Sequence record: SRR22947725_802
Reading direction: 5' to 3' (one strand)
Length of the DNA stretch: 41,334 nucleotides
The position numbers were made by a program, and so were the translations under genes. The first letter of the stretch is position 1. Each line of letters opens with the position of its first letter. Of the stretch, positions 1 to 41,334 are shown piece by piece. Under the pieces are notes generated by a model that had not been told where the DNA came from, ran no database searches, and saw only the letters and a list, made by a program, of their open reading frames with translations.

Positions 1-318
1 CAAAGCTCTGAAAAATCTCAACATCAGAACAGAGCTAATTGCATGGCAGCGCTTAAATCAAGATTATACGAGTTAGAAATGCGTAAAAGAACAGAAGGTA
101 TCCAAGAAGCTCATGATAATAAAGGTGATGCAGGTTGGGGTAACCAAATTAGATCTTATGTTTTGCATCCTTACCAAATGGTAAAAGACTTAAGAACAAA
201 TGTTGAGACATCAGATAGTCAGGGTGTATTAAACGGAGATCTTGATATGTTTATGGCAGCCACACTGGCACTAGATGTGGCTGGCAAAACACGCGCTGAA
301 GCTCAATTAGATAATTGA
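1..318 (+). CDS. prfB: Peptide chain release factor 2, C-terminal part (5' truncated by window)
   Basis: Frame is open from base 1 ([22 protein letters not shown]). Contains the RF2 C-terminal motifs [21 protein letters not shown] and VLNGDLDMF. Confidence 0.96.
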
Positions 319-381
319 CTTATTCATAAATGTATTATCGATTAATAAAAAAATAATACTAATTTTAAATCTTTTAGCTAT

Positions 382-873
382 TTATTCTGGGGATTTGATT
401 GGAGCTTTGACCTTCGCAGAAGTAGAATTTAGAGGGTCATCCTGTCTGGTGACCGATCCTTCAAAATGCGCACCACTTTCTATTGCGATTGTTTTATGAA
501 TAATATCACCTTCTACTCTGGCAGTAGCTGTTAAACGTACTTTAAGTCCTCTAACTCTTCCAATTACTCTACCATGCACAACAATATCATCAGCCACTAT
601 TTCACCTTTGACTGTTGAACCTTCACCTACAGTAAGTAAGTGAGCGCGAATATCACCATCGACTGTACCAGATATTTGAATATCTCCAGAAGTTTTTACA
701 TTACCTTTTATGTGAATGTCTGTTGATAATGTTGAAGCAGGGGGTTTTGCCTTTAAAGATGTTGGATTGCCGCTCATAGGACTAGGAGGTGCCGTTGGTG
801 CACCTGTAGGTTTTGACGGAGTAGTGTTACCAATATTTGATGGTTTTTGTGGGTCTGGTTTCTTAGAAAACAT
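382..873 (-). CDS. Bactofilin (polymer-forming cytoskeletal protein)
   Basis: Beta-helix repeats (IKGNVKTSGDIQISGTVDGDI...VEGDIIHKTIAIESGAHFEG), N-terminal MFSK and a Pro-rich linker. Confidence 0.93.
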   Translation of the reverse strand: MFSKKPDPQKPSNIGNTTPSKPTGAPTAPPSPMSGNPTSLKAKPPASTLSTDIHIKGNVKTSGDIQISGTVDGDIRAHLLTVGEGSTVKGEIVADDIVVHGRVIGRVRGLKVRLTATARVEGDIIHKTIAIESGAHFEGSVTRQDDPLNSTSAKVKAPIKSPE

Positions 874-2200
874 TTTTTGTAGCCTTCATGTAATTTATTG
901 CGTTAATTGGCTTTCCGCCAAGTCTTATTTCATAATGTAGATGCACTCCAGTGCTTCTACCCGAGTTCCCCATAGATCCAATTTTTTCACCCTGTAATAC
1001 TTTTTGGCCCTTTTTCACGTTAATTTTGTGCAAATGAGCGTAGTAAGTGATAAAACCTTGACTATGTCGAATTTTAATCAAGCGGCCATAACCGCCATTG
1101 TTACCTGCGAATATAACAACACCATCTCCAGTGGCAACTATTTTCGTACCTAATGGGGCAGCTAAATCAGTACCGTTATGCATCCTGCGTTTGCCATTTA
1201 CTGGATCCTTACGGTATCCAAATCCACTTGTGTATCTGTGTGATCCTGCAACAGGATGACCTAATGGAACTTTAGAAATTGCTAACTTTAATAAACTTAC
1301 TTCATCCAGATCTCTAAGTACCTTTGACGCACGTTCTGACATGTGATCGTGTAATACGCTTTCTGAGGAAGTTTCTATTGGCGTAATGGCACCCCCAGTT
1401 CCAGAATAACCTCTTCTTACCTCATTGACTAAAGATTTTGTATTTATACCTTTTTTATTCAGTACTTTAGAAAGAGGAGCTAATGCTATATCAACAGCTT
1501 CTTCTAATCTGTTAAATATTTGGTTGCCTCGCTCTTGAAGTAGAGCAGTATCTAACTCAAGCGTTTCCACTTGAGTTTCCATTGTTCTTGTCTCTTTGTA
1601 AAGTTTATCTCGTTCAGAAGACGTTCTTACTAGGGCGTTTGATAAAAACGCAAGTGTATCTTTGTTATCTGTAGATTTTCCAAATTCTGAATTAATTTCA
1701 TTTGAAACTGTTCTGAATTTATTTTGTAAATTATTTGCTATCTCAATTGCATTATCACGAGACTTTATTGCATCCTGTAGCTTACGCTGCATTATGTTTA
1801 AACCTTTGCCAAGTTCGCGCCGTTGTTCTTCTAATTCTAAAAGCTCAGATTGCTGGATAGAAACCTGCTCAAGTGCAATGTAAAAACGTTCTAATGATGT
1901 TTGTGCTTCTAATGATCGTTTATTTCGCTCATTGGATAACTGTTCAAGGCGGCTTTCATATGCTTGTTGCAATACGCCAGCTTGTTCCTTGTCTGTTTTT
2001 GCTGAAATTGCTTGAACTGCAAGCATTACTGTTGCTATCACCATCCAACAAAATAACAATGCAAATGTAGTTCCTGCAAAAGTTTGAATAATTGGGGTTA
2101 ATCGAACATACCTTGCGGTTTTATCTGATCGCAAATATATTCTTTGCTCAGGAATCCTATTGCTTAAAAAACTATTTATAGTTGCAAAATTTATTGGCAT
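863..2200 (-). CDS. Membrane-anchored coiled-coil M23 family metallopeptidase (LmdC-like)
   Basis: N-terminal TM segment, long coiled coil, C-terminal M23 domain with HNGTD (HxxxD), YAHL and STGVHLHYE (HxH). Overlaps the bactofilin gene by 11 bp. Confidence 0.92.
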   Translation of the reverse strand: MPINFATINSFLSNRIPEQRIYLRSDKTARYVRLTPIIQTFAGTTFALLFCWMVIATVMLAVQAISAKTDKEQAGVLQQAYESRLEQLSNERNKRSLEAQTSLERFYIALEQVSIQQSELLELEEQRRELGKGLNIMQRKLQDAIKSRDNAIEIANNLQNKFRTVSNEINSEFGKSTDNKDTLAFLSNALVRTSSERDKLYKETRTMETQVETLELDTALLQERGNQIFNRLEEAVDIALAPLSKVLNKKGINTKSLVNEVRRGYSGTGGAITPIETSSESVLHDHMSERASKVLRDLDEVSLLKLAISKVPLGHPVAGSHRYTSGFGYRKDPVNGKRRMHNGTDLAAPLGTKIVATGDGVVIFAGNNGGYGRLIKIRHSQGFITYYAHLHKINVKKGQKVLQGEKIGSMGNSGRSTGVHLHYEIRLGGKPINAINYMKATKNVF

Positions 2201-2337
2201 TCAATGTTTCTTCCAATTATGAAATAATTATATGTTATTCATTAAGATTAATTATGCTGTTACTCAATGAATTTTACCAAATGATTTGTTTTAGTTTTTT
2301 AAAAGCCTGAAAATAAGCAAATTATTGCCAATTTCAT

Positions 2338-3141
2338 TCAACTAATTGCAATTGGCCAATAAAAGTCTAATGGAATTCCAGCTTCGGCTCGCTTTTCATC
2401 ATTAAAAGGTGGTTTTAAACTACTTTTAAAATATTTACTTACCAATTCATGAAACACAATCTTGGGATCCTTATTATGTCTTCCACATAAAAAGTGAAAC
2501 CATTTAGATCCAAATGCAACATGACCTACTTCCTCAGCATATATTAACTCCAAAGTTTTTACAGTTTCATTATCATTTATTTTTTCAAAAAGTTTTATCA
2601 TACCTGGTGTTACGTCTAAACCTCTTGCTTCAAGGACCATTGGAACTATAGCAAGTCTTCCTAGAAAATCTTCTGATGTTTCTTCTGCAGAACTCCACAT
2701 TCCAGCATGAGCAGGCAAATCTCCATAGTATGACCCCATTGCTTCTAAGCGTTCGCACAATAAACTAAAATGTTTACTTTCTTCTTGAGCAGCCTTTACC
2801 CAATCGTCATAATAACCATTTGGCATTTCTACATCTGCAAACCTTGCTATTATATCCCAATGTAAATCAACTGCATTCAATTCAATATGTGCTATTGCAT
2901 GTAAGAGTGCTATCCGACCTTTTTCAGTGCCATACTTACGCTTAGGCATATTTCTTGGTGGTAACAATAAAGGATTTTTTGGACGGGAGGGTTGAGATGG
3001 AGGTTTTGTATTCCCTATTTCTAGTCTTTGATCAGACATATTCGACGCAAACCATTTGTCTGAATAGTCCTTTGATTTAAGTACTTTTAAGTGAGGATCG
3101 GATGTAGTTAAAATATCAACAGCCATTTGTGTAAGGGTCAT
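2338..3141 (-). CDS. Ferritin-like DUF455 family protein
   Basis: LLHAIAHIELNAVDL, EESKHF, LEARGLD and EEVGHV di-iron-type ExxH motifs. Confidence 0.88.
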   Translation of the reverse strand: MTLTQMAVDILTTSDPHLKVLKSKDYSDKWFASNMSDQRLEIGNTKPPSQPSRPKNPLLLPPRNMPKRKYGTEKGRIALLHAIAHIELNAVDLHWDIIARFADVEMPNGYYDDWVKAAQEESKHFSLLCERLEAMGSYYGDLPAHAGMWSSAEETSEDFLGRLAIVPMVLEARGLDVTPGMIKLFEKINDNETVKTLELIYAEEVGHVAFGSKWFHFLCGRHNKDPKIVFHELVSKYFKSSLKPPFNDEKRAEAGIPLDFYWPIAIS

Positions 3142-3146
3142 AATGA

Positions 3147-3608
3147 TTAAAGTTCCCTGACGGTTTCAAGCAACATTTCAGCATGACCGTTGACCTTAAC
3201 TTTTCGCCATTCTTTTATAATAATACCTGAAGTATTAATCAAAAAAGTTGATCGTTCTATACCCATAAATTTTTTTCCATACATGTTTTTTTCTACCCAT
3301 ATATCAAAGTATTCGCATAGAGTGTTATCTACATCCGAAAGCAACTTTAACTTAAGATTATATTTAGCAATAAATTTATCATGTGTTTGATTGCTATCTG
3401 TAGATACGCCAATAATTATTGTATTTAAGTTATCAAACTCTGATTTTAGACTTGTAAAATCTTTTGCTTCTTGAGTGCAGCTAGGTGTATTATCTTTTGG
3501 ATAAAAATATAAAATTATATTTTTCCCAATAAATTGTGAAAACGAAAATATAATTTCATTACCGTGCATTAGTTTTAAATTGCACACATTTTTACCAATA
3601 TTTGGCAT
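3147..3608 (-). CDS. bcp: BCP/PrxQ peroxiredoxin
   Basis: YFYPKDNTPSCTQEA peroxidatic motif, MYGKKFMGIERSTFLI; second Cys in LCEYF. Confidence 0.92.
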   Translation of the reverse strand: MPNIGKNVCNLKLMHGNEIIFSFSQFIGKNIILYFYPKDNTPSCTQEAKDFTSLKSEFDNLNTIIIGVSTDSNQTHDKFIAKYNLKLKLLSDVDNTLCEYFDIWVEKNMYGKKFMGIERSTFLINTSGIIIKEWRKVKVNGHAEMLLETVREL

Positions 3609-3703
3609 TAGTATTCCAATTCGCTAGTCTTCTAGAAAAGTAAAGTATAGTTAAAGGAATATAGGCTCAAGCTTAATATAAGAATTCATGTCGGGGAAAT
3701 GTA

Positions 3704-6700
3704 TTGGTTGATAAAGATCAAGAAATAAAAAAACCAAATAATCACACATTTAATTCTATTACAAAGTCTGTTCGTTGGATTTTGTATACACTATTGTTTG
3801 CTATTTTTATGATTCCAACATCATTTTTAACTTATATTTATGTGTATAGTGAATCCAAAGTAACAGAAATATCTATATTAAAAAGTTTTGTAGAAGAAAG
3901 TTTGGAACAACAATTAATAAAATATAACATTACAGTATCTTCAGCCGGAGTAACGAAGGGTAACAATTTTTTCTCACCAAAGTTTGTTTTTCATGATATA
4001 AAAATAAGTAATAAAAATGGAGAAAGATTATTTAATCTTCCAAAAGTTTATACAAATTTAGATATACTGTTCTCAAATGATAAAAGCATTGTATCTGTTG
4101 AAGATGCACAATTATTTTTAAGACGAAATCAGTCCGGTAAGTTTAGTGTTGCATCAAATGATCTGAGTAAAACTAATTTATTGGAAAAGATAGACTTATC
4201 AACCACCTCTTTTGATAAATCACCATTTATAGGTCGCATTAATCAACTCAAAGTTGAAAATATTTCAATTGCATATCAAGATGATAAAACACAGAACACC
4301 TATTTTTTTGAAAATGGTAATTTTAATATTATAAAAAATTTAAATGAGTTATCAGTATCAAGTGTATTTGAACTGATTAAAAATAATGATGAAAAAGCAG
4401 TATTTTATGCTTCTGGAAATCATACAATCCACGATGAAATTTTTAATGTAAAATTTAAAGTGGATAATGCAGATCCATTAATATTAGCCAATCAAATTCC
4501 TGCTCTCAATTGGCTACGTAACGTAGATACAAACGTCAATGCGTCCATTATTACTTCCTTTGATAGTGGTGTACAGATTCTAGATATGAATGGAATGATT
4601 GAATTAGAAGCAGGCAAGCTCAAAGCCACTCCTAAATATTCTTCAACGGAATTCTTAAATTTAAAAACATATTTTGCATATGACTTTAATTCAGATATTT
4701 TAGACTTCTCGAGCTTTGAATTTAAGTCCAAACAACTTTCTGCAACTGGATCTGCGAAAAATATTTTAATGAGGGATCCAGAAAACAACATTTCGGGTTC
4801 TAATACTGACCTTAAAATTACAGAAATAAAAGTTAACAGGCCAGATATATTCAATAAAGAAAATATTTTATTAAAATCAGGTCATGCGGAATTAATTATA
4901 ATTCTTGATCCTTTGAATATTACTATAAACAACAGCAAAGTTAAAAGTAATGAAACAAATTTAAGCATTATTGGTAAAATAATAGCAAAAAATAATTATT
5001 GGAAAAGTAATCTAAATTTAGAAATTGATACTCTTAATAAACAACAAATTGTTGATTTTTGGCCTATTAGTTATAATGCCATAGCTAGAAAATGGTTTTT
5101 AGAGAATATTAACTCTACCATAGTTTCAAGTATTAAAGGGAATGTAATAAGTTCAAATGGAAAAAGAGATTTAGATATTATATTCGATTTTAATGATACT
5201 AATATTAACGCAATAAAAACAGTTGTTCCACTTATTGAAATTTCAGGTGAGGGAAGCTTGTCGGCTGAACAGATTACATTTAATTTAAAAAATGGTAAAT
5301 TTGAAACATCAAAAAAAGGTTTCACAGATCTAAGTGGAAGTATTTTTCATATCCCAAATACTAAAGAAAAACCCGCAAGGGGACAAATGAAATTAAATGC
5401 TCAGGGAAATTTAAAATCATTTTTTGAAATATTAGATTCTGAAAAATTTAAATATTTAGCAAAAGCTGGTTTTTCAACTGATGTGGCTAGCGGTAATGCG
5501 CAATTAGCTGGATGGATCGAATGGCCACTAATAAAAGGTGTTAGCCAAGATCAAGTGTTGTTCGAAATAGATGGCACTTTGTCCAACATTAAAAGTAATA
5601 AAATTATCAAGGGGCGACTTTTTGAGTCTGAAAACCTCAATTTAATAGCATCCCACAAATCAATATCTATTGATGGGAAAAGTAAAATTAATAACTTTCC
5701 ACTCAAATTTTTATGGAATCAAAATTTAAAAGATAATTCAGAAAAAATAAGCTTTGTTGCCGCCGAATTTAATATTGATGAAAATGGATTAGAAGCTTTT
5801 AATATTTCTTTGCCGGACGGAATGTTTAAAGGAATTTCAAAGGCTGATTTAAAATTAACCCTAAAACCAAAATATCCAACTGAATTTATAGTTAAAAGCA
5901 ACCTTAAGGGATCTGAAATTAATATAAATTCACTGGGATGGAGTAATAAAAATATAAAAAATGGTGATTTAATTATTCGAGGTAGCCTATCTAAACCTGT
6001 TGATGTTGATGAAATAAAAATTTCAGCAGATGATTTAAGTGCTAGTGGGAAAATTAATTTTGAAAATGATGGCCAATTTAAATCAGCAGTCTTTCCCGTT
6101 TTAGAGGTTTCTGATTGGTTTTCGACATCTTTAACTTTGAGTAAAACTGATAATGTAAATTTAATGGAGCTTGAAGGTGGTAAAGTTGATTTTAGAAGCC
6201 TTGTTTTTGGTAAAAGTGAAAAAACAGAGGTCGGATTTTTAAAGGTTTCATTAGACAGTTTAAGAATTTCTGATGGAATAGAATTTACAAACTTTATTGC
6301 TGACATAGATTTTAGCAAAAAAGAATTAGGTAGTTTCAAAGCTCAGGTAAATGGTGGTGCTGATATTTATGGTAAACTATCAAAGGGTGAATTTGGAACT
6401 ATTATCACTCTAGATTCTGCTAATGCAGGGCACGTGTTAAGGTCATCTGGAATATTAAAGAATATCAGAGGAGGGGTGTTAAATTTAGTGTTAACACCCA
6501 ATGAAAAAAAAGGATATTACACAGGCCGATTTACTATTAATAAATTTCGAATGCTTCACTCTAATCCCTTAGCCTTGCTATTAGATAGTTTGAGTTTGGT
6601 TGGATTAGTAGACAAATTAGAAAATGAGGGCATCCAATTCAATCAAGCCAAAGGCTGGTTAAATATTACTCCAGAAGGAATTCAATTAAGTGATGTAAGT

Positions 6701-6988
6701 CTGGTTGGATTGTCTATGGGAATGAGTATAACTGGTTGGTACGATAAAAAGAAAAAAGCAATTAATTTTGATGGTGTTGTTACTCCTGTTTATGCAATAA
6801 ATGGTGTATTTGAGCGATTGGCTGGCAAACTTTTTGGTGAGCAAAAAGGTGAAGGCTTATTCAGCTTTGTATATACAATGAAGGGTCCAACTTCCGCTCC
6901 AATTGTTGAAGTCAAACCACTTTCAATTTTAACACCTGGTGGGTTCCGCAAAATATTCAGATCAGATATTCCGGCGCCTGAGAAGTAA
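3704..6988 (+). CDS. YhdP/AsmA-like large envelope protein (DUF3971/AsmA_2 type)
   Basis: 1094 aa, N-terminal TM anchor, beta-rich body, C-terminal GEGLFSFVYTMKG...PLSILTPGGFRKIF. TTG start preceded by GGGGA. Confidence 0.82.
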   Translation: MVDKDQEIKKPNNHTFNSITKSVRWILYTLLFAIFMIPTSFLTYIYVYSESKVTEISILKSFVEESLEQQLIKYNITVSSAGVTKGNNFFSPKFVFHDIKISNKNGERLFNLPKVYTNLDILFSNDKSIVSVEDAQLFLRRNQSGKFSVASNDLSKTNLLEKIDLSTTSFDKSPFIGRINQLKVENISIAYQDDKTQNTYFFENGNFNIIKNLNELSVSSVFELIKNNDEKAVFYASGNHTIHDEIFNVKFKVDNADPLILANQIPALNWLRNVDTNVNASIITSFDSGVQILDMNGMIELEAGKLKATPKYSSTEFLNLKTYFAYDFNSDILDFSSFEFKSKQLSATGSAKNILMRDPENNISGSNTDLKITEIKVNRPDIFNKENILLKSGHAELIIILDPLNITINNSKVKSNETNLSIIGKIIAKNNYWKSNLNLEIDTLNKQQIVDFWPISYNAIARKWFLENINSTIVSSIKGNVISSNGKRDLDIIFDFNDTNINAIKTVVPLIEISGEGSLSAEQITFNLKNGKFETSKKGFTDLSGSIFHIPNTKEKPARGQMKLNAQGNLKSFFEILDSEKFKYLAKAGFSTDVASGNAQLAGWIEWPLIKGVSQDQVLFEIDGTLSNIKSNKIIKGRLFESENLNLIASHKSISIDGKSKINNFPLKFLWNQNLKDNSEKISFVAAEFNIDENGLEAFNISLPDGMFKGISKADLKLTLKPKYPTEFIVKSNLKGSEININSLGWSNKNIKNGDLIIRGSLSKPVDVDEIKISADDLSASGKINFENDGQFKSAVFPVLEVSDWFSTSLTLSKTDNVNLMELEGGKVDFRSLVFGKSEKTEVGFLKVSLDSLRISDGIEFTNFIADIDFSKKELGSFKAQVNGGADIYGKLSKGEFGTIITLDSANAGHVLRSSGILKNIRGGVLNLVLTPNEKKGYYTGRFTINKFRMLHSNPLALLLDSLSLVGLVDKLENEGIQFNQAKGWLNITPEGIQLSDVSLVGLSMGMSITGWYDKKKKAINFDGVVTPVYAINGVFERLAGKLFGEQKGEGLFSFVYTMKGPTSAPIVEVKPLSILTPGGFRKIFRSDIPAPEK

Positions 6989-6991
6989 CTC

Positions 6992-7019
6992 TTGCATATT
7001 GAAGGCAAACAATTAATTA
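6992..7019 (+). promoter_or_regulatory. Putative sigma70 promoter of queA (leaderless geometry)
   Basis: TTGCAT(6992-6997)-N16-TAATTA(7014-7019)-6 nt-ATG(7026); no SD visible. Confidence 0.4.
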
Positions 7020-7025
7020 CATCAT

Positions 7026-8072
7026 ATGAAATTATCTGATTTTGACTTTGAATTACCAAATGAATTGATAGCTTTGAGGCCTGTTCACCCTCGAAGTTCG
7101 TCAAAGCTATTAGTTTCAAAAGATGATAAAATCATTGATGATCAATTCTTAAATTTACTAAAATACCTAAAAAAAGGTGATCGCTTAGTGCTTAACGACA
7201 CTAAAGTAATTCCTGCAAAATTACATGGTAAAAGAATTAGGCATTCAGATAATGGAAGAACTACAGCAAATATTGGTATAAATTTACTTTCAACAAATAA
7301 TGATGGCCATTGGTTGGCATTGGCTAAGCCTGCCAAAAGAGTAAATGTTGGTGAAATCATAAATTTTGATAATGAATTGACTGCAAATGTCCTTGATAAA
7401 TCTTCTAATGGATTAGTCTTGCAGTTTAACTTGAGTGAAGAAATTTTTGACCAAAAATTAAAGGAAATAGGAACAATGCCGCTTCCTCCTTATATAGCGT
7501 CACAAAGATTACCTGATAAGTTGGATGATAATGATTATCAGACAGTATTTGCAGAAAAATTTGGTTCAGTTGCTGCACCAACGGCATCATTGCATTTTGA
7601 TGACGTTTTATTAAAACAACTAAATGACTTTGGAATAAAAACTTCCAAGGTTACCTTACATGTTGGTGCAGGTACTTTTTTGCCAGTTAAGGTAGATAAT
7701 ATTGCTGATCACAAAATGCATTCAGAATGGGGCGAGGTTAACAATATAGCTGCATCTGAAATTGCTAAAACAAAATCTGAAGGTGGTCGAATTATACCAG
7801 TTGGTACAACCGCATTAAGGCTTATAGAGACTGCTGCTAAATCTGGGAAAATTAATTCTTGGACTGGTGATACAGATATATTTATTACTCCAGGTTTTAA
7901 ATTCAAAATAGCAGACGGTTTGATAACAAATTTTCACTTACCAAAATCAACATTATTGATGTTAGTCAGTGCTTTAATCGGTACGGAAAAGTTAAAAAAC
8001 GTGTACCTTCATGCTATAAATAATAAATATAGATTTTTTTCTTATGGCGATGCATCTTTATTGCTTCCATAA
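7026..8072 (+). CDS. queA: S-adenosylmethionine:tRNA ribosyltransferase-isomerase
   Basis: DFDFELP, NDTKVIPA, PLPPYI, AAPTASLHF, TNFHLPKSTL, YRFFSYGDA. Confidence 0.98.
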   Translation: MKLSDFDFELPNELIALRPVHPRSSSKLLVSKDDKIIDDQFLNLLKYLKKGDRLVLNDTKVIPAKLHGKRIRHSDNGRTTANIGINLLSTNNDGHWLALAKPAKRVNVGEIINFDNELTANVLDKSSNGLVLQFNLSEEIFDQKLKEIGTMPLPPYIASQRLPDKLDDNDYQTVFAEKFGSVAAPTASLHFDDVLLKQLNDFGIKTSKVTLHVGAGTFLPVKVDNIADHKMHSEWGEVNNIAASEIAKTKSEGGRIIPVGTTALRLIETAAKSGKINSWTGDTDIFITPGFKFKIADGLITNFHLPKSTLLMLVSALIGTEKLKNVYLHAINNKYRFFSYGDASLLLP

Positions 8073-8147
8073 AATATAAACGACTTTATAAGCGTCGCAA
8101 GTATACAAATCACAAAGCGTGATTCTGTTAATCTCTACAAAATATCT

Positions 8148-9419
8148 ATGGATAATCTTATGCTTTTTGTTGTCAAAAATTCGTGGGCTCTATTGTTTGG
8201 CATGTTTTTGTTGATGCTTGGAAATGGGCTTCAAGGAACTCTCTTAGGAGTTAGAGGATCAATTGAAGGAATGTCCCCACAAACAATGTCATGGGTAATG
8301 ACGGGTTATTTTGTTGGTTTCTTATTTGGATCACAGCTTGCTCCAAATATGATTAGAAGAGTAGGGCATGTTCGTGTTTTTGCTGCCCTTGGATCATTAG
8401 TGTCAGCTTGTTTAATATTATATGCAGCTTGGACTAATCCATATTTTTGGTTTTTGTTAAGAGTAATTGTTGGTTTTTGTTTTTCTGGTATTTACGTTGT
8501 AGCGGAAAGTTGGCTGAATGACTCATCTTCTAACGAAACACGTGGGCAAACATTATCTGCCTATTTAATAGTTCAGATGATGGGTATAGTTTTAGCGCAA
8601 GCTGTCTTAAACATTGCAGATCCATCAGGATATGTATTATTCATCATCATTTCTGTTGTAGTATCACTCTCATTCGCACCAATTTTACTATCTGTAAGTC
8701 CAGCACCCCAATTCCAAACATCTAAAAGAATGACCCTCTCACAACTTTGGAGTATTTCTCCTTTAGGTGTTGTGGGGCAATTTTTTCTCGGTGCAATCTT
8801 TGCCGCTTTATTCGGTATGGCTTCAGTCTATGGAACAGAAAGAGGTTTGTCAGTGAAAGATATATCATTGTTTGTAGCTTCAATATATTTTGGTGGCATG
8901 ATCTTACAATACCCAATTGGTTGGATATCTGACAGGATGGATCGACGTGTTTTGATATTTATAGTTTGTACAATTGGAACTATTTTTAGCTTTGGTGCTA
9001 ATCTGTTTGATAATTTTATATGGTTATTGATAGTTGCTTTTATAATTGGAGGAGTATCTAACCCATTGTATTCATTGTACATAGCATATACTAATGATTA
9101 CCTTGAACATGATGATATGGCATCGGCTTCTGGGGGGCTAATATTTTTAACTGGAGTTGGCGCAATATTTGGGCCGAGTATTGTTGGTTGGTTGTTAGAT
9201 GTTTTTGGAGCAGAAAGTTATTTTTGGTTTATAGGTACTATAATGGCAATTATGGCTAGTTATGCTCTATATCGTATGACACAAACTTCTAGTACAGCTG
9301 TACAGGATACCAGCGCATATGCTCCAGTTACACCAGCTTCCACACCAATTGCTATAGAATTTGCCCAAGAGTATGCTATTGAGATGGCCTTGGAAGAAGA
9401 AGAAACCAATAATGTATAG
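8148..9419 (+). CDS. MFS transporter (YcaD-like)
   Basis: About 12 hydrophobic segments; GNGLQGTLL, VAESWLN, PIGWISDRMDRR (MFS motif A-like). Start could be ATG 8160. Confidence 0.88.
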   Translation: MDNLMLFVVKNSWALLFGMFLLMLGNGLQGTLLGVRGSIEGMSPQTMSWVMTGYFVGFLFGSQLAPNMIRRVGHVRVFAALGSLVSACLILYAAWTNPYFWFLLRVIVGFCFSGIYVVAESWLNDSSSNETRGQTLSAYLIVQMMGIVLAQAVLNIADPSGYVLFIIISVVVSLSFAPILLSVSPAPQFQTSKRMTLSQLWSISPLGVVGQFFLGAIFAALFGMASVYGTERGLSVKDISLFVASIYFGGMILQYPIGWISDRMDRRVLIFIVCTIGTIFSFGANLFDNFIWLLIVAFIIGGVSNPLYSLYIAYTNDYLEHDDMASASGGLIFLTGVGAIFGPSIVGWLLDVFGAESYFWFIGTIMAIMASYALYRMTQTSSTAVQDTSAYAPVTPASTPIAIEFAQEYAIEMALEEEETNNV

Positions 9420-9537
9420 TATTTATTACATTCTATCATATTTATATGGTTGAAATCAAAAAATGCTAGGCTTGTATATCTTACTTCAATCATGCATTAT
9501 ATATATAGTTTAATATTAAACGATAATTGGAGTGATT

Positions 9538-10929
9538 ATGGCGACTATGTATGATATGATTGTAATCGGTGCTGGACCTGGCGGTTATGTTGCAGCAATT
9601 CGAGGTGCACAATTAGGGCTGAAAGTTGCTATAGTTGAACGGGAGCATATGGGAGGGATTTGTCTCAACTGGGGCTGTATACCGACTAAAACTATGCTTC
9701 GATCATCCGAAATATTTCATCTAATGCATCGAGCAAGTGAATTTGGGTTATCTGCCGAAAATATTAGTTATGATCTAGAAGCTGTCGTAAAACGTTCTCG
9801 TGGAGTTGCATCACAACTTAATTCTGGCATTGGACATCTGTTAAAGAAAAATAAAGTTGAAGCAATAATGGGAAATGCATCAATTACATCAAAAAATACC
9901 ATTACAGTTAAAACAGACAAAGGCACAACAAAACTTCAAGGTAAAAATATAGTATTGGCAACAGGTGCTAGAGCAAGAGAGCTTCCTGGATTAGAGGCTG
10001 ACGGTGATCTAGTATGGACTTATAAAGCGGCTCTAACACCAACTAGGATGCCTAAAAAGCTATTGGTGATAGGGTCTGGTGCAATTGGTATAGAATTCGC
10101 AAGTTTTTATAATACGTTGGGTTCTGACACCACTGTTGTGGAAGTTATGGATCATATTTTACCTGTAGAAGATGAGGAAATTTCAAAATTTGCAAAAAAA
10201 TCTTTTATCAAGCAAGGCATGAAAATTTTAGAAAAAGCATCTGTAAAAAAATTAGATCGCCTCAAAGGCAAAGTAGTAGCTCATATCGAAATAAATTCTA
10301 CAATAGAAAAACAGGAATTTGACACAGTTATCTCTGCTGTAGGTATTGTCGGTAACATAGAGGATATTGGTTTAGAAACATTAAACATAAAAGAAGAACG
10401 AAGCCATGTTATTACAGATAAATATTGCAGAACAAACGTAGAAGGCGTTTATGCTATTGGAGATCTAGCTGCTCCACCTTGGTTGGCTCATAAGGCTTCT
10501 CATGAAGGTGTTATGGTTGCAGAACTTATTGCCGGCATGAATCCACACTCAATAAAACCAGAAAATATTGCTGGATGTACATACTGTTATCCTCAAATCG
10601 CTTCAGTTGGTTATACTGAAGCGACCGCAAGAGAAAAGGGATTTAATATCAAGGTTGGACGTTTTCCTTTCGTAGGAAATGGTAAAGCTATAGCACTCGG
10701 TGAATCTGAAGGATTAGTTAAAACAATTTTTGATGCAAAGACTGGGGAATTGCTTGGAGCACATATGGTTGGAGCTGAAGTGACTGAAATGATTCAAGGA
10801 TATGTAATATCAAAACAGTTAGAAACTACTGAACAAGATTTAATGGGTACTGTATTTCCACATCCAACTTTGTCAGAAATGATGCATGAGAGTGTATTAG
10901 ATGCATATGGGCAAGCAATACACATATGA
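9538..10929 (+). CDS. lpdA: Dihydrolipoyl dehydrogenase (E3)
   Basis: GAGPGGY FAD motif, CLNWGC redox disulfide, GSGAIG, HPTLSE. ATG 9538 chosen because GGAG lies at 9529-9532. Confidence 0.97.
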   Translation: MATMYDMIVIGAGPGGYVAAIRGAQLGLKVAIVEREHMGGICLNWGCIPTKTMLRSSEIFHLMHRASEFGLSAENISYDLEAVVKRSRGVASQLNSGIGHLLKKNKVEAIMGNASITSKNTITVKTDKGTTKLQGKNIVLATGARARELPGLEADGDLVWTYKAALTPTRMPKKLLVIGSGAIGIEFASFYNTLGSDTTVVEVMDHILPVEDEEISKFAKKSFIKQGMKILEKASVKKLDRLKGKVVAHIEINSTIEKQEFDTVISAVGIVGNIEDIGLETLNIKEERSHVITDKYCRTNVEGVYAIGDLAAPPWLAHKASHEGVMVAELIAGMNPHSIKPENIAGCTYCYPQIASVGYTEATAREKGFNIKVGRFPFVGNGKAIALGESEGLVKTIFDAKTGELLGAHMVGAEVTEMIQGYVISKQLETTEQDLMGTVFPHPTLSEMMHESVLDAYGQAIHI

Positions 10930-11696
10930 TTTCAAGTTTACGAATGTATGAATTTCCAGAGATACAAGGTGCATTGAATAATTATTGGAATTTAATACAT
11001 AATGAGCTTTCAGATTCTGGAATTCAATCACCTGTCTCACTTGATATGACACTTAATGAGCAACAAGCATGGCTAAGTCCTAATCTTGTATTAGCTCAAA
11101 CTTGTGGAATGCCATATCGTAAGTTTTTACACAAAAAGGTTACATTAATTGGGACACCAGACTTTAATTTAAATGACTGCCCTAAGGGTTATTACAATAG
11201 TGTTTTCATATCTAATATAAATGACAATAGAAAATGTTTAACTGATTTTAAAAATGCTTTATTTACTTACAATATGGCTAATTCACAATCAGGATTAGCT
11301 GCAGCTTATTCTCATACAAGAAAAAATGATTTTTGGTTTAAGCATAGAATAATAAGTAAAAGTCATAAAAAATCTTGTGAAATGGTTGCCAATGGAAAAG
11401 CTGAAATAGCTTGCATTGACGCAATTACATGGAGGTATATTGAAAAATACACATCATTAAATAATTGTTTAAAAGTTATAACGAAGACTGATCCAACACC
11501 CGGATTACCATACATTTCTTCACTGGGCGCCAATCAAAGTTTAGTTTTCAGATCAATACAAATAGCTTTAGAGAAAATAGATAAAAATGATAAAGATATA
11601 TTAGGTATTAAAAATTTGGTATGGATTGATAAATGTTGTTATTTAAAATATTCAAATCCACCGTCTAAAGCCACAGCAAATGATGGATTTATTTGA
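10926..11696 (+). CDS. PhnD/phosphonate-binding-fold protein of unknown function, no signal peptide
   Basis: MISSLRMY start, QTCGMPY, YYNSVFI, NSQSG, AEIACIDAITW, PTPGLPYI resemble PhnD-like proteins. ATGA overlap with lpdA. Confidence 0.72.
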   Translation: MISSLRMYEFPEIQGALNNYWNLIHNELSDSGIQSPVSLDMTLNEQQAWLSPNLVLAQTCGMPYRKFLHKKVTLIGTPDFNLNDCPKGYYNSVFISNINDNRKCLTDFKNALFTYNMANSQSGLAAAYSHTRKNDFWFKHRIISKSHKKSCEMVANGKAEIACIDAITWRYIEKYTSLNNCLKVITKTDPTPGLPYISSLGANQSLVFRSIQIALEKIDKNDKDILGIKNLVWIDKCCYLKYSNPPSKATANDGFI

Positions 11697-11707
11697 TCCA
11701 GGAACTT

Positions 11708-12445
11708 TTAAGCGAATGCCAATCCAACAACATAGGCTACAATAGCGCACACACCACCCACTAATACTGTTTCACCAACACTTCTAAATATGTTCTGCCT
11801 TACGACCCAAAACCGAAGAAAACCCAGTATTGTTAACGCAAAAAAGGTAGAAAAAATTGATATTTGAAATGTTCCAGTATTTGCATCAAAAATGAAATAT
11901 GGCAAAAGCGGTATTATGCCAAAACAAAGGAAAGCTAAAAATGTTGCTAATCCATTAAGTATTGGGTTTTCTCCATTGGGATCTGCCATTTGTATTTCAT
12001 ACGCCATCATAAAATCTGCGTAATGATCAGGGTAATGTTCTAAAATATCAGTCATTTCTTTAGCGTGATTTAATGAAAAACCTCTATCTTGTAACATTTC
12101 AATAGCTTCAATACGTTCCATTTCGGGATTATTCTTTATTTCAAACAGTTCTTTTTCTCTTACTGAATGATACAAATCTTGTTCTGAGCGAGCTGATAGG
12201 AATTCCCCTAAACCCATTGCAGCGCCGTCTGCAAATAGATTAGCTAACCCAAATAATAAAACTGCTATTCCACCAATTTCTGCAATCCCACCAGCACCAG
12301 CTCCTGCAAATCCAGCAACAACTGCAAATGTAGTTACTATACCGTCATTCCCACCATAAATAATTTGTTTAATAAATTCTGCAACCGGACTTATGTGGTG
12401 TTCTCGGCCCTTATGCTCGGCCATTTTTTCTGATGAAGTAATCAT
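11708..12445 (-). CDS. VIT1/CCC1 family Fe/Mn transporter
   Basis: IIYGGNDGIVTTFAVVAG, ANLFADGAAMGLGEFLS, acidic cytoplasmic domain, FGIIPLLPY. Start could be ATG 12424. Confidence 0.92.
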   Translation of the reverse strand: MITSSEKMAEHKGREHHISPVAEFIKQIIYGGNDGIVTTFAVVAGFAGAGAGGIAEIGGIAVLLFGLANLFADGAAMGLGEFLSARSEQDLYHSVREKELFEIKNNPEMERIEAIEMLQDRGFSLNHAKEMTDILEHYPDHYADFMMAYEIQMADPNGENPILNGLATFLAFLCFGIIPLLPYFIFDANTGTFQISIFSTFFALTILGFLRFWVVRQNIFRSVGETVLVGGVCAIVAYVVGLAFA

Positions 12446-12716
12446 ACCTTCCTACTAACTTGTGCTAATTAAAAGAACCAGAAAAAAATAAAAAATCTAT
12501 ATTTTTCAATATCTAAAATGTACATAAACAAATTTATTAACAATAATTAAAAGACAGTTTGTTCGCAAATTAGTGAATGAACTTTCTTGTGTGAAGACTT
12601 GCGATTATGTTATGTTATTAATCAAATATATGACGAGTCGGGCGTAATCTTATATAAAACCTACTCTGATTTACCAAATTTTAAAAAATATTCTTTTAAG
12701 AACAAGTTGGAGCTAG

Positions 12717-14858
<2,142 letters not shown>

Positions 14859-14877
14859 AATATTTAATACATAAAAA

Positions 14878-14909
14878 TTAATAAGGGCTAATATTTTGGC
14901 CCTTATTGA
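14878..14909 (+). terminator. Hairpin terminator downstream of katG
   Basis: AATAAGGGCTAA / TTGGCCCTTATT inverted repeat about 20 nt after the stop codon. Confidence 0.7.
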
Positions 14910-15061
14910 TAATCTTAATATAACCATTTATGTGTTAAAATAATTTGTATAATTAGAGATTAATTACACATTTTAATGTTTTCAGGTAATTTATTTAGGT
15001 TTTTCATACAATACTTCTGATTTTAGATTATATATGAGGCTAACACACAAGGATTTATTTT

Positions 15062-16012
15062 ATGCGTGACTTAAATATCCCATCAGAACGTCATCCAGAA
15101 AAAGCAAATAAGCCTGACAATGCTCAACCTAGCAAGCCATCATGGATCCGTGTTAAGGCACCAATTTCCGACGGTTATAAAAAAACACGTGATATTATGC
15201 GTGAAAATAAATTAGTCACTGTTTGTGAAGAGGCTGGGTGTCCAAATGTTGGTGAATGTTGGTCTCAAGGGCATGCAACAATGATGATCATGGGTGAGGT
15301 CTGTACTAGAGCTTGCACATTTTGCAACATAGCTACAGGCAAGCCACCAGAAGATTTAGATGTATTTGAACCTGGAAGAGTTGCAGATGCAGTTAAAAAG
15401 CTTGGATTAAAACATGTTGTTATTACATCTGTAGATCGTGATGACGTTCAAGATGGTGGTGCCGAACACTTTGCGCAAACAATACGTGCTGTTAGAAAAC
15501 AATCACCCGATACTACGATTGAAATTCTTACCCCAGATTTTATTAGGTGTGATGATAATGTTTTAAAAGTCGTGGTTGATGCAAAACCAGATGTTTTTAA
15601 TCATAATTTAGAAACAGTACCTGGCTTATACCCAGAAGTAAGGCCTGGCGCGCGCTATTTCCATTCATTAAGACTGTTGCAACGTGTGAAAGAAATAGAT
15701 CCTACAATGTTTACTAAGTCAGGTATTATGGTTGGCCTGGGTGAAAATAAACAATCAGTAGTTCAAGTTATGGATGACATGCGAGCAGCTGATATTGATT
15801 TCCTTACAATTGGCCAATATCTGCAACCCACACCAAAACATCATGCTGTTGATAGATTTGTTACTCCTGATGAATTTCAGATTTATGAAAAAACTGCTTA
15901 TAATAAAGGTTTTTTAATGGTTTCTGCCACGCCATTAACTCGCTCAAGTTATCATGCTGGCGATGACTTTTTAAGACTTAGACACGCAAGAATGTCAAAA
16001 TTTGGTAAATAA
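15062..16012 (+). CDS. lipA: Lipoyl synthase
   Basis: [12 protein letters not shown] auxiliary-cluster motif, CTRACTFC radical SAM motif, RSSYHA. Confidence 0.98.
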
Positions 16013-16054
16013 TTATGGCTTGGTAGAGTTGATGTACTACACAAGCCAATTATT
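16008..16054. terminator. Probable bidirectional terminator between convergent lipA and helicase genes
   Basis: TGGCTTG-GTAG...CTAC-A-CAAGCCA stem with flanking AATAAT/ATTATT. Confidence 0.55.
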
Positions 16055-16062
16055 ATTGCTGT

Positions 16063-17658
16063 TTATCTACGAGGGGATTTGTTTCCGCCACCTCTAAATG
16101 GTTTTTTACCAGACTTAGAATTATTCCTACTATTATTATCACGAGGTCCTGAGCCCCTTTTTGAATTTGCACCACCACCACGTCTTCGTGGTGCGGGCTT
16201 TTCAAAGTTTGGAATTAAATTTTGGGTGAGACCTTCCATTTCAACAACTGGAATATCCATTTTGATAACTTTTTCAATATCCCATAATTGTTTATGTTCA
16301 TCGGGGGCGCAGAATGCAATTGCTTTTCCATCAGCGCCAGCTCGTGCTGTACGTCCAATTCGATGAACGTAAGATTCTGGTACATTGGGTAAATCAAAAT
16401 TAATAACAATTTCTATACCTGGAATATCTATGCCTCGTGCCGCTATATCTGTTGCGATAAGTATATAAGTTTTACCTTTTTTGAAATCATCCAGTGCTCT
16501 TTGTCTTTGACCTTGTGATTTATTACCATGAATTGCATCAGCGCCAATATTTTGTGTTCCTAACCATTTTACTAATTTATCAGAGCCATGCTTGGTTCGG
16601 GAAAATACAATAACGCGTTTTTTAGGATTTGCAGATATAATTCTTTGTAATGCCAAGCCTTTGTTTTGTTTAGATAAATGCATTAAGCTCTGCTCAATTT
16701 TATCTACTGTGGAATTTTCTGGTGTAACAGACACTTGAACAGGATCGGTTAAATAAGTTTCTGTTAGTTTTTTAATTTCCTTTGACATTGTAGCAGAAAA
16801 TAAGAGTGTCTGACGGTCTTTATTAACTTTTGATATAATGCGCTTAACCGCAGGCAGAAAGCCTATATCAAGCATTTGATCAGCTTCATCTAAAACTAAA
16901 AATTTTGTTTCATCTAATCGCAATCCCTTTTGATCAACAAGATCTTCAAGTCTTCCAGGAGTTGCTACTAAAATATCAACACCTTTAGACAGATCACGCA
17001 TTTGTTTTCTAATAGGAGCGCCACCAATCGCATGGGTAAAGTTTAGTGGTAATCTTTTTCCAAAGCTCACAAATGCTTCATGAATCTGTAGTGCTAATTC
17101 ACGCGTAGGTGAAAGAATTATAGCTCTTGCTGAACGACCCTTTATTGCTATTGGATTCATTAATAATTGTTGAATTAATGGTAATGCAAATGCAGCTGTT
17201 TTACCTGTACCCGTTTGAGCTAGCCCAACTAAATCTTTGCTGTTTAAAACTGCTGGAATTGCCTGAGATTGGATCGGAGTTGGTAATGTATATCCTAGAA
17301 AACCCAATGCTTTAACTATTTCTGCATCTAGGCCTAATTTTGAAAATGCACTTGCATCAGATTTAGGTTGCTCTACCCGCTGTTTTTTCTTTTCATCACG
17401 GTTTTTTGGTTTTGACGACGAGGAAGTTAATAATGAAGCTTCGTCTTTTTTAAGTATAGTTACGTTTGATGCTGCTTTTTTTCCAGTTTTTTCATCAAGT
17501 AATAACTCGTAAGTTAGCATGTCACCTTCTTTGACAACTTTTAGGCCTGAAGCTTTAAGGGCTGACATATGTACAAAAACATCATCGCCCCCTTGATCAG
17601 GGTTTATAAAACCTAAACCTTTTACAGGATTATACCAAATTACTGTGCCTGTTAGCAT
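16063..17658 (-). CDS. Cold-shock domain fused to RhlE-like DEAD-box RNA helicase
   Basis: aa 1-~69 CSD (GTVIWYN, KGLGFI, VFVH); helicase motifs PTPIQ, AQTGTGKT, PTRELA, TPGRL, DEAD, SAT, ARGID, HRIGRTAR; R/G/K/N-rich tail. Confidence 0.93.
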   Translation of the reverse strand: MLTGTVIWYNPVKGLGFINPDQGGDDVFVHMSALKASGLKVVKEGDMLTYELLLDEKTGKKAASNVTILKKDEASLLTSSSSKPKNRDEKKKQRVEQPKSDASAFSKLGLDAEIVKALGFLGYTLPTPIQSQAIPAVLNSKDLVGLAQTGTGKTAAFALPLIQQLLMNPIAIKGRSARAIILSPTRELALQIHEAFVSFGKRLPLNFTHAIGGAPIRKQMRDLSKGVDILVATPGRLEDLVDQKGLRLDETKFLVLDEADQMLDIGFLPAVKRIISKVNKDRQTLLFSATMSKEIKKLTETYLTDPVQVSVTPENSTVDKIEQSLMHLSKQNKGLALQRIISANPKKRVIVFSRTKHGSDKLVKWLGTQNIGADAIHGNKSQGQRQRALDDFKKGKTYILIATDIAARGIDIPGIEIVINFDLPNVPESYVHRIGRTARAGADGKAIAFCAPDEHKQLWDIEKVIKMDIPVVEMEGLTQNLIPNFEKPAPRRRGGGANSKRGSGPRDNNSRNNSKSGKKPFRGGGNKSPRR

Positions 17659-17820
17659 GTTTGTATTCGCTCTCTAGATTTATGCCTGTATGCCATACGG
17701 CGCTAATACAGACTATTGTTGGCTAAAACCTAGGGATCCAGTATTGCGAATCGCCGTCAAATGTTTATACACCTGGCCAGCCGAAGTTGATCTAATAGGT
17801 GACGTAGGCGATGAAAACAA
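17659..17820 (-). promoter_or_regulatory. Putative promoter and structured 5' leader of the CSD-helicase gene
   Basis: Minus strand TTGTTT(17820-17815)-N17-TATTAG(17797-17792), then a ~130-nt, relatively GC-rich leader with several pairable stems. Confidence 0.5.
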
Positions 17821-17870
17821 GCGTGTTTATCAAATGATTTTTAGAACTTGATTTTGAATTTGTTGGTTAA

Positions 17871-18407
17871 TTATTTAAAGACAACTTTTCCAATGTGATC
17901 TAAATTTCTATTTCTTTGGGCATAATCAATCCCATAGCCAACAACAAATTCATCAGGGATCTCAAACCCAATCCAATCAGCTTTTATTTCTACTTCTCGT
18001 CTCGCGGGTTTGTCTAAGAGTGCACACACCTTTAACCTAGCTGGCTTTCTAGATTCTAATAATGTCTTTACATGATGTAATGTATGGCCTGTGTCTACTA
18101 TATCTTCGATAACTAAAACATCTCGACCTTCAATTTCACCCCTCAAATCTTTTAAGATCCTGACTTCACGAGAACTTTCAGTAGAATTTCCATACGAAGA
18201 AGTTTCCAAAAAATCGACTTCGCATGGTAAATCTAATTCTCTTGCTAAATCTGCAATAAAAACAAATGATCCTCGTAATAGACCAACAACAATAAGTTTA
18301 TCTGTATTTTTGAAATATAGAGATATATCCTCGGCAAGTTCTTCACATCTTGCAGCAATTGATTTTGCTGAAATCATTGTTTCGACATTATAATTTGAAT
18401 GATCCAT
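17871..18407 (-). CDS. hpt: Hypoxanthine phosphoribosyltransferase
   Basis: [24 protein letters not shown] (PRPP loop), [17 protein letters not shown] 18407 preferred over GTG 18419. Confidence 0.96.
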
Positions 18408-18444
18408 TACTGCTTTCACTTGAAAATTTAATAAATATAAAAAA

Positions 18445-18473
18445 ATTTTAGTTTATTAACTCTTTTGCATCAA
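18445..18473 (-). promoter_or_regulatory. Putative sigma70 promoter of hpt
   Basis: Minus strand TTGATG-N17-TAAAAT. Confidence 0.45.
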
Positions 18474-18540
18474 TGAAAAAATTTACTCAAATATATACTT
18501 TCTTAATGACGAATGATTTTAATTTAAATAGAACAAGATT

Positions 18541-18984
18541 ATGCCAACACATACAGAAAAACGTATTATGCCCTACACTGCAAAACAGATGTATGATCTT
18601 GTTGCAGACGTTGAGACTTATCCTGATTTTTTACCTTGGTGTGCAGCAACAAGAATAAGAAAAGTGACAAAAGATAGTCATAAAACTATAATTGAAGCAG
18701 ACTTAATTATTGCCTTTAAGGTTTTTCGAGAGCGTTTTGGATCTAGAGTAACGCTAAAGGCTGAGAAATTTTCAATAGATGTAGAGTACCTAGATGGGCC
18801 ATTTAAATATTTAAATAATCATTGGATCTTTCGAGATGTTGATGGCGGGTGTGAAGCAGATTTTTTTGTTGATTTTGAATTTAAGTCAAGGGTCTTACAG
18901 GCACTCATAGGCGTTGTTTTTAATGAGGCAATGCAAAGAATTGTAAAGGCATTTGAAATGCGAGCTGATGATTTATATAAATAA
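18541..18984 (+). CDS. Coq10/RatA(PasT)-like START-domain protein
   Basis: QMYDLVADVETYPDFLPWC, GPFKYLNNHW, FVDFEF, AFEMRADDLY. Confidence 0.9.
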   Translation: MPTHTEKRIMPYTAKQMYDLVADVETYPDFLPWCAATRIRKVTKDSHKTIIEADLIIAFKVFRERFGSRVTLKAEKFSIDVEYLDGPFKYLNNHWIFRDVDGGCEADFFVDFEFKSRVLQALIGVVFNEAMQRIVKAFEMRADDLYK

Positions 18985-18999
18985 TTCAACAATTTAAAT

Positions 19000-19024
19000 G
19001 GCTCCAATAAAAAATATTGGAGCC
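19000..19024. terminator. Bidirectional terminator between convergent Coq10-like gene and amt
   Basis: Perfect 10-bp inverted repeat GGCTCCAATA-aaaaa-TATTGGAGCC. Confidence 0.8.
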
Positions 19025-19030
19025 TAAAAT

Positions 19031-20212
19031 TTATGATGCCATGTCATATGCACGTTCACCATGAGATGACTGATCTAGGCCGGTAAGTTCGCTTTCCTCC
19101 GAAACGCGAATAGGGCAAAATAATACAACAATTTTTACAATTAAATATGTTGCAATAATAGTAAATATGCCAACAACTAGTAGTGATCCAAGTTGTTCAG
19201 TCCAGCCTGCATACCCAAAAGTAGCTAGCATTATTGTACCAAATATTCCACCAACGCCGTGTACTGCAAATACATCAAGTGTATCGTCAATTCTGAACCA
19301 ACCTTTTATTACTTCACACATTATTTGGCACAGTACACCAGCTATTGAACCAATTAACATGGCTTCAACTGGAGATACCCATCCTGAAGCTGGAGTAATT
19401 GAGGCTAATCCTGCAATTGTACCTGTAACAAGTCCAACTAAAGATGATTTACCATACTTTATCCGTTCATATAGTGCCCAAGTTAGTGATGCTGATGCCG
19501 CTGAAATATGAGTAACTGTTATTGCCATAGCAGCTCCACCGTCTGCAGCTAGCTGAGATCCGCCATTAAAGCCAAACCATCCTACCCACAGCATTGCAGC
19601 GCCAAGCATTACATATCCTGGATTATGAGGTGGTACGTTTTTGTTTAATCTTGGACCTAAAGCAATTGCAACAACCAGAGCCGCTATTCCAGCTGTTTCA
19701 TGTACTACAATACCGCCAGCAAAGTCTTTAACTCCGTTTGTGAATAATGATCCATCAGCACCAGATAAAAGTCCTCCGCCCCAAATCCAATGTGTCACAG
19801 GTGCGTAAACAAAAAGCATCCAGAGTGATGAGAAGGTTAATACAAAAGAAAAAGATACCCTTTCAACATACGCACCCACTATTAGGGCTGGTGTAATTAT
19901 GGCAAATGTCATTTGAAATGCAAAAAATAAAACTTCAGGAATTGTGCCAAATAAAGTAGTGGAATCTACTCCTGAGAGGAACATTTTTCCAATGCCACCC
20001 CAAAAGATATTCCCATCGCCAAAAGCTATTGAATATCCAAAGCTAAGCCATAAAATTGACATCAAACAAGCTATAGCAAAGCACTGCATAAATACAGAAA
20101 GAACATTTCTTGCTCTAACTAAACCACCATAAAATAATGCCAAACCAGGCAGTGTCATAAACAAGACAAGAGCAGTTGCTACCATTATCCAAGCTGTATC
20201 AGCACCGTTCAT
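19031..20212 (-). CDS. amt: Ammonium transporter (Amt family)
   Basis: DTAW, PGLALFYGG, FQMTFA, DFAGGIVVH, WFGFNGGS, DDTLDVFAVHG (twin His), GLDQSSHGERAY tail. SD GGAG. Confidence 0.96.
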   Translation of the reverse strand: MNGADTAWIMVATALVLFMTLPGLALFYGGLVRARNVLSVFMQCFAIACLMSILWLSFGYSIAFGDGNIFWGGIGKMFLSGVDSTTLFGTIPEVLFFAFQMTFAIITPALIVGAYVERVSFSFVLTFSSLWMLFVYAPVTHWIWGGGLLSGADGSLFTNGVKDFAGGIVVHETAGIAALVVAIALGPRLNKNVPPHNPGYVMLGAAMLWVGWFGFNGGSQLAADGGAAMAITVTHISAASASLTWALYERIKYGKSSLVGLVTGTIAGLASITPASGWVSPVEAMLIGSIAGVLCQIMCEVIKGWFRIDDTLDVFAVHGVGGIFGTIMLATFGYAGWTEQLGSLLVVGIFTIIATYLIVKIVVLFCPIRVSEESELTGLDQSSHGERAYDMAS

Positions 20213-20302
20213 AATATAATCTCCAAATGTTTAAATCCGTTTGAAGAAAAACTAATATTTTATAAAGATTAAACTTGCTTAACTTAAGTTTGATGCATAA
20301 AT

Positions 20303-20319
20303 TGTATATAAATTAGGCA
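20303..20319. promoter_or_regulatory. Candidate NtrC-binding site upstream of amt
   Basis: TGTATATAAATTAGGCA (reverse complement TGCCTAATTTATATACA), close to TGC-N11-GCA with an AT-rich core, about 90 bp upstream of amt. Confidence 0.5.
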
Positions 20320-20365
20320 TATTTACATGAATGGTTGAATTATTGTGCGATTTAGGAAAATGTTA

Positions 20366-20842
20366 TTAGTGATTATTTAATTCTTCTAGTATTAAATTTA
20401 ATGCATATTCAGTTGCCATTTTTCTTACGTTATCACGCCCAAGAGAACCAAAATACTTTGTATAAGAGCGTGTTGTGCCGTCTTGAAGGGCTAACCCAAA
20501 GCATACTGTGCCTTCTTCTTTGTGTTCAGATCCTCCGGGCCCTGCAATACCTGTAACAGACAAAGAAAGGTTGGCTAGGGAATTTTTTAATGACCCAACG
20601 GCCATTTCAATAGCTATCTCTTCACTAACAGCACCAAATAAATTTAAAGAATTCTGCCTAACATCAAGCATTTTAATTTTTGCTTCATTCGAATAAGTCA
20701 CAAAACCTCTATCAAAAAAATTTGAAGATCCTGGTATTGCAGTTAATTGACTGGAAATCATTCCACCAGTACAGCTTTCAGCTGTTGTTAGTCGCCATCT
20801 AAGTTTTTTTGTAAGTTTTAGAATGTTTTCCACATTAGTCAT
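20366..20842 (-). CDS. pncC: CinA C-terminal domain / NMN deamidase
   Basis: TAESCTGG, GSS, VTYSNEAK, GAVS, SVTGIAGPGGS. ATG 20842 overlaps the pgpA stop (ATGA), so it is preferred over 20878. Confidence 0.88.
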   Translation of the reverse strand: MTNVENILKLTKKLRWRLTTAESCTGGMISSQLTAIPGSSNFFDRGFVTYSNEAKIKMLDVRQNSLNLFGAVSEEIAIEMAVGSLKNSLANLSLSVTGIAGPGGSEHKEEGTVCFGLALQDGTTRSYTKYFGSLGRDNVRKMATEYALNLILEELNNH

Positions 20843-21375
20843 AAAGTCAGTCCAAAAAATAGAATAATCGATAAACATATTGCAGATAATATGCCTGCTA
20901 AAACATCATCCAACATAACCCCAAAAGGAGTTGATATTTTATCCGCCCAGCTTATTGGCCATGGTTTAATTATATCAAAAAAACGGAAAAGTGCAAAAGC
21001 AGATAAAAATATATACGCTAAACTCATCGAATAGGTTGAGTTAGAAGTGTTTATATTGATAACACTTTCAGATATTGAGATATGAAAACTTGTGTTTGAT
21101 GTGATTGCAAATAGGGGTGCAAATGTGATCCATTGTCCAACGATTTCGTCGATAACAATCTCACTTGGATCGTGTTCCGTTTTGCCTTTTGTTTCAACAT
21201 AAGTCGCACCATAGCCAATGACAAATACTACCAAAGAGATAAGTAAAAAATGCCATATGTTGAAATTATTTATTAAAAAAATATAAACAAATGGTAAGGC
21301 TCCTAGTGAACCCCAGGTTCCGGGTGCTGGCTTTAAAAGCCCAATATAAAACCACGTTGTTATAAAGCGCATCAT
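20839..21375 (-). CDS. pgpA: Phosphatidylglycerophosphatase A
   Basis: PAPGTWGS, DPSEIVIDEIVGQW, FRFFDIIKPWPI, GVMLDDVLAG. Confidence 0.95.
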   Translation of the reverse strand: MMRFITTWFYIGLLKPAPGTWGSLGALPFVYIFLINNFNIWHFLLISLVVFVIGYGATYVETKGKTEHDPSEIVIDEIVGQWITFAPLFAITSNTSFHISISESVININTSNSTYSMSLAYIFLSAFALFRFFDIIKPWPISWADKISTPFGVMLDDVLAGILSAICLSIILFFGLTL

Positions 21376-22517
21376 TTTTTTATAAGTGTAGCTGTTGCTT
21401 GAGCTGCAATACCTTCATTTCTTCCTGTAAAACCTAATTGTTCCGTAGTGGTAGCTTTAACAGATACTTTATCAATATCAATCTCAGTGATTTTAGAGAT
21501 GTTTTCACGCATCTTTTCTGCGTGTGGTCCAATCTTTGGGGTTTCACAGATTATAGTGCAGTCAAGATGATTAATAATGAAACCACGCTCTTTGCATAAA
21601 AGAACAGCTTTTCGAAGAAATATTTCAGAGGAAGCGTTTTTCCATTTTTGTTCTGATGGTGGAAACCATTGTCCAATATCGCCCGCGCTTAAAGCGCCAA
21701 AAATAGCATCTGTTATAGCATGCATAGCTACATCAGCATCAGAATGCCCCAGCAGTGCTTTTGTATGACTAATTTCTATTCCATTTAAGGTTACACTACT
21801 TCCTGATCCAAGAGCGTGTACGTCATACCCATTGCCAACTCTTATATCCATTGTATTTCCTATTATTTGTCTTGCTAAACTAAAGTCATTTTGGGTTGTA
21901 ATCTTTATATTTTCTTCTGCACCTAAAATGGGAATTACTTCAATTCCAGCAGATTGTGCTATAGCAACGTCGTCTGTTAACGACTTATTTGTATTTTCAT
22001 ATGCATTGTAAATTTCATTTAATTTAAATGCTTGAGGTGTTTGTGCTTTCCAAATCATTTCTCGGGAGATATTTTTTTGCACTTTATTTTCTGATATTGA
22101 CCACAATGTATCAACGATTGGCAATGCTAAAAAACAAGCATTATATTTTTCCAAACCATTGATGAGCCGTTTAAGTGCAACTATCGGTAAGCATGGTCTA
22201 GCACCATCATGGATTAAAACATATTCACTTGAAGCCGCCTTTATTCCATTAAAAACGCTCTCAGACCGGGTTTCACCACCTAGGACTGGCTTTGAAAGCC
22301 GGGGATTATTAATTCTTGATACTGCGTTTTTATAAAGCTGTTTGTCATCATTGTGTATTACGCAAATGATATTATCAATTGCTTTATGGGCGAGTAGGGC
22401 ATCAATTGTATAATGCAAAATTGGTTTTTGTGCAATTTCACGATATTGTTTTGGTATTCCGCTACCTGCACGAGTTCCTCGGCCTGCTGCTACTACTATG
22501 GCTGTTATAGAATTCAT
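21372..22517 (-). CDS. ispDF: Bifunctional IspD/IspF (MEP pathway)
   Basis: AAGRGTR, IHDGARP, QTPQAF, KIT (IspD); GNGYDVH, GHSDADV, GDIG, KATTTE (IspF). ATG 22517 preferred over 22541. Confidence 0.96.
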   Translation of the reverse strand: MNSITAIVVAAGRGTRAGSGIPKQYREIAQKPILHYTIDALLAHKAIDNIICVIHNDDKQLYKNAVSRINNPRLSKPVLGGETRSESVFNGIKAASSEYVLIHDGARPCLPIVALKRLINGLEKYNACFLALPIVDTLWSISENKVQKNISREMIWKAQTPQAFKLNEIYNAYENTNKSLTDDVAIAQSAGIEVIPILGAEENIKITTQNDFSLARQIIGNTMDIRVGNGYDVHALGSGSSVTLNGIEISHTKALLGHSDADVAMHAITDAIFGALSAGDIGQWFPPSEQKWKNASSEIFLRKAVLLCKERGFIINHLDCTIICETPKIGPHAEKMRENISKITEIDIDKVSVKATTTEQLGFTGRNEGIAAQATATLIKK

Positions 22518-22600
22518 ATTTCTGTTTATATAACGAAACATTAGCGATGCAAGTTAGTTTAAACTTGTCATTGAAAATCTTAATGCCTATTAATTAATCA
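22518..22600. promoter_or_regulatory. Divergent ispDF/dusB promoter pair with candidate NtrC operator
   Basis: Plus: TTGTCA(22565-70)-N17-TATTAA(22588-93)-6 nt-ATG. Minus: TTGCAT(22552-47)-N16-TATAAA(22530-25)-7 nt-ATG. TGCCTATTAATTAATCA at 22584-22600. Confidence 0.6.
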
Positions 22601-23586
22601 TGAGTACTTTAATGGTTGGAAAACAGGCAATATCGCCTCCTGTCTTATTATCGCCTTTAGCAGGCATAACAGACTTACCTTACAGAAATCTTGTTTCTAG
22701 TTTTGGAGCGGGTCTTGTGGTTTCAGAAATGGTTGCAAGCCATGAAATTATGCAAAAAGGAAAGGACGCACGCGCAAGAGCAGAATTAGGATTTAATGTT
22801 GATGGAACATCAGTTCAAATTGCGGGCCGTGATGCATTTTGGATGTCTGAGTGTGCTAAACTAATAGAGGGTAATGGCGCTAAAATAATTGATATTAATA
22901 TGGGATGTCCTGCTAAAAGTGTAGTGAACGGTGCATCAGGCTCAGCGTTGATGCGGACACCAGATTTAGCGCTTAAATTAATTGAAGCAGTTGTAAATGC
23001 GGTAGATATCCCTGTTACATTAAAAACTAGATTGGGTTGGGACCATAATGATTTGAACGCTGCTGATTTATCATCTAGCGCAGAAAAAATTGGAATTCAA
23101 ATGATTACAATCCACGGACGAACAAGGTGCCAGTTCTATAAAGGCGATGCAGATTGGAGAAAAATACGAGAGGTTAAAGAGGCTGTAAATATTCCAGTTA
23201 TTGCTAATGGTGATATTATAGATACTCCAACGGCGAAATTGGCCATGAAACAATCTAAAGCAGATGGAGTAATGATTGGTAGAGGAGCGCAAGGCAAGCC
23301 ATGGCTTCTGTCTCAGATTGCTTCAGAAATATTCAATACAAAGCCACCAGAAATACCTTCAGGAAATAAATTATTAGAAATGATATCAAATCATTATCTT
23401 GAGATGCTTAATTTTTATGGTGAACAACATGGCAATAAAGTTGCTAGGAAACACTTGGGTTGGTACATGGATTATATAGGTGTAAATCCTATCGATCGGA
23501 GAGCTTTACAAACAGAAACTGATCCCCAAAAAGTATTATCAATGATTTCTTCCTTATCAGCAATGGAGGATAATCCATGCCAATAA
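22600..23586 (+). CDS. dusB: tRNA-dihydrouridine synthase (NifR3 family)
   Basis: PLAGITD, SEMV, DINMGCPAK, GSALM, IHGRTR, ANGDI, MIGRG; canonical position upstream of ntrBC. Confidence 0.96.
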   Translation: MSTLMVGKQAISPPVLLSPLAGITDLPYRNLVSSFGAGLVVSEMVASHEIMQKGKDARARAELGFNVDGTSVQIAGRDAFWMSECAKLIEGNGAKIIDINMGCPAKSVVNGASGSALMRTPDLALKLIEAVVNAVDIPVTLKTRLGWDHNDLNAADLSSSAEKIGIQMITIHGRTRCQFYKGDADWRKIREVKEAVNIPVIANGDIIDTPTAKLAMKQSKADGVMIGRGAQGKPWLLSQIASEIFNTKPPEIPSGNKLLEMISNHYLEMLNFYGEQHGNKVARKHLGWYMDYIGVNPIDRRALQTETDPQKVLSMISSLSAMEDNPCQ

Positions 23587-24659
23587 TTGATTTTGCTCAC
23601 GTTTGGAATACAATTCCGTTCCCGGCATTTATAATTAATTCAGAATTTATAATTATTGAAGGTAACTCAGCCGCTGAACAAGTTGTTCAAACATCTCATA
23701 ATCAAATGTCTGGAAAAGCATTAAGCGTATTCTTTGGTATAAATTCTGTAGTTTTAGAAACTATTAAACAAGTAAAACGTGAAAATTCATCTTTAAGCCA
23801 ATATGGTATAGAAGTTTCTACGATTGATAGGGTGTCGTTTGAATGTAATCTTCATATTAATCCATTGGATAAGAATAAAGAGAATTATTTGTTAATAATA
23901 CAACCAAATAGTTTTGCGCAAAAAATAAATCAATCTTCTTCGCATCGCACATCAGCAAGATCTGTCACTGCCATGGCATCAATGCTTGCGCATGAAATCA
24001 GAAACCCGCTTGCTGGAATTTCTGGTGCTGCTCAACTTTTAGCGATGAATGCAATAGATGATGATCTAGAACTCGCCGATATGATAGGACAGGAAACGAA
24101 AAGAATTGGTACTTTAGTTGATAGATTTGAAGTATTTTCAGACATTAGACCTTCGGTAAGAAATGCATATAATATTCATGACGTCTTAGACAGGGCTATC
24201 AGATCATCATCTGCTGGTTTTGCTTCTTCAATAAAATTTGAAAAACAATATGATCCATCATTACCAAATGCCTCTGGGGATGCGGATCAAATGTTGCAAG
24301 TTTTTCAAAACATATTGAAAAATGCATGTGAAGCAATTTCAAAAGATCGTGGAAAAATAAAAATTTGTACTTCCTATAATTCTGGAGTGAGATATACAAT
24401 TTCTGGTGACCAATCAGAAATATTGCCATTACAAATTGAAATAATAGACAATGGCAGTGGAATTCCTGATAATATTATTAATGAAATATTTGAACCTTTT
24501 GTATCTTCAAAAGTTAATGGCACAGGTTTAGGATTAGCTTTTGTATCAAAAATAATTACCAGTCACGGAGGGTTAATCGAGTGTACCTCACATAGTGCTG
24601 GAACTAAATTTATTTTACGTCTTCCTGTATCGAAAAAATCTTCAAAGGATAAAATATAA
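23577..24659 (+). CDS. ntrB: Nitrogen regulation sensor kinase NtrB
   Basis: N-terminal PAS-like region, LAHEIRNPLAGISGAAQLL H-box, NILKNA, DNGSG, FEPFVSSK, GTGLGL. Confidence 0.95.
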   Translation: MPIIDFAHVWNTIPFPAFIINSEFIIIEGNSAAEQVVQTSHNQMSGKALSVFFGINSVVLETIKQVKRENSSLSQYGIEVSTIDRVSFECNLHINPLDKNKENYLLIIQPNSFAQKINQSSSHRTSARSVTAMASMLAHEIRNPLAGISGAAQLLAMNAIDDDLELADMIGQETKRIGTLVDRFEVFSDIRPSVRNAYNIHDVLDRAIRSSSAGFASSIKFEKQYDPSLPNASGDADQMLQVFQNILKNACEAISKDRGKIKICTSYNSGVRYTISGDQSEILPLQIEIIDNGSGIPDNIINEIFEPFVSSKVNGTGLGLAFVSKIITSHGGLIECTSHSAGTKFILRLPVSKKSSKDKI

Positions 24660-26056
24660 TGGATGGAACTATATTAGTTGCCGATGATGATCGGACGATA
24701 AGAACAGTATTAACTCAAGCACTTACACGCGCTGGGTGCAAAGTAAGGGCAACAGGAAGTATAGAAACATTATGGCGTTGGATAGACGAAGGTAATGGAG
24801 ATGTAGTTATATCTGATGTTAATTTTCCTGATGGCGATGGATTAGAAATGTTGCCTGCAATAAAGCGCAAACGCAATGATTTGCCAGTTATAATTATTTC
24901 AGCACAAAACACTGTCATTACTGCAATAAAAGCCTCTGAATTGGGTGCTTATGATTATTTACCAAAACCATTTGATCTGAAAAAATTACTTTCCAAAGTC
25001 AATAAAGCTTTATTGAACCAAGGAGCAGAAAAAAGTGTTATTCCCCAAGGTGGTATAGTTGAACCTGAATTACCACTTATCGGTTCATCACCACTTATGC
25101 AGGATGTATATAGATTTTTAGCGCGGATCTTACATACTGATCTTTCTACTATTATTACAGGTGAAAGTGGAACTGGCAAAGATCTATTAGCTCGTGCAAT
25201 GCATGACTTAGGACCACGGTCGGCAATGGATTTCGTACGTATAAATATTTCTTCATCAAATATTGATAAGATAGAGGGAACCTTAGTAGGCGGTAAAGAA
25301 GATTTAAAGATAACTCCAGCATCAAAAGGGGCTACAATTTATTTTGATGAAATTTCTGAGATGTCTGATGAAATTCAGTTGCAATTATTAGATTTATTAC
25401 GTTCAGATTCAGTTATTGATAAAAAATATAGACTAATCTCATCATCTAGATTGTCACTACAGAATTTAATTAGCCAAGGTGTAATTAGGGAGGATTTATT
25501 TTATAGGCTAAATGTAGTGAATATAAACCTTCCTCCTTTAAGAGATAGGATTGGGGATATTCCTGATTTAACAAAGCATTTTTTGCAATTATCAGTTATC
25601 TTAGGTCTTCCTCAAAAAACTATATCAATAAAGGCAATGCAATTATTACAAAATGCTCAATGGATGGGCAACATCAGAGAATTAGAGAATTTCATTAATA
25701 GATTAGTGGTTTTAGTGTCCGATGATGAGATAAGCGCCAACCATGTTGAAGAAAACTTAAATTTAATCCCATCTATGAATTCAGATGATTTAGACACAAG
25801 TAATGGAAAGCTATCCTCTTCTGTTGAGAGGCATATAAAAAGATATTTCGATTTGCATGGTGAGACTTTACCACCATCTGGATTATATAACCGAATAATG
25901 AAAGAAATTGAGTTACCATTAATAGCATTATCGTTGTCTGCAACACGTGGAAATCAAATAAAAACATCTGAATTACTTGGTATAAATCGCAATACATTAA
26001 GAAAGAAAATCAAAGATCTTGATATTGTAGTTACAAGAAGTAAAAAAATGATGTAA
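24659..26056 (+). CDS. ntrC: Nitrogen regulation response regulator NtrC (GAFTGA-less)
   Basis: Receiver domain (ADDD, SDV, KPFD), GESGTGK, FDE, REDLFYRLNV, HTH GNQIKTSELLGINRNTLRKKI. Confidence 0.95.
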   Translation: MDGTILVADDDRTIRTVLTQALTRAGCKVRATGSIETLWRWIDEGNGDVVISDVNFPDGDGLEMLPAIKRKRNDLPVIIISAQNTVITAIKASELGAYDYLPKPFDLKKLLSKVNKALLNQGAEKSVIPQGGIVEPELPLIGSSPLMQDVYRFLARILHTDLSTIITGESGTGKDLLARAMHDLGPRSAMDFVRINISSSNIDKIEGTLVGGKEDLKITPASKGATIYFDEISEMSDEIQLQLLDLLRSDSVIDKKYRLISSSRLSLQNLISQGVIREDLFYRLNVVNINLPPLRDRIGDIPDLTKHFLQLSVILGLPQKTISIKAMQLLQNAQWMGNIRELENFINRLVVLVSDDEISANHVEENLNLIPSMNSDDLDTSNGKLSSSVERHIKRYFDLHGETLPPSGLYNRIMKEIELPLIALSLSATRGNQIKTSELLGINRNTLRKKIKDLDIVVTRSKKMM

Positions 26057-26059
26057 TGA

Positions 26060-26076
26060 TGCCACATAGTGTAGCA
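26060..26076. promoter_or_regulatory. Palindromic operator-like site between ntrC and ntrY
   Basis: TGCCACA-TAG-TGTAGCA, a 7-3-7 inverted repeat with one mismatch. Confidence 0.45.
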
Positions 26077-26104
26077 AATATAGAACTATAAATAATTTAG
26101 GCAC

Positions 26105-28330
26105 ATGATACAAAATTTACTTAACAAAATTAAAAAATGGAAAAATAGGCGTAAATTTTTAGTAGTTATAGCTTGGTCTTTAATTCTTCTTGGACCAATT
26201 TTAACTGGGCTAACGGTATCTATATTACAGGGAGAATTTGGAAGTAAGCTAAGTAATATTTTGCGCTTAATACTTCTTGTTGATGGAATTTATCTTTTAG
26301 TCGTTATTTCAATTGTTGGTTATGCAGTAATGAAAATGTTTGCTGCTCGAAGAGCAAAATCTGCAGGTTCGCGATTACACATGCGATTAAGTAGAGTTTT
26401 TGCGATTGTAGCACTTATTCCTACAGTCCTTGTAGCAGTTTTCGCAGTTGTTACATTAAGTATTGGCGTAGAGGGTTGGTTTTCCAAAAATGTACAAAAT
26501 GTGGTGAGTTCGTCTTTATCCGCTGCTGAAGCATATAAGAATGAACAAAGAGATGACTTAAAGATAGATTTAAATTTTATGGCTGTCAGATTGAATGAAT
26601 ATAAAAATACCAATTCATTCGTTAGTGACAGTGATCTAAGAGTTCAATTAATCTTGATCCAAAAACTTATCCAAAGAGGACTAAAAGAAGCCTATATTAT
26701 TGATGGAAATGCAAACTTAAGATCCAGAGGTGAGTTGAGCTATCTATTTGGTTATGAAGAGCCTTCGGAAAAAAATATGGAAATTGCTGAGTCAGGTGAG
26801 TTGTTGATTATCGAAGACTGGCCCAATAATGAATTTAGAAGTTTGATTAGATTAAATAGTTTTGAAGATAAATATTTATATATATCAAGAACAGTAGATG
26901 GAAAAATACTGAATTTATTAGATAAAACAATGGAATCTGCCATCACATACAACACTATGGAATCTCAACGTGAAAAAATACTTTGGTCATATGGACTGTT
27001 ATATTTAGGTTTTGCCACTTTTGTTATTCTTTCGTCAATTTTGCTTGGAATGCTATTTGCAGAACGTCTTTCTCGGCCTGTTGGGCGATTAGCTGGAGCT
27101 GCACAAAGACTTGGTGCAGGAGATTTTGATGTTAAGGTTATAGAAGAAAAAGGCGATGATGAGATAGCTATGTTAAGTCGTGTGTTTAACCACATGACAA
27201 AACAAGTTAAACGTCAACGAGATGATTTAATAACAGCAAATGAATACACAGAACGCCGGCGTAGATTGTTTGATAGCGTTTTATCGGGTGTAACTGCTGG
27301 AGTAATAGGTTTATCATCAGATGGTAATGTTGGATTTATAAATCTAGCAGCAGAAAAATTATTAAATTTAAATGCAAATGACAATGAGGGTAAAAGTATA
27401 CATTTGGCTGTGCCGGAATTTGTTGATTTATTTATGTTGATACAAAAAAATGACAATAAAACTCAGCAACAAGAAATTAAATTAACACGAGGTGGTACAA
27501 CTGAAATTCTACTAGTTAGAGTTTCAGCAAGAATTTCTGAGGATGAATTAATTGAAGGATATGTAATTACTTTTGATGATGTAACTGACTTAGTATCTGC
27601 CCAGAGATTAGCAGCATGGGGAGATGTTGCACGGCGAATTGCTCATGAGATAAAAAACCCACTTACGCCCATACAATTATCAGCTGAGCGATTGAAGCGT
27701 AAATATTCACCAATGTTAGCTGATGAAGATAAAAATCTTTCACAATTGTGTGACGTTATTATACGTCAAACAAATGATTTACGAAGAATTGTTGATGAGT
27801 TTTCTAAATTTGCAAGAATGCCAGAGCCTATTAAACGTCCCACAAACATTACCAAGTTATTGAAGGATGTTATATTGCTTTTTGAAGTTTCTTCTCCAAA
27901 AGTTAATATAAGTTTTGAGAATCCATATAACGACTTTAATGCTAGTATGGATGAAACAATGATAAACCAAGCATTCACTAATTTGATCAAAAATGCAGGC
28001 GAGGCCATTGACAGTAAAATAAAATCACAACCAAATATAACTTTTAACCCTGAAATTAGAATATCTATTGATCAGAAAAAAAATGACCTTGAAATTATTA
28101 TTGAAGATAATGGAATTGGCTTGCCTACACAGGAGCGCTCTAGGTTGTTTGAGCCATATGTTACAAATAGAGAAAATGGCACAGGATTAGGTTTGTCTAT
28201 AGTTAAAAAGATAATTGAAGAGCATAATGGTACATTAGAATTATTAGATGCATCACCGTTTTCAACAAGTGAAAGCTTTGGTGCAAAAATGCGAATTATT
28301 TTCCCTAAAGAGATAATAATAGAAAAATAA
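26105..28330 (+). CDS. ntrY: Sensor histidine kinase NtrY
   Basis: Multiple TMs, AGSRLH, HAMP, PAS, AWGDVARRIAHEIKNPLTPIQLSAERL, EFSKFARMP. Confidence 0.96.
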   Translation: MIQNLLNKIKKWKNRRKFLVVIAWSLILLGPILTGLTVSILQGEFGSKLSNILRLILLVDGIYLLVVISIVGYAVMKMFAARRAKSAGSRLHMRLSRVFAIVALIPTVLVAVFAVVTLSIGVEGWFSKNVQNVVSSSLSAAEAYKNEQRDDLKIDLNFMAVRLNEYKNTNSFVSDSDLRVQLILIQKLIQRGLKEAYIIDGNANLRSRGELSYLFGYEEPSEKNMEIAESGELLIIEDWPNNEFRSLIRLNSFEDKYLYISRTVDGKILNLLDKTMESAITYNTMESQREKILWSYGLLYLGFATFVILSSILLGMLFAERLSRPVGRLAGAAQRLGAGDFDVKVIEEKGDDEIAMLSRVFNHMTKQVKRQRDDLITANEYTERRRRLFDSVLSGVTAGVIGLSSDGNVGFINLAAEKLLNLNANDNEGKSIHLAVPEFVDLFMLIQKNDNKTQQQEIKLTRGGTTEILLVRVSARISEDELIEGYVITFDDVTDLVSAQRLAAWGDVARRIAHEIKNPLTPIQLSAERLKRKYSPMLADEDKNLSQLCDVIIRQTNDLRRIVDEFSKFARMPEPIKRPTNITKLLKDVILLFEVSSPKVNISFENPYNDFNASMDETMINQAFTNLIKNAGEAIDSKIKSQPNITFNPEIRISIDQKKNDLEIIIEDNGIGLPTQERSRLFEPYVTNRENGTGLGLSIVKKIIEEHNGTLELLDASPFSTSESFGAKMRIIFPKEIIIEK

Positions 28331-28363
28331 AATAGCTTTAAATAGCATAAAGGAAGAGTAAAA

Positions 28364-29773
28364 ATGGGTGATATTTTAATTGTGGATGATGAAAAAGATA
28401 TCCGTGAATTAGTATCTGATATCCTAATTGATGAAGGTTATTCTACCAAATTAGCAGCAAATTCAGAAGAAACGTTTAAATCAATTGAAAAATCAAAGCC
28501 TAAATTAATTATTTTGGATATTTGGTTAAAAGATAGCAAGTTAGACGGAATTGATATCCTTAAGCAGGTGAAATTAAATAACCCTGACATTCCGGTGGTT
28601 ATCATTTCAGGTCATGGGAATATTGAAATAGCTGTAGCCGCAATAAAACAGGGTGCGTATGATTTCATAGAAAAACCTTTTAACATAGATCAATTGACAG
28701 TTGTAATTGCAAGGGCAATGGAAACATCACGCCTTAGAACAGAAAATGCAGCATTTAAAATAAAAGAAATACCATCTTTTGAATTAATTGGTAAATCTTC
28801 CATATTTAAAAACTTCAAGCAACAACTTGACAAAGTATCAACTGGAAATAGTCGCATTATGTTAAATGGCCCATCTGGTTCAGGTAAGGAAGTTGCAGCC
28901 AGATACATTCATAAAAATTCACCGCGTAAAGATTTTGCATTTGTTACAGTTAACTCAGCATCAATGTCATCTGAGCGAATGGAAGAGTTGTTATTCGGTT
29001 CTGAATCTAATGGAAATGTTCAATTGGGATTATTGGAGCAAGCCAATGGTGGAATTTTATATCTAGATGAAGTTGGTGATATGCCAATTGGTACTCAATC
29101 AAAAATTCTTAGAGTTTTGGTTGATCAGCAATTTACGAGAATTGGTGGCAAAACTAATTTATCAGTAGACTTTCGAGTAATTTCTTCTAGTAGCCAAAAC
29201 TTAATTGTAGAAATTGAAAAGAAGAATTTTAGAGAAGAGTTATACCATAGATTAAATGTTGTTCCGATCCCTGTTCCATCATTAGAAGACCGAATTGAAG
29301 ATATTTCTATTATTTCAAATTTTTTCATTGATGAATTGAGTGAAAAACAGGGCTTACCAAAACGTAAGTTAAGTCAAAAAGCCATTGTGCATTTGCAATC
29401 CCGTAATTGGCCTGGAAACATTAGGCAATTAAGGAATGTCTTAGAGAGATCCTTAATACTTGGTTCACAATCTGGAGATATATCAGTCATTGAATTGCAA
29501 ACTAAGGAAATAACGAAAACTGATAATTCAATTGATATGGATGGAAATATGCTTGGACTTCCACTCAGAGATGCACGTGAGTTATTTGAGAGAGATTATT
29601 TGGTTGCTCAAATCAATAGATTTGGTGGAAACATTTCTAAGACGGCACAGTTCGTTGGAATGGAACGCTCTGCGTTACACAGAAAATTAAAAACATTAAA
29701 TGTTATAACTTCAAGTGATACAGGTGCACGGGTTGCAAAAACAGATGATGTTGATAGTAATGATCAAATATAA
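28364..29773 (+). CDS. ntrX: Response regulator NtrX
   Basis: LDIWL receiver, ISGHGNIE, GPSGSGKE, LDEV, GNISKTAQFVGMERSALHRKLK. Confidence 0.96.
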   Translation: MGDILIVDDEKDIRELVSDILIDEGYSTKLAANSEETFKSIEKSKPKLIILDIWLKDSKLDGIDILKQVKLNNPDIPVVIISGHGNIEIAVAAIKQGAYDFIEKPFNIDQLTVVIARAMETSRLRTENAAFKIKEIPSFELIGKSSIFKNFKQQLDKVSTGNSRIMLNGPSGSGKEVAARYIHKNSPRKDFAFVTVNSASMSSERMEELLFGSESNGNVQLGLLEQANGGILYLDEVGDMPIGTQSKILRVLVDQQFTRIGGKTNLSVDFRVISSSSQNLIVEIEKKNFREELYHRLNVVPIPVPSLEDRIEDISIISNFFIDELSEKQGLPKRKLSQKAIVHLQSRNWPGNIRQLRNVLERSLILGSQSGDISVIELQTKEITKTDNSIDMDGNMLGLPLRDARELFERDYLVAQINRFGGNISKTAQFVGMERSALHRKLKTLNVITSSDTGARVAKTDDVDSNDQI

Positions 29774-29837
29774 AACTGTATTTTAGGTATAATTTTAACT
29801 ATAAAATAAAAATTATAAGTTCTTTTGGGGGCATTAA

Positions 29838-31214
29838 ATGAAGGTAATTATATGTGGGGCAGGGCAAGTTGGATGGCAAATAGCTCGACACTTATCTTCA
29901 GAAAAAAATGATGTTACTGTCGTTGATAACAATTCAGAATTAGTTTCGCGTGCTGTTGATACGTTAGATGTCAATGGTATTGCTGGAAATGCATCATATC
30001 CGGATGTATTAGCCATGGCTGGTGCAGCAGATGCAGATATGATTATTGCAGCAACATATTCTGATGAAGTAAATATGGTTACATGCCAAGTCGCTCATTC
30101 AGTTTTTAAAATTCCTAGAAAAATTGCTCGATTGCGTGGGCAATCTTATTTAGATGCAATCTATTCTGACTTATATCAAAGAGATCATTTGCCAATTGAT
30201 GTTGTTATATCTCCAGAAAAAGAGGTTGCGATACAAGCGCTTAGGCAGCTAAGGTCACCTGCTACTTTTGATACGGAACCATTTATGGAGGGAAAAGTTG
30301 AATTATTGGGTTTAACTTTAACTCAAGAATGCAACGTACTAAATACATCACTTCGACAATTGAGTGAGCTTTTCCCAAATTTGAGAGCAAATGTAGTAGC
30401 GATCAGACGAAATGGAATTTTAATAGTTCCAGATAGTCAGGAACAACTAATTATAGACGACCAGGTTTATGTTTGTACCAATGCTGATGATAAGGAGAGA
30501 TGTTTAGAAATATTTGGCAAAACTAACAAAAAGCAAGATCGTGTCATTATAATAGGGGGTGGCAATGTTGGCTTAATGGTTGCTAAATCATTAGAAAATA
30601 ATGCTGTTAAAATACACTCTAAAATAATTGAAGCAAATAGAGATTGTGCTGAGCGTATTGCTGATCAATTAGAGCGAACAATTGTTTTACATGGTGATGG
30701 CTTAGATATGGAGCTTTTAGAGGAAGCAAATATATCAAAAACAGATACAGTACTGGCTGTTACAGACGATGATAAAACAAACTTACTTGCATGTGCTAGA
30801 GCTAAATCACTTGGATGTCCTATGGTTGTGGCATTAATAAATGACCCAACATTGACTACTCTTATGGGGCCATTAAACATCGATGCGTCAGTTAATCCTC
30901 GCGCTACAACTGTATCTTCAATTTTGCGTCATGTTCGACATGGGCGTGTAAGAGCTGTTTATTCTATCGGCGATGCTGAAGCTGAAGTTATCGAAGCTCA
31001 AGTTATGTCTACTTCACCAATTGTGGGTTCACTAATTAGAGATGTGGAGTGGCCAGATGGTTCAATAATTGGTGCTATCCAAAAAAATAGCAAAGTTTAT
31101 AGGCCGGAAGGTAATACAAAAATCGAAGAAGGAGATATTGTTGTGATATTTACTTTATCACAAGATGTTTCTGAGGTTGAGAGACTATTTCAAGTAAATA
31201 TTGATTTTTTCTGA
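29838..31214 (+). CDS. trkA: Trk potassium uptake regulatory subunit
   Basis: Two RCK units with GAGQVG and GGGNVG, DEVNM, DDKTN. Confidence 0.97.
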   Translation: MKVIICGAGQVGWQIARHLSSEKNDVTVVDNNSELVSRAVDTLDVNGIAGNASYPDVLAMAGAADADMIIAATYSDEVNMVTCQVAHSVFKIPRKIARLRGQSYLDAIYSDLYQRDHLPIDVVISPEKEVAIQALRQLRSPATFDTEPFMEGKVELLGLTLTQECNVLNTSLRQLSELFPNLRANVVAIRRNGILIVPDSQEQLIIDDQVYVCTNADDKERCLEIFGKTNKKQDRVIIIGGGNVGLMVAKSLENNAVKIHSKIIEANRDCAERIADQLERTIVLHGDGLDMELLEEANISKTDTVLAVTDDDKTNLLACARAKSLGCPMVVALINDPTLTTLMGPLNIDASVNPRATTVSSILRHVRHGRVRAVYSIGDAEAEVIEAQVMSTSPIVGSLIRDVEWPDGSIIGAIQKNSKVYRPEGNTKIEEGDIVVIFTLSQDVSEVERLFQVNIDFF

Positions 31215-31216
31215 TA

Positions 31217-32725
31217 ATGTTAGCGTTAAGAAATCAACCATTGTTTGTACTATTACTTGGTATAACTTCATTGTTAATGTATGTTCCTGTCCTATTTTCA
31301 ATAAGGCTAGATCAGTGGCTTTATGCGAGAACTTTTTTTTATCATGGAACCTTCTTTCTAATTATTACTACGTTTTTAGGGATTGCATTTTCTTCTCAAA
31401 AATTACGCAAGAAAATAGTTCAAAATATATTTGATTTATTTTGTTGTTTTGTTTTTTTGCCAATATTTATGGCCATGCCTTTGAATTATTTAATAACAAA
31501 TATAAATTTTTTTGATGCATATTTTGAAATGCTATCATCCTTTACGACAACTGGTGCATCAATTTTTGATTTTGATGATAGAGTGCCTGATGTACTGCAC
31601 TTATGGCGTGCTTTAATTTCCTGGGTTGGCGGGTTATTAATGCTGGTAGCTGCTTTAGCAATATTTCAACCTGCTGGCTTAGGTGGGTTTGATGTATACA
31701 CAAGAAAGAATAATTCAGATAATTTAAAAATTCAAATAAAGCGAGTTGATATAAGATCAAGAATAATCAAATACAGTATATTAATTTCTCCAATATATTT
31801 TCTTTTAACTATTGTAATGAGTATACTTTTAATCATGAGTGGAGATCGACCGCTTGTCGCAGTTATTCATTCTATGAGTACTTTTTCTACAAGTGGAATT
31901 AGTAATGTAGGTGGTATCCAAGGTGCAAATTCTGGTGCATCAGGTGAGTTTATAATTGTGCTTTTTTTAATATTTTCAATATCACGTTTTATGTACCAAC
32001 AAGATTCTGATGGAAAAGGATACCGCAGGCTAAAGCGAGACAAAGAAGTAAATATAATGCTAATATTATTATTAATAATTCCGTCATTATTATTTATAAG
32101 ACATTGGTTTGGAATAATTGAAATCTCTGAAAAGTTTGATTTTCAATCAGGATTATCAGCCTTTTGGGGAGGAGTCTTCATGGTTATGTCTTTCCTGACC
32201 ACTACAGGCTTTGAAAGTGAATATTGGGGCTCTTCACAAGCATGGTCAGGCTTAAAAACACCTGGATTGATTTTAATGGGACTGTGTGTACTTGGTGGTG
32301 GTATAGCTACAACAGCGGGTGGCGTTAAGTTGCTAAGAGTATATGTTCTTTACAAGCATGGTGTAAGAGAAATGACTCGATTAAGCTATCCTCATTCAGT
32401 TGCAGGGGCGGGTGAAAAAGCAAGAAATTTTCGTAGGGAAGGCGCCTATGCTGCTTGGATATTTTTTATGTTATTTCTTGTAAGTTTGGCTATAATTATA
32501 CTCAGTTTTTCTGCCACTGGAATAAAGTTTGAACATAGTTTAATACTTGCAATATCTGGATTATCAACAACTGGCCCGCTGATTTATGTTGCTGGTGATG
32601 GATCATTGGATTATTCAACGATTTCTCTAACAGCAAAATCAATTTTTTGTGTTGCAATGGTACTGGGACGATTAGAAGCTTTAGCCGTCATTGCATTATT
32701 TAATCCAAACTATTGGCTAAAATAA
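31217..32725 (+). CDS. trkH: TrkH-family potassium uptake membrane protein
   Basis: Four pore loops (TTTGA, STSGI, TTTGF, STTGP), TAGGVK loop, GRLE. Confidence 0.9.
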   Translation: MLALRNQPLFVLLLGITSLLMYVPVLFSIRLDQWLYARTFFYHGTFFLIITTFLGIAFSSQKLRKKIVQNIFDLFCCFVFLPIFMAMPLNYLITNINFFDAYFEMLSSFTTTGASIFDFDDRVPDVLHLWRALISWVGGLLMLVAALAIFQPAGLGGFDVYTRKNNSDNLKIQIKRVDIRSRIIKYSILISPIYFLLTIVMSILLIMSGDRPLVAVIHSMSTFSTSGISNVGGIQGANSGASGEFIIVLFLIFSISRFMYQQDSDGKGYRRLKRDKEVNIMLILLLIIPSLLFIRHWFGIIEISEKFDFQSGLSAFWGGVFMVMSFLTTTGFESEYWGSSQAWSGLKTPGLILMGLCVLGGGIATTAGGVKLLRVYVLYKHGVREMTRLSYPHSVAGAGEKARNFRREGAYAAWIFFMLFLVSLAIIILSFSATGIKFEHSLILAISGLSTTGPLIYVAGDGSLDYSTISLTAKSIFCVAMVLGRLEALAVIALFNPNYWLK

Positions 32726-32742
32726 CTAATTTTGATTTTTTT

Positions 32743-32771
32743 TTGCAATTAATAAGGTTTTTTTGTACTAT
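32743..32771 (+). promoter_or_regulatory. Sigma70-type promoter of hfq-hflX
   Basis: TTGCAA-N17-TACTAT, near consensus. Confidence 0.65.
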
Positions 32772-32854
32772 TAGTAGAATAATTATAAAATATAGCTTTA
32801 CATATTATTCAGGCTCAACCATCAGTTAGAATAATTTTAAAAAGGGCAGTTGAA

Positions 32855-33100
32855 ATGGCTAATGATAATCGTAACTTACAAGACGCATTCTTAAACCATG
32901 TCCGAAAAGCAAAAATTTCTGTGACTATTTTTTTGATTAACGGTGTTAAATTACAGGGGAATATAAGCTGGTTTGATAACTTTTGTGTTCTTCTTAGACG
33001 AGATGGACAATCACAATTAGTTTACAAGCATGCAATCTCAACAATAATGCCAGCACAACCGGTTGTATTATATGATGGTGAAGAAGCACAATCGGAATAG
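32855..33100 (+). CDS. hfq: RNA chaperone Hfq
   Basis: [32 protein letters not shown]. Confidence 0.99.
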
Positions 33101-33103
33101 AAC

Positions 33104-34357
33104 ATGCATGTAAGTGTACTACACCCAAATTTATTAAATCCTAATAAACGACGCACGCCAGAACATTCTTTGGAAGAGGCTGTTTCGTTAGCTAATGCTT
33201 TGGATATTGAAATACTACATGAAGCCGTTATTCCACTAAAAAAACCTAATGCTGGTACACTTTTTGGGTCGGGTAAATTATTAGAATTATCTCAAATTTT
33301 TAAAAGTAATGACATTGATTTGGTAATAATTGATGGACCACTTACTCCAATTCAACAAAGAAATCTTGAAAAAGAATGGAACTTAAAGGTTTTAGATCGA
33401 ACAGGTTTAATCTTGGAAATATTCGGTGACAGAGCGCAAACACGAGAAGGTGTACTTCAAGTTGATTTAGCTGCTCTGAATTATCAGCGATCTCGTTTAG
33501 TTCGAACGTGGACACACCTTGAGAGACAACGTGGTGGATTAAGCTTTATTGGTGGTGCTGGTGAAACACAAATTGAAAGTGACAGAAGGCAAATTGATGA
33601 CGCTATTTTAAGGTTGAAAAAACAATTGGAAAAAGTTGTAAAAACACGTGAATTACATAGGTCTGCAAGAAAGAAAATACCTTATCCGATTGTAGCGCTT
33701 GTTGGATATACAAATGCTGGTAAATCAACATTATTTAATTATATGACAGGTGCTAAAGTTTTTGCAAAGGATATGTTATTTGCAACGTTAGATCCAACTA
33801 TGAGGGAGGTCGAGCTTCCTTCAGGACAAAAGATAATTTTATCTGATACTGTAGGATTTATTTCTGAACTACCTACACAGTTAATTGCTGCTTTTAGGGC
33901 AACTTTAGAAGAAGTTTTGGATGCTAATCTTATACTCCATGTGAGAGATATTTCACATCCTGAAACTGAAGCTCAAGCTAATGATGTTAATGATATTTTA
34001 GAAGAATTGGATGTATCAGATAATACTAAATCTAGTATATTAGAAGTATGGAATAAAACGGATTTATTATCAAATGATGAACTTATAAATGCAAAGAATA
34101 TATCAGACAGATCAGAAAAAATAAGAACAGTTTCGGCATTAACTGGGGATGGATTAAGCGTACTTTTATCAGAAATTGATGAAACCCTTAAAGAAATAAC
34201 AGTATCTGATGTTGTTAAGCTAGCATTAACTGAAGGTGGAAGAAGGGCCTGGTTATATAAAAATAATTTAGTAAAAAATGAAGTGTCTAATGAAAATTTT
34301 ATAGAACTTTCTGTAACATGGACACCTAAGCAAGCGGCTCAATTTTTAAAGGTTTAA
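33104..34357 (+). CDS. hflX: Ribosome-splitting GTPase HflX
   Basis: QQRNLE, HLERQRGG, GYTNAGKST, LFATLD, DTVGF, NKTD. Confidence 0.98.
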   Translation: MHVSVLHPNLLNPNKRRTPEHSLEEAVSLANALDIEILHEAVIPLKKPNAGTLFGSGKLLELSQIFKSNDIDLVIIDGPLTPIQQRNLEKEWNLKVLDRTGLILEIFGDRAQTREGVLQVDLAALNYQRSRLVRTWTHLERQRGGLSFIGGAGETQIESDRRQIDDAILRLKKQLEKVVKTRELHRSARKKIPYPIVALVGYTNAGKSTLFNYMTGAKVFAKDMLFATLDPTMREVELPSGQKIILSDTVGFISELPTQLIAAFRATLEEVLDANLILHVRDISHPETEAQANDVNDILEELDVSDNTKSSILEVWNKTDLLSNDELINAKNISDRSEKIRTVSALTGDGLSVLLSEIDETLKEITVSDVVKLALTEGGRRAWLYKNNLVKNEVSNENFIELSVTWTPKQAAQFLKV

Positions 34358-34362
34358 ACTTT

Positions 34363-36819
34363 TTATTTTTGTTTAAGTAGCACAGAGCCCAATGAACCTG
34401 CACGAGCTAATTTTGGATCAAGAACCATTGGTATATATTCTCCACGCTTCCATAGATTAGCTAAGTTATCATATTGATTTGATAATAGATGACCTGATTG
34501 ACCTGTTGATATAATAAATAATGAACTTTCTAAATCAGAAAAATCCACTATCATTCTAAAACCTGCGGCATGTACATTTTCAAATGGATTTTTACCATGA
34601 TTTTTTGTTTTTGCTCTCATTAAAGTATTATCACCACCAGAAGTTGTTTGTCTTATATTTGACATCCAATTAATTACTGGAATTGATCCAAATATTTTGT
34701 GCTTATGGTTGGCAATATGTGCTTCACCCCATTGCCAATTCTCCAAACTATCACCATAAATTTTTGAAAGTTCCTCTATTGATGCAATTAAAGATTGCAA
34801 GGCAATTTCGTTGCACGTTTCGATTTTTGAAGATGGAATTATATCACACCAAATTGATGCATCATCTATGTTCCGTAAAACTCTTTCTAAAAATACTGGA
34901 TCAACCTCTTTAAACTTTTGCGAAAGAGGCCCCAGCTCATCACGAATTATAAATTTTTGGAAATTAGACACCCAAGAAGTATAAATCAGGGGTTCAGGCA
35001 TATGTTCATTCATCTCACCATTCCAGTTCGCAAGCAAATTAAGCGCTTCGGATGCTAAAGTATGAGATTTAGATTTTTCCTGCAATTTGTTTGTATACCA
35101 AAGCTCCTTCGCAATTAATGGCAAAATTGTTCTTGCAGCATCTGATATAGTATCTAATTGTGCTTCAATAAAGCTGTCCCTTGTATGTATTTCTCTTTCA
35201 TTCATAAGTTTGGATAAACGCTTTATTCTAAAATTATCACCCCATCTATGTGATATGTGATTTGGAAATTTTTTATCTGTGGTTTTATTGTTTGTATTGG
35301 CAACAAGCCCATTCTTTGGGTTCATCGTGCCTGGGTTTTCCTGATAACTGTAATACCCATTCCAGTGATTTCTTTTCAGCCAACCTTGAGATGGTATTCT
35401 GCCTTCTCCAAAATGATTAGTGTTTCTTTTAGGAATTTTACCTATTACTTTCAAAGATATATTATCTTTATCAGCAAGAACCATATTATAAACTGGAGAA
35501 ACATAATCGTTAAATTGCGCTTGGGCTGATTCCAAGTCCTTTTTTGTCATCATATGAAATAGTGAACTATAAGATTTATCGAAAGTTTCTAATGCTGTTG
35601 ATTTGATACTAGCAACATTGTTTTGTGGCATTATTTGGTTAATATCAAAAAAATTATTAGGTATAACAGGTCTATTATCTGCCCAAAGTAGATTTATAGT
35701 TTTACTTTTTGAACCATGAATTTTTATTATTTCTTTATTCGTATTAAATGGTACAAAACTATCTCCCACTTTATATTGTTGTTTGTTTGATGGATTTAAT
35801 TGTTCTATATAGATATCTGTATCATCTCCATTTCCAGCAGAAAATCCCCAGGCGAGATATTTTGATCGACCAGACATAATTAAGGGTAGACCAGGTATTG
35901 AAGCGCCGATAATTCCACCACTTTTTAATTCTAGTCTTGCTAGTGACCAATATCCTGGCGCGGATAGGCTATTATGAGGATCTGCTGCTAACAAGCTAGA
36001 TTTACTTGTAGTTCGTTTGGGATGTGCTGCCCATACATTTGACGCAGGAATGTTTTTAAATTGTCCTAAGCTATCGTATTGATGTCTTTTAGATATGTCA
36101 CTTAGCATGATCTTACTAGGATTTATTATATCGCTAAATTTTTGCAATGAATTATTTTGATAACCTGGGTCATCCGGTAATATATCTTTCGTTTTTTTAT
36201 TACCTATCAATAAAGAAACTTGTGCACGTAAAATTTCAGAGTCTAGATGATCACTAGATTTTATAGCCATAAGTTTAAGTATTGCTAAGCTATCAACAGG
36301 AGACCAAGGTTCTATTTCAGGCTTGAATAAAAAGAACTCCGGCGCACCGCGGCCTAAAGCTTTTTTATTAAGTATTTTAAGCCATGCATTAATACCATTC
36401 GAATAAGAGACCAGAGCGCTGGTTGCTTCTTTGGTTTGATATTGTAATGATAATGCAGCAATATCATAGATACCTAATCGCCTAATAAATTCATCTGACT
36501 TAACCGTTTCTTCACCAAAAATTTCTGAAAGACGGCCTTGAGCAGTTCGTCTCGTCAGCATCATTTGCCATAATCTATCTTGCGCATGAGAAAAACCTAA
36601 TCCAAAATAAACATCATCATTTGAAGATCCAAATATATGAGGTACACCCTTATTGTCTCTTACGATTTCTATGTCTTCAATTTTATTTTCTATTAGATAA
36701 GAAGTGTTATAGTCTGGTATTGATTGAATGGAAAAATAATATACTAAAATCAATATGCTAAGAAATAATGCAGAAAGTAATAAAAATACTCTAAATAGCC
36801 ATTTAAATGTTTTAAGCAT
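34363..36819 (-). CDS. Penicillin acylase family Ntn-hydrolase (S45)
   Basis: N-terminal TM, RDNKGVPHI, HAQDRLWQM, catalytic SNVW (Ser codon 36042-36040), LLAADPH, TGQSGH. Confidence 0.92.
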   Translation of the reverse strand: MLKTFKWLFRVFLLLSALFLSILILVYYFSIQSIPDYNTSYLIENKIEDIEIVRDNKGVPHIFGSSNDDVYFGLGFSHAQDRLWQMMLTRRTAQGRLSEIFGEETVKSDEFIRRLGIYDIAALSLQYQTKEATSALVSYSNGINAWLKILNKKALGRGAPEFFLFKPEIEPWSPVDSLAILKLMAIKSSDHLDSEILRAQVSLLIGNKKTKDILPDDPGYQNNSLQKFSDIINPSKIMLSDISKRHQYDSLGQFKNIPASNVWAAHPKRTTSKSSLLAADPHNSLSAPGYWSLARLELKSGGIIGASIPGLPLIMSGRSKYLAWGFSAGNGDDTDIYIEQLNPSNKQQYKVGDSFVPFNTNKEIIKIHGSKSKTINLLWADNRPVIPNNFFDINQIMPQNNVASIKSTALETFDKSYSSLFHMMTKKDLESAQAQFNDYVSPVYNMVLADKDNISLKVIGKIPKRNTNHFGEGRIPSQGWLKRNHWNGYYSYQENPGTMNPKNGLVANTNNKTTDKKFPNHISHRWGDNFRIKRLSKLMNEREIHTRDSFIEAQLDTISDAARTILPLIAKELWYTNKLQEKSKSHTLASEALNLLANWNGEMNEHMPEPLIYTSWVSNFQKFIIRDELGPLSQKFKEVDPVFLERVLRNIDDASIWCDIIPSSKIETCNEIALQSLIASIEELSKIYGDSLENWQWGEAHIANHKHKIFGSIPVINWMSNIRQTTSGGDNTLMRAKTKNHGKNPFENVHAAGFRMIVDFSDLESSLFIISTGQSGHLLSNQYDNLANLWKRGEYIPMVLDPKLARAGSLGSVLLKQK

Positions 36820-36840
36820 AAATCTATTCCATTTTGACTA

Positions 36841-36869
36841 TGATTATCAGGCGTTTTGTTTATGAGCAA
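36841..36869 (-). promoter_or_regulatory. Putative sigma70 promoter of the acylase gene
   Basis: Minus strand TTGCTC-N17-TAATCA. Confidence 0.45.
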
Positions 36870-36937
36870 CTACAATGGCACTAGACTGATCATGCTAAGC
36901 TAATTAAATAGAATTATAGAAATATAAGGGGAATCTC

Positions 36938-37624
36938 TTGACTATAAAATTCGACCAAAATAGACCTTTGGTAATTGCACCATCAATACTTTCTGCTGAT
37001 TTTGCAAAGCTAGGTGATGAGATTACCAGTGTTGAGGCTGCAGGGGCTGATTGGATACACGTTGACCCTATGGATGGACACTTTGTCCCAAATCTAACAA
37101 TTGGGCCAAATGTTGTCGCCGCAATACGCCCATACGTTAAAACGGTAATGGATGTTCATCTTATGATATCTCCAGCAGATCCATATTTAGAGGCATTTGC
37201 CAAGGCTGGCTCTGATATTATTACTGTGCATGCAGAATCTACTCCACATCTTGACAGATCATTACAAGCTATTCGCTCTTACGGTTGCAAAGCTGGCGTA
37301 GCATTAAATATTACTACGCCACTTTCAGTTATCGAATATTGTTTAGATAAAATTGATTTAATATTAATTATGACAATTAATCCGGGTTTTGGTGGACAGA
37401 AATTTACATATTCTATGATCGATAAAATATTTGCTGCGAGGAAAATGATTGGTGATAGACCAATTTGGCTTGAGGTAGATGGTGGTGTTGATCCTGATAC
37501 TGCACCATTGTGTTGGAACGCTGGTGCAAATGTACTTGTTGCTGGTTCAGCAGTATTCAAAGATGGGGCACAAGAAAAATATCAAGATAATTTAAATGCC
37601 ATAAAGAACTCTTGTACTAAATAA
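36938..37624 (+). CDS. rpe: Ribulose-phosphate 3-epimerase
   Basis: [46 protein letters not shown] start after GGGGA. Confidence 0.97.
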
Positions 37625-37629
37625 TTTCT

Positions 37630-38187
37630 TTAACGCACAATACGTGAGTACTTAGAGCCTTCTAAAGATATGCCAATATGCAAACCTTCTTGGCCAAATA
37701 TGACTCCATATACATCATCTGTGTAAGTATTGCTATCAATGTCTATTACATCACCTTGATCAATTAAAGTATAACCCAGATCAGCTCCAACTGTCCAACC
37801 ATCCTGTTGTCTAAAACGCGTGAGACTTCTTTCTGATGTAAAAAACATTGCAGATGAATATCTTTGAATGCCAAATTGCAAACCAAATGATGCAGAAGCA
37901 ATTGAATAATACTCAACTGGTGCTTTTCCAATAAGAAGTGCACCTTCACCATAAGATGTACCAAATCCAAAACCACCACGTCTTATTCTTGGCATCATTA
38001 GTATACCCGCAGAACTATCAATTAAATTTGAAAATCTGTTGCCTAAACTTTTTAGTTCTCTCATAGCTGTATCAACGCGACTATCAATGCGGCTTCGGCT
38101 TGCTGCTAGTGCTGGAGAAGTAATGCCTGTAGCTATTATTCCAGTTGTTGAGCCAATTATGAAAGATCTTCTTGATGATTTATGCAT
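37630..38187 (-). CDS. Tat-exported YSC84/SYLF-like protein
   Basis: SRRSFI twin-arginine signal ending in ALA; GTSYGEGAL, SASFGLQFG, GWTVGAD, SLEGSKY. SD AGGAG. Confidence 0.85.
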   Translation of the reverse strand: MHKSSRRSFIIGSTTGIIATGITSPALAASRSRIDSRVDTAMRELKSLGNRFSNLIDSSAGILMMPRIRRGGFGFGTSYGEGALLIGKAPVEYYSIASASFGLQFGIQRYSSAMFFTSERSLTRFRQQDGWTVGADLGYTLIDQGDVIDIDSNTYTDDVYGVIFGQEGLHIGISLEGSKYSRIVR

Positions 38188-38235
38188 ATAAATCTCCTGT
38201 AGTACTGCTTTTCACTCTTTGATGAATTTATTATA

Positions 38236-38264
38236 ATCATATATCAAACTTAATTCCATGTCAC
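38236..38264 (-). promoter_or_regulatory. Putative sigma70 promoter of the YSC84-like gene
   Basis: Minus strand GTGACA-N17-TATGAT. Confidence 0.5.
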
Positions 38265-38287
38265 CACCATAGATTATGTAAGAAATA

Positions 38288-39292
38288 TTATAATGGACTA
38301 TCTAATATTTCTGCAATTTTAATTGCATAATATGAAAGAATTCCTGCACAACCAGCTCGTTTAAATGAAAGTAATGACTCAAAAATAACTTTATCTCTAT
38401 CTATCCATCCATTTAATGCAGCTGCTTCTATCATGGCATATTCTCCAGATACTTGATAAGCAAAGCATGGAGCAGATATTTCTTTTGTGATACGTTGACA
38501 GACATCTAAATATGGCATTCCAGGTTTTACCATTACCATGTCAGCGCCCTCTGAAAGATCACGCTGAATCATTCTCAGAGCCTCATTTGTATTAGCTGGA
38601 TCTAATTGGTAGGTCTTTTTATCACCTTTTAGTGCGCCAGAGGCTCCAACAGCATCTCGGAAAGGGCCATAGTAAGAAGATGAAAATTTTGCAGAATATG
38701 CCATAATAGCAACATTTTGAAAATCATTAGATTCTAATGCAGATCTGATAATACCAATTCGGCCATCCATCATGTCTGAAGGTCCCAATATATTCGCTCC
38801 AGACTCAGCTTGAACGATAGCCTGTTTTTCCAGTGCCATTAATGTTTCATCATTTAATATTTCCCCATCTCGAAGTATTCCGTCATGACCATCTGAGTTA
38901 TATGGATCTAATGCAACGTCCAACATAATTCCTATGTCTGGTACTGCAGAACATATTGCTCTTGTAGCTCGGTTTACTAAGTTTTTTGGATTAAATGCTT
39001 CTGTACAGTCTTTATTTTTATCTTTTAAATCGGTGTAGGGAAATAATGCTATTGCAGGAATTCCAACATTTGCAGCATGATTTGCCACTTTTATGGCCAT
39101 ATCAATGCTTAATCTGTTCACGCCAGGCATGGATGGTATCGGATCAGTGACATTTTCTCCCTCACATATGAACATAGGGTAAATGAAATCATCTGGACTT
39201 ATTGTTGTCTCAGACACCATTCTTCGCATCCAATCTGATTGGCGAAGTCTTCTTGGGCGTGACATCGGAAATGGTGCTAATTGATTTTCCAT
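38288..39292 (-). CDS. hemB: Porphobilinogen synthase (ALA dehydratase)
   Basis: RPRRLR, DVALDPYNSDGHDG, PSDMMDGR, YSAKFSSSYYGPFRDA, MVKPG, YQVSGEY. Confidence 0.98.
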   Translation of the reverse strand: MENQLAPFPMSRPRRLRQSDWMRRMVSETTISPDDFIYPMFICEGENVTDPIPSMPGVNRLSIDMAIKVANHAANVGIPAIALFPYTDLKDKNKDCTEAFNPKNLVNRATRAICSAVPDIGIMLDVALDPYNSDGHDGILRDGEILNDETLMALEKQAIVQAESGANILGPSDMMDGRIGIIRSALESNDFQNVAIMAYSAKFSSSYYGPFRDAVGASGALKGDKKTYQLDPANTNEALRMIQRDLSEGADMVMVKPGMPYLDVCQRITKEISAPCFAYQVSGEYAMIEAAALNGWIDRDKVIFESLLSFKRAGCAGILSYYAIKIAEILDSPL

Positions 39293-39429
39293 TAAATTCT
39301 CTTTTCATTATTACCTTTCATTGATTTAGCCTTTATGAACAATAAAATCCAATCTTTTTAATGGATAAATATTAATGCTATATAAGTGTAGGGGTTGCAC
39401 ATAAATCTTGCCCAAGTTAAGCCAAATTT

Positions 39430-41334
39430 ATGAATAGTTTTTCCAAAAACATTATAAATCTATCTGGTGCCCCAGATGGCTTTGATGCAAACATTTTATC
39501 TAATTTTATAACTGAAAAACAAAAGTCTATAATTTTTGTCGCAAGAGATGACAAACGTTTAGATCTGATGCGTAAATCGTTATGGTTTTTTTCACCAAAT
39601 ATACCCATTTTAGATTTTCCATCATGGGATTGCTTGCCTTATGACAGAGTTTCACCAAATGCAGATGTATCCTCAGCAAGGATGGCAACATTAGCAGCTT
39701 TATCATCAGGCTTTGAAGCACCAATTGTGCTTCTCACGACTTTAAATGCCATAACCCAATATATTCCTAATAGAACAATTGTTTCTAATAACAGTTTTGT
39801 TGCCATAGTTGGGAGAACTATCAATGTAAAAGAGTTAAGGGCCTACTTTTCAAAGATGGGTTTCGTTCAGGCACCAACAGTTACAGAGCCTGGGGATTAT
39901 GCAATTCGAGGAGGAATTATTGATGTTTTTCCTCCGGGGGAAAGTGGTCCTGTAAGAATGGATCTTTTTGGTGATGAACTAGAGTCTGCTCGTAGATTTG
40001 ATCCTGTTACTCAGAGAACAGTTGAAAATTTAGATCGGATTGAATTTGCCCCTGTGTCAGAGGTAATATTAGATGATGTGTCTATTAACCGATTTAGAAA
40101 CAATTATCGAAAAGAATTTGGATCAGCAGGGTTAGATGATCCATTGTATGAAGCGATCAGTGTAGGGCGAAAACATCAAGGCTATGAACATTGGGCGCCG
40201 TATTTTCATGATGGGATGGAAACAATATTTGATCATCTGCCCAATGCAGTAATATTTATGGATGAAAATATTGAAAGAATACACACCAGTAGATGGGATG
40301 GAATTAATGATCAATATGAAGCGCGCTTGGAAGCATTAAACTCTAAAAATAGATTAGAAACAGTATATAAACCTATCAAGCCTGAATTATTTTATGTATC
40401 TCCAGATGATTTATTTGATTTATTAAATAATCGTGAGCAAAGAAAATTTATAGTTCTACCACAACCAACCGGTCCTAACTCATTAGATATGAGAGCAAGA
40501 ATTGGTAGAAATTTTGCTCCTGAAAGGCAAAATGAAGAACTAGGTTTATTTGAAGAATTTGCAAAACATATCATTGAAAAAAGAAAAACAACTTCTGTTA
40601 TAATAGCATCTATGTCTTTAGGTGCGCGAGAAAGATTATACGGATTATTACAAGATCAAGGTTTATCAGGAATGGTGAACATTAAAACATGGAAAGATAC
40701 AAACCAGGCAATAGGATCAATATCTCTTGCTGTGTGGCACCTTGAACATGGCTTTGAAGCCCCTGGCTTGACTATAATATCTGAACAAGATGTGCTTGGT
40801 GAGTTAATAATAAGAAAGACAAATAAAAAAAGACGAGCTAAAGATTTTTTAACAGAAGCATCAAGTCTTTCAGTTGGAGATCTTGTTGTACATGTTGATC
40901 ATGGAGTTGGCCGATATCGTGGACTTGAAACAGTAAAAGCTGCTGGAGCTCCACATGATTGTTTGCTTTTAGAATATGCTAATAATGACAGGCTATATCT
41001 ACCTGTCGAAAATGTTGAATTATTAAGCCGATATGGTCATGAAACGGGCTTATTGGACAGATTAGGTGGAAGTGCGTGGCAAGCTAAGAAAGCAAAATTA
41101 AAAGAACGTATTCGAGAAATGGCAGATAAGTTGCTGCGAATAGCTGCTGAACGCTCTTTACGTAAATCTGAGATATTAGAAGTATCACCTGATAAATGGA
41201 ATGCATTTTGTGCTCGATTCCCATATATTGAAACGGATGATCAGTTGAATGCTATTGAAGATGTTGTAAGCGATATGTCTTCTGGAAAACCAATGGATCG
41301 TTTAATATGTGGAGATGTTGGTTTTGGTAAAACT
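39430..41334 (+). CDS. mfd: Transcription-repair coupling factor, N-terminal part (3' truncated; not in the ORF track)
   Basis: My translation: MNSFSKNIINLSGAPDGFDA...WDCLPYDRVSP...GDYAIRGGIIDVF...GDLVVHVDHGVGRY...FPYIETDDQ...PMDRLICGDVGFGKT, running off the window end. Confidence 0.97.
   Translation, partial: MNSFSKNIINLSGAPDGFDANILSNFITEKQKSIIFVARDDKRLDLMRKSLWFFSPNIPILDFPSWDCLPYDRVSPNADVSSARMATLAALSSGFEAPIVLLTTLNAITQYIPNRTIVSNNSFVAIVGRTINVKELRAYFSKMGFVQAPTVTEPGDYAIRGGIIDVFPPGESGPVRMDLFGDELESARRFDPVTQRTVENLDRIEFAPVSEVILDDVSINRFRNNYRKEFGSAGLDDPLYEAISVGRKHQGYEHWAPYFHDGMETIFDHLPNAVIFMDENIERIHTSRWDGINDQYEARLEALNSKNRLETVYKPIKPELFYVSPDDLFDLLNNREQRKFIVLPQPTGPNSLDMRARIGRNFAPERQNEELGLFEEFAKHIIEKRKTTSVIIASMSLGARERLYGLLQDQGLSGMVNIKTWKDTNQAIGSISLAVWHLEHGFEAPGLTIISEQDVLGELIIRKTNKKRRAKDFLTEASSLSVGDLVVHVDHGVGRYRGLETVKAAGAPHDCLLLEYANNDRLYLPVENVELLSRYGHETGLLDRLGGSAWQAKKAKLKERIREMADKLLRIAAERSLRKSEILEVSPDKWNAFCARFPYIETDDQLNAIEDVVSDMSSGKPMDRLICGDVGFGKT

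Follow-up and report, generated by a model that had tools for sequence, protein, structure and literature searches.

The window, a 41,334-nt stretch of DNA from sequence record SRR22947725_802, encodes at 16063..17658 (minus strand) a cold-shock domain (CSD) and an RhlE-like DEAD-box helicase in one polypeptide: a single 531-codon ORF specifies 531 aa in the order CSD, disordered linker (27-36 residues across the family), complete RhlE-like DEAD-box core and basic disordered tail (Table 1). The fused gene is a working gene, and its product is probably a functional single-polypeptide RNA remodeller, in which the CSD would hold the helicase to ssRNA as a tethered anchor or would trap single strands. 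As a kind of machine it is not new, nor is its architecture new to databases, where it is already common and unstudied; its practical value is that of a small, testable setting in which to ask what an added single-strand binder does to the activity of a non-processive helicase.

Domain Architecture and the Helicase Core

Each of the three Pfam domains exceeds its gathering threshold: CSD (PF00313, residues 3-67) reaches 58.7 bits (cut-off 27), DEAD (PF00270, residues 127-297) 165.6 bits (cut-off 26) and Helicase_C (PF00271, residues 336-441) 114.7 bits (cut-off 23.5). A preliminary description of this DNA, made from the sequence alone, had proposed an in-frame fusion with an intact helicase core, and on both counts it was right. 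The DEAD-box consensus comprises motifs Q, I (AxTGoGKT), Ia (PTRELA), II (DEAD), III (SAT), V (ARGID) and VI (HRIGRTGR); the translation reads F105...GYTLPTPIQ, AQTGTGKT, PTRELA, DEAD, SAT, ARGID and HRIGRTAR, and all seven motifs are invariant in 23 family members. Pfam and the full set of intact motifs thus place the protein among the DEAD-box RNA helicases (SF2), a class from which RNA-dependent ATPase activity and duplex unwinding can be predicted.

Table 1. Parts of the fused gene and its upstream region (window coordinates)
Feature	Position	Strand	Basis
CSD, residues 1-69	17452..17658	-	Pfam CSD 3-67; RNP1 K-G-L-G-F-I, RNP2 V-F-V-H
Short helix (71-78) and disordered Lys/Ser/Glu-rich linker, residues 70-100	17359..17451	-	AF2 pLDDT; conserved P-K-S-D-A-S-A-F junction at end
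DEAD-box core, residues 101-480, Q motif to RecA2	16219..17358	-	Pfam DEAD 16768..17280, Helicase_C 16336..16653
Basic Arg/Gly/Lys-rich disordered C-terminal tail, residues 481-531, and stop codon	16063..16218	-	pLDDT, charge
Conserved upstream leader, candidate 5' UTR/regulatory region, between hpt and the fused gene	17664..17829	-	Nucleotide conservation

Which helicase is it? The top NCBIfam models for residues 104-516 are RhlE2 and RhlE, and none of the RhlE equivalog cut-offs is reached (NF053710 RhlE2, 443.2 bits vs 925; NF007882 RhlE, 442.5 vs 743; NF053711 RhlE1, 419.7 vs 750); judged from these profiles, the helicase is RhlE-like by best match only. A Pfam search (E <= 0.01) finds no DbpA RNA-binding domain (PF03880) in the fused protein. 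Foldseek aligns the core over about 370-380 columns with RNA-bound DEAD-box cores, for example those of Vasa (2db3, rmsd 3.2) and DbpA (7pli, rmsd 3.6). The AF2 model consists of a folded five-stranded CSD and a folded core, with disordered linker and tail; its pTM of only 0.48 makes it uninformative on how the domains are arranged, and a complex prediction of the core (100-480) against the CSD (1-70) returned "no answer" with a score of 0.00, which bears neither way on docking. The C-terminal 51 residues include 15 K/R and only 2 D/E, residues 483-531 have pLDDT < 50, and across the family the tail spans 35-72 aa with a net charge of +11 to +16 (+13 in the window protein); a basic disordered C-tail had been predicted here and is what composition and model show.

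In the linker, residues 79-99 have pLDDT < 50, and among the 23 members its sequence evolves quickly, with a mean identity to the window protein of 0.36 vs 0.78 for the core and a net charge from -1 to +7, while its length stays within 27-36 aa. At its borders lie a short helix (71-78) that is conserved in part of the family and the junction residues D101, A102, A104 and F105, which are invariant in family members. The linker contains no stop, and within the first 140 codons in-frame ATG, GTG or TTG occurs only at positions 1, 31, 47 and 118; the linker thus lacks an in-frame start and, as had been noted, leaves the helicase without a start of its own. The linker string quoted in the preliminary description is present in the translation, as are the motifs GTVIWYN, KGLGFI, VFVH and KKAASNV.

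The Fusion Is Genuine and Maintained

Could an assembly or sequencing error have merged two neighbouring genes, or could the gene be decaying? This reading, in favour of which nothing was found and to which we assign a vanishingly small probability, is refuted by several lines of evidence. The nearest complete genome (G001, on which genome-level statements here are based) encodes an identical protein, its gene copy being 99.6% identical in DNA. The same in-frame junction recurs in 26 clusters of related proteins, which are 48-100% identical to the window protein over residues 1-140; this argues against chance, and the cluster identical to the window protein has 527 member sequences. Of the words sampled from the gene, a share of 0.91 or more is found in each of 19 runs from 18 studies, six of the runs being metatranscriptomes. 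Contigs of four independent metatranscriptome studies cross the junction with no indels, and in three of the four RNA runs a single contig spans all 1808 nt with 0 indels and 0 joints; such contigs attest to presence, not to expression level, strand or condition, and RNA libraries can contain DNA. Five substitutions were seen in these contigs, none of them in the linker. Thus the stop or frameshift in the linker that had been named as a possible refutation is found neither in the 26 clusters nor in the RNA-library contigs that cross the junction. Furthermore, dN/dS lies far below 1 in both the CSD and the core, and every helicase motif is intact.

A Modified Cold-Shock Domain

In the AF2 model, the CSD folds into a five-stranded barrel (strands E2-10, E15-20, E27-30, E47-54 and E61-68; block-mean pLDDT 75-85), in keeping with its Pfam match. 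Against two 90%-identical orthologues its dN/dS is 0.032 and 0.037 (dS 0.91 and 0.79): the domain is under purifying selection (dN/dS about 0.03). Residues W8, K13, G14, G16, F17, F28 and H30 are invariant in the 23 family members, and the invariance of W8, F17, F28 and H30 means that most of the aromatic platform of the CSD is intact.

The preliminary description called this domain CspA-like, and the label fits in part. The Pfam match stands and, by the Prosite motifs as quoted in PMC7825780 (RNP1 [YF]-G-F-I and an aromatic/His criterion for RNP2), RNP2 V-F-V-H is kept; RNP1, by contrast, reads L-G-F-I and has lost its first aromatic. The Lys before the Trp is lost as well, so the fused CSD is not simply a copy of CspA. 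These changes are specific to the fusion clade and are kept across its 23 members: fused CSDs have V[I/L]WY[N/D] and KG[L/I/M]GF where the stand-alone CSPs of the genus have the VKWFN type and KG[F/Y]GFI, each in 22/22 cases. Both positions, Lys to Ile/Leu and aromatic to aliphatic, face the nucleic acid. In a CSD tree of only 70 columns and weak resolution, the fused domains sit on a long stem branch of their own (0.38), and the donor CSP was not identified by this tree; together, the two substitutions and the long branch imply that RNA affinity or role may have changed. The window CSD scores lower with Pfam than other fused CSDs (69-81 bits) and does not reach the CspA/CspE-type cut-offs (NF007679, 54.2 vs 130; NF049933, 60.2 vs 120). 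Also unlike stand-alone cold-shock proteins, which are about 70 aa long, this CSD is part of a 531-aa protein.

A Single Origin Within One Genus

Core phylogeny indicates that the fusion is single in origin and arose inside one GTDB genus of Rhodobacteraceae, in which named relatives carrying it are Amylibacter and Paramylibacter. All 14 fused cores group in a single clade (SH-aLRT 100), and six unfused orthologues from this genus are its sister group (SH-aLRT 92). No genome has both forms, and no Amylibacter-type fusion was seen in 299 other genera. The unfused orthologues (L092-L097) have cores 56-58% identical to the fused core and, unlike it, lack both CSD and linker: their first residue lies some five positions ahead of the conserved Phe that precedes the Q motif (M-K-E-N-x-V-x-F-T-D-L-G-L). 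They also occupy another locus, 35-150 kb from lipA in larger genomes (3.5-4.9 Mb), whereas the fused gene adjoins lipA; rearrangement must therefore have accompanied fusion. A merger of neighbouring genes is an unsupported origin: no csp gene is present in the 1.5 kb that precede each of the six unfused orthologues, nor beside lipA in four of the genomes that encode them or in G316, which has neither form.

How does the fusion relate to genome reduction? Genomes of the window subclade are small (2.0-2.4 Mb) and have only one or two stand-alone CSP genes and no two-CSD protein, whereas genomes without the fusion (2.8-4.9 Mb) have two to four CSPs and a two-CSD protein. Fused genomes of 3.0-3.4 Mb still have three CSPs and the two-CSD protein, and so the fusion predates genome reduction.

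Independent Fusions of the Same Domains

Proteins with an N-terminal CSD followed by DEAD and Helicase_C have been deposited many times under generic names such as "DEAD/DEAH box helicase" and "RhlE", from Amylibacter and Paramylibacter and from metagenome-assembled genomes (MAGs) of Anaerolineae and Asgard archaea. The preliminary description had allowed for just this; of its further proviso, that the architecture might prove common and already characterised, the first half came true, whereas no description of a CSD-DEAD-box fusion was found in the literature searched, which lay mostly outside subscription journals.

A large, independent N-terminal family (CSD and DEAD are present in 113 of its 120 best-listed relatives) has named members in Anaerolineae and Asgard-archaeal MAGs. 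These proteins, known as database entries only (for example P0029, P0080 and L007), have the same order of CSD, linker, DEAD and Helicase_C in about 460-530 aa; no characterisation of them was found in the literature. Their cores form a separate clade (SH-aLRT 99), their N-terminal regions are only 35-39% identical to that of the window protein, and a tree that unites every N-fused core in a single clade is rejected (p-AU 2.7e-8): on this phylogenetic evidence, the Anaerolineae/Asgard-type fusion arose independently. Unlike the window protein, these fusions keep the canonical KW and GFGF motifs; their linkers are shorter, and in most of them the long basic tail is absent. In alphaproteobacterial proteins from Devosiaceae and Hyphomicrobiales MAGs (P0058 and P0067), the domain order is reversed, with the CSD C-terminal to an RhlE-like helicase, and the cores fall in other clades. 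Finally, one genome (L103) has a helicase gene and a csp gene as an adjacent pair, 55 nt apart, and this helicase core groups with the C-terminal fusion P0058 (SH-aLRT 99). In total, the combination of a CSD with an RhlE-type core has at least three independent N-terminal and at least two independent C-terminal origins.

Fusion counts are no census: when residues 1-165 were searched against 1.84 billion representatives, most matches were multi-CSD proteins, and among the candidates checked only seven N-terminal and two C-terminal fusions were confirmed. Matches in a genome-contig search with the same residues were dominated by the AQTGTGKT pattern, and one of 80 loci (L007, an Anaerolineae MAG) spanned CSD to core. 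A supposed fused member of another family, L107, proved to be an alignment artefact (tblastn 4-466); its ORF has no CSD.

The proposal that cold-shock proteins and DEAD-box helicases work together on misfolded RNA is an old one, and direct evidence for such cooperation is thin, FRET colocalisation in B. subtilis being one example. Recurrent fusion in both orientations, together with the gene pair, argues for functional coupling of CSDs and RhlE-type cores; it is "Rosetta-stone" evidence for action on the same RNA molecules. The Amylibacter-like lineage is particularly useful here: its fusion is recent and arose within one genus, unfused orthologues in sister species provide natural controls, and marine metagenomes and metatranscriptomes contain the organism in abundance.

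How Might the Fused Protein Work?

In the reading that we favour, a tethered remodeller, the fused protein has kept the kind of basic, disordered C-terminal tail that RhlE proteins usually carry and would have gained a tethered, low-specificity single-stranded-RNA binding module, equivalent in role to the DbpA-type RBD or to the basic tails of other DEAD-box proteins. The CSD could anchor the non-processive core beside structured RNA, capture the strand freed by local unwinding and so prevent re-annealing ("unwind and hold"), or do both. Any benefit would be greatest in the cold, whether for the assembly of ribosomes, for translation or for mRNA decay linked to the degradosome. Unwind-and-hold action had been suggested in the preliminary description and is plausible; as a whole, that earlier interpretation is partly supported.

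If the CSD binds RNA merely as a tether, why has its binding face changed? It may have been re-purposed, no longer a generic ssRNA binder but a device that docks the helicase on a partner (the ribosome, RNase E/degradosome or a specific RNA) or regulates the core in cis. The clade-specific substitutions, the long stem branch and the conserved helix after the CSD would all fit, as does the behaviour of Caulobacter RhlE, reported to be cold-induced and to join the degradosome at low temperature (PMC5472812). We nevertheless consider re-purposing unlikely: the aromatic and His positions listed above are still invariant, a disordered and variable linker is easier to reconcile with a tether than with docking in a fixed geometry, and the independent Anaerolineae/Asgard-type fusions retain the canonical motifs. 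The advantage may instead lie in expression. A helicase that came under the control of a promoter, leader and N-terminal coding region of the csp type would become cold-inducible or controlled by mRNA structure, with CSD biochemistry secondary. The leader of about 165 nt is indeed as conserved as the coding sequence (79-80% identity to the same region of the orthologous loci L087 and L088, against 78% for the CDS; the first 40-65 nt or so after hpt do not align to it) and its fold is mildly structured (17640-17870, minus strand; z = -2.08); the move to lipA points to a rearrangement; and induction of C. crescentus rhlE is described as mainly post-transcriptional (PMC5472812). Yet by blastn the leader resembles no other compared locus, including the sequence that precedes csp in the same genome, and it has no Rfam match (none in the whole window at the gathering threshold; none in 17550-17950 at E <= 1). 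A promoter/terminator consensus scan of 15900-18600 found eight matches vs a mean of 9.4 in shuffles. Neither the constraint on the CSD nor independent fusions in both orientations can be explained by expression signals alone, and selection mainly for regulation is, in our estimate, a distinctly unlikely account.

Gene fusions are common in streamlined genomes, and an accidental csp-helicase join could have been fixed near-neutrally in a small-genome lineage, its parts acting independently and without synergy. The reduced genomes of the window subclade, with their few CSP genes, would suit such a history, which is improbable all the same: the fusion is older than the reduction, the combination arose repeatedly in both orientations, linker length is constrained, and binding-face residues of the CSD changed after fusion. 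Returning to the tethered remodeller, a bolder version of it is tentative, with the odds clearly against it: CSD-DEAD-box fusions may be a repeatedly evolved, general two-step RNA chaperone, in which the core opens the duplex locally and a re-tuned, tethered CSD traps or hands over the strand, conferring effective directionality or persistence on a non-processive enzyme. Were this so, the Amylibacter-like genus would be a natural experiment that makes CSP-helicase cooperation directly measurable, and the fusion might help to explain why a marine lineage with reduced genomes is so abundant and successful.

Comparison with Known Helicases

The characterised RhlE-type helicases (E. coli RhlE, P. 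aeruginosa RhlE1 and RhlE2, and C. crescentus RhlE) have a complete DEAD-box core and a basic disordered C-tail in common with the fused protein; unlike it, none has an N-terminal CSD. In this group, the C-terminal IDRs are reported to define specificity of function (PMC11260450). The same two activities are found in B. subtilis CshB (and CshA) and CspB, proposed to cooperate in trans on RNA misfolded in the cold: FRET shows CshB to colocalise with CspB while transcription is active (Hunger et al., 2006, as described in PMC1484253). Similarly, Arabidopsis AtRH7 is reported to interact with AtCSP3 (PMC4846089). Both pairs are separate polypeptides, whereas in the window protein the link is covalent, stoichiometry is 1:1 and the CSD binding face is modified. 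DbpA/YxiN (RBD PF03880) and DeaD/CsdA share its logic, in which an appended domain tethers a non-processive core to RNA; the accessory domain is an N-terminal OB-fold CSD in the window protein and a C-terminal RRM-like domain in DbpA/YxiN. A 2011 survey of 1,848 bacterial DEAD-box proteins, as described in PMC3093544, confined its search for Pfam domains to the C-termini, where the DbpA-RBD was the only one found.

Appended modules are frequent in the nearest genome itself, where three of four DEAD-box proteins have an accessory folded module: a CSD in one and a DbpA RBD (PF03880) in two. The fourth is a plain RhlE-like paralogue with no extra Pfam domain, 42% identical to the fused protein and in a different clade.

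Domain Architecture of the Fused Protein

One minus-strand reading frame joins a cold-shock domain (CSD) to a DEAD-box helicase core through a linker. Among the first 140 codons, ATG, GTG or TTG occurs in frame only at codons 1, 31, 47 and 118, so the linker has no start of its own, and it contains no stop; the CSD, linker and intact core lie where the preliminary description had placed them, as the ORF, Pfam matches and codon scan agree. The core is RhlE-like rather than a certified RhlE because its top NCBIfam models over residues 104-516, RhlE2 (443 bits) and RhlE (442 bits), score far under their equivalog cut-offs (925 and 743, respectively).

Coordinates of the fused gene, its domains and compared loci
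Feature	Position	Size or score
Fused gene (-)	16063..17658	531 residues
Leader, between hpt and the fused gene (-)	17664..17829	about 165 nt
CSD	residues 3-67	58.7 bits (Pfam cut-off 27)
DEAD	residues 127-297	165.6 bits (Pfam)
Helicase_C	residues 336-441	114.7 bits (Pfam)
RhlE-like gene, locus L103 (genome G316, same genus)	1396..2829	477 aa
CSP gene, locus L103 (same strand)	2885..3094	69 aa
Anaerolineae-type fusion, locus L007	3001..3429	

An AF2 model built from 23 family sequences (mean pLDDT 73.2, pTM 0.48) predicts a five-stranded CSD at residues 2-68 (block-mean pLDDT 75-85), a short helix directly after it (71-78), a linker with pLDDT below 50 at residues 79-99, a well-folded core, and a disordered tail (483-531). 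Across the family, linkers span 27-36 aa (net charge -1 to +7), average 0.36 identity to the window protein, as compared to 0.68 for the CSD and 0.78 for the core, and end in an invariant D-A-(S)-A-F immediately ahead of the Q-motif region; tails are 35-72 aa long with a net charge of +11 to +16, which bears out the disordered basic C-tail proposed earlier. In Foldseek, about 370-380 columns of the core can be superposed on those of RNA-bound DEAD-box proteins (e.g., Vasa 2db3, rmsd 3.2; DbpA 7pli, rmsd 3.6); the same search found no solved chain spanning CSD plus core.

The Fusion Is Conserved, Selected and Present in RNA Libraries

A word-indexed protein search with residues 1-140 recovered 32 proteins, 29 of which carry both CSD and DEAD domains; 26 are 48-100% identical over 99-100% of the query, that is, across the junction. 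Full-length members are 514-560 aa long, and the cluster identical to the window protein holds 527 sequences. One member is named, from Amylibacter marinus, as “RNA helicase”; entries from Paramylibacter kogurei, Amylibacter sp. SFDW26 and a Rhodobacterales MAG are called “DEAD/DEAH box helicase”. In the nearest genome, G001 (2.3 Mb, 99% complete), the gene shares 99.6% DNA identity with the window's, and the protein is the same. Nei-Gojobori comparisons with two orthologues of about 90% protein identity reveal purifying selection on the CSD (dN/dS 0.032 and 0.037; dS 0.91 and 0.79) and on the core (0.013 and 0.016, with dS saturated there); the tail is at 0.13 and 0.11, and the linker evolves rapidly (pN 0.17-0.19).

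At least 0.91 of the gene's sampled words occur in 19 runs from 18 studies of marine, seawater and estuary metagenomes, and six of these runs are metatranscriptomes. Contigs were examined from four RNA runs in four studies; such contigs may include DNA and report presence only, not level, strand or transcript ends. Three runs hold all 1808 nt in one contig, and in the remaining one two pieces leave 13 nt near the 3′ end uncovered; there are no indels or joints, and none of five substitutions falls in the linker. The stop or frameshift that would have undone the fusion is thus absent both from relatives and from the contigs of the four RNA studies. Given the in-frame relatives, the identical G001 protein, the dN/dS values and the indel-free RNA contigs, an assembly artefact or pseudogene is excluded for practical purposes. 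The five substitutions relative to the window (16093, 16120, 16531, 16582 and 16597) are shared by three of the RNA studies, and the fourth has four of them, 16120 being uncovered there; because they recur across studies, a common population variant differs from the window at these positions.

Genomic and Cellular Context

The genes around the fusion are housekeeping ones (a KatG-like peroxidase, lipoyl synthase, a phosphoribosyltransferase, an SRPBCC protein and an ammonium transporter), and GC content is 36.7% in the gene and 34.7% in the window. Genome-level statements rest on G001 and on samples of genomes. G001 encodes four DEAD-box proteins: the fusion, a plain RhlE-like paralogue (42% identity), a DbpA-like protein with a DbpA RBD, and a 671-aa DeaD-like protein with a DbpA domain. 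Fused genomes of 2.0-2.4 Mb have one or two stand-alone cold-shock protein (CSP) genes, and the query used found no two-CSD protein in these three genomes; a two-CSD protein is present, beside three CSPs, in fused genomes of 3.0-3.4 Mb and, beside two to four CSPs, in the five fusion-free genomes searched. CSP loss therefore tracks genome reduction in the window's subclade, not the fusion itself. The two-CSD protein, an open frame of 173-204 aa with weak CSD matches, is found in G303, G304, G306, G310, G311, G315 and G316 (2.8-4.9 Mb).

A Single Origin by Addition to a Complete Helicase

How widespread is the fusion among relatives? In a scan of 301 Rhodobacteraceae genomes from 300 genera, among the best 150 of 1602 match rows, residues 1-165 are spanned only in the two genomes of the window's genus (E 1.9e-104 and 6.2e-63); listed matches from the remaining genomes are CSD-only or helicase-only, at 2.7e-20 or weaker. 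Within the genus, 16 related and hence non-independent genomes were sampled. The fused gene is present in six, at 100, 91 and 90% identity in those of 2.0-2.4 Mb and at 65% in those of 3.0-3.4 Mb. An unfused orthologue (56-58% identity) is present in seven; it is full-length in six of them, which measure 3.5-4.9 Mb, and truncated by a contig end in the other. The remaining three, of which two are only 72% and 84% complete, lack either form, and none of the 16 has both.

The fusion in this family arose once. When helicase cores are placed in a likelihood tree (48 rows, 385 columns; like the others a quick search, with SH-aLRT as the sole support measure), the 14 fused cores form one clade (100), sister (92) to six unfused orthologues that are themselves a clade (99). 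Unfused proteins start about five residues ahead of the conserved Phe that precedes the Q motif, so the fusion placed the CSD and linker in front of an N-terminus that was otherwise complete. All six fused loci are convergent with lipA; the unfused orthologues sit at other places, at distances from lipA of 35 kb and 150 kb in two closed genomes, and thus rearrangement accompanied fusion. No csp lies within 1.5 kb upstream of the unfused orthologues, and a search for the donor csp identified none: in a 70-column CSD tree, all stand-alone CSPs fall outside the single group made by the fused CSDs (SH-aLRT 93), whose stem is long (0.38).

What Does the Cold-Shock Domain Do?

DEAD-box cores unwind RNA locally and non-processively and rely on attached RNA-binding modules to capture substrates; CSDs are low-specificity binders of single-stranded RNA that keep it from refolding. 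Given these known features of both families, the most likely role of the CSD is that of a single-strand anchor and/or strand trap on a flexible tether: the core would open RNA locally, the CSD would hold on to, and/or sequester, a single strand, and the basic tail would provide a second, non-specific RNA contact. By its sequence, the window protein is a DEAD-box helicase with a putative accessory RNA-binding domain. Pairings of a separate helicase and CSP, the precedents in trans, have been described for B. subtilis (CshB with CspB; PMC1484253) and for Arabidopsis (AtRH7 with AtCSP3; PMC4846089). Among characterised alphaproteobacterial relatives, the closest is RhlE of Caulobacter; cold induces it, and at low temperature it associates with the degradosome (PMC5472812).

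The evidence leaves room for a CSD re-purposed for partner docking or cis-regulation, since its binding face is altered relative to stand-alone CSPs. W8, K13, G14, G16, F17, F28 and H30 are invariant in the fused family, but V-K-W-F-N, present in all 22 stand-alone CSPs collected from the genus, becomes V-[I/L]-W-Y-[N/D], and K-G-[F/Y]-G-F-I (also 22/22) becomes K-G-[L/I/M]-G-F; as RNP1 is defined as [YF]-G-F-I (PMC7825780), its first aromatic is lost. There is likewise room for a regulatory component to the fusion, to which the conserved leader points: between species whose proteins are about 90% identical, it is 79-80% identical (coding DNA, 78%), and it folds somewhat better than shuffles (z = -2.08), with no Rfam match and no similarity to the other loci compared. 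A regulatory 5′ UTR is possible.

Recurrence of CSD-Helicase Combinations

Many entries in sequence databases already show the CSD-DEAD architecture, under generic names, and the preliminary description was right to allow for this: besides the Amylibacter and Paramylibacter entries, there are families typified by P0029 and by C-terminal CSD fusions. To judge from their cores, further N-terminal fusions are independent of the window's family. The Anaerolineae-type group (L007, P0028, P0029 and P0080) has its own core clade (99), the core of P0027 pairs with an unfused protein (100), and forcing one clade on all 19 N-fused cores, a group named after the tree had been seen, costs 136.7 log-likelihood units (p-AU 2.7e-8). 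Of the relatives listed for P0029 residues 1-135, the best 120 include 113 with both domains; proteins of the P0029/P0080/L007 family, about 460-530 aa with an N-terminal CSD, have named members in MAGs of Anaerolineae/Anaerolineales and of the Asgard archaea Lokiarchaeota, Promethearchaeota and Sigynarchaeota, and a literature search found no published study of them. C-terminal fusions make up 18 clusters, with named members from Devosiaceae and Hyphomicrobiales MAGs. At L103, the CSP gene starts 55 nt past the helicase gene; among stand-alone CSPs its product matches the fused CSD best (54% identity), and the helicase core groups (SH-aLRT 99) with the C-terminal CSD proteins P0058 and P0182, so that the gene pair and the P0058-type protein look like a pair and its fused counterpart.

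No paper describing or testing a CSD-DEAD-box fusion was found in the literature searched, which leaves out most subscription journals. A 2011 survey of bacterial DEAD-box proteins sought Pfam domains at C-termini only and reported DbpA-RBD alone (PMC3093544); the words “helicase” and “DEAD” are absent from a 2021 CSD review (PMC7825780). The fusion matters mainly because it recurs, because fused and unfused sister species exist, and because the organism is abundant.

P0027 (727 aa) has about 180 extra N-terminal residues, opening with a hydrophobic signal-like stretch, and its CSD resembles those of the window's family in having Ile in place of Lys before Trp; either convergence or a mis-called P0027 gene start could account for this. 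In P0075 (442 aa), two CSDs are followed by a different NTPase, an AAA ATPase with an AAA-lid domain.
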